NCBI GenBank assembly: GCA_964016885.1
Contig: OZ024742.1
Coordinates: forward strand, 118,544,001-118,608,000
Direction: 5' to 3'
Origin: Eledone cirrhosa
Lineage: Eukaryota
Length of the DNA: 64,000 nucleotides
Shown: one piece after another, positions 1 to 64,000 of the stretch
Numbering within the stretch: position 1 is the first letter of the stretch
How the letters are laid out: every line of letters begins with the position of its first letter
Position numbers and translations under genes: made by a program
The notes under the pieces: model-generated
What the model was told of the DNA's origin: nothing
What the model saw: the letters and a program-made list of their open reading frames with translations, nothing else
The model's database searches: none

Positions 1-512
1 TGATGATAGAAAACACTGTTTAATAGCAAAATAGCGTGTATTTTTTTTTAATACATCCTGGTACGCTGATTTATATACTTCAATAACTTGTTGGAATTGT
101 ATTACTGATATAGCATTGAAGTATTACGCGCTAATGTTTACGATGTGTTTCGAGTTTGAAAAATATTTACCAATAAGGTATAGAAATATTCGTTCTTTGT
201 AGGATATTGACCTAACATTCTGAGTAATGTTAAAATATCACAAAGTGTTATTTTTAGAAGACCTTTACAATGGAAGAAATGTACAAAACATCTAATAAAC
301 TTAAGAGAATGTATTAAAATAGATTCAGTTGAAAACTTAAAATTTAAAAAAAAGCCTAATTAAAATAAATGCATATAATAAAAAGTTAATGAACTGCATG
401 AAACATTTATCAATTTGAAGGGTATGTGTGTGAGAGTTTTGTTTTGTTTTGTTTTTAGCAGATTCATTTCACCGAATATAGTACAAGGTTTTAAAAAATA
501 GTAATAGTCTTT

Positions 513-815
513 TTATATAAAAACTAAATCCATTTCTGATTTACTTTTATTATTGAATTCTGTCTCACTTGTTGGCAAATGTTTTTCAAACCTAAAAAGA
601 ATTTTCTTTTCCCACTCTTTGGGCATGTATGTCGTCAGTTTGCGCTCCAACTGTATTAATTCACGTGGGAAATAGGCCGGCACTTCTTCACGCCAACTGG
701 ACGGTTTTAACCAACGAATCAAGGCAATCATAGGAATTCCCAAAATGGAAAGAATAATTATGAGTGTTGCCACGAATAAGCACCAGCCTGGCCAAGTTGA
801 TTTTGATAGACTTCC
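513..815 (-). CDS. SLC6 transporter last coding exon 10
   Basis: GSLSKSTWPGWCLFVATLIIILSILGIPMIALIR...DLVFI*; tag acceptor at 818-816. Exon lengths sum to 2190 nt = 729 aa + stop. Confidence 0.92.
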   Translation of the reverse strand, partial: GSLSKSTWPGWCLFVATLIIILSILGIPMIALIRWLKPSSWREEVPAYFPRELIQLERKLTTYMPKEWEKKILFRFEKHLPTSETEFNNKSKSEMDLVFI

Positions 816-2241
816 CTATAAAACACAAAATTTACAATAATTAGAACATTCAGAAATTTCTATATTTTATTCAATTGTTTTTAATAGTAAAAGGAAATAA
901 TGTGGGAGAGTCAAGTTGCCAATCAATAATTTGGAGAGAAAAAAAAAAACAAACAAAGAGGGAAGGAGTCGATCATTAGACTGAACCAAGGAAACGATGT
1001 TTCCATAAATATTTCCATTGCTGATGCTATCTGCTGGTCGAAAATCCTGTCAGAAAAAGCAATGTGAAACATTTTGGTCAAGAACGCAATGCACAGACCA
1101 GTCCAAGAATTTAACCCAACACTTTATAATCGCGTAACCAACACCCTAACCACTGGACATCGTTCCTTTGAATATGTATTCAATCTGTTAAAATAACAAC
1201 TGGTCGACAATATATAGGTGGTGCCTATTTAGGAAACCTGCTATGCTGGTTTCGAATCCCTTCATGGAGAAAATTTTAGCAATCAGTGAATAAAAAGGAA
1301 ATACGGAACAAAATTTACATTTTAGTTAATCTATATTTTAAGGTTCGTTTGTATTCGAAAATTGCAGATTTAATTAAGTTTATAATTAGAATCAACATTT
1401 TGATAGAAGAAACTGATGTAATAAATATAATTGTTTCTACTTTTGGCACAAGGCCAGCAATTACCCAGTGCATTACTGGTACTTTATTTTATCGAGACCC
1501 CACAAGGATGAGAGGCAAAGTCAACCTCGGCAGGATTTGAACTCAGATCGTAAAGGGACGTAACTAAGCGCCAAAGCATGCCGTCCGACCCTCTACCGAT
1601 ACTGCCAATCGACCGCCTGATGTACTAAAGATAATGTGCTTGTACATGCAATAAATAAAATATTTAGCATTTCGTTGTATAATGAATGGCTTTAGTTAAA
1701 ATACTTATTTCTTACATAGACAATACCTCAAATGGAAGGAAACAGTCGATTATATTGATTGTGGTACTTGACTAGTACGTTACTTTATCGACTCCGGAAG
1801 GATGAAAGGCAAATTTTACTTCCGAATGTAAAAAGCCGGAACAAATGCTGTGATATATTTTATGTGACGCAGATCGATTCTGCCAATCTAATGGGAACGA
1901 TAAATCTTCCATTGAGAATCAAACTAATTTCACCAGAAGTGTACCTTATATTTTAGGTGAACCTCATTAATAGATGTACCTCATTAAATACGTACATGCC
2001 TATTTGTAAGTTTGATTGCCAAGGAAGAAGTAATAATCGTATTTTAATTTAATCTCTTAATGTTTAAGATGAGGAAATGCAAGTCATCCGCAAACTGAGT
2101 TGCTAATTATTTTTAACTTCCAGTTGAAACAATTTCACATCATTAATTCCTTACAGCAATTATTTAACTCTTAACGTAGATTCCTACGCATGAGTTGGTA
2201 ACATTTTAAGAATTACAATATACAAGTAGCAATGTACTTAC

Positions 2242-2404
2242 CGTATCTCTATTCCAAACATCATACTGTTTCTCATCAGTTATAAGATTAATCAGGAGAA
2301 TAATAATAAGAAAAATAATAATGGCAGGACAAAAGAACTTCCAACAAAACATCAGGTAATAATTTGGTCTATGACCCGTCATAACTTCGATGTCATTACT
2401 GAAT
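2242..2404 (-). CDS. SLC6 transporter coding exon 9 (not in ORF track)
   Basis: Manual translation RFSNDIEVMTGHRPNYYLMFCWKF...YDVWNRDT; cag acceptor, gtaagt donor; 163 nt, phase 2->0. Confidence 0.92.
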
Positions 2405-2529
2405 CTGCAAAATAATATTTAAAATATTACTGAACATTACGTGTTAAGAGAAAATAGGTATTATCATTACATTGGAGAATTTACAAAATACGGTTCTGTA
2501 TTTGTTTAATAAGTTCCCACACTGTAGTG

Positions 2530-2870
2530 AAGGCGCATGGCTTAGTGGTTAGAGCGTCGGGCTTACAATTGTGAGGTTATGAGTTCGATTCTTAGACCGG
2601 GCTTTACGCTGTGTTCTTGAGCAAGACACTTTATTTTACGTCGCTCAAGTTCCCTCAGCTGTAGAAATGAGTTGCGACGTCACTGGTGCCAAGTTGTATC
2701 GTCCTTTGCCTTTCCCCTGGACATCGATGGAGAGGAGATCGGTATGCATGGGTGACTGCTGGTCTTCCACAAACAGCCTTGCCCAGACTCGTGTCTCGGG
2801 AGGGGGGGGCGGACTTTCTGTGTGCAAATCCCATGGTCATTCGTGACCGAAGGGGGTCTTTACCCCTTTA
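2530..2870 (+). mobile_element. tRNA-derived SINE family 2 (representative copy)
   Basis: TGGCTTAGTGG A-box, GTTCGATTC B-box, CTTGAGCAAGACACTT core. Related approximate copies: 12020-12260(-), 24898-25195(+), 30897-31105(-), 37780-38070(+), 45555-45825(+), 49275-49487(-), 57325-57535(-). Confidence 0.85.
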
Positions 2871-3454
2871 TAATACTGTGCGTGCGTGCGTGCGCGCGCG
2901 CAAGTCATTGGCTATATAGTTAAATATTTTTTCTTTATGATCTTAAACACCTATGTTTGAAAGAAATACAACTTCAATTGCATTATTTACTCTTCAATGC
3001 TTATTAAGAAGTTTGATAAAGCAGTTTATGGTTTAGCTATGAGACTGACTAAACATATGTGGCTGTAGGCACACCAATTTCCTTTCTTTCCCGTCATCAA
3101 ATATACAAACTATTAATGGGAAAACATGCATTTACAAAACAATGACGTTTATTAATATTTTTAATTAAGTTAAACTAAATTTATATTTATGCATTTATCT
3201 TTTTATTTTTAATAGATACACTGTGGATAAAGCTGTGTTCTAATCTAAAAATGCCAGGAACTATAGGGCCCAAAATCATCATAAAATTTCTTTGAATAAC
3301 AATAGTTCTTTTAGTCATGAAACAAACTCTTATAATTTTCTAATCACTCAACTAAGTTTCCTTAACCATTTTATAATTCTCACAATTCGTACACTTTTTA
3401 TATCAACAGGCACAGCTCAGTTTATTTCATAATTTCTGAAATAAGAAGAAAGAT

Positions 3455-3641
3455 AATTGTTTCTACTTTAGGCACAAGGCCAGCAATTACCCAGTGCATT
3501 ACTGGTACTTTATTTTATCGACCCCGTAAGGATGAAAGGCAAAGTCAACCTCGGCGGGATTTGAACTCAGATTGTAAAGGGACGTAACTATGCTGGAAAG
3601 CATGGCGTCCGACCCTCTACCGATACTGCCAATCCACCGCC
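3455..3641 (-). mobile_element. tRNA-derived SINE family 1 (representative copy)
   Basis: A/B-box head, core TTTCATCCTTACGGGGTCGATAAAATAAAGTACCAG, tail TTGTGCCTAAAGTAGAAACAATT. Other approximate copies: 1429-1618(-), 16750-16900(-), 17400-17490(-), 20785-21105(+, two tandem), 37280-37460(-), 38300-38550(+), 41265-41415(+), 41753-41968(+), 42040-42180(-), 44020-44200(+), 47338-47408(-). Confidence 0.85.
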
Positions 3642-3870
3642 CTAATAAGGAGAAAGATAATGTTAGGTCGAAGCCTAAATTATGTACAGAATGTTATTTT
3701 CGCTATGCTAGAAAAATTGACCATCCTTAGCATCATGTCTGCATCCACCCTCCACACTCAGATACACATAGTTGCCAACGGCTATTCCTAGTTCAGGGAT
3801 AAAAAAAAAACCTCTAAAATACTAGGGCATCTATTTGCATAGTGTAAAAGAAAATGTCTTAAAGCCGTAC

Positions 3871-4030
3871 CTGTATAACCCATATATGTAAGATATCGTT
3901 ACGATTTCTGCAAATACTATGATCAATAACGGGAGTCCAGAAACGTACTCATCAAACAACACAAACATGTAAGGTCCTGCTTGATTGGCAAATATGAATG
4001 ACAGCATAAAAGATATCAGACAGAGACAAG
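3871..4030 (-). CDS. SLC6 transporter coding exon 8
   Basis: ACLCLISF...QAGPYMFVLFDEYVSGLPLLIIVFAEIVTISYIYGLY; 160 nt, phase 1->2. Confidence 0.93.
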
Positions 4031-4483
4031 CTGTAAAATAAAAAGGAAAAACAGTGTTAATAGAAACATATCTACACAACAATCGCTATTGTTAGATAAT
4101 TTATATCAATTACGTTTGTTTTTTGTTTGTTTTTTTGGCAAGAGTCGTGTTTGTTAGTAAAGGAAAGATATGCGAGTTGATAACACATTGGATTTTGGGG
4201 TCGGAACAATTTATTCTACATCATCTCATTTTACTTAACTGCCAGGAAGAGGTACCAGATCGTTTAAGAAGGTTCAACTTCAGACAGGAGTCTGACAACC
4301 CCGTTGATCCACCTAAACAGTTTATGGTTCTGATTTCAGGAGGTCTTTCATAGTATTGTGCAACAGTTCGTTCTGTTCAACTCACAATGTCATGGCATTT
4401 ACCTCCTTGTGAACAGCTTATACTAACATGTATTTCCATCTTTATTTTGACATACATACATACATACATACATACATACATAC

Positions 4484-4660
4484 AGAAAGGGGGAAAGAGA
4501 GGGGGAGAAAAAGAGAAAGAGAGGGGGAGAAAGAGCAAGAGAGCAAGCAAGCAAGAGAGCAAGCAAGCAAGCGAGAAAGAGGGAGAAAGAGAAAGAGGGA
4601 TAGAGAGACAAAGAGAGAAAGAGAGAGAGGGATAGAGAGACAAAGAGAGAGAGACAAAGA

Positions 4661-4704
<44 letters not shown>

Positions 4705-4737
4705 TAGAGAGAGAGGGATAGAGAGAGAGGGAGGGAT

Positions 4738-4780
<43 letters not shown>

Positions 4781-4953
4781 AAGAGAGAGAAAGAGAGAAA
4801 GAAAGAAAGAAAAAGAAAGAATGGGAGAGGGAAAGAGAGGAAAAGAGAGAGGAAAGAGGAAAAAAGATGGCAAGAGAGGGAAAGAGAGAGGGAAAGAGAG
4901 AGGGAAAGAGAGAGGGAAAGGAAAAGAGAGGTAAAGAGAGGGAAAGAGAAAGA
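4484..4953. repeat. Polypurine (GA-rich) low-complexity tract
   Basis: About 470 nt almost entirely G/A on the plus strand, preceded by (CATA)n. Confidence 0.95.
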
Positions 4954-7838
4954 GTTTCTATAATCAAAGACTTGTCTACTCCACCCCATCCCATTAACCT
5001 GTTCATTGATGCCTATAGTCATTGGTAAAATGTTTAATGTGACAAGACAACCAAAATACAACAAATCTATTTATATTCAAAAACTATCTCTGGTCCATTC
5101 TTTTTCTGAATATCTTCATTCGAATTATAATTCTCGATTACACACGTTACATTTTCTATTGTATTGCTCTGTTTTTAATGATTCAAAACACTTCGATACT
5201 ACTTTGAACCGATAGTGCTGAATTGTGTAAACATTTCAATATTAGTAATTGTATATCCAAGACAATTCTACATTGCACCGGGGTTCACTAACCTCAAAAC
5301 AATATAATAACATCATACCCAAGGTAAAGAAAAGAATAGAATACAATACACATACACATACACGATAAACGGCAATTTTTGTTAATCTCGTGAAACCATG
5401 TTGAAATTAAACACGAAAATCAAGAGCCATGGAGTAGTCAGTTGCTTTTTGAAGCCTTACAGATATTTCATCATCTATGGAGCAGAAACGGTTGAGTGTG
5501 TTGCTCGAGTAGACAAACCTTTGTACTACTTTTTACTCTGTTCCTCCAACTAAGATACATAGTTTCACATGTTTCCTGGAGCAGGCTGGAATGTTACAAT
5601 GGTCTTGTCAAGGCTAATGCCGTGACCAAATGCCCTACAAGATGCAGAAATATAATCCATGAAAGTTTGCTTATCTTCAACAGTATGTGTAACTAAGTCG
5701 CAATCATCTACATAAAGATGACGAGTAAAAGATTGAAAGACTTGGCCGCAAAACACCGCAAATTGAAGAGACGTCCGAAAGATCGATACCTCTCGTTAGT
5801 ACCAGAAGAGCAATCATTGGAAGATTCGTTCAATGAAAGTAATAACAAAATACAAAGAAAAGATGTGTGGCAAGGATATCACCTTGTTTGACAATATTTT
5901 CTTTCTAATTTTGGACAACAGCACTATATCTAGATTACATAAAAAGGTATTTGAATTTTTTTTTATACGATTGCCAACAAAGCGTAAGAGCTCAGCACAG
6001 ATTCCTCTTCTAAATTCATTTTACTGTCGTTGCTCCATCATCTCTTAAGTTTGCAAAGTCCATCTACTTTATTCAGGTTTATCATTTATTAGCCATATAA
6101 AGGATTATCCTGTCATCGTTCTAGTATGACATTCAGTAATCTCATTTTCTGCATAGTTTTTTGTTGTTTCTTTTAGCAAATTTGTTTCCCCAGTCTTTTT
6201 ACAACTTATTACCCCTATTTTATATTTATCTTCCTTGAGCATGAAACTTTTTAGTGGATATATTTTGTAGTCTTTCAGTAAATAAGCCCCAATCTCATAT
6301 TACTGATAAATGTTTTTCAGTGTCGGATTTTGGATGGTGTATTTAAAATATACCTAATTCACTTAATTTCCAGTTGGGAATATTACAGGTACAACATATT
6401 ACTAATGTGTAGCTACTGTCTAGCTAGTGTATTAATGTATATTAAAAGGTTAGTGTATGGATACCTATTACCTTTTTTTTTATTTAGTACCGTTTTAAGT
6501 GTTAATCTAATGTATCTAATATTTTTCCTAACCCTTTTCTTTAATTAGTGTGCTTACTTTCTAGTTAATTAGTTCCTGGGCTTGACCTGATTTTCTTATG
6601 CCGGTTTCTATAGTAACATGATATTGTTGGTGTCTTAATGTTCCTCTCATCAAGATTGCCTTTGCTCATTTTTCTAAACTGAATTTCATAATTCCTCTAA
6701 TGAATCCGTGTACTTTTTTAACAGTGTTTCTAGTTGGCTATCATCTGCAGCATATAATTGGATGTCATCCAAAGTATATTTACTATTTCTCTATTAGCAT
6801 TTGTATCCTTGTGCAATCTACTTTAATATTTATCTTTTAACGGAGTAGGGCCCGTTTTCATAATTCACTCTTGTTTCTATCTGCAGAATTGTTTGCTATT
6901 TATTCACAACATATTTGATGTACCTCTTTATTATTGGTGCGAGCTACCTTATTCATAGCGAATGTTACCGGAATCCACATGACTATAAACAGCAATTACT
7001 GAACAACAAAGACACAGTCGATGGCTGCAGGAGGGAAAAAAAAAATAATAATAATAAAAATAAAGTCTCCTGGTATTAATCCATGACATTCTCAGACATT
7101 TCTTCTACATTCTTTGACTATGTTGCTCAGTAATTGTTATTTGTAGTCATTTGCATCACTGTTCTTCTAGAAGAGCCTTTTTTTTCGAGTAATTATTTTT
7201 ATGCTCTGATAATTGCTGTTTTATAAACTATAGGTAGGCAAGTCTGTAGTTAGGGGGTTGTTATTTCTTGCTTGTCTGATTTCTTCAAAAGGTCATAAAA
7301 TATTCTAGCCATTACTATAAATATTTTATCCAGAAGTTTGTATGTTTATCACTTCCTGTTCACTTCAATAGCGCCCGTGCTATTTCTTGAATTGATGTAG
7401 CTTCCTACATGATGATCCTTTCGCTATTCAACTCACCACAAATTACTTTATAGCTATTGATTTTTGTTTTCTTATTTTTACTTTTTCCTATTGATAAAAT
7501 CTTGAATTGTAATCTGTTCAAAATATAGTGGTTGCTTTCCCTTTTTGAAAATTTACCGAGAATCAGACTTTGTGATTCCGGTTACTTTTTTGTGCTGCGT
7601 TTCTATAAGTCTTTCAAGTCTCTTGGTTATTGGTTTCACTAAAAACGATAGATCCTGTTTTATTTTCTATTTTTCGTTGTATTTTTATTTTCCATTCCTA
7701 GTTTATAATCAAGTTCTAAATATGGAATGCCAACGAAAAGGGCGCAAGGATCATATTAGACATGCCTTTGATTATAGATCCACACAATCAAGGTTGACTT
7801 GGAGCTAAAAAGCAACAAAACTTATATAACCAACTTAC

Positions 7839-8046
7839 CTGATAAGACAGCAGGGTATTTACGGAGATCAGGTACAATATCCAAGTCAAGAATGGGAGTT
7901 ACAACCCCTTCAAGGGTGGCAAACATACTGTCAAGTCCAATGGTCAGTAACATGAGGAAAAATAAAACGGACCATATTGGTGGCACAGAGAACTGATTGA
8001 TAGCCTCCGTAAAAGCAATGAATGTTAAGCCTGTACCAGATGCTGA
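7839..8046 (-). CDS. SLC6 transporter coding exon 7
   Basis: [54 protein letters not shown]; 208 nt, phase 0->1. Confidence 0.95.
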
Positions 8047-8084
8047 CTGAAATATACATAAATATATTAGCAAACGAAACTAAC

Positions 8085-8126
<42 letters not shown>

Positions 8127-8412
8127 CATTAGTAGTCATTTAACAATCTATTTCATATAGAAACTTCATTTAACTTTACACAATTACAAAAATGGTAACG
8201 TTCATCAAAATATAGTTTAATCAGTTTCAAAACCCCAATTCAGCAGAACATTTAAAAATCATAAAAATGAGCCGGCTTCTATACAATAGGCACGTTCCTA
8301 AACATTTCATGCTGAACACTTCTGTTTGCATAAAAAATAAAGATGCATAAAAATTGTTTTTAACAAAGCAAAATTACTAAGATACAATGTAACAAATGAA
8401 AGACAATTTTAC

Positions 8413-8609
8413 CTTCATAATTTCTTCTTTAAAACTGCATGTTGTAATATTAGGCATGACTACTGAAGTAACTTCACCGTGTATTGAAGAGCTAATATTG
8501 ACAAGTGTTCCGGCAGGTGGTGGAATCACACTTGTGTCGTTGAATAATGCCATTAATTCGTGGTTACGGATTTTTTGACATACTTCAAGGCGTTTAGTAG
8601 CTTTGAAAC
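8413..8609 (-). CDS. SLC6 transporter coding exon 6 (extended extracellular loop 4)
   Basis: GFKATKRLEVC...CSFKEEIMK; the long EL4 with two Cys is typical of the SLC6A15-20 group; aag acceptor, gtaaaa donor; 197 nt, phase 1->0. Confidence 0.9.
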
Positions 8610-8944
8610 CTTTGTAAACACGAAACAATATCAAAATATATACATTGATGTCAAACATTACATTGCATATAATTTATAGATTTATTATACTCCAATCTTT
8701 ATTGAATTTGTATCTATCAAGACAACTCCTCTATTCATGTGCGTGGCACCAGAAATGACTGCACAGGTGGGAGTGGGGATACTTACAAACCCTGGCTGTC
8801 AAAAAGTATTATGGATTGAATCCCATTAGGAGGGAAGATTTGCCTCATGAAGCTTAGACTGAAAGATAGGTCTCTGTGGGTGGTGCAACTTTATGCACCA
8901 AACAAGGAGTCCGAATACAGGTTCTTCATTGATGAAGTCACTGC

Positions 8945-9140
8945 AGTATAACCTGACGGAAGACATCAATGCGCATGTTGGTGGCACTGACCACCTGACG
9001 TGGAAAAGAGTGATTGGAAAGAATGGTGACTCCGATGTAAATACGAATGGAGAGGCCTTACTAGACTTCTGTTCTAGCAATGGACTATTATGAACACCTT
9101 CTGGCACAGAGACATCCATAAATATACATGGTATAACTGT
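8945..9140 (+). mobile_element. LINE APE-endonuclease fragment
   Basis: EDINAHVG..WKRVIGKNG..NTNGEALLDFCSSNGL. Confidence 0.7.
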
Positions 9141-9708
9141 TTTGTAGGGTGATTATCATGATTCGGGTTGCTGCTGCAGATTTGACTTTTAATATGAAGT
9201 CTCAAAAGAGACACCCACAAAATTACCTAATCAAGACACCTCAAATTTTAAGAGAAACACTTATTAAACTGTTAGAGTACTACTGCAAGGTATTAATTTA
9301 TAGTGACATAAATGGCGATTATGTTTCACTTCTAATTTGGAGCAACGATGCCATTAGGAAACATACATGGATCTTCTAAGATCTCTATGTAAGAAATCAA
9401 AATTATATTACACTTAATTCACGCGTAATTCATTATGTATTATCTGAACACGCATCTGAACACGCATCTGAACACGCATTTGGGGAGGGTCATGTGCTAA
9501 TATTGCCAGAAAAATATTGTAAAACAGTGTTTAGTTTGGTTTTCGTTTCAGTATATTTCTATATTTCTATAAATAATTTAGCTGGCAATCATTGTTTATC
9601 ATTTATTGGCCAACAATTAAACATTTTTAGGACGTTTTATGTATAAACAAAACAAATACATCGCCGCTATAAATACGTAATATTCTCAAAAACGTTCAAG
9701 TAACTTAC

Positions 9709-9910
9709 CTAATATGCTGAACACAACAATACCAGCAAAGACAGATGTACAGCAGTTTGTGAGGGCAATAAATATCGCATCCCTATGGCAGTTATTTCTT
9801 GTTGGGTTGTATGAAGATAAAGCTATAAGACTTCCGAATCCCAAACCAAGTGAATAGAATATTTGACTAGCTGCGTCTACCCACACTTGAGGGTCAGACA
9901 ACCGGGAAAA
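9709..9910 (-). CDS. SLC6 transporter coding exon 5
   Basis: [35 protein letters not shown]...VVFSIL (TM6-7); 202 nt, phase 0->1. Confidence 0.95.
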
Positions 9911-10149
9911 CTGTTATTTAAAGAAATGAACATAGGTATTTTAGGACGTTTTGTGTGTCACAAATATATGAATAAGCAAGCAGATGAATAAAGCTGAATG
10001 TTTTATTTGCAATGATCGCAAAACTGAAATGCTATAGATTTTATACAGGAATTGATAATGTTATGACAGCCGAAGATGATTGATGAATATACCGGCTAAA
10101 ATATATGTAGTTATTCATATTGAATTCAGTTTTGTATGGTTAGAACTGA

Positions 10150-10810
10150 AAGTGTTTCCTATGGCAGTCTCCACAAGCGAATGTGGAACGAGATGGACAT
10201 GAAACCGGAGACGAAGTGTGCAGTATACAGAATATTGGTCCTGGATGCATTGCTGTATGGATGCGAGTCGTGGACTACAGTAGGCATGTCAAGCTACAAG
10301 ATCAGTTTCACCAGCGCTGCCTCCGACGTATCTTAAACACCGAATGGTACCACAGGATCTCAAATGTGAAGGAACTTTTGCAAGCCCAGATGCCAAGCAT
10401 AGATGCACTGCTAATATAGTCTCAGCTAAGATGGTCTGGACACCTTGTGCGCACACAGGATAGCAGGTCCCAAATCAATTCTACGGTAAACTGACAGGCT
10501 GTCCACTTGGTCGATAGCCCTCTAAGCTTCGCTACAGACACCCTGAAAATATCTTTCCTGAAATGTGACTGATGCAGAACAATGGGAAATTATGGCCACA
10601 AACAGGTGTGAATAGAGGCAAGTTATTCACAAGGGAACAGAAGTTTATAAAAATGAAAGAAAAAGCAGCCAACATTGAAGGCCAGAACCAATTCTGCAGA
10701 GCGTTCCATTCAGTGTCCAGTAGGAAGCCGCTCGTGTGCATGAAATTTGGGCCTGAGGTCCCACACGAGGGCACACAAATGAATGAAGTGCTAGACTGGA
10801 CTTTATTAGA
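10150..10810 (+). mobile_element. RTE-like LINE 3' fragment in SLC6 intron
   Basis: TKCAVYRILVLDALLYGCESWTT..FHQRCLRRILN..QLRWSGHLVR; decayed. Confidence 0.8.
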
Positions 10811-12658
10811 ATAGTCGACCATCAACAAGAACTGAAAGCATGCTGGGGTGCAAATGTTTGTTTTATAGATTATAGCTCAGATGCTTTTTTTTGTTTTTTG
10901 TAGAACTTCATAGATCCTCCGAGACTAGATTGATGCCATTAATATTCCACTTAAACTGCTGAAAGTCTTTAGTGAGGGAAGATATGAGCAGAGAGAGATC
11001 CTAAGGGTGGTTGTTCTGGGCAGGAAAGATTGGGTGTAATTATTAGTGCGCACAACATTCGTGATTATAGAAGAAATGAATGAGTCGAGTCAAACGCGAG
11101 AAAGAAATGCAAGAGGAGTTGACAGCATGACAGTGCTCCAGAAGCTGGTGAGTGTCTAGGAATTATTTAAACGCCTTTTAACCAAGAAAAAGTTTCTTAG
11201 TTTGCAATTTAGGATGTCAGTGTGGTAAAATAATTATCGCCCCAGGCGTGGAGACAGTACTCCATTTAGTATTTTGCCTGAATTTTGTAAAGGATCGGTA
11301 ATTGTATGGGGAAGTGGAAAAAGGTCAGTCTTTAATGAGATCAAAGTTGTATAGAATTCATCCGATTCTAGGTGATTGGGGTACCTAGCATTTAGAGAGA
11401 TAACAAGAACTACTTGCGTGCTGCTCACGCTTAAAAAAGGGTAAGATACTGTGATGTTTTCTTGGAATGAGCACTGCTTTTTTTGTTGTTTTTGTTACTA
11501 AAAAGTCTGTTTCAATACCGGAGGCATTGATATGAGATGTGTGCGAAAGACACGAAGACTTGTGTTCACTGAAGTCACCAAAGACTATGAATAGAAGTAC
11601 ATGTCCTCAATACAGAAAGAGATATGGCCATAGGTTCGAAAGTTTGGCACTTGCAAAAGCTGAAGGAGAGAAATTGGGCTAAAGCGAGTTTGAAATCTAT
11701 GAATGCGCAGGTAACAACTTTGAGAGAGACATCGGTGTAAAGAGTGTAGTCTAAACAGCAGAAATGGACTATAAACAAAGATTTAAAAATTGGCTTCGAT
11801 GAGGAATAGGATGTGTGATGATGCATAGGGTCTAAGATGGAACGAAGAGAAAGAATTGTCCAGCAGGTTTCTTTGTTGTTGTTGTTGTTTGTATCTTTGG
11901 GATGTTAAAAAAGAAAGAGGTGGAAGGAAAAGAGATAATGAGAATAGAATGTGATGAGAGGAGAAACAGTGATTGTGTTCAGTATCATTAACTGTCGGTA
12001 TCCGTCTTTACATAGATCTTGTTATAGCACCTCCATTGTTTCCTTGGAACTGCTTGCTCGCGGAAATGACCCGTAGGTAACGGAGCAGTCCACATGCATC
12101 CTTAACGTAGTTCTTAGGTGGGGGTTCAGCGTGACACTGTGTGACAATGCTGGTGCAGCTCATTTTTGTCAGCTTAATGAACTGGAGCAACAGGAAACCG
12201 AACTCGTGACCTTACGATCATGAGCTGAACACCCTAACCAAAAAGCTATGCGCTTTCACTTACATAGATCACAATCTACATATAGAATTTGTGAAAGCAG
12301 GTATTTCTTTTGCCTTCAAAATTGTGAATTATGTGCGAAAGGGCGTGGATTTAGAATAGTAAATTCTAATTTAGGCATAGGGCCAGCAAGGAGAGAAGAG
12401 AGACGTTTATACTAACCCACTAATTTACTGGTACTTTATTTTATCGACCCCGAAAGGATGAAAATATCGTAAACCATTTACCCAGCGCTTTTATATATAG
12501 ATTATTTCCAATTTAGGCGCAAGTCCAGTAATAAAATGGAAAGTCGATTATATCAATCCCAGTACTTCGCTGGTACTTTATTTATCGACCCCGCAGGAGT
12601 TGAGCTTGGAAGATAAGCCCATCCCTTTTATATATAATAAAAATAATACCAACTTTAC

Positions 12659-12769
12659 CTCCGGAACAAATAAGTGGGCGAGTCCATTCTGAAAACCAGG
12701 AAGTGTAACTCCTCGGAAGAAAAAGATGATTAGAACTATGTACGGAAAGATGGCAGTTACGTAGACAAC
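12659..12769 (-). CDS. SLC6 transporter coding exon 4 (not in ORF track)
   Basis: Manual translation VVYVTAIFPYIVLIIFFFRGVTLPGFQNGLAHLFVPE; tag acceptor, gtaaag donor; 111 nt. Confidence 0.93.
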
Positions 12770-14567
12770 CTAGGGTAAAAACAAAAGATTATTTATTATT
12801 GAGAATACAATATGGACATAATGTTCGTGAAATGATATATGGGTTATATTTAAAATGAAAACAATAATGGAATAATCTCTTCCAAACTGTAGAGCTCTGA
12901 AATAGAACATTTTATTATTATTATTACTACTATATATTATAAACTATGAATTTTTTTTTTTTTTTTTTTGTGAAATGGTTTGATATACAGGGTGATCCGA
13001 CAGTCTTGTCACCCCTTGTCACATATTGTTTTAACTTTCATTATTGTTTTGTTCTAATAATAAAATATATATCATTAATTATAATATATAGTAGTAATAA
13101 TAATAATAAAATGTTCTATTTCAGAGCTCTACAGTTTGGAAGAGAGGCTGCTTGCAAGTGTATGGACACATGATCGTGTGCATTCTGGCAGGAACATGGA
13201 GGATGTGCGACATGACTTGACTGCAAGATTCGGCAAACCAGCTCCTCCGAAGAGGACGATACTGCGATGGGAACAAACTGTTTCTCATTACTTTTTGGAC
13301 CACCCTGTACATATTTTAATTACTTCCCTCATCATGATTTCTCACAATCACCTTTAATACGTAAAACTGTGATAAGAAATTTCAACCCATATTCGAAACA
13401 GTGAACCATTGATCGGAGAAGTCTGTATCTTATTAACTTATATTTTTTGTTTTGAAATATGAAACCGAAAGTATCAAGTTGGGGTAGTTCCAGTAATTAT
13501 GTAGACCGTTATCGCCATAAATATAAATACACAGCCGATTTTCTGGCATTATCCGTTTTGTTAGACTAAATAATTCACTGGAATCATAAAACCGGAAACA
13601 CTCCCTTTCCTTCAACTATGATATGAAAGGGTAAATGTTTAAAACTAAATCTAACACCACGTGTTATCAACCTAACGCGAATTAGTGTGACTGGTGGTAA
13701 TTTTAAGTGTCTGCCCATAATTATTTCCTAACTAAAAGAGATGCTTGCCCACAGTTGCCAGAAAATAGATGTTATATCTGTATATACAAATACTGGCGTA
13801 AAATAACATTGAGGGGAAAAGATAGCCTTTTGGGGTAGAACTGCATAACTTAAAATTCTTGTCCGTCTTCCTTAAATCTTTCGCCTAATTTAAAATTCAA
13901 TATATACTAATTGTACCAAGTTCAATCAATCATGTTCCCATAACTGGTGCAACTTGTCGGAGTGCCTTTCTAAGCATTTTCGCAGTCAGTAGTCACCAAT
14001 GGTCCTCCAGCGTGTACAGAAGGAACTCAGTGTTGTCGCCTGTTCAGTTCTTGATGTTATTGGACCAAAATTTTCTTCGCCCTCCTTCAAATTTTTTGGA
14101 CGGAGTCGCGACACGATACGTGACCGTACAAGATGAGCCTTCATCTTTTTACTTTCGCAAGGAGTAGTTCTTGTTTGACAAAGAACTGTGTCTTTTGGTC
14201 TGGACGGAATGAGTAGAAACCTTCTGAAGCACTCGTGTTCAAACGCCTAGATCCTTCGTTCCATGCCGGTTATACAGGCCTCTACAGAATATTCCAAGTC
14301 ACTAGGGACTCGTTTGAAAACTGGTGGGATTGCTTTCAACTTCATCGTGGCGGGAAAGCCAGCTTGAATCTTGTCATTATCTTTCATTCAGTTGTCGCCC
14401 TAGGTTACGATAGATTCGAGGTACTTGACTTGATCCACATCGATTTTCTTCCGTTCAGCATGATATTGGTTGTTGTACTTTGATTATATACCAAGTTACG
14501 AAATCGTTAAAAGTGAAAATTGATAAAGAAAATACACATGAAAATAAAATAGTAAAATATTTCTTAC

Positions 14568-14729
14568 CTTTCCGGATGATTGAATTCCTTTGATAATGCA
14601 AATAAACACTAGAAGCCATGCAACAACTAAAGAAACCAAAATCCACCAACTCATGATACCAGATTTATCCACCGAATCTGAGATATTTAGAGTTTCTCTG
14701 TACCAGAAATAAGCAGTAGGACCGCTTCT
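14568..14729 (-). CDS. SLC6 transporter coding exon 3
   Basis: RSGPTAYFWYRETLNIS...WLLVFICIIKGIQSSGK; 162 nt, AG/GT, phase 0->0. Confidence 0.95.
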
Positions 14730-15297
14730 CTGTGAAAAGAAATGGAGAATGTGCATGTATGTAAATATATATATATATATATATATTATAAATGTTATGT
14801 TTGCCAAATTACAAGCGTTTAAATATTATATTGCAAGAAATAAATAACTAGTGTAATATGTTAGTGTTGCAATTACAAGGTGAAATGTAGTTGATCGTTT
14901 ATCACAGAGAAAAAATAATCAATAGGATTTACAAAATGATACTATATATATTCATTACGTTTTGATTGAACATAAATCTATATATAATATAAAAGAGATG
15001 TTGGTTGGTTGGTTCCTTAGCGCATCACACGAACACAAAAACTGACAATCAAAAACTATGCACAGCAATGGAATAAGGGTATATACAGGAAGGTTTATTG
15101 AAACTATAAAATCAAAGAAAAACATCCCGGGTATCCTAACCAATCTGACTGCTATTTCTAGCGGGTTTGGAATCAACCACAAGGGATTCTCTCTGCGCGT
15201 TCGTTGTCAGTGATGATCGTGTTTCGCGGCCAGCGTCTCCGATTCGAACGCTTGTTTACATGCACACGCGCGCACTCACACACATTTATATATTTTA

Positions 15298-15666
15298 TAG
15301 CTGACGTACCCAGCTTCGCCCTGGTAAACTCATAAGAGAAGACAAGTAGAAAAGAAAACGACTGTATTGGATGTGTTGTCTGGTTTACAATATGAGGCAA
15401 GACCATTGTGAAAGAGAAAAAGCAAAAAAAAAAGTTTATTCATCCCGATACACTAGATTCTTTGTTTTACCGCGACCACAAATAAAGCTCAGGTCAGGCT
15501 CTTAGTTTCAAAGTTGTAGGACTGAATACAAAAGAATCGCTTTTTACTCAAGGACAGTTATATGTAGATTGTTCACGAGTGGAAACATCTAGAAATTTTC
15601 ATATACTATGCACGAACGGTAAAGCGAGGAATCTGGTGTATCTGGAAGCTTTTTTTTTTTACTGTT

Positions 15667-15723
<57 letters not shown>

Positions 15724-15795
15724 TCAGACAACGCATCCAATACAGTTGTTTTCTCTTATATGTTTACCCGAGCGAAGCTGGGTACACCAGCTAGT
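15298..15795 (+). mobile_element. Non-autonomous Helitron remnant with inverted ends
   Basis: Degenerate helicase C-terminus (NKAQ.., QGQLYVDCSRV..NGKARNLVYLEA); 3' hairpin ACCCGAGCGAAGCTGGGT followed by CTAG; inverted copy of the 3' end at 15298-15389. Confidence 0.75.
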
Positions 15796-16993
15796 ACATT
15801 ATAATTTAGCTTATAAATAGATTGTGGTGTCTGTTTCTTTCTCGAATATGTTACGGTGTTAGTGAAATGACCTCGGCCGACAAGTGAATCTCCTTTTATC
15901 GGTTGCTGGCTTACCAGATTATCTTTTGCTTTACAATACTCCCATTGAAACTGGGTGTAGTAAGAGGGGTCTTTTACAGCAACTATTTGGGATATACAGT
16001 ACTCTAGAGTAACTATTTAAGGGAGGGTTTATATATCCGTTTAACGCCTTTAAAAAGCAGGAGCTATGCATCATCACATCTTAATATGTAGTGCCTTTGA
16101 ATAATTGCTACAAACAATCTCACACGGGTCAAAAACCTTAATTTCAATCTATATTGAATTATTGCTGGTGAACGAGCTCTAAACGGGTCTCTTGAAATTC
16201 AGGTATTTCTTAGTCAATTTATTCTAAATTTATAAGTGTCACTTCAGACTAAACAGATTCGTAAAGTCTTATTTCCAACCTCTGTAATGTTACTCAAATA
16301 CGAATTCTGTATGAAGAACACATACTTAAGTGAAGTTTAACAATAGTGAAAAATACATACTTTAACATAGTGAGCCAAAACTTTCTCTCACTACTTTCAG
16401 TAAGTTAGACCCCAAGTATATGTACTTAATGTAGGAGGCATCAATGGGAAATGTTCTATGTCACTGTTAAGGCTTGTTTATTTGTTATTGTTGTACACAA
16501 GGTTTTCCCCCAGTCTATCACAACTTCATATGCTAGTTGATTTACATGATAGCCTATTAACCTGATGGGTTTTCAACTAGTATATAATAACCATGGTACA
16601 TAGGAACTCTAAATCCACCTAATATTTATACAATTTATACAATAACCAAAGAAAAACAGTTCAAGATTTCCCAAATATTACTAGGTAATAACTTTCTGTA
16701 TCAAATAGAAAATATGAAGACTAAAAACTTCTTTCCCTGCTAAAACGATAATTCTAACTTTTCAAAGCCAGCAATCTGGAGAAAGGGGAAAGTCAAAGTT
16801 GACTTTGGCGGGATTTGAATTCGGAACGTAAAAAGTCGTAACTAATTACCACAAAGCATTTTGTCCGCTGCTCTACCGATACTGCTAATCTACCCACCTC
16901 GCTAAAATGAGAGTAATCAAATCTGATCATCAGCTATAAAGCGAAAGCAAAATATATAAATGATCAGCAACGAAACCTTTTTATAAAACTTAC

Positions 16994-17307
16994 CCTGCAT
17001 TCTTCAACTAGGCGGGTTTCATTCTTGTATCTTCCAACTTGTACGGTAGGACATTTTTCCCATGGTAAATGGCTTCGAAAACTGAGGAACAAATAGTAAA
17101 GGCACCAGGCAATAATTGTGTTATAATAGAGTCCTACAATGAATGAAACTATTGCACTGCATATTCCAATGCCTCCCATATATGGGCTTATTTGATTCCA
17201 AGCACCGATAGCTCCTTTCCGCATTCGTTGTCCTAATGCAAGTTCCAGAAAAAATATCGGAATACCTTCTACAGCAAGCATCAAAGTGTACGGAATTAAG
17301 AAGGCAC
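16994..17307 (-). CDS. SLC6 transporter coding exon 2
   Basis: GAFLIPYTLMLAVEGIPIFFLELALGQ...YYNTIIAWCLYY...LPWEKCP; cag acceptor, gtaagt donor; 314 nt, phase 1->0. Confidence 0.95.
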
Positions 17308-18061
17308 CTGTTCAAAGAGATGAGAATTTTGAAGCGAGTAACGACTATAATTCTTTATTCATACGAGACGAAAATGTTATAAATTTCGTGGGAAAAAAAT
17401 ATTTGTTTCTACTTTTGGCACAAGGCCAGCAATTACCCAGTACATTGCTGGTACTTTATTTTATCGACCCCGTAAGGATGAAAGGCAAAATTAATATCAT
17501 AAAGCAAAGAATATTAAAGCTATTTGGCAAACCTAGTTTTAAAATTATACAAGTTTTTCCCCATCGACCACACTTTTAAAACAAAGTTTTGGCATTTTGT
17601 CTGTTTAACCTTCTTTTAACATTTATTCCATTAGCTAATATGTACGTACAAGAAGCTTTTTAATGTACAATTTGTGAATTATTTACTATAAATAATAGTT
17701 TCGAATAATATAATTTATGTTTGTTTTTATTTTTCAAGCATATTCGTATCGAAATCATGAACTAACTTTACAATTTTAATAAGAGCTTATTCAAAATGTA
17801 GACATTTTGCTGTGTCTTCTATAATCAACCTTGAGACATACGAGTCAACAACATAGATCACGATTTCGACTTATTTAGGTGGCTTTATTCAACTTCAGTC
17901 AAAGCCAGAAGTAGATTTTCCGATTAGTATAAACAGAATATTACGTAGAATATTCTATATGCTGTCAATAGTTTCAATGAAAAATATACACTTTAAACTA
18001 TTTGCGCATATATGCATAATACCGCTAACTATTTTGATTGCAGAATATAAATATGTCTTAC

Positions 18062-18431
18062 CTCCACCATTTTTCTGAACAAGGTAGGGGAAACGCCAGA
18101 CGTTTCCCAAACCAACAGCATAGCCAATTACGGCCAACATATACTGAAACTTGTTGTCCCAAGCTCCTCGGGATCTGCTTGGAGTATTTTGTTCCTCTTC
18201 CATTCGAAGGGCTTCCATTAATACTTCAGACGATTTATTCGTTGCATCACTAGCCACTGAAGGACAAGTTCCATTGACACCATTCTGTCTTTTTCCAATC
18301 CCGTCGATAGTCGAGATGCTGAGATCGTGCCTATTGTTAGATATTTGACTTAACCCATCTTCATTGTCTGAAATACTTACTAAATACGAATTTGATCGTT
18401 GCAATTTTGGTGGCAGGCGGTTTGTGTCCAT
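18062..18431 (-). CDS. SLC6/NSS sodium-dependent neutral amino acid transporter (SLC6A15/17-like), coding exon 1
   Basis: MDTNRL...[36 protein letters not shown] contains the SLC6 TM1 signature. Donor GT at 18061-18060 (phase 1). An acceptor (ttttacag) lies 5 nt upstream of the ATG, so a 5'UTR exon exists further upstream. Confidence 0.95.
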
Positions 18432-18508
18432 ATTGCTGTAAAATGAAATTTGTTAACGTTCACTTAGAACACAGACATAAAATATATTATATATAATATA
18501 TATATAAA

Positions 18509-18622
18509 TAGGGTGTCCCAAAAAAATGTATACACATTTTCTACAAATATTAAAGAAACATTCTAACAAATATTGCCTGTACAGGTAATCAAAGTGTGTA
18601 TACATTTTGGGGGACACCCTGT

Positions 18623-18623
<1 letters not shown>
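18509..18623. mobile_element. Short Tc1/mariner-type MITE
   Basis: TA-(C/T)AGGGTGTCCC...GGGACACCCTG-TA terminal inverted repeats; copies at 35858-35961, 50331-50412, 58510-58612 and a partial copy at 63143-63230. Confidence 0.8.
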
Positions 18624-18676
<53 letters not shown>

Positions 18677-18887
18677 GGACAACAGTGGTTTAAAAGTACT
18701 CAATACTGGATGTAGAATAATATTTAAGTGAATAAAAGATAGTACTAAATAAATACTCGAATGCTATTTAATTAAAATTTTATCTTTGGAGTTTTGGGAA
18801 ACAATACTGAACAGAGTTATAAAACTTCCTCTATAATTAATAATGAAATAATTAACGGTGTGAGTGAGTATTGGGAGGGTATGGCAT

Positions 18888-19073
18888 CAGATCTGCCAAC
18901 CTCTAAAAACCCAAACAGGGAGTACCATGAAAAAAAGTGCCCCAAAATGGGAAGAAATGAGGCAAAATGGGGAGATTTTATAGAATGAAAGCTATACCCA
19001 TTTTCACAGAAACGGGGAGAAATGAGCCAAAACGGGGATATCGCCCCGTCGGGCGGGGGAGTTGAAAGGTCTG
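18888..19073. mobile_element. Small TIR element (hAT-like MITE)
   Basis: CAGATCTGCCAAC ... GTTGAAAGGTCTG imperfect TIRs with internal repeated AAA(T/C)GGGGA motifs. Confidence 0.5.
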
Positions 19074-21859
19074 TGACATTTGGAAAGAAGAAAGTGTAAG
19101 AGACGTGCTAGATTGTAAAGAGAAGAAGAAAGCGAGCAAGAATTTAGAACATTAAATTATGTAAGAGGTGGAATGTCCGGCAAAATATTTTTAAATAACG
19201 AAATAATTAAATGAAAAAAAAACATTGGATGCAAATATTGGTGGTACGGTAACTGTGTATGGTTATCATTACTTCATTGAATCAATGAGCAACTAATTGG
19301 TTATGTTCTTTAAATGTGTTGGGTTAATATACAAATATTTTTTTTTTATATAATTTCAGAAGATTTCTTTAAGATATTTTCTTTAAAATACAGTTTCAAA
19401 ATTATAATCCTTTTCTATAATATAGTTTTAGAAATATAATTTTAAAAAATTACAATTTTTTAATATATAATCTTAAGATTAAATTCGTTTTCTGTAACAT
19501 ATTTATCTCTATCATGGAATATAATTACGATATATTTGGGGTTTTAAACTTGCTGAAAATTGATTTAAAATTATCTATTGAACCATGGTAGGGGTAGCAT
19601 GGGACATGGGGGGAGTAAATATAGCAGAACTATTATTTCTGGTTTGTTTTGAGGAGACTAAGTTTCGCTGGCAGATAATTTTGACAATGACTACATAATG
19701 CTAATAGATTTTTTAACGATCCGTTTATAAAACTGGGTATAACTATTTTAAAAATTATATTATTATATGGTTAAATGAGTAGTTTTATTTGAATAATTTT
19801 GAAAATATTAAAAAGTACAATTCTGTAATGGATCGGGAATAGCAATCCGAAATTATTTTGTTTGAAAGCAGCCAGCATAAAAGCCAAAATAAATTGTAAC
19901 GATGTCTTTTTTTATTCAATATAACCTCACCCACTATTCCACGATAAAGAAATACATGAAATATCTTAAAGAAAACATTTATAATCTTATTATATAATTT
20001 AAATCTTATTTTGTAAAGCTATATTTTTGAGAAAATACTTTTAATATATTATACTTAGGTATATCCTAATGTTTGTTGAGTGAGATGGAGTTGGTCAGAG
20101 TATCGCTTAAGGCTTTCTCTGTTAATGTATTAAATATATATAAATAAACATTGATTAATGACTAAAATATATTTTTTTTATATTTTGAAGAACGCAATCA
20201 ATTACTTACACATGAAGTAAACTTTTAGATTCATAAGTAGCCATAGAGTTACTGCTGAATAATCAATATTTCCGTCTAGACCAGCCGATACCCTGCTCTT
20301 CTTTTTAAAAATGATTTCAATTGGTTTGTCCCATTTGGTAAGATTGGCATTTCGACAAAATTGGCTGGTCACCCCACCTTTACATGAAAGAATGTTCTAA
20401 ACCTGCCACCCCTTGCTCACTTTATTAGTCTTTCAACAACCTGATGGCCTCTCCTCCCTCTCTCTACAACCTATATTTCTCCTACGATATCCTCCCACAC
20501 ACTCAATTCCATATCCTCTCAATAACTACTTTTCCCTAACTCACTATTAACTATATAAGCAATATTTTGCCAACTCCGTTCAATATCCTTTCCTAGAATT
20601 GTAAAAGACGAAACATGCTAAATGGTATTCAGAAATTTATTTAGTGTTATATCATATTTACTATACTATACATAACCACGTACACACATGTACGTGCGTT
20701 CATTCTCCTCAACATCTATTGTGTAGTGCACGTCGGACTTTTTTTCACATCATGCTGGAGCCGCCGTTAAAATTGTAATTAAATGAGTTCAAATCCTGCC
20801 GAGGTTAACTTTGCCTTTCATCCTTACGGGGTGGATAAAATAAAGTACCAGTAATACACTGGGATAATTGCTGGCCTTGTGCCAAACGTAGAAACAATTA
20901 TATTCCTACTCATGGACGGTGGATTGGCAGAATCGGTAGAGGGTCGGACGCCATGCTTTGCAGCATAGAGTTACGGTCCTTTACGGTTTGAGTTCAAATC
21001 CCGCCGAAATTAACTTTGCCTTTCATCCTTACAGGGATGATAAAATAAAAGTACCAGTAATGTACTGAAATAATTGCTGGCCTTGTACCAAAAGTAGAAA
21101 AAATTATATTCCTACTCATGACGGAAACATGGATTTACCAGACCGCTTTCAAATGTCATTTTATTACATTAAATGTCATTTTATTTTCCCCACGAAGAGA
21201 AATAATTAATTTGAATAAATCGCGATCGAAGCACTATTTATGCAAATCGAACTAACCATTGGTTTCAGTAATTAGACAGTGGCTATACCCAATTTTTCAT
21301 ATCTAGAACTTATTTCATCGATCTCGTTTTGTCAAAACACTAAATTATGGGACATACGCACGCGCGTGCATGTATATATATATATATCTATAGATAGATA
21401 GATATAGATATATAACAGGCTTCTGCAGTTTCCGTCTACCGAATTTCACTCACGAGCCTTTAATATAAGGCACTTGCCTTAGATGTCACGCAATGAGATT
21501 GAACCCAAAGCCATGTTGTTGCGAATTGAAACGAGATTTGAAACCGATCAGGTATATCCATTCAGTGTGTCGGCGGGGAGAAAAAAAAGAATGTTGGTTT
21601 GTAGTAGTTATATTACAACGACAGCTCCAGTGTGCTGTGAAAGAAATTTAAAACTGACAATGGGTTCATTGTCAGTTTTTAATTTCTTTCGTAGCACACC
21701 AAAATTAATTAATATGAATAAATCACCAACGAAACCCTTCTGACTGGGATATGTGGAGGTCATTGGTTGATGGCTTTAAAGAAAAGGGAATTCTTTAAAA
21801 ACGTCATTGTGTATAAAACTACGCATATGTAGTATAACCTTATATATATATATAGAATC

Positions 21860-22212
21860 ATTAGAACAACTGACTGATAAAATGACAAGTCAGTCAATCA
21901 TAGTGGTGGCCTCCCCACAGCCCCGGCGGACAGAATGGAGAGGGCGTTTCCCCGGAGGATGGCAAGGGAGACGCGCTGGAAAAGCCATTCCAGCTTGCGA
22001 GGCTCACACCTGCGGCTGGCCAGCTCAGTGCCTATGGTGGTGAGTAGGGAGGTAGCCCTGGGGCCGAGAACACCTGAAGCCTCCACTGCCAAGGGTACAA
22101 CTGCAAACCTGTCAGAGAGCGACCGGTATTTGAAGAATTTGGTCTCCTCAGCTCGACGTGCAGCAGAACCTGGGTTAGTCGCAGACTGCACCATGTTGCG
22201 GCTTTGCAAATC
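21860..22212 (-). mobile_element. 3' fragment of CRE-like RLE non-LTR retrotransposon
   Basis: AARRAEETKFFKY..VVPLAVEASGVLG..LFQRVSLAILRGNALSIL is the typical CRE-clade C-terminus; GC-rich island. Confidence 0.75.
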
Positions 22213-22529
22213 GAATTCATCGTTTGAGTAAACCCATTACATTTAATGATTATATATAGTTATTAGCTATATTTCTCTGGCAGATCATATTTGAAACAGA
22301 TCGGGTAGATTTAGTTTTCTGTCAACGAAGTGAAAGAAAAAGACATTTGTTTACAATTGTCACAATTTAGTAACGGCTTCGATGGTGTGTTGCGATAAAA
22401 GATTCACTTTGCACCAAACTATAAATATGCATGGGGAGGGTGGGGATTTTAAAGCTTAGAGCAATTCAAAAATTACTATTAGGGCTCGATTTTCGCGTAT
22501 ATCACATGTATATATGTATGTATATTTAT

Positions 22530-22853
22530 GTAGTGTACCCCCCGGCATTCGCGGTCCCTGTTATTCGCTGAATTTTCCTAAGAACCTAACGAGTAATTGT
22601 TCGTGGAAATCACCGCATATTCGCGAAATCGTAAATATCTTCCGTGATTTTTTATGGTTTTTTGTGGCAATATATATTTTCACGCTTTTTAACGCTAAAT
22701 TATTAATAACAATATACCGTATTTGCCGGCCTATATTTTACGTTATGTTTTGACGTTTATAGGCATTTTTATGGACCACATCCAATATTCGCGGTTTTCA
22801 CTCTTCGCGAGTGCTCTAGAAACGTAACCCCTGCGAATACCGTGGGGCAACTA
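22530..22853. mobile_element. MITE (pogo/Tc1-like), second copy reversed at ~59662-59940
   Basis: Imperfect TIRs (CCCCGGCATTCGCGG / CTGCGAATACCGTGGGG); the internal sequence recurs in reverse at 59662-59940, bounded by TA-CAGT...ACTG-TA. Confidence 0.7.
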
Positions 22854-25547
22854 TATATGTGTGTGTGAGAGAGAGAGTGTGTGTGTATGTTATGTGTATG
22901 ATTACTTGCTGGACTCTCAGAGTTGAGTTTCGAACCTACTTTCGAGATCATAAAATTGATTTAACTATTCTAAAGCAGCAAATATTTGTTTGTTTAAACA
23001 TCAAACAACGGCAATGAATCTCTGCCTCTAATTAACAAATCTTGCTAAAGATAAATTAGGATATCGTATCACCTATTGGGTTGTTTAATATAAGCACCAC
23101 CATTATATTATGAAGAATTCCACTACTTACATCTAGGAACAGTACATCTCCATGGTATCTATTTACAGCCATGTGGACTATGTCATTGAGAGCAAAATGA
23201 CCTTGCGGTGAAGACAAAGCATAGTTCGCGTCAGAATACAAGCAGTCATCCTTCAAGTTGTGGGCCGACATCCTCAACTATTTCTCTGAAGTTATCAAAA
23301 ATGTTTTATATAGTTAACCGTTTTTTAATTGATTTAAATCATCTTTTATAACTAGTTTCCAATTTATATTCATTCAGCTGTAACTATACTATCCAGCAAA
23401 TCAAGATTATACTCAAAATTCTGTCATGCTTGATAATAATTTGACAGCTTGGCAATCAAGTTGCACATTTGTATGTATGCTATTTTGTGTGGGTGGTAAA
23501 GCTCACTGACGGTAGAAGGAGCAATATGATAAGCAAATCTTATTCTGTAAGTTTTTATTTGTTTGTGAAGTAAGAAAAGACTTGAAGCGGAGCATTTTTG
23601 ACAGATATGTGCATCTGACAAACTGTCAGACAGGATATTTACTCTAAATATTTATCATAAGGTAGCTACAATTACTGATAGTTGACCATGTCAAACGCTT
23701 TCAAACGATCTAAATTGATCACAGCTCCTCTAAAACCATATCTGTACCCAATTATCTCAGCTGAGATAAAGAATGTTTATTTCGGTTTCCCTGAACGACA
23801 ACCATTTGTTCAGATTCGACAGCATTGCCAAGGACAGATAATCAAAATCTGTATCAAAGTTAGTTAATATTATGCCCTAAATCATCTCCTACTTATTATA
23901 ATTACCTCTCGTCTCACACACCTGAGAATACTCCTAGTCTGATACCATTTGAGGAACATGTAAACCAGTTCAGACGTTTATAAGCCTGCCTTATTCTGAT
24001 ACAGATCTTATGGTAGACCATCCTCGCTTGACAATTTGTCCTTTCAGTAGCTGCTCAACACTTCTCGTATATCAAATGTTATGTATTTCTCTCCATATCA
24101 CTGATTGTTGTTACAAACCGTCGAAATGAGAATTAAAGTCAACCATATTCAGTTCACTCTTTTTTAACGAAGCGTTGTTCAAGGCTTGCACATATTTTCT
24201 TGGAATCGAAATCCTACATTGATTGGGTGCTGTCAAAATCTTATTGTAACGGTGTTTCTAGATCACGCTTCTGTGAGCCAGGCACAACAGACGGCTTTCA
24301 TAGCCTCATATCTTAAATCATGTGTCAATACAACGTAACTTTAAAGTTTAGTAAATAGTTAATGACCATTATCATCACTAGGACATTGGCTGCAATGTCT
24401 TGCTCTGCTGGAAACAATGTATTCAATTACTAATCCAAAATTGACCGTGCATATCACAACATTATTATTTGTGTCGCGAAGATACCTGAAGAAATGTTAG
24501 CATCAACACTCTCTATCCTTCAACATGTTGAATACATTATATCCAACCTATTGTGATTTATCTATGCTCGCATTGGCATTCGAAGATTTTTTCACTGTGA
24601 AACTGACTGAGCAGTTTTATATAGCTTCTATACACTCACCTTCTATCCTTCCATTAGACACAATCTCATTATCACACGAAATGCCATATGATGACAGACA
24701 CAAACTGTCACTAGCCTCAGCTGACTGTCAAGGCTGTTGTTATTCAATGCTATAGATTAACATAGCCGCTGTATGTTCTGTACATAAAGTTTTTGTTTCG
24801 GTGATGTGTATTTCCATAGTCTGACCAACAGAAGTACATATACATTGAATTATAGCGTAAGTGGCAGTGTATTTCACATATATCTATGTTTGTATGAAGG
24901 CACGTGCCTTACTGGTTAGTCTATTCGGCTCACGGTCGTAAGGTCTTCAGTTCGATTTACAGCAGGGGGTTGTGTCTTTGAGTAAAGTATTTCAGCTTGC
25001 TCTAGTTAGTCCACTGAGCTGACAAAAATAAACCGCATGTGCAATTCAAAGAACCAGTCTTGTCACACTTTGTTTCACGCTAAATCTCCCTGAGAACTGT
25101 TAAGAGTACACGGGTCTGAAGAACGTTCAGCCGCTTGCATGTTAATTTCATGGGGAGGCAGTTCTGTTTATCGAATCAACTGAAACATTCAACGTCGGAG
25201 TATATATGTATGTATGGTTGAGAGAGTGGGACTGGCTTTGTGTAGTGCCTTTGCTCACTATAAAAGCTTCACGGCACAGGCATTGCTTTATATCTGGAGA
25301 TCTTTCTGCACTTGTTGTCACATGGTATCATGGGCCCAGCACTATGTGTTAATAATTGTCACAAGCGTAGTGTTTGTACCAGAGTTTTCAAGTCGCTGGC
25401 TGGACTGAAAAGTCACACTCGTTCAGCGCATCGGTAGGGGTTCTCCTACATGGATATAAGGTAGTGGCCGTACTCGAAAACGAGTTGGCAGTCACCATCT
25501 ATGTATGTATGTATGTATGTATGTATGTATGTATGTATGTATGTATG

Positions 25548-28500
25548 TTCTTCTGGTTTTATAATTTCACAAATTTTTTCCCAATAGAGAGAGAGTCGGT
25601 TTCTAACATAGACACAAGACTCTCTCATTGGAATTTACACAACATCAACTAGGTAGATATGTATGTATACATGCATGTGTAGATATGGATGTTATTGTAT
25701 GCGTGGATGTGGATGTTTTGAGTCGTATGTGCGCATGTGTATATGCTTTGTATCTGTAGATGTGTATATGCAGTTATTAGATGCAACATTTTTGGAATGT
25801 TTTACATATTTTTACTGTTCCATTAATGGATTGTACTTGTAATTTCCTAACTAGTTGTGTTCTTTCTGTTTCTGTGAAGCCTAGCTTCTCAAGATTTGTA
25901 TTGAGGCAGTTACTAACATACCCCAGTGCCCCAATAATCACAGGCATAAATCTGAAGGTGTAATCAGGGTGGAGTATCTGCAGATTTCTCATCAGTTCTG
26001 CATAAATATTCTCCTTTTCGCTAATCTTTGATATTATATTGGCATCTGCTGGGCAGCTAATTTCCACTACTGTGCATGCTTTCTTCTCCCTGTCCCATAT
26101 AATAATATCTGTTCTGTTATGCCTGCATTTTATTGGGGTTTTTACTGGAACATTCCACCAGTACTCTTTCATATTATGTACATGGGTGTCTTCCACATTG
26201 CTGTAGCTTTTAATGTGTTTATTATCGGGGCTATCTTTTTTACGAACTGCATTGTACAGTGTTTGGGCCACTACATCATGCCTCATAGGTAGATAGTACC
26301 GCGATGACATCTTTGGAAAGCTGCTGATGCAGAGTCTGCACTTGTTATCACATCTAGGTGTTTTGCCTGCATCCCTATCTCTTTTGTGAATGAGGTATTT
26401 CGTGTTAATCTCCTGTTCTTGGATTGCAAAAGCGTATCCTTCAAAGTGGGAGCCAATATAACGGTTGTTGGTCCAAGATAGACTACTTTCCTTATCTATA
26501 TTACTCTCACTCTGGAGCTTTCTGGCAATATATCCAGGCATGATGATTTTTTGCTGATAAGCATGCAGTTTTTCATCCATTGATTCTCTGCGATACTGCT
26601 GGGCGACTTCCCTGGGTGTGAGTTTTTGATTATCACACAGGGAATATCTCTCGGGGAGTTCCTTCCCAACTCTCATGATCTTATCTGTTTCATGCAGATA
26701 GACTTGCTCGAGAAACGGGCTCCTACGCTCCGAGGTTCGTAGATGTTGTCGGAGAGATAGGATGCGACATTCAAATGCTGTCTGGACTGATGTTAGGCCT
26801 CTGCCTCCCTGCTTACGTTTCAAGTAAAGGCGGTCTATGTCACTGTTGGTGTGGAAGTTCCGGTGTTGTTTAGTATTTTTCGAGTTCCAACATCAACTGC
26901 TCGGATTTCGTCTATCGTCCAACTGAGTATTCCAAACGTTGGTGTTAGGACAAGCACAGCAAATACATTGTGAGCCACTGTTTTGTTTTGCGCAGAGAGT
27001 TTCCGATGACCAAATCTTTCTTAATCGGGTGTAGTATTCCCTGGTTACGCGTTCCTTATTACAGATACCATTATAGGATATGTTCTCATCTATCCCCAGG
27101 TATCTGTAGCACTCCTCATCAGATATCGGTGAAACAGTTAGGCCATTGATGACAATGTTGCTAGATTGGGTTGTTTTTCCCCGCTTTACAGTCATGTATG
27201 AGCATTTATCTTGGCCAAACTCCATTCCTATATCCTTTAAGAAGTTGTAACCAGGTCAAGATTTTTCTTCATCCCATCCGTGTTCTTGGCATAGAGGTTC
27301 ACATCGTCCACAAAGAAATTATGGGTTAGGTTCGTATTTCTGTCCTCCTGTGAGCCAATGATGTATCCCTCGCATTTCTTGAGCAGAAAGGACAAGGGGT
27401 TTAATGACAAGATGAATAATATCACACAGAGACTGTCCCCCTGAAATATACCCCTGCGATATTTTATTTTATCAGTGAAAATAGAGTCCTCCCTCTCTGT
27501 CTTTAACCTTAAGATAGTAGCCCAAGAAGAAGACAGCCTCTCTATGGCCCTGACAATAATGTCTGGGACTTTAGCAAGTTGGAGGGCCTCTATCATCCAA
27601 GAGTGGGGAACAGAATCGAAAGCTTTCCTGTAGTCCAGCCAGACTGTAGCCATATTCTTCCTAAGTTGTCGCTCCTCCAACATCGCAGTTTTGTTGATTA
27701 GGAGTTGTTCAGCACATCCGACATCGCAGTTTTGTTGATTAGGAGTTGTTCAGCACATCCCCAAACCCCTTTCTTTCCAGCTGCTTGTTCATCTGTGATG
27801 ATGTTATTATTTTCACAGTGATCTTGGAAGAATAGGTTCAGGCAGGCTGTATACATCTTATACATCAGGTTTTGGCATGCAATGGGTCGGTATATTTTTT
27901 GCCAAGTGGGTGTCTTTGTTCTTGGGGACCAGTAATGTTTGTGCTAATGTCAACCATTCTGGTATAAGTGTATCTCCCTTAAGAACTTGTTGGTAGAGGT
28001 CAGTAAGATACCTCCGATAGAATATCAGTTTTTTTTACCAGTAGCCGACAATCATGTCTCTTCCTCGTGTTTTCTTATCTTGGAGTTTTCCTATCACAGT
28101 CTCAAAGGTACACTTACTTATTTCGTATGTTTTTGTTGTAGTGTAGGAGCAATAGTTCTTTCGGATTTCTCTTAGCCACACTGCATCTTGATTGAAATTC
28201 TTCTTTCTGGGATGGAGCCTCAGTGACACTTATTATTTTGTTCTTCATATCTCTATAGACTGATGTTTGGTTCCATCTGAATCTTTTATTAAGCACTTTT
28301 CTCTCATCTAACTTCTTCAGGTATCGGCGTTTTTCACTAACAGCTCTCAATTCTTGTTTGAGGGTGATCAGCTTATATTGAAGAGTTCTGGTTCTACTGT
28401 TACCAAACATCGTCTCTATTTTATTTTTCACTCTTTGTTGGTGAGGAGTGAGTTTTTTTTTTGTTTGTTTGCATGTAAGGAACATTGTCACATATCCTCT

Positions 28501-29587
28501 GGTTTTTCGTAGGTCAGCAATCTTTTTTTCTATTTTAGTTATATATGATGGTATTTTTGGTGGTGTTCTGTTCTTATTAATATCTCTGCTGTCACCAAGA
28601 TAATGCTTCACTGTCGTTGCTAAGGCATATAAACAGGCGTTGATTAGCCAAAATGTTGGGGTTTTTATCCGTCGTAAATATTCATCCCCTATTTCGTCAA
28701 TAACACGTAATATTTCATTATTTGGTTTTTTATTAAACATTGTCGTTTTAATACGTTCAGCAAGAGAGATATTTAATTTCTCTTTGGAAGATTTCGTTGA
28801 GGGAAAATTTCAATTGTTTATACTTTTGATTATTATCATTATCGATAGTATTTTCCACAACAATCGAGGTAGACTCGGATGGTACATGTGGTGTCAAATT
28901 TCTTCGATTATTATTATTATCGATAGTGTTTTCCCCAGCATTCGAGGTAGACTTAGATGGTACAGGTGGTGTCAAGTTTCTTACAGGCATAGTTGTTTCC
29001 AGACGCTGTTCGACCTGGCTGCTAGGAAGTCTAGTACCATGGCGACCTGTAGCATGTGTTGTTGATCCCATGTTTGTTGTGGGGGACTTACAATTAATAC
29101 TATTGTTGGCGTAATTGTTTCGCTGTGAAATAATTTAGCTCTGGGTGCATTTCGTCCCAGTGTAGCTTCATTCTATTCATATAGCCAATGGATGGATTGT
29201 TTTTGCCATTTTATAACAATTAAATAAATCATTATTAAGTTCGCAACTCCAAGAGAAATGCGATTTATAATTTCGGTTTCTTCTGTAGCTACAACTGAAT
29301 AAAGTTTGTTTACCTTTCTTGTTGGTTGTCTTCGATACTTCCTTAATTGTGTTATTGATGTTGTGTTCAGCCATGCTGTTTGTAGCAAATCCTTGTAAAA
29401 TGAATAAGGTATTTAGTCGGATATCTCTACGAATTCGAATAAAAGGTGTCTTCAGAAGATTATAACCAGTTATTCAACATGTTATTCAACATGACTGTAG
29501 TTGTGGCATTACTGTCGGAGATAGTAGTCATCTTAAATTTAATAAATAGTCTCCCACGCCAAAATATGCGACTGATCGCGTTGACTG
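25548..29587 (-). mobile_element. Decayed near-full-length non-LTR retrotransposon with RT and restriction-like endonuclease (R4/Dong-like)
   Basis: Frameshifted ORF pieces 28114-28740, 27237-27683 (WLDYRKAFDSVPH, GIFQGDSL, FFVDD), 26893-27225 and 25777-26823 (CRLC, RHD, HNRTDIIIWD, VVEISCP); bounded on both sides by (TATG)n. Confidence 0.9.
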
Positions 29588-29619
<32 letters not shown>

Positions 29620-29637
29620 TGTATGTATGTATGTATG

Positions 29638-30150
29638 TGAGGTCGCTCTTGAGTACTGCTGGTAACATGTAACCCAGTACAAACTGTCTCATGGTCGGGT
29701 CGTCGGCGACTAAACCAGCAACCCCACCAAGCTTGCTTGGTGAGGAGGGTGATATTGGACACCCTGCGGGATGAAATACTAGACCCGGAGAAGCGCGGAG
29801 GAACTCAGCAGAGTCAACGGCCATCAAAATAGTACTTTTTTAAAAACACTGGGAGTGAAAGCCACCCCAACACCTTTCTAAGAGAGAGAAACTCTGAAAA
29901 AAAACCTGCGGCTTCGGAAGCATCCGATGATGTTGACCAGTTCTCCTTTTCAGGTTGTGTTTTCGTAGCTCAGAGAGTGGGATTGGTCGAGTGCAAGTCT
30001 TTTCACCACTTAAAAAACCTTCAAAGCACAGGCATTGCTTGTCCAGGATATGTTACATGTTCGTGTGGCTGGCCGTAGCCTAAAAGTGCACCAGTTTCTG
30101 TAATCTGACAAGCGATTGCAATACTCTTAGCAGAGTTTGCAGCCATCATT
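29638..30150 (+). mobile_element. Non-coding ~0.5-0.6 kb retro-like element associated with (TATG)n
   Basis: Collinear with 62938->62332(-); partial copies at 25215-25498(+), 52640-52825(+), 57780-57843(+), 60951-61365(-) and 61641-62055(-). Most copies with a 3' end finish in GCAGCCACCAT/GCAGCCATCAT followed by (TATG)n. Confidence 0.7.
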
Positions 30151-30498
30151 ATGTATGTATGAGATAACCTAGGGCAAACGAAAGACTAACCCCGGCGGAT
30201 AGAATGTCTGAACATCATCATCATATAAAAGAGACCAGTACAAGACAAATGCCCGTTACGGAACATTTAGACTTATCTGCAAATAATAAACCCCTAAAGT
30301 ATTATATACCAATGTGCTGACAAAACTACAAATAAAATATAGACAAATAGAGAAAATATACATATTAAGTAATACAAACTAAGACTAGTATTATATGATA
30401 GAATGAAACAAGTGGCTACAACAACCAATCAATATGATACAGTCAGCAACAGCTGTAAAACACTACGATGTATGGCACAAAGCTGCTATTTTACGTTA

Positions 30499-30604
<106 letters not shown>

Positions 30605-31174
30605 TATGTGTGTGTATAAATATATATATATACGCGAATAAATAGTTCTCACCAAGGTTCAATACATCAATACATGTGTTGAATCTTGGTGACTATTGTT
30701 GTTTTGTTTATATATTCTGTAAGATTTTGTAACTCGAAGATGATTGAAAATTTACAAATTGGATTTAACTTTGAACTGCCTTTGACCAAACTTGAAATCT
30801 TTTTGTGGATAAAATTTCATTAGAACTGTAAGTATCTGAATGCCTTAATCAATTGTATCATCAACTTATGATCTACTTTATATACATATATATATAGTCG
30901 ATCGACTTTCTTCAAATCGGACCGATGAAACAATGTTTCCGTTGGTGTTTCCAATTTCTAATACTCTATATCGGTCGCAACTCCAGGAAAAAGGAGCAAC
31001 ATGAAATAAAGTGTTTTGCTCAAGGACATAACGTATCGCCCGGTCCGGGAAACGAACTCACGATTGCGAATCCAATTTTCTAATCACTCATCCACGTGCC
31101 TTCACAAGCTATATATATATAATATAAATATTTATACATATTGTATAAAGCTGTGCATGAATCGGAATCCTATT

Positions 31175-31256
<82 letters not shown>

Positions 31257-31407
31257 AATACGATTTCGATTCAAGCATACCTTTACACAATATGTATAAA
31301 TTTTTCGTATCTCCAAGGAAATACGCTTTTAGGAAGCCGTAGCTATGCAAACGCCAGGGGGGGGGGCTAACGCCCTCTGGTGATGTCCTGCAGAAGCAAG
31401 GGAGACA

Positions 31408-31451
31408 ACCGTCTATGCATTTCAGGCTTAACTGACCTTCGTCAGGACGGT
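31408..31451 (-). ncRNA. Type I minimal hammerhead ribozyme
   Basis: ACCGUC-CUGACGA-AGGU cagUUAA GCCU-GAAA-UGCA-UA-GACGGU: 6-bp stem I, intact core, 4-bp stem II, palindromic stem III. Confidence 0.85.
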
Positions 31452-31666
31452 CCCTCCCACCACTTGCGACTGCTAGACTAAAAGACAGCCGAGAAAATAT
31501 ACTTTTCTCGTCTGTGTAAATGGGGTGATTAATCTCATTTGCATATGATGCTGCATAAGTTGGCTCACCTTATAAAAAAGAAATGGATAGACTATCCAGG
31601 AAGCTCCAACCATTAAGGTTGTCTTTTTTTTCGGGTATGTCAATATTTATTTATAAAATAAATCTG

Positions 31667-31732
31667 TATTTTATCTGATGAAAGCGCACCATAATTTGCC
31701 TTGGTTGCCCTTGAAATATATATAATAAAATA
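31667..31732 (+). ncRNA. Type I hammerhead ribozyme (family A)
   Basis: UAUUUUAU-CUGAUGA-AAGCGCACCA..UGGUUGCCCUU-GAAA-UAUAUA-UA-AUAAAAUA. Confidence 0.8.
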
Positions 31733-31763
31733 AATATGGTTTTATAAATATAATTTCCATTTA

Positions 31764-33960
<2,197 letters not shown>

Positions 33961-34004
33961 TAATATATATATATATATATATATATAAGTTTTAATATAG
34001 ATGA

Positions 34005-34053
34005 GATTCTACAGGACTAGAACTGTTTCATTCTTGAGAAATCATCAGGAATC
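34005..34053 (-). ncRNA. Type I hammerhead ribozyme
   Basis: GAUUC-CUGAUGA-UUUCUCAAGAAU-GAAA-CAG uucuaguc CUG-UA-GAAUC: GUA cleavage triplet; first pair of stem II is a U-U mismatch. Confidence 0.75.
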
Positions 34054-34178
34054 ATGATTTCTCAAGAATGAAACAGTTCTCGTCCTGTAGAATCTCATCT
34101 ATATTAAAACTTTTATACTCTGCTATGTATTGAGTACCTTACTGTGGTTACCTCCGATTCAACCCGGAATAACTTACC

Positions 34179-34209
<31 letters not shown>

Positions 34210-34239
34210 AGATCAAAAGATGGTTAAAAGAGTTCCATG

Positions 34240-34310
34240 TATTTTATTATGCGCATTTCAAAAACAAATATCATCATGCAATAACATTTGTGTTTTCATC
34301 AGATAAAATA
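34240..34310 (-). ncRNA. Type I hammerhead ribozyme (family A-related); inverted copy with a 4-nt insertion at 34397-34471 (+)
   Basis: UAUUUUAU-CUGAUGA-AAACACAAAUGUUAU..AUGAUAUUUGUUUUU-GAAA-UGCGCA-UA-AUAAAAUA. Confidence 0.8.
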
Positions 34311-34603
34311 GGGAGACATGATATGAAGGTTAAAAAACACTTGTGAATAGTGCAGTTTTAAATCAAGTGTTTTTTAACCTTCATATCATGTCTTCCTATT
34401 TTATCTGATGAAAACACAAATGTTATTGCATGATGATATTTGTTTTTGAAATGCGCATACATAATAAAATACATGGAACTCTTTTAACCATCTTTTGATC
34501 TTATATATTATGTATAGTCCTGTCCTACAAACTGTAGAGTGCTTCTTATCCGATATCTGCATTGCTTTATTGTACTACAATAAAACTCACCTCCTACACA
34601 TAT

Positions 34604-34649
<46 letters not shown>

Positions 34650-34725
34650 CATAGATATATACATGCATATATAAATACCCCTATCGCTCACAATCGAGCA
34701 TGACATGGAAGTATGTACCATGCTT

Positions 34726-34769
<44 letters not shown>

Positions 34770-34779
34770 CATCCTAGAA

Positions 34780-34930
34780 CCAATAGATGCTTCACCACTG
34801 CGCATGTTAACTTAGCGTTACCATGGTTACTGTACGTTACCTAAAATACATCGTCACATCTGACGAATAAAGAGTCTGTATACATTTACAAGAAATGATC
34901 CTGAAATGAATTCAATCGAAATATAAGGTA
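34780..34930 (+). promoter_or_regulatory. Candidate promoter (CCAAT box, RFX X-box-like palindrome) and short 5'UTR exon
   Basis: CCAAT at 34780-34784, CTGCGCATG, GTTACCATGGTTAC at 34817-34830 (one mismatch to the X-box palindrome), and a donor-like aag|gtaaa at 34927/34928, all in a unique island between microsatellites. Confidence 0.4.
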
Positions 34931-35036
34931 AAATATATTCACATATGTGGATACACACACGCACATGCACACACACATATACATACATTCAAACGTACAT
35001 TCACCTATATATTTTTGTGTGTGTATGTGTATGTAT

Positions 35037-35068
<32 letters not shown>

Positions 35069-35077
35069 GTGTGTATG

Positions 35078-35110
<33 letters not shown>

Positions 35111-35824
35111 ATGTATGTGTATGTATGTGTATGTATATATATGTATGTATATATGTATGTATGTGTATATATATTTATATATATATATATGTATGTGAAT
35201 GTGTGTATGTATATATATATATATGGGAGGGGGCAAAGTCATCGTTCGTTCCAATGTATATAGTGACAGAATATATGTATCATGTTATAAGGTATACATT
35301 CTAAATATCCGGAACGAATTGACTAAACAATAGTTTATATTCAAATAACTTGATAAACCTTTCAATCTCCACACACACACACACACACACATCTTTGTTT
35401 GATACTATAAATAGGTATAATTATTAGTTTTGACAAAATGATAGGTTAGGAAATATATGTGGTGGATATAATCGAATGTGTCTCGCTGTTATGTTTGTTA
35501 CTAACATTCGGAACATAGAAATGAAAATCGTCCCGAGTAGTAGGGGACAGGAAAATTTATTGTAAAAAACCAACGGGCGAAGCTAATAGAAAGAAATAAC
35601 TGCAAATATAAATACAAACTTAAACACACACACAACACACCTGTAAATACATTCATACACAATGTTTACAAGGGTTCTTTTTATACTTTATTCTTTTAAA
35701 TGTATATATAATATATATTGTATATATATATATATATACAATGGAAAATATCACTGTACAGTATTGTTCTGTATATACGACGCATTTTCTTACCCTAAAT
35801 TCGGCATGAAATCTGCCTCGTTAG

Positions 35825-35856
<32 letters not shown>

Positions 35857-38800
35857 TATAGGGTGCCCTCCAAAAATGTATACACACTTCAACAGCATTC
35901 TTATAAATATTGCCTGTACGGGTAATAAAATTGTGCATACATTTTTAGGACACCCTCTATATACAGGAAGATTTTGACGCCGAATTTGTAGTGAAAAGTG
36001 CGTCATATACGCCGAAAAATATGTTATATAATAAAAGGTATATCGTATGTACTTGGCATCATAACATCTCTCCAGTAAGAGAGGTTTATTATATAAATAT
36101 TTACTTCTGTCCTAAGTTTCATTCTGAAATATATATAAAATGTGTGCGCTTGCAAATACATACACCTTATTTTAAATCTATATATTTTCACATTATTTTC
36201 ATTCTTAATTTTGGAGGTATTTTAGTCGTCAATTTCCTCTGATGATTGTTTTTATATTTCATTTCATCTAGTTGCAGTTAATAATGCGAGTGAATTTTGT
36301 TATTTTGAATTGTTTGACTCACTCATTTCAATTTTGGTTTCTGTATCCGGTAGACACTAATAAAAGATTGGTAATCAATATTATCATGAAATGAAAGCAC
36401 ACCGATTTAGATCACCGAACGTCTAGCTATTAAACTGAACAGGTAGTGTAGTTTTCTGTTTTTTTGTGTATTGTTGTTGTTTTGCAAAGGAAAACTAGTA
36501 GAGAGTAGAAATTCAGCACTGTATAACTTCAACCAGTGTTGTTAGCCAAACAAAAGAAAAGCTCGTTGCTTAGTCATGCAAACCAGTCTCTTATTTGAAT
36601 AATTCACTCCGGTCGGGAGATGACAATTGTTGACGACTATAATATTGAAAGGGCGAATATATGTTTTCTAGTCCTGCATTTTAGGGATTTGACCTCAAAT
36701 CCCGTTATTATATTTCCTTTCCGTTACTTTGAGGTCAATAAATTCAATATTATTAATATACTAGCGTCAAATCCTCTAACTATACTAATCTAACGACTGC
36801 ATGCGAAATAGATAAATTAACCGCCAATTACTGGCTGATTGATAGTGGTAATTTAAAATTTGCTTTATATTTTAATATTATCAAACAGTCTCCTTCGTTC
36901 TGTGATAGATAATAAGGGTTTTAAATGTTACCTGTAGTTTAGAATATATTAATCCCCGTCAATGATAAACTATTTAAATCTAAATTATTATCATTTTAAC
37001 AATAGTAGAAAATGTGTAAGCTGAACTATAGTATACAATTACGCAACTAGATACGCTACAAACTTCATCCTACTCTTCATCAAATATTTTGTCAAATAAT
37101 GTTGTAACTTGACCGTGTAAAACTTAAAATAACTTTATTTTTCAACTTCATGTAGTTGACATATCATTTAACTCTAGACTCAGAGTAAATGACAGAATAA
37201 TACTTATGGTCATCTTTTTTCTTCTTCTTCCAAATTTTATATTGAAACATTCAGTTAATTAGTTTCTAACTAATTAAATAATTGTTTCTACTTTTGGCAC
37301 AAGGCCAGCAAATTATCCAGTGCATTACTGGTACTTTATTTTATCGACCCCGTAAGGATGAAAGGCAAAGTTAACCTCAGTGGGATTTGAACTCAGAATG
37401 GAAAGGACCGTGACTCTATGCGTCAAAGCATAGTGTCCGACCCTCTACCGATACTGCCTAATAACATTGTTCTCCTACGGTTAATTTTAAGCGAAAATAC
37501 TTTGCGAAAACAGATCCTAGGTCGTACGACACGGTTCGTTGAGCAGGTGAGAGGTAAATTACTCCCTAAGTTGAACACTGATCTATTATTGCCAGTGACA
37601 TTCCAAGCTAGGTGAACTGCCCCGAAACAACATAATACCAGCAGGGGCTGGCTGTACTCTATGATCAAGTAATTTAATATCTTATCCACACAATCATTTC
37701 ATTCAATGATTTCAATAAAATAAACAATTCTCTATACAAAATGTTTTGTTACTCCGCTGTATATATATATAGAAATAGTAGTTTTGTGGTTTGGGTATTC
37801 AACTGGTGATCGTAAAGTCGCAATTTCGATTCTGGTGATGCGTTGTGTCCTTGAGCAATACACTATTTCACGTTGTCCCTATTCACGCAGCTGGTAAAAT
37901 AAGTTGTACTTGTAATTGAAAGTGCCGGCCTTCTTACACGCTGAATCTGCCTGTGAACTTAACTAAAGGCGCACGTTTCTGTGGAATGCTCAGCCACTTA
38001 CTTGGTAATTTCACGAGAAGGCTGCTCCGTTGTTCGAACAACTAAAACACTCTTCGTCAAAACCGATAAAAACATCGAAATTTTCTCACATCCTCAAAAT
38101 AATTGTTTTGTATTGAAATTTAAAATTATAAGAATAAAAGGCACAATAAATGTTCTACTTTACTTAATACAGTTTCTTCATATATTTATCTCCTAAACCG
38201 ACTAGTTACACTTTCTCTTGTTTATGCCAACAGACTAGTTATGTAAAATTTTATTTCCTTTTTCGAGCATTAGAAGTCATTATCAAATTTGTTATATGAG
38301 CGGCTGATTGATAAAATCGTTAGAGCGTCGGACGAAATGCTTGGCAGTATTTATTAATTTGGATTTATTATGTATACTTATTTTATTAACAAGGTATTCA
38401 TTCCGGCTCTTTATATTCTGAGTACAAATCCCACCGAGATCAACTTTACTTTTCGTCCTTCCAGGGGCGATTAAAAAAAGTACCAGTCAAGTACTGGGGT
38501 CGGTATAATTGACTTCCCCTCCCCAAATATTGCAGTCTAGATTAGAAATCATAATTAAATATGTTATATGTTAGTTGCAATTTTCTACAATTAATTCAAC
38601 ACATTGGGAAAATATCAGTTCGTGATTCTTATTATAAGATGCTACTTTATAAAAGCTGCATGTTTTTTAAATACTGATTTGTTGCATAAGCAGATTTATT
38701 GGTGAGCCAAATGAGATTGTTTGCTTTGGTTAGTGATAATTGTGACATAAGTTAAATAAAATAGCTATAAATGAAAATTGAAGACATGTTGCAGAGTCTA

Positions 38801-39171
38801 CTCAATGAGATCATATTGCAAAACTTGCTGCTGTTGTATAATATTCTGGATTAGATCTTTGTTCCGAAAATACTAAAACAGTTGTAGAAAAATCTTTATA
38901 TTGTTTATTTAGTAATTTTTCTATGTTCCCTTCTTTAATGTCATTTTACGTAATTAGTAATTACATCATAACTACCAAGAGTCTAAATTGACAGAACAAC
39001 TTATTTATCTCTGTACTATTTCTACTTACTTTCTCTACTAACACTGCTATGTTATAAGGTAAAGAAATAACATATGTCACAAAGGTTTACGGGAAATGTT
39101 TTATGCTTTGGTTAGGACATCACAACAAATATAACTTTATATAACGTTATACGCAAACATAATTGATACTT

Positions 39172-39705
39172 GTTCCTTCTTCTTCTTCTTCTTTTTCTTT
39201 TTCTTTTTCTTCCTCTTCTTCGCCCACTTATTCTTGCGAGGGTCGTGGAGGCTGAGTCTTCAAACACTCCTATCAGGAGCAACCATCTCCAACTCACCCG
39301 GCTGGATCCCCAAGAGAGACCAACCAAGTTCATGGCTGTTATCCAACCATCTTGCTCGGGGTCTACCTCTGGGTCTCCTGCAGTTGGTTTTGCCCGTAAA
39401 ATCAGACCAGTGATTTTTTCCTAAGACATTCTAACCACATGCCCATTGTATCAGAGCTGTAATCTCTCAATTCGGAGAAGTAGGGGCTCTACCTGGAGTA
39501 ACTCTCTGAACTCCGAGCCAAGCACTCTATCGAGTAATGTTACTCCAAAACCCTTCGGAGGAACCCCATTTCGGCCACTTGTATTCGCGTTTGTATTCTT
39601 TCGGTAATTACCCAAAATTTATGACCATAAATAAGGGTTGACACGAATACCGAATTGAAGATAGTGAGTTTAGTTTTTACGCCTACCTCCCTTCGAATGC
39701 AAGTT
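39172..39705 (-). mobile_element. RTE-like LINE 3' fragment with (AAG)n tail
   Basis: KLTIFNSVFVSTLIYGHKFWVITERIQTRIQVAEMGFLRRV; homologous to 54485-55275. Confidence 0.78.
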
Positions 39706-42700
39706 TTGCACAAAATTTCTTCCTTCAAACCTCATAAAGAAGAAGTGTGCAGAAAATTCCTTTAAGTTGTGCGGTAAAATTAATTGAATCTACTTCCTCC
39801 ATGGCCCTGTTGTTTGGATTTTATGCCGACCTCTGAGGAACAAGTGAAAGTTATACATCCATAAATATCACTTGTTTCAAGATTTTAATTAGTCAAAAAG
39901 TATATAAAGCTTGTCTAAATCAACATTCTACAGTCGATTATAAAATTAGGCATTTATTGCACCGTGGTGCATGACTGACACCTGATTCTACCGTTAGCAA
40001 AAGTAAAGTGGTCTAATCTCATCTCTTGCTTAAAAATAGACAGTTAATCCCTTTCTAGTTTTCACAGATTCAATCTTCTCGGATAGATATGACCATAAGA
40101 GACGTAAATAGCTCAGAATATTTCTTATTGAAACTATATTGTAAACCCAAGTTGCTCTTCAATATATTATGGAGACAGTCAGAAACTTCCTATCTATCAG
40201 AATCCCCAGTATATACAAGTAGACACTAGTGAAAAGAGCTAAATTTAGCATTGCAAGATAAAGCAATTTTCAATTATCATTGTTCTTATTGCTTTGAATA
40301 TTTTTATCTTCTTTTGGCATATGTTTGCATTTAGACGGGCTGTGAAACTTTAATGTAATATTGTTTCTGATATAGGTACCAGGGCTGAATTAACTATTAA
40401 ACAAAAAACCACGTACTTAGGGCACCAAGGACCACCATCAATTTTGTTTTCCAATGCCGAATCCACCTTGGAGCAAATGATAAATTGTAACATTTCTTTT
40501 GTTATTGAATACGAAAGTGTTGAAAAGTTCATGTAACCCTAGTTATTTATAAGTAAATAGTTTGTTTATATCGCTTGCTGTTGTTTGGTGTTTAAGTGGG
40601 GTGACTTGGACACAAACTATATTATTAATCTATCACTTCACGTGCACCACTTATGTCCTAATGACTTATTAGACAACAGAAAAGGTCATTGTTAGGCTGT
40701 GCTTAGTTGGCTTTAATACGATCCTGATGGGCACAATACAGTACCAGCAATACAGCAAGTCAGGCAAATAATTATTCTATCAACACAGATGCTTATAAAT
40801 AGCAAAAATAATTAAATTGTATATACATTAAGCATGATTGCAAATTTGATCCGAGCTGACAAAATTACTATTTTTTTTTTTTAATACGGATACCTATCGA
40901 TTAAATATCTAGGTCTAAAAATATTTATTTTTATTTTTTTTTTAAATCATGTTCGCTCGTATGTTTCCCATGTATATCATCTAAAACTGTCAAGGGTGTA
41001 CTTTAATAATAAAAGAAAAGAAATGAACAATCGTAAATGTGTCACAACATTAGTACTGCTGACACTTGTGTGGCTATAGTATAGTTACATTTCAGGTTTA
41101 CGAAAGGAATATTAAAATTGTCAAAGCTGGTTGATGATATTTTACAGTGATAAGACACCAAACTGATAACCGAAGTATAACATAGATATATTAGAGTCAA
41201 ATATCATTCCATTTTGTATGGACTTTATTCATGGAAGAATTTGGGATCATTAATGTAAATATAGATGCTTTGACGCATAGAGTTACGGCCCTTGCCATTC
41301 TGAGTTCAAATCCCGCCGAGGTTGACTTTGCCTTTCATCCTTACGGGGTCGATAAAATAAAGTACCAGTAATGCACTGGGTAATTGCTGGCCTTGTGCCT
41401 AAAGTAGAAACAATTAATGTAAGTATAGATGCACGCGTCATTTGTAGTGTTACTGCTGCATACACTAGAAAACTAGTTTTCCAAGGTACTTATTTACGTG
41501 GAAGAAAGGGGAGATTAGTAATAACATCATATGTTGTTCTCTTTCTCTCGTTGCTGGTAATAATCGACAAGGTGTGAAGACAGTACCACATATTGAAACA
41601 CTAGTTATTACTGTTGTGGTAGTAGTGATGGTCATGGCATTGATTGAGAACACTGCGAAAATTGTGCCAATATTTTAATGAAACTTAATATTTACATTAA
41701 TAAAATATATTAATTCGTAATCAACGCCCTCGTCATTATTTTAACCCCATCAGGTCGGTGGATTAGCAGAATTGGTAGAGCGTCGGACAACATGCTTCGT
41801 GACTTAGAGTTACAGCCCTTTACGTTCTGAGTTCAAATTCCACCGAGGTTAGCTTTGTTTTTCATCCTTACGGGATCGATAAATAAAGTACCAGTAATGC
41901 ACTGGGGTGGATTTAATCGACTTTCCTCTCCCCTTCAAATTGCTAGGCATGTGCCTAAAGTAGAAATGTTTTCAACCCCATGATCATCATATTCATCAAT
42001 AGTACTTCCATCACCACTAATAACTCGATAATATAGAGGAATTGGGAAAGTCGAATATATCAACCCCAATACATAACTGGTACTTTATTTTATCAACTTA
42101 GGAAGGATGAAATGAATTATTTGAACTCAGAACGTAGAAAGCCGTAACTAAACACTGCCGATACTGCAAATCCATCGCTCTATACGTTCAGTTAAGGTCC
42201 CATCCAAGATTGAGCCCGACCCCAGAATTAAACCGGGACAAGGAACTCAACCACCTCTATATGGTTACCCCTACACCAATATGATGGTTGCCATTACCAC
42301 TATTAACACAATCGTGATGTAACAAGTCAATCAACAATCATAGATTAATTATTTTTATTATTTCCTTTGCTGTTACTGTTTCCCTTTGTTCTTAATAGAC
42401 TGTTTTCTGGAGGAAAATTAGTGTAATCAGTATTATTTATAATTTAGGATTGTTTATGAGAGATAATTACCTAAGCAATATATTGCAACCACAGTAAAGT
42501 TTTTAATGAATTACTAAGTATATATTTGTGTCGACGAGACCACTTAATCCAAAATCATATAATTACAACTATTCAATTACATGAATATAATATCTCAGCA
42601 ATCATTTTCAATAAAATCTTAGTTATTTTGTAACTCAATAGTTTTTACTGGAAGCCTAAAGTTTAAGAAAATATTAAAGAACCTCTTTGTATATTCTTCT

Positions 42701-42751
42701 TCTTACAACATCAGAGTCGAAAATTAGCAATTTGATAAGCATTTTTACAAG

Positions 42752-42975
42752 AGTCCATAGCAGTGGAGACCTCCGGCGTTCTTAACCCCCGGACCACATC
42801 CCTGCTTACGGCTACCAGAGAGGAGTTGGCTACCTGCAGGTGCGAGTCCCACGAGGTAGAGTAGCTGTTCCAGTGCGTCTCCTTCGCCATCCTCCGGGGC
42901 AATGTATTCTCCATCCTGTCGACCGAGACCAAGAGACGGAGGATAGAATAGTTGGAGATGGAGGATACTCGTTTG
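42752..42975 (-). mobile_element. CRE-like 3' fragment, coding sense on plus strand
   Basis: Plus strand reads IAVETSGVL..RTTSLLT..ELATCRCES..LFQCVSFAILRGNVFSIL, homologous to 21898-22209; followed by (CATA)n. The strand field gives orientation relative to the first copy only loosely. Confidence 0.65.
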
Positions 42976-43103
42976 GACATACATACATACATACATAAAT
43001 ACATACATACATACATAAATACATACATACATACATACATACATACATACATACATACATACATACATACATACATACATACATACATACATACATACAT
43101 ACA

Positions 43104-43776
43104 ATCAAAAGAGGAGGGCCATCAGTTGACGATAAATGTAGGCTATGTAAAACAAAGATCGAAGATGTTAGACACATTGTTGCCAACTGTGAAAGAATGT
43201 CATCTCGTTACTACCTCCCTATGAGACACGATGGGATAGCTAGAACCATCTGGAACGCACTTAGGAAAACAAAATTAAAAACAGATGAGGAGGAATATGT
43301 TGAGACAGATGGCACTAAGGAATACTGGTGGTACCTGAAAATAAAAACTGCCACCAAATTAAAGCACAACCGGCCTGATATTGTTGTTTGGGACCACTCA
43401 TTGAAAACGTGCTCTGTTGTAGAGATCAGCTGCGCATTTGATGTCAACGTTGTAAGAAAAATACAAGAGAAGGAGGACATCTACGGACCATTGATGAGGA
43501 GTTTGCAGATCCAGTATCTAAGATACACCTTCAGCTTCATACCCATCATTATTAGAGCTACAGTTTATATTCCAACCCGCTTGGACCAAAGTATGACTGA
43601 ACTTGGACAAAGAGCGCAGCTCCCTAATTCATAGACTACAAATGGCTGCGATAGCTGGCTCTTTCAAAATTTCCAAAACATCCTTGCGATTCAAGGGATG
43701 ACAATTTCTTTTCTTTAACAACCTTGCCACGAGGAAGGAGGCCGGTCAAAAATGTACTCGAAATTAAGAGTAAGAG

Positions 43777-43778
<2 letters not shown>
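43104..43778 (+). mobile_element. 5'-truncated RLE non-LTR element (same superfamily as 25548-29587)
   Basis: CRLCK..HIVANC..MSSRYYLPMRHD..KHNRPDIVVWD..VVEISC; lies between (TACA)n and (CA)n. Confidence 0.85.
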
Positions 43779-43849
<71 letters not shown>

Positions 43850-44624
43850 TGACAATTTAATGTTTGTTACTGACTAGAATGAAAGTTCGAATCTTGATGC
43901 ATTGACGAAAGCTAGATGGACCAAAGAAATTAAATTGGTTGTGCCACGGAATTTTTTATTCTATGCCACAACTCATCGTCCAAACATTGGAGGCTTATCC
44001 TCATTCATCATCATTATACTGATTGGCAGTATCGGTAGAGGGTCGGACGCCATGCTTTGACGCATAGAGTTACGGCCCTTGCCATTCTGAGTTCAAATCC
44101 CGCCGAGGTTAACTTTGCCTTTCATCCTTACGGGGTCGATAAAATAAAGTACCAGTAATGTATAGGGTAATTGCTGGCCTTGTGCCAATAGTAGAAACAA
44201 TTATACTGATTGTATGTTGGGAGGAAACATTGAAACGTGATAATCACTGAGGATGAAAGAACTTTGAGAAACTATGTTTATATTTATATTTTTAACTGCT
44301 TGCCAGCCAAATTATAATTTATATTTTTAACATTGCTTGCCAGCCAAATTGTTTTTAGAAATATAAAAAAATTTACTGAAGCGAAAACCAAACCAAACTG
44401 AGTGTGTTTTACTATATTTTTCTGGCAATATTAGGACAACATGACCCTCCCCAAATATAACAATATATGTTTCAACACACGATTTCATATCAAAAACCTT
44501 CCAAAAGTATAGCGTTTCAGAAAAATAAAATTGTTACTGAAACAAATTCTTCTATGATCTGGTTTTGTTTCATTTTTCAGGAAAATTTTATGTAGATTTT
44601 TCTAAGATACATAATTATTTGAAA

Positions 44625-44760
44625 ATGGCCCAAGATGATTCTGATAAAATAAATCTGCCAGGGAATATGGTTATGGCAGATGAGGATCTCACTGAAATAA
44701 CCGAAACGTCGTTTAAAGAGGAAACAGGGAAATCTCAAAGAAAACAAAGTCCCTTCCGTG
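44625..44760 (+). CDS. Probable first coding exon of an unidentified plus-strand gene (exon 44581-44760)
   Basis: Polypyrimidine acceptor ttttgtttcatttttcag ending at 44580, aaaATGg start context, MAQDDSDKINLPGNMVMADEDLTEITETSFKEETGKSQRKQSPFR, perfect gtaagt donor at 44761. No homology recognised. Confidence 0.6.
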
Positions 44761-45063
44761 GTAAGTAGGCGTTCTCAGTCCTAACGAGTTTATTTGAATA
44801 TATTTAGTTCATGTTAAAACAAGCCAGCCACCCTGAAAAATATATTTTTCAGGTATTAATTTCCGCGTAACATGCGCTACAGTACATTTCTCTTGACATT
44901 TGCTATGTTAGTCTTGTGTTTCCATAAACGTATTGCGAATGCTTTAAATTCAAATCGATAGGGATTAACAGAAAAAACAAACAATAATTTTGTATGAACT
45001 GCTAGGTAAGATATTTCCCCTATTCTCATGTTACTAATACCATCTATTCATCTGGCTTTCTGT

Positions 45064-45372
<309 letters not shown>

Positions 45373-45959
45373 TCTACCTAAGTACTTACGAACGGAAGAA
45401 GTACCGAATCTCCGGTAGAGTATAATCATATATCTCAGCAGATTCATTCGATTGTTACTCTGAAATCACCACCTTCCATTTCAAGGTATTTAGTATTTTT
45501 GGACAATGTTCTGTTGTTGATTTACACATTATTATATGTTTATATGTAATTGCTTGGCTTAGTAGTTAGGGTGTTGGGCTCACAATCGTGAGTTCGATTC
45601 CCGGCAGCGCGTTATGCCCTTGAGCAAGACACTATATTTCACGTTCCTCCGGTTTACTCAACTAGAAAAAATCGGTTGTACCTGTGATTCAAAGGACCAG
45701 CTTTGTTACATACTACGTTAAGGATGCACGTGTCTGTGGAAGTTCAACTATTTTGCACGTTTATTTTATGATCAGTTTGCACCGTTGTTCGAACAACAGG
45801 AACGCTCATCGTCGAAACTGACGGAGATCAAGACACATATGTTTGCGTTGATCTTTATATTTTCCCAACTGTGCAGTGCATGGTATTGTATTATCATATA
45901 TTACCTAACATCTGGAATCCTCTTCCCCTTACATCTCCACCATACACACACACACGCGC

Positions 45960-46002
<43 letters not shown>

Positions 46003-46394
46003 TATAGTTTGTTTTCGCTCTTAACGTGGTGGATAGCTAAGTGTGTGTATATATATATGAAAAGAATCAGGGCCCCGGCCGTTTCGATAGCTAGATCCGA
46101 ACTCAGCCGTCGGGGTCTTGATTCTTTTCATATTACCCACTCTACAACCCCAAGTATCGAGTACTCTGGTTGATTATAGTCCACCTGGTATTTTACCACA
46201 CTCTATCTGATATATATATATACACATATATATATATATATGTATATGTATATATGTATGTATGTATATGTATGTATGTATGTATGTATATATATGTGTA
46301 TATATCAGATAGGGTGTGGTAAAATACCAGGTGGACTATATATATATACACAATGATATTAAAAAAATGGAAAATATATTTATAAAACCATATT

Positions 46395-46456
46395 TATTCT
46401 ATTATATATATTTCAAGGGTACCAAAAACTTTGGTACGCTTTCATCAGATAAAATA
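46395..46456 (-). ncRNA. Type I hammerhead ribozyme (family A); inverted copy with mutated core CUGAUAA at 46717-46778 (+)
   Basis: UAUUUUAU-CUGAUGA-AAGCGUACCAAA guu UUUGGUACCCUU-GAAA-UAUAUA-UA-AUAGAAUA. Confidence 0.82.
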
Positions 46457-47225
46457 CAAAGTGTGTTTTATAAATTTTGACATAGCCAAGGAAACATACC
46501 TTATCAGTTGAATTTTCCTTGGAAAATTTGACATAGCCAAGGAAACATACCTTATCAGTTGAATTTTCCAAGGAAAATTCAACTGATAAGGTATGTTTTC
46601 CAAGGAAAATTCAACTGATAAGGTATGTTTCCTTGGCTATGTCAAATTTTCCAAGGAAAATTCAACTGATAAGGTATGTTTCCTTGGCTATGTCAAAATT
46701 TATAAAACACACTTTGTATTTTATCTGATAAAAGCGTACCAAAGTTTTTGGTATCCTTGAAATATATATAATAGAATAAATATGGTTTTATAAATATAGT
46801 TTCCATTTATTTAATATCATTGAATATTTACTCCAGAAATCTGTCGAGTGCTCTGAATCAGTTATAAACATTTATATTTGTTGAATTTCCAACAAATTAA
46901 ATATCCCTTCTACTTATATATATATAAGTAGAAGGGATAGACATACTTACTAACCTACCTACAAACACACACATGCACACACATGCATACACACACACAT
47001 ACGCACACATATATATGAAACAGCACCGAATTTCATTGGATGATCGGGAAGGTCTTCACGATAAATAGATTAGTTACATAACTAACAATAAAACCGATAT
47101 GAAAACAACTGGTGTGTATGCTTTTATTGGCAGCATAACCCTCTCAAAGTATAACAATATATATATAATGCACTGAAGTACCAAAACGCATGCCTACAAA
47201 CAAATACACAGAAACGAATGCACAC

Positions 47226-47279
<54 letters not shown>

Positions 47280-48531
47280 GTGATGTTGACGGACACGAGA
47301 ATGAGTACTCAATACTGAAACCGAAGTAGAGATTAATAATTGTTTCTACTTTAGGCACAAAGCCAGCAATTATCCCAGTGCATTACTGGTACTTTATTTT
47401 ATCGACTCCAATATTCTTCGTTATGGCTATGTGATGTGTCTTGTTACTCTGGAGTGTCACCTATCTATACTTATTTTATGAAATGTATTGAACATAAGTT
47501 ATACAATGATGGATATATTAAAAATAGGAAAAAAAACAAAATTAAGAAATTAAAAAAAGAGGGCAAGTTGGGTAGAGAAGAGCAGATCTGGTTGTACAGG
47601 AAAGTTATGGAAAGGACTATAAATGCCAGAAATTAGAGGAAAGGGAGGAAAAGAACAAGGACTATTAGGCAACGGAAATAAGGAAATGGGAAGAGGAGAG
47701 GGTAGCAGATTCTACACTTAGGCCAGAATGGTGTTTCGGCTGCACCCCGTAGACAAAATTGCAAAGGCAATGGCCAGCGACACCCGTTGTAACAGCCACT
47801 TACCTCCATGAATTAGGGTTTAAATATGGGTTAAAATATGTGATAAGAATAACCGCTACTCAGATTTTCCCCAAAAGTACATCGCATGTTTCTTCGTTAA
47901 AACTGATATGAATTTCTCTATCATGTCTTTATCTCCATAAAGGTGGAATACTTAGTCGAAGTATTTGATCAATATGGAAATGGAAAAATATGAGAAATAT
48001 TCCTAATATTGTTCGACCAATCAGCGCGCGATGTTTGTTTCGGAAAATTCTGAAAAGCTATTATTTCTACCTCTTACTGTACTGTATTAACACACACACG
48101 CGCGCGCATACATACATACATACATACATACATACATACATACACATACACACAAACACACACACTCATACATACATACATACATACATACATACATACA
48201 TACATACATACATACATACATACATACATACATACATACAGATGGATAGATAGATAGATAGATAGATAGATTTCTTTATTAGCCACAAGGGCGCAACAAG
48301 AAAGGGGACAATACAAAGACATGCCGGGGATTTTACATACAGTCGTGTAAAAAATATAAAAACAAACAATTTCAACAATCGAAATCCCCAATAGGGGGGA
48401 GGCGCCACAAATGGGTTGTTTAATACCCCGTCGATAGAACAACCCTCAACTCAAGGAGCGTGTTGTGCAAGTGCTCCTTTCTTCCCTTTGCTCTCTTCCT
48501 CAACCTACAGGCTTATAAACAGAGAAGGCCC

Positions 48532-48569
<38 letters not shown>

Positions 48570-49500
48570 CAGGATAGAATCAGTTCAAAACTAGTTAGTC
48601 CATTACTCAACAGAGTACTCGATACTTGGGGTAGTAGAGTACAGCTAAATCATAAATAGTCGGGATCCGACGGTTGTGCTCCAGTCCGGAACTAGCTATG
48701 TATATAAATATGTATATTTCGGGTCCCGAAAGCCGTCGGAGTCCGGAAATTTCCATATTACCCACTCTACTACCCCAAGTATCGAGTACTCTGGTGAATA
48801 ATAGTCTAACTGACTTCTACCACTTCCATTTCGATATCAATAACGAATTATTGTAAAGATTCTAATTATTAAAGAACATCAACCACTCGTGATGCCATTC
48901 TTCCCCTTTTTTCAAATATATATATGTGTATATATATATATATTCAAATATATATATATACATGTGTATATATATATGTTATCATCATCATCATTTCACG
49001 CCGGCTTTTTCCCTGCTTGCAAGGGTGGGACGGGAACTGATTCTGGCTTGATTTCTACAGCTGGATGCCCTTCCTAGCACCAACCTCATTTACAGTGAGT
49101 GCTGGGTGCTTTTTTGCCGTGGCACCTCCACGACCACTTTGCAGTGGAATGATAGGGACCCCAGTCCCTATCATCTCATTTCTACAGCTGAGTAAACTGG
49201 AGCAATGTGAAATAAAGTGTCTTGCTCACGGAAACAACACATCACCCGGTCTGATATATATATATATGGAGAACGATCGACTTTCGTCAAATTGGACCGA
49301 GGGAACAATGTTTCCGTTGGTCTTTCCAATTGCTAATACTATCTATCGGTCGCAACTCCAGGTAGAAGGAGCAACGTGAAATAAAGTGTCTTGCTCAAGG
49401 ACATAACGCATCGCCTGGTCCAGGAATCGAACTCACAACCTTACGATTGCGAATCCAATTCTCTAACCACTCAGCCACACGCCTTCATATATATATATAT

Positions 49501-49548
<48 letters not shown>

Positions 49549-50043
49549 GGTGTTCTAATCAAACAAAATTAAATGATAAATACCATATAAGATATCAATA
49601 TCACTTCTGTATGTGAACAGCAACCAGGATATATGGAGCTCTGTAGCTGTTTAAATGTGTGTATAAGTATTATTTCTTCTTTTACTGCTTTCAGTTATTG
49701 GGCTACAACCATGCTGAGGCACCGCCAAAGAGGTTCATTTTAATCGTACATGTCGATACCACCACTTATTGTTATGTCTGTTACTTATTTTATTTGTCTC
49801 TATTTGTCAAACCTGAAAGTTACAGAACACGAACAAACGAGCAACTGTTCTTAAGCAATATCGACCTAGATGATGACACTGACACACAATCGCATGCATA
49901 CACGCGCGCACACACATATATGTATATATATATATATATATATATGAAAAAGAAAAAGAATGACTTCACTTGTAGTTCTAAACAATTTAATTTTATATTA
50001 TAATTTTACAATTTGGTTTTCTAGAGAGAATGCTGGAGCATCG

Positions 50044-50165
<122 letters not shown>

Positions 50166-50267
50166 TTGCGAGTGAAATTGGATCTCATCTATATTAAAAC
50201 TTTTATACTCTGCTATGTATTGAGTACTTACTTACTGTGGTTACCTCCGATTCAACTCGGAATAACT

Positions 50268-50336
<69 letters not shown>

Positions 50337-51085
50337 GTCCCACAAAATCTATACACACTTTTATTAGAATGCTGTTGAATAGTGTATACATTTGGGGGGG
50401 GGACACCCTGTATATATATATATATGACGGTGCTCCAGCATTCGCTCAGCTAGTCAGCTGGAACGCGCAACAGAATAAAAGAATAATATATATATAGATA
50501 TAGATATATACACACACACTCATCGAGCTACTTCACTGTCTCTGTCGTGGGACTGAACACAAAATGCCATAGTTGTGAAGCGATCTTCTCCACCACACAG
50601 CCATGCCTACGCCTATATGTATATGTATGTAAAGAAAGGGAAAGAATGATTTGAACAGAGAAGTTTAAGTTTGGCCTCAGATTTGTATATCTATTACCGT
50701 ACCTATACCCGAACTGGAAAAGTAGAGTTGTTCTGACTGTCCGATCGTCTGTTACTTGCATCACTTGATAAAGTAGATATCTTACATAACAATATTCAAA
50801 ATATATTAAGAGTATATAGAAAATAGGTCAGGTTTAAACCAGAAATAAGTCAGATTTAAACTGTAAATAGATCAGGTTTTGTTATTTGTCTAAATACACA
50901 ATTTCTTTCTACTACAATGAGGTAATGCGTCTTGATGAAATCTTTTTTAAGCCTGTGGGTTTACAACACGTGGAATGCTCAGTTATGTAATATCCTGGTA
51001 GGACACATACAAAAACTATTTACTTGAATCATTTGGTAATATTACGTAGTTAGACATTACTTTCTACTGTACTTGAAAGGAAATA

Positions 51086-51180
<95 letters not shown>

Positions 51181-53041
51181 CTTTTCTATCACTTTTTCCT
51201 CCGATTCCTTTTTCCTCGTTCGCTTTTTCGTTTTCCTCTCCAATATCTGTATTTTCCTGTCTAATGAAAGACTAACGTCCGAAATGTCAAGCCTCTTCTA
51301 TAACTTCTTTTAAGTGTTAAATTAATATCGTTATTTGTACTGTTTATGTGAGTCCTTAGTTGACTCACCAGGTACTTTGTCCAAGTAACTTTTGCTATTT
51401 TCCAAGATTTGTGAGTGAAATTGGATAGACAGAAACTGTTTATACACTGGTCGAATGGATTGTACTCCTAACTGAAGGATCCAGTCTGGTTATTATTTCA
51501 CGCTGATTCTGCTTGAGAACTACGTTAAGGGTACACACATCTGTGGAATACTCTGACATTTACACGTTGATTTAATTAGTGAATAGCTTAATCAATCGAA
51601 CAACTGAATGCTAGACCTATCAATAAATAACAACCCAACAAGAAATTTTTCCTCCAGTGCCTTGCATAGAAACGAATTGGTTTCGTAAAAAGAATGCGAC
51701 GGGAAGCCTTCCACTATTATAATCAAATAAACAACTGTGAGAAAATCAACAATTCTCTGTTTCTGACATGCAAAGTCGCATTGAACAACAGATGCCTAAA
51801 GATCTTTAAAGTCGATCTTTTTAATCTGATAAAAATTTTTGGAACTCCAGCAACTTTCTTCAGTCAAACTTAAATGCCATAATTACAGATATCAAAATAT
51901 CCAAATCAATATATATTCCTTCGAACAAAACTAAGAATTTATATAATATTGATAAAGCTACAAACCAAGAGCCGGCGCTTGCTTTAGGCCAACAAGGCAC
52001 AGACCTGAGAAAGACGCATTATTGAACCTTAAATAGTCACTCACAGTTTATAAAAATGTGTATAAGGAAATTAATTATTTCCTCCGGTCAATGAATGTAT
52101 CATTAAACATCTATGGACTGTGTAGTAGAAAATGCAGGCTTAGTCATTTTTTTAGTGTGGTCAGAGCAAGAAGTGTCAAAACTAGGTTGTCAGCTCATCA
52201 AACTGTAAGTTGAAATCATATTTGGTAGATGGGGTACACATTTGAGGGCTAGTTTAGGGTGCTAAATACACAGGTTGGGATCCTGCACTTATCACTGCTT
52301 CCTGTAAAATTCCATCATTTCTACATAGAAAAATACCTCTGGCATACTCCCAACGACATCAACATCCAAGGTCACAGCACCAATTCCTGCCATAATGTTA
52401 ACAACAGAATGAAAATTCTCAATCCTAAGCAACCACAAGAGCAACTTCATTCACAATCAAAATCGGACATAGGAATCATAAGCGAATATACACTGTATAA
52501 ATTCCTACCAAAACTAAAATCAGATTCCACTTTCCGCTTTTGAAACAACACCCAATCACCCGCCCACTCAGCCTCCCCTTTCTCTCTCTCTCTCTCTCTG
52601 AATATAATATATACTTCTTCTTCGGTCGAGTTTACACTCAGCTCACTCTTGAGTGCTACTGGTAGCATGTAAACCAGTACAACCTGTTGCATGGTCGGCT
52701 CGTCGGCGACTAAACCGGCAACCCCACCAAATTTACTTGGTGAGGAGGTTGATTTTGGACACCCTGCAGGACAAAAGACAAAACCTGACAAAGGGCGGAA
52801 GAACTCATAAGAGTCAACGGCCATCTAAAAAAAAAAAAAAAAATCCTGCCATATCAATGGGTGGTAGTAGTTGCAGCTGCACGCATCGAAATACTGGTGT
52901 AGTGGTTCTAAGAACATTGCGGCTTTGCATATGATTAATGCAAATTGAGAATGGAAAGGCGCTCCCGCTCGAGTTAGAAGAGAACTATTGACTTTCAGGA
53001 GAAGCAGCGACCCCTGATTGTATTCAGCAACCGAAACAAAC

Positions 53042-53110
<69 letters not shown>

Positions 53111-53303
53111 GAAAATGAACGAACAAAACACAGGAGGCAATTGTACACAGTTATATTAGGTTCACGCTTGGTGGAAGTGGAGGAGGTCTCAAGATTTCGA
53201 ACACAAGTCCTTCATCAGGAAAGTTTGGATAAGAGAATAACAGGAACTCCGGGAAGGATTAAAGATGGTTTTAAGGAGGGAAATTATGAAGTAATATACA
53301 TAC

Positions 53304-53334
<31 letters not shown>

Positions 53335-53366
53335 CAGAACCATATATGCAAGAACGTCCATATCTG

Positions 53367-53431
<65 letters not shown>

Positions 53432-53884
53432 CTACATACACACACACAGACACAAACACATACAAACATACATACGTATTTACCTAGCTGATGTCTAAAT
53501 TCCAGTAAGAGTACATCCATTAATGAAATTGTAATCATATGTAAAACATTCCATAAATTTAACTTGTAATAATTTCCTCTATAAACGTATAGTTATAGAG
53601 ACATGTATAGTTATAGAGACATGTATAGTTATAGAGACATGTATTTGTGAAGATATAACACAAAACATACGGATCAACACACACTGACATCCATACATGC
53701 TCACACACAAACAATACATTCAGACATACATATATAATTACCTAGTTTACGATGAAAAACTGTCTCCATGTTAGAGACCAGCTCTCTCTCTCTCTCTCAC
53801 TCTCTCTCTCTCTCTCTCGCTCTCTCTCTCGCTCTCTCTCTTTATGGGTAAGAAAATAATTAAAATAATAAAACCAGAAGAACC

Positions 53885-53970
<86 letters not shown>

Positions 53971-54484
53971 TGTGTATATATATATATATATGTGTGTGTG
54001 TTAGAGAGAGGAAATGGAATAGAATAATGTTTATTTATCCTTCAAGTATACATGGAATCTATATTGAGTAAGAATTGAAAATATAAAGGAAGGTTATAAT
54101 GGTTCCCATAGATAAATAGGTAAATATGTTTTTATGAATCACCGATGTATTTCATTTAAAATACCTTTGAAATGTGTAAACATTTGCACTCACACACACA
54201 CACACACACACACACATACATATATGACAAACGTATTAGTATACACACACATGCATACTTACATACATGGATGCATACATACATAACAAAAGTATTAGTA
54301 TACATGCACATACATACGCACACACATACATACATACATACATACATACATACATACATACATACATACATACATACATACATACATACACACATAAAAT
54401 TCATACTTGACAAGTACACACATACACGCGCGCAACTTTGTCATCTTGAAAGGAAATAAATTTAAAAGAGTGTTCTTTTTCATT

Positions 54485-55275
54485 TTCTTTTTCTTTTTCT
54501 TTTTCTTTTTCTTTTTCTTTTTCTTTTTCTTTTTCTTTTTCTTTTTCTTTTTCTTTTTCTTTTTCTTTTTCTTTTTCTTTTTCTTCTTCTTCTTCGCCTA
54601 CTTATTCATGAAAATGTCTGGGGGCAGAGTCCTCAAACACAACTACCTGCTGATCAGAAGCAGCTGTCTCCAACTGATCCGGCTCGATCCCCAAGCGTGA
54701 CCATCCTGCTCCGGGTCTACTCCTGGGTCTCTTGCTAGTTGGTTTTGTCCGTAAAATCTGTGCAACGATTCTTCCTTGAGACTTTTTAACCACATCCCCA
54801 TAGTACCTGAACTGTGAACTCTCAGTTCAGAGAAGTAGCGGCTCTACCTGAAGTGACTCCCTGATCCGCGAGCTACGCACTCTATCGAGTCACATTATTC
54901 CAATGGCACTTCAGAGGAACCCCATTTCGGCCGCTTGTATTCGCGATCGTATTCTTTCGATCATTACCCAAGATTTATGACCATATGTAAGGGTTGGCAC
55001 AAATGCCGAATTGAAGTTAGCGAATTTGGCTTTTCCACCTACCTCCTTTCTTCTGATTACCGACTGCTGAAGATGGCGAATTACTGCACCAGCACCTGCA
55101 ATTCTTTCACTTAATTAACCCTCCTGCCTTTCATAACTTGTAAATTCAGAGCCGAGATACTTGAACTTCTCCACCTACTTCAGAGAAACTCCATTCACGT
55201 GCAAAGTTCACCTAGCCGGTATCTTTGACAGGTGTGTGTCACTTTTTGCAGCACGGATTTTCATACAGCATTGAA
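54485..55275 (-). mobile_element. RTE-like LINE 3' fragment with expanded (AAAAAG)n tail
   Basis: Collinear with 39172-39705; encodes VEKFKYLGS-like and AEMGFL-like motifs. Confidence 0.78.
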
Positions 55276-55541
55276 CATCAAAAATAAAATAAATTTATAA
55301 AGTTATAAATAGTGCAGAAAGTAATCGGAGTGATGAGCAACAACGCGTGAAGTTTTATAAAAGCTGACAATAGAGCTTCATTTAGGCATGAGATTGACCC
55401 TATTCTCGATAAGTTGAAACCAAACGCTTCACTCCAGCGCCGACTGCTACACGGGTGAGATAAGTTTATGTATTTCATATTTAGGTTGAATCGCGCTGAC
55501 ATTTGAATTAAAATTAAAATTGAAATCACATGTTAACGGCG

Positions 55542-55645
<104 letters not shown>

Positions 55646-55780
55646 TCTGTATGTGTAAATAAAAAAAATAAGAGTTGGTCTTCACAAATCGTCGTTTGCT
55701 GATTATTGAAGAGTCAGACAAATGATTACATAACTAAATATTATTGGTATTGAGTAATCTATGTCGCTGTTGGTTGTAAA

Positions 55781-55950
<170 letters not shown>

Positions 55951-56690
55951 TAAATATATATATATGTGTGTGTGTGTGTATAGATATAGATATTTATGTG
56001 TGTATATATATATATATATGTGTGTGTATATATATGTATATATGTATATATGTATATATATGCATATATATACATATATATGCATATATGTGTGTGTATA
56101 TATATATATATATGCATATATATATATGTGTGTGTGTGTATGTGTTTTTGCATTCCTGTGTTTGTTTTGTTTTATTGCATTTATTAACTATATATATAAA
56201 TATACAATAAAGTATGTCCATATATATATACATACTTATATAGATACATAGATACATACATGCATACTTATGTACGCAGACATTCATAAATACTCACACA
56301 CACAAATACATATATAAATATACTTACATATATATGTACGTACATACACGACAATAGCAGTAGTCTCCACACCATTAAAACTAAGGAAAAGTGGTGGAAA
56401 AATCAAATGTAACCCCAACAAACTTGATATCGTGTTTACATACCTGTGAAGGTGTGTGGTTTAGTGGTTAGGGCGTTAGACTCATTGTCATGCTTTGTTT
56501 GTATTCTTGAACAAGACACTATATTTCCTATATCCATACATATATACATATATACATATATACATATATACATATATACATATATACGTATATACGTACG
56601 ACCTCACTTACATGACTGCCTCGCTACTATTGTCAAAATACTAATGAAAGAGGCTTGTTTCCGGTTCTTTTAAATAAAACGAAATCGTAC

Positions 56691-56725
<35 letters not shown>

Positions 56726-56900
56726 AACGAGTAGGACCCCGACGGCTGAGCTCAAGCCGTTTCGGCCGCTAATTCTCAGCCGTCGGGGTCCTACTCGTTC
56801 CTATTACCCACTCTACTACCCTAAGTATTGAGTACTTTGGTGCGTTATGGTCCATCTGGTTCCTTACCACATTTCCTTCGTTATATATATGTTTTAGGTA

Positions 56901-56982
56901 ATAACATCTCTGTCTGATGAACGATCCAGACGTATATTAAGATTGTCTAGGGTCCTGAAACCTTTGGTAATGGAATAGTTAT
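56901..56982 (+). ncRNA. Type I hammerhead ribozyme
   Basis: UCUGU-CUGAUGA-ACGAUCCAGAC..GUCUAGGGUCCU-GAAA-CC uuu GG-UA-AUGGA; stem I is wobble-rich and extended by AUAAC/GUUAU. Confidence 0.7.
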
Positions 56983-57536
56983 ATATTGTGTTGTTCACTT
57001 TCTAATTAAATATAAAATATATATATATGGTTGCTAAACACGGGATGGTTGCTTAATACGGGATGTTTGTTTACAAACACACCGAGCATTATAATAAATG
57101 TTCGGTGAATCGTACATATATATATGTGTGCATGTATGTATATCTATATATACATACTACTGTACGTCTGTATACATATATCTATGTACGTGTACATACT
57201 TATATTTAAGTAACAGCCGTACTAAGAGTGGGAAATGAAATTTCGTTTCATTTTTTCCGTTTATATATATAGATAAAAATAGATAAATATATATATATAT
57301 ATGTGTATATATATATATATCTAGGCGATCGACTTTCGTCAAATCGGACCGAGGAAACAATGTTTCCGTTGGTCTTTCCAATTGCTAATACTATCTATCG
57401 GTCGCAACTCCAGGTAGAAGGAGCAACGTGAAATAAAGTGTCTTGCTCAAGGACATAACGCATCGCCTGGTCCAGGAATCGAACTCACAACTTCACGATT
57501 GCGAATCCAATTCCCTAACCATTCAGCCACACGCCT

Positions 57537-57626
<90 letters not shown>

Positions 57627-57633
57627 CCACACG

Positions 57634-57783
<150 letters not shown>

Positions 57784-58247
57784 GTTCTCCTACATGGATA
57801 TAAAGTAGTGGCCGTACTCGAAAACGAGTTGGCAGCCACCACCATATATATATATATATATAATAGTATATTTTAGAGTGAAATGACAGGGAGGCCGGAC
57901 AGATTGAATTCTTTCAAATATTTATTTCTGTAAATACTATCCACATATCAGTGGCCATGTTATATAGTAATAATAATAAATTTGAAGACTAAAATCCAAA
58001 GAGGGCTCGATAAGGATAAATATATATCAGATATATAAGAACAGTAGAGCAAATATTAAACTGTTATTTTAATAAATATATATATTTTAATTATGTCTCA
58101 TCTAAAATAATACAACTGGCTATCCGCAAAATACGTATAGTTAGCACCCTAAACGTATAATTGGGATTATACTAAGGTATATCCTAATGTTTGTTGAGTG
58201 AGACGGAAGCCGGTCGGAGTATTGCTTAAAGCTTTCTCTGTTAATGT

Positions 58248-58301
<54 letters not shown>

Positions 58302-58455
58302 CATTAACGGAGAAAGCTATTAGCGATACTCCGACCAAATTCCAACTCACTCAACAAACATTAGGAAATACCGGAGTATATTTCCAATTAAACGTTTGGG
58401 GTGCTAACTATATTGTATTGTGTGGATAATTGGCTGTATTATTTTATATGATATA

Positions 58456-58511
<56 letters not shown>

Positions 58512-58743
58512 CAGGGTGTCCCAAAAACTGCATATACACAGGCTGTGTATTCTAATAAATATTGCCTGTACAGGTAATCAAATTGTGTATACATTTTGGG
58601 GGACACCCTGTGTATATATGTGATGGGGGGGGAGTGTACATGCTTTACAATTTAGCCACTGAGTGACCGCTCGGTGGAAACAAATACTAAAATTCAAATT
58701 AGGAAGATAACTAACGTACGCACTAAACTGACTGACAGACATA

Positions 58744-58783
<40 letters not shown>

Positions 58784-59944
58784 TAGATAGATAAATGTAT
58801 GTGTTTGTGTGTTTGTGTGCTTGTGTGTGGGGGGGGGGGTGCTCGCTCTTTAGAGACAGCGGAAAACAGATGCTCGGAATTTCTAACTCAATAAGATTGT
58901 GTAAACAATTCAATCAATAGATTTATCTTGTAAATATGTATGGTAAGGTGTGCACATGTCTTTGTATCCTGGCGTATTAACACATTGCAAATACGTTGGA
59001 GAAATACATATAATTTTGTTTGATACTTTCTTTTGTTTGTTTAGTTTGTATGTTGTTTCTTTTTCAAATAGAAAAACCAGTACATTGGTATGAATTTTGT
59101 TTAAATATAATTTTGACCCCGCATATTTTAAGACAGTAAAAATGTAAAATTAGGTTGACTGCTGAAAAGAAACTATATAAACTGGATATATTATTTGACT
59201 AACCTTCTTATTGTCGTCAGAAATAATAACGGTTGTACTTGTGAGACACACGAATAAAATCTAGTCACTTATTGTTTAATTGTGGTCCGATTGTTTGTTG
59301 TGGCTGTTTGTTTGTTTTTTTACTTGGGCCCAATGAGGGGAACATGAACTATTACTTATCTCACTATATACAACTATTTTTGATTCCCTTATCCTGCCTA
59401 CTATTAAACTTTAAGATATTCAGTCAACCATATATAATTTCCCCCCACACATTTCTATAGTTCTATGACAAGCAACAGTTTACTGGGTTACCTTCCTACA
59501 TACATTTAAAACTAGTTTTACTGAAAGAAATATTTTCACTTCAAAATAGCTACCACTGAAATAAAAGGACAATCAATCAGTAATCATTGATAACTATGTT
59601 GTTAGAAGAAAACAAATAAAAACTAAGGAAACTGGAAATGCATATCTACATACAGGTATATACAGTAACCCCAGGTATTCGCGGGGTTACGTTCCCAGAG
59701 CACCTGCGAATAGTGAAAAACTGTGAATATTTGACGTGGTCCATAAAAATACTTATAAACGTCAAAATATAACGTAAATACGGCAAATACGGTATATTGT
59801 TATTAATAATTTAGCGTTAAAAATATTTGTATATTTACGATTCCGCCAATATGCGGTGGTTTCCACAAACAATTATTAGTTAGGTTCTAAGGAAAATTCC
59901 GCGAATAACCGGGACGGAGAATATGGACTTACACTGTATATTTA

Positions 59945-60780
59945 CACATACATACACATACATACACAACACATATATACACATACATACACATACATAC
60001 ATACACAACACATACATACACATACATACACAACACATACATGCACATACATACATACACAACACATACATACACATACATACACATACATACACAACAC
60101 ATACACAACACATACACAACACATACATACACAACACATACATACACAACACATACATACACATACATACACAACACATACATACACATACATACACAAC
60201 ACATACATTCACAACACATACATACACAACACATACATACACATACATACACAACACATACACAACACATACACAACACATACATACACAACACATACAC
60301 AACACATACACAACACATACATACACAACACATACATACACATACATACATACACATACACATACATACACAACACATACATACACAACACATACACAAC
60401 ACATACATACACAACACATACACAACACATACACAACACATACACAACACATACATACACAACACATACACAACACATACATACACAACACATACACAAC
60501 ACATACACAACACATACATACACAACACATACATACACATACATACATACACAACACATACACAACACATACACATCACATACATACACAACACATACAC
60601 AACACATACATACACAACACATACATACACATACATACAAAACACATACATACACAACACATACATACACAACACATACATACACATACATACACAACAC
60701 ATACATACACAACACATACATACACAACACATACATACACAACACATACAGACACAACACATACACAACACATACACAAC
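59945..60780. repeat. Compound ACAT/ACAAC minisatellite
   Basis: Mosaic of ACAACACAT, ACAT and AC units; source of several spurious long ORFs. Confidence 0.95.
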
Positions 60781-60946
60781 AGAGAGCGGAGGGACAGAGA
60801 GGAGACACTGATTACATAGTTATACAGTTAGCCTAAAAAGTAATATGTCAAATAACTTACTTTTCTTCTGCATGTGATTACTACAGACTAAGGGCGTTTC
60901 AGTAGAAGCATATATATACATACATATGTACCTGCATATATACATA

Positions 60947-62740
60947 CATACATGGTGGCTGCCAACTCGTTTTCGAGTACGGCCACTACTTTATATCCAT
61001 GTAGGAGAACCCCTACCGATGCGCTGAACGAGTGTGACTTTTTAGTCCAGCCAGCGACTTGAAAATTCTGATACAAACACTACACTTGTGACAATTACTG
61101 ACACATAGTACTGGGCCCATAGTACCCTGTGATGTCAAGTGCAGAGAGATCTCCAGATATAAAGCAATGCCTGTGTCGTGAAGCTTTTATAGTGAGCAAA
61201 GGCACTGCACAAAGCCAGTCCCACTCTCTTAACCAAGATGATATTTACCAAAAAGAAGAACAAGTCAACATCATTGGATACCATCAGGGTTGCAGGTGTT
61301 ATATCAGAGTTTTCCTTCTCCTAGAATTCTGCCTTGACAAAGGCTAAGGGGTCATCTCTCCTGGTAATACATACATACATACATACATACATACATACAT
61401 ACATACATACATACATACATACATACATACATGATGGCTGCCCCCTCGTTATCGAGTATGGCCATTGCACGAGAAAAAAAAAATATATATATATATATAT
61501 ATACATATATATACATATATATTAATAACAATAATAATAATAATAACATACATACATACATACACACACACATACATACATACATACATACATACATACA
61601 TACATACATACATACATACATACATACATACATACATACACATGGTGGCTGCCAACTCGTTTTCGAGTACGGCCACTACTTTATATCCATGTAGGAGAAC
61701 CCCTACCGATGCGTTGAACGAGTGTGACTTATTAGTCCAGCCAGCGACTTGAAAACTCTGATACAAACACTGCACTTGTGACAATTATTGACACATAGTG
61801 CTGGGCCCATGGTACCATGTGATGACAAGTGCAGAGAGATCTCCAGATATAAAGCAATGCCTGTGCCGTGAAGCTTTTATAGTGAGCAAAGGCACTGCAC
61901 AAAGCCAGTCCCACTCTCTTAACCAAGATGATATTTACCAAAAAGAAGAACAAGTCAACATCATTGGATACCATCAGGGTTGCAGGTGTTATATCAGAGT
62001 TTTCCTTCTCCTAGAATTCTGCCTTGACAAAGGCTAAGGGGTCATCTCTCCTGGTAATACATACATACATACATACATACATACATACATACATACATAC
62101 ATACATACATACATACATACATACATACATGATGGCTGCCCCCTCGTTATCGAGTATGGCCATTGCACGAGAAAAAAAAAAATATATATATATATATATA
62201 TACATATATATACATATATATTAATAACAATAATAATAATAATAACATACATACATACATACACACACACATACATACATACATACATACATACATACAT
62301 ACATACATACATACATACATACATACATACACATGGTGGCTGCCAACTCGTTTTCGAGTACGGCCACTACTTTATATCCATGTAGGAGAACCCCTACCGA
62401 TGCGTTGAACGAGTGTGACTTATTAGTCCAGCCAGCGACTTGAAAACTCTGATACAAACACTGCACTTGTGACAATTATTGACACATAGTGCTGGGCCCA
62501 TGGTACCATGTGATGACAAGTGCAGAGAGATCTCCAGATATAAAGCAATGCCTGTGCCGTGAAGCTTTTATAGTGAGCAAAGGCACTGCACAAAGCCAGT
62601 CCCACTCTCTTAACCAAGATGATATTTACCAAAAAGAACAAGTCAACATCATTGATTACCATCAGGGTTGCAGGTGTTATATCAGAGTTTTCCTTCTCCT
62701 AGAATTCTGCCTTGACAAAGGCTAAGGGGTCATCTCTCCC
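60947..62740. repeat. ~690-bp tandem repeat, about 2.6 units
   Basis: CATGGTGGCTGCCAACTCG at 60951, 61641 and 62332; the internal microsatellites and spacer are duplicated with the unit. Confidence 0.92.
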
Positions 62741-62993
62741 GGTGATTTTGGATGGCCAATGACTCTTAAGAGCTCCTTTGCTCTTTGACAGGTTTTGTTT
62801 TTAGTCCTGCAGGATGTCCAAAGTCACCCTCCTCACCAAGAAACCTTGGTGGGGTTGCCAGTTTATTCGCCAACGACCCGACCATGAGACAGGTTATACT
62901 GGGATACATGTTGCCAGTAGCACCAACTGGTGACCTGACATACATATACATACATACATACATACATACACACATACACATGCATGCATACAT

Positions 62994-63026
<33 letters not shown>

Positions 63027-63089
63027 TACATACATACATACATACATACATACATACATACATACATACATACATACATACACACATAC

Positions 63090-63147
<58 letters not shown>

Positions 63148-63924
63148 TGTCCCAAAAAAGATTTATACACACTTTGACTACCTGTACAGGCAATATTTAT
63201 TAGAATGCTGTTGAAGTGTGTATTTGAGAAACCTTGTGTGTGTGTGGTCGTTTGGTGTAGTAATACTACTACACCAAACGACCAGCCCTGTCCATTGTTC
63301 AATTGGTCAAATATAGATTAAAATAGGCACTCCCAAAAATTATTATTTAGATAAAATAATCCATATACTCATTGTATTCTCATTAAAAACCTTCTATATA
63401 CTTGTTTACCAGCAAATTGAATTGCCATCTGTCATATACTATCCCCTCTCTTCTTCCTTTCTTACAACTAATATAAATACTTCAATTTTTCTGAATTTTT
63501 CCAATTTATCCAATATCTCTGAAGAAGTGACAACTGATTATACATTTGCTATCGAATACTTGCTAACATTATATGATTACGCAAGCAGCGATACATAGGT
63601 ATTCCGTCTGTTACAGAAACACATGTCAATACCTAATAAATTCCTTTATAAAAGCACTTTCATTTTATATTCATCTTTTCTACATTTTCTCCGGAATATA
63701 ATTTATACTCGTTGAGCAAACCTACACGTACGCAGTTCATCTCTAACGTGACGATATATTATATTGATAACCTGGAATTTTTATATATATATATGTAAAA
63801 GTTCTATTTAAATTGTTGGGATACAACAAGCAAATATTTTTATAACTGATATAAAGCACTCAACAAATAATTGGAGTAAAAATACGATATTAACAAATGG
63901 AAACTGTATTTATAAAACCATATT

Positions 63925-63989
63925 TATTTCATTATACATATTTCAAGGACACCAAGTTAAATTATGGTGTGCTTTCATCAGATAAAATA
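63925..63989 (-). ncRNA. Type I hammerhead ribozyme (family A)
   Basis: UAUUUUAU-CUGAUGA-AAGCACACCA..UGGUGUCCUU-GAAA-UAUGUA-UA-AUGAAAUA. Confidence 0.8.
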
Positions 63990-64000
63990 TAACATAGAGC

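Follow-up and report, generated by a model that had tools for sequence, protein, structure and literature searches.

Six inverted-arm elements in a 64,000-nt window of the Eledone cirrhosa genome (positions 118,544,001-118,608,000 of OZ024742.1, in a 3.0-Gb genome) are head-to-head insertions of five PLE families, four of the Hydra type and one of the Neptune type. All six have the layout (TA)n - inverted arm - arm - tail - (TA)n. The arms are joined head to head with their 3' ends facing outward in (TA)n, and one arm stops at a short end (S), the other at a long end (L). S comes 5-9 nt ahead of a bulged hairpin, and the arm that ends at L extends 63-96 nt beyond S. The elements are probably truncated insertions of autonomous PLEs, each consisting of an S arm and an L arm, in which both target strands would have primed on the same uncleaved RNA and been extended to its likely 5' start. 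The inverted-arm structures had been described in an initial annotation made from the letters of the window, and a check of the sequence found all six present and correctly placed. The elements and related arms are listed below.

31591..31767, plus strand: lone short-ended arm of a second family D subfamily, beginning at the 5' stop of that subfamily; hammerhead at 31670-31722
31864-33959: whole element P, with GIY-YIG (PF01541) at 33353-33850
31864..33852, minus strand: short-ended arm of family P (Neptune-type PLE), comprising a 5'-truncated GIY-YIG end, 3' UTR, promoter region, hammerhead, and S in (TA)n
31939..31976, minus strand: type I hammerhead motif of family P, U3-A8 core variant with palindromic loop 3
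32038..32044, minus strand: TATA box of family P, 30 nt upstream of the fixed 5' stop (32014), the putative transcript start
33353..33850, minus strand: remnant of a GIY-YIG endonuclease, CxxxCxxC linker present; identity to the 149 best matches elsewhere in the genome 97-99%
33853..33959, plus strand: long-ended arm of family P, 43 nt of arm plus a 63-nt tail (the parent 5' UTR), ending at L; family P's own hairpin form at 33905-33925
33989..34053, minus strand: short-ended arm of element A (Hydra-type family A), reaching 1 nt below the putative start; complete hammerhead core at 34010-34053
34054..34178, plus strand: long-ended arm of element A, bulged hairpin at 34117-34135, tail to L
34201..34366, minus strand: short-ended arm of element B, S at 34210 with TA microhomology to 34201; hammerhead at 34248-34307
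34364..34597, plus strand: long-ended arm of element B, hammerhead at 34400-34459 followed by a private 4-nt insertion; damaged hairpin at 34516-34540
46059..46209, plus strand: element C (a family E subfamily), short-ended inverted arm and long-ended arm with hairpin at 46139-46162; only the 3' half of the hammerhead is kept
46351..46914, plus strand: element D (Hydra-type family D), short-ended inverted arm with hammerhead at 46405-46453 (minus strand) and long-ended arm with hairpin at 46830-46849
50182..50276, plus strand: lone long-ended arm of family A, hairpin at 50207-50225
56724..56881, plus strand: element E (Hydra-type family E), short-ended inverted arm and long-ended arm with hairpin at 56810-56833; half a hammerhead
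63794..63996, minus strand: long-ended arm of family D, hammerhead at 63935-63986, cut by the window end

In elements A, C, D and E the gap from S to the hairpin is 6, 9, 7 and 8 nt, respectively, in keeping with the initial claim that the antisense arm ends 3-10 nt 5' of the hairpin. Element P has 9 nt between S and its own, different hairpin. Element B had been credited with a variant hairpin lying further in; what is present is the ordinary hairpin in its usual position, in damaged form, and minus-mate reads of other animals (read set X21) carry the family letters at 34517 (1319/1320) and 34521 (1317/1320). Of the two sites said to flank the hairpin, S indeed adjoins it, whereas L is located 33-61 nt beyond. 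The lone arm ending at about 31767, thought to stop near the S position, does so and is a short-ended arm of family D; it begins with a 7-bp fold-back (31584-31598). Arm-to-arm identity is 93-95% in elements A, B and D and approximately 83% in E, and these elements are hence not read fold-backs.

Each of the five families is represented by thousands to tens of thousands of arms in the genome. Since a DNA search with the E tail skips common words, exact family patterns were used, yielding 33,767 matches for the E hairpin (28-nt pattern), 28,019 for the E arm, 17,196 for A, 24,649 for D, 4,393 for B and 7,600 for P. The reversed control patterns for E, A, D, B and P gave no genome match, and the E hairpin matches are therefore not due to chance. 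Arms were analyzed in a sample of 1.68 Mb in 248 merged stretches, chosen by family patterns rather than at random and mostly from one contig (C1).

The parents have the properties of EN+ PLEs. They encode an RT with a C-terminal GIY-YIG nuclease, and partial tandem (pLTR) as well as inverted 5'-truncated copies are found. The tail is the sequence that follows the upstream pLTR, and in A, B, D and P it continues through the 5' UTR to the ORF; among the sampled stretches no family E parent with a tail run-on was found. In tandem copies the tail thus corresponds to the 5' UTR, 30-90 nt before the first ATG. By sequence, a type I hammerhead motif is present in the pLTR. TA-like letters (1-8 nt) come after S and also after L in the parent, and a TA primer could therefore pair there.

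Many open 775-aa RT-EN frames with 97-99% identity are found in family P, and many of the best 149 genomic matches to the nuclease remnant of element P lie in such frames. Against Pfam, the frame scored 27.1 bits for RVT_1 (below the 29.6 cut-off) and 28.1 for GIY-YIG (above 22.6). Its placement in the Neptune clade is based on the motifs GxKF, DKG, a CX2-5CxxC linker and CCHH in the nuclease. The frame contains GLKF, DKG, a CxxxCxxC linker and CCHH-type nuclease residues, which together with the microsatellite target are shared with Neptune clade PLEs; the upstream ORF sets family P apart from them. In the parents of A, B, D and E, the RT motif YRDD and nuclease motifs were recognized by eye. 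The A, B and D frames show RW(R/I), DKT and a CxCx5C linker and no CCHH; the E frames show RT and linker only. None of three B/D parent frames tested had a Pfam match. For the Hydra-type parents, BLASTP against P gave 24% identity over the RT core (E=8e-6), and protein atlas neighbours of the Hydra-type parents carry GIY-YIG/RVT_1 (0.95-0.97). Judged by these motifs, A, B, D and E belong to the Hydra clade as defined in section 11 of PMC8557442.

The upstream ORF of family P spans 400 aa and starts 30 nt after L, overlapping the 775-aa RT-EN frame by about 90 nt in the -1 frame in 7/7 copies (loci L114, L116, L117, L119, L121, L124 and L125). The first Met of the RT-EN frame is at 162, and slippery-type A and T runs lie in the overlap with the 400-aa ORF, making this Neptune-type element a candidate for programmed frameshifting. 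The genome also contains other PLE families, whose nuclease ends are Penelope/Poseidon-like (loci L321, L330 and L314).

Breakpoints had been suggested to be keyed to fixed places on the family copies rather than random, and the sampled arms bear this out. The sample contained 785 arms that extend 15 nt or more upstream of S. S is the end point of 388 of these and L that of 334, another 12 continue into the 5' UTR, and 51 stop elsewhere, so that 734 fall into the first three classes. A TA run was present within the next 12 nt for 355 of 388 S ends and 352 of 377 L ends. Automatic pairing recovered 292 head-to-head pairs, of which 31 with an unclassed end were excluded from the S/L count; it missed window elements C and D and made six false D pairs from an internal hairpin. 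The remaining 261 cleanly classed pairs comprised 256 S+L, 3 L+L and 2 S+S, one of the latter at a locus edge and the other inside a compound insertion. When stretches ascertained by the tail were excluded, 228/232 pairs were S+L (p=1.7e-62 against one half). An independent set of coordinate lists, from another 13-Mb interval outside the sample, contained 12 family P pairs, all of them S+L. Genome-wide, family P has 2,961 short and 4,674 tail-type ends, and chance S+L pairing would therefore be about 48%. The proposal of two fixed sites used on opposite strands of the (TA)n target is thus upheld, and two RT start sites bounding the tail have been described in vitro for a lizard PLE (PMC11167929). 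The orientation of the element is a matter of chance (140 S-left, 116 L-left among the 256 pairs).

A third fixed point, absent from the initial annotation, was found at the element centre. It is a stop 60-190 nt upstream of S, where both arms usually end. For A, P, E and B the distance to S is 66, 147, 58-62 and 162 nt, respectively. Near-symmetric pairs account for 120/256, and arm lengths cluster, mostly at 55-65 nt in A, 50-60 in E, 133-151 in P, 151-162 in B and 170-187 in D. Arm 5' ends in the 15 nt below versus above the stop numbered 66 vs 0 in A, 42 vs 4 in P, 137 vs 20 in E and 20 vs 6 in B, in bins that were placed after seeing the data. Unpaired arms also stop at this point, and palindrome decay is therefore not its cause. 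Family D splits into subfamilies with different stops. In raw reads of three other animals from one study, depth along a natural A copy rises at the stop (more than 10-fold in X21), is halved at S and is gone at L. Raw reads of three other animals also contain TA-run loose ends at S and L as well as strand-switch joints at the centre.

The two arms of a pair share their fate at the 5' stop. Both pass it in 40 pairs and both stop in 195, with 5+5 discordant (p=8.5e-35; 11/256 pairs that were not aligned are excluded); 8.3 both-pass pairs were expected, and three of the discordant pairs are alignment errors. In family E, the subfamily tag agreed between the arms in 38 of 39 scorable pairs among 62 (10.7 expected), and arms sharing a tag were nonetheless not identical. 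Such concordance is also expected from one active source per cell, or from gene conversion. Taken together, shared arm fate and shared subfamily tags point indirectly to one RNA primed twice.

We propose that the GIY-YIG nuclease of the element would nick both strands of (TA)n and that TA primer ends would base-pair with the short TA motifs of both sites, the bulged hairpin immediately 3' of S possibly positioning the protein. A single uncleaved RNA would be primed at S by one end and at L by the other, with both copies running toward its 5' end; the L-primed copy would have to displace or halt at the S-primed copy. The stop would represent the transcript start, and host end-joining would seal the centre head to head. 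About four fifths of the pairs would use the signal near the RNA 5' end and yield promoter-less, dead stumps, and about one sixth a signal with continuous upstream sequence (read-through, tandem or circular RNA), giving long copies. In vitro, a PLE was found to nick both strands and to extend them, starting at two sites of an RNA that had not been cleaved, and the protein is predicted to be a dimer (PMC11167929). However, in these experiments the start sites of the lizard element did not differ between strands and lacked homology, which counts against the proposal (PMC11167929).

In a wider form, which we hold to be possible though on balance doubtful, PLE integration in general would be obligate two-site twin priming on one RNA, aimed by a 5' UTR signal. 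A promoter-started transcript would then yield strong-stop palindromes, and long, promoter-rebuilding copies would arise only from read-through or hammerhead-circularised RNA. According to PMC2377424, pLTR regeneration has no obvious mechanism, and the formation of tandem and inverted structures and the microsatellite bias are listed as unexplained in PMC8557442. If the wider form is true, two-site priming would explain how pLTRs, inverted ends and the one-sided tail arise in the various PLE clades, and target-primed strong-stop palindromes would map the transcript start of the element tens of thousands of times.

Self-priming with nuclease resolution has been put forward for such structures (PMC3846280; PMC8557442). 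Here, this would mean one priming at L, with the cDNA folding back at the RNA 5' end, being copied as the second strand and being cut or joined at S. S+L exclusivity, shared tags, shared fate and the 120 symmetric centres would all be explained, and S lies in TA-like sequence resembling the target. However, a fold-back could not give rise to an S arm extending beyond the 5' end of its L partner, and this is seen in 69/256 pairs (48+21), element P included; the L arm reaches further in 44. Moreover, in 56 of the 120 symmetric centres the arms are 0-2 nt apart, which leaves too little room for a snap-back loop, 107 S arms have no partner found (some are missed pairs), and both sites are primer-extension starts in vitro (PMC11167929). 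We therefore regard a fold-back as unlikely.

Another alternative, in which an asymmetric protein dimer would copy two RNAs, with S as the starting site of one subunit and L as that of its partner, appears improbable. A dimer is predicted (PMC11167929), strand displacement would be unnecessary, and tags could match if one source locus dominated the cell. Nevertheless, the arms pass or stop together far more often than independent templates would, and family E has L arms beginning right at S. These number 10/131 (-4..+7), compared with 3 and 0 in the neighbouring bins; another seven L arms of family E begin at the 3' foot of the hairpin. L ends are piled at S in E only, A, B and D having 1, 2 and 1.

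The third fixed stop is likely the transcript start, as judged from the letters around it. A TATA box is found exactly 30 nt upstream of the stop in the five commonest variants of A and of P long arms, and TATTTAA 29 nt upstream in some E; at -30 of the stop, no TATA was present in B or D. In B, the stop coincides with a TA-like word capable of pairing with the target, which weighs against a start. No clear cap-derived extra G was seen at the 5' stop, the preceding base usually being explained by the partner arm or TA run. The transcript of fly Penelope starts inside the pLTR (PMC2377424). There is little probability that the fixed centre reflects RT stalling at folded RNA or a splice acceptor instead. 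In A, a pyrimidine run and CAG do precede the stop on the 5' edge of hammerhead helix I, the place at which the intron of fly Penelope ends (PMC4209133), and B and D are without a TATA box. However, the junctions hold no conserved upstream-exon sequence, and the arms include the AG itself. P has no pyrimidine tract and its TATA is at exactly 30 nt. Furthermore, the position of the stop relative to the hammerhead varies, being inside it in E, at its edge in A and 40-90 nt upstream in P, B and D.

The short elements had initially been taken for non-coding mini-elements mobilised in trans. Uniform size within a family and very high copy number would suit MITE- or retrozyme-like units copied whole from few masters, and non-autonomous PLE derivatives exist (bioRxiv 10.64898/2026.07.22.740005; PMC8557442). 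Yet the centres are nearly all distinct (29/30, 14/14, 7/7, 71/75 and 25/25 copies; 146/151 near-symmetric pairs in total), whereas a unit element would have one structure inherited from its master. Stump lengths grade into full ORF-bearing copies, and parents with ORFs exist in every family. The arms bear tags of more than one source subfamily, and the stumps, which start downstream of the TATA box, lack it. Nor do the window elements consist of head-to-tail tandem units with a full hammerhead, as non-LTR retrozymes do; they are inverted pairs. The unit reading is thereby largely refuted and very improbable. Junctions that are almost all unique, and ORF-bearing parents in every family, indicate by-products, and the stumps are best read as dead by-products rather than units that spread.

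A search for imprecise 5'-to-3' RNA jumps gave 8 candidates in 262 arms, seven being microsatellite noise and one a 45-nt local duplication, so that LTR-like strand transfer has no direct support here; shared arm fate argues against independent jumps. Assembly or library fold-back artefacts can practically be dismissed: palindromes beside microsatellites are hard to assemble and short-read libraries can make fold-backs, but there are 1.5-2.7 differences between the arms per 40-60 nt, fixed and unequal ends are not expected of artefacts, and reads of three other animals reproduce both the ends and the centre.

In L1 twin priming, the second target strand primes a second cDNA on the same RNA and the two are joined head to head. 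The second site of L1 is variable and yields a non-overlapping upstream copy, whereas here it is fixed and the same stretch is copied, resulting in a palindrome. Inverted ends, a one-sided tail and two start sites are already known from the literature, and the families are real and abundant new members of known PLE clades with known architecture. PLEs with an inverted pLTR and a one-sided tail, as described in PMC3846280 and PMC8557442, share the head-to-head 5'-truncated copies, palindromic junctions and microsatellite targets. In those accounts the tails are 30-40 nt, compared with 63-96 nt here, and here the rule has been counted (256/261), most insertions are stumps, 140-430 nt in length and with a fixed centre, and the self-priming proposed there is disfavoured. 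Poseidon of Anolis, in the in vitro work of PMC11167929, likewise has two internal RT starts bounding a tail near the RNA 5' end, nicks and extends both strands and uses an uncleaved RNA template. Its tail is in the ORF and its starts are non-homologous and without strand preference, in contrast to the 5' UTR tail and the 1-8 nt TA-like match here. In addition, the two sites are used here once each per insertion, and the clades differ. A single ORF, the hammerhead and (TA)n targets are features that A, B, D and E share with Hydra clade PLEs as portrayed in PMC8557442, generally under 3 kb there and about 3.7 kb in B and D; the shared bulged hairpin and the abundance of stumps are not mentioned in that account of the clade. 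Non-LTR retrozymes have in common with the stumps that they are short non-coding hammerhead sequences from pLTRs, and differ in being head-to-tail tandem units rather than inverted pairs with unique junctions (bioRxiv 10.64898/2026.07.22.740005; see also PMC7229834). In Schistosoma, paired hammerheads on opposite strands lie 100-700 bp apart (PMC4209133).

A literature search returned no paper on the strict pairing, shared fate or fixed stop, which older subscription papers and repeat-database entries may describe. Three countable rules, observed in two distant clades, bind any PLE model: one short and one long end, shared arm fate and a fixed 5' stop. Family P is young and has many open RT-EN frames, and the rules are therefore directly testable in an existing in vitro assay. 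Furthermore, stumps are numerous, and annotation tools see them as MITEs or miRNA hairpins.

The bulged hairpin has the form ACUC-3 bp-loop-3 bp-2 nt-GAGU in 238/299 Hydra-family tails. Its inner stem is paired in 218, with a sequence that differs per family, and in none once the bulge is removed; the conserved form was found in 0/90 cases in family P. Folding energies are unremarkable compared with shuffles (z -0.1 to -2.1), and by minimum energy C and E fold a different hairpin. By eye, a second hairpin followed by a 10-12-nt pyrimidine-rich strand was seen before L in B, D, E and P.

Type I hammerhead cores are located 17-75 nt upstream of S. Cores with paired helix I numbered 72, 51, 119, 20 and 127 pattern hits in A, B, D, E and P, respectively, with C3-G8 in A, B and D and U3-A8 in E and P. 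The description of the short elements as hammerhead-bearing applies to roughly half to two thirds of the short pairs in A (18/35), B (16/25), D (17/24) and P (22/34), which have a full core, and fails for the family of C and E (0/99); the stumps of the commonest family thus carry only half a hammerhead. Rfam gave no hammerhead at gathering score in the window and none at E<=10 in 31500-34700, where only sub-threshold miRNA-like hairpins were reported. Hammerhead-cut RNA was considered as the template and rejected: L-arm ends show no excess within 3 nt of the cut in any family (1, 1, 0, 6 and 2, with similar neighbouring bins), matching the uncleaved template described in vitro (PMC11167929). 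The U3-A8 core in E and P (15/20 and 127/127) is like that in the Schistosoma Cercyon report. In family E, the putative start and TATA are inside hammerhead helix II. At locus L332 (1495-1573, family A), a head-to-tail 76-78-nt unit spans the whole hammerhead (reads, three animals), and the family A pattern is strand-skewed (9,671 vs 7,525); this tandem is likely a retrozyme-like satellite.

Several further structures were observed. Compound insertions at loci L120 and L313 contain recurring units with the same junction and a TA run between them. The centre of element D (46470-46710) is a series of ~55-nt repeats taken from the 5' stop and present in both orientations, as if the template had been switched again and again. 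Short inverted duplicates of the outer end of an element, arranged tail to tail beyond the TA run, are present at 46175-46340, 46902-46939 and locus L083, perhaps reflecting a self-complementary TA end folding back. At 48593-48811 there is an older head-to-head pair with tails on both sides, two different E-like subfamilies and a TA-rich centre; it probably represents two neighbouring insertions. Palindromes at 58072-58480 and 21630-21699, one with a central TA run, match none of the five families. Outside these structures, the window contains a sodium:neurotransmitter symporter gene exon (PF00209; 17955-18452, minus strand), a broken non-LTR RT element (25777-28809, minus strand) with a fragment resembling it at 42999-43634 (plus strand), and a decayed GIY-YIG remnant at 30132-30387 (plus strand).
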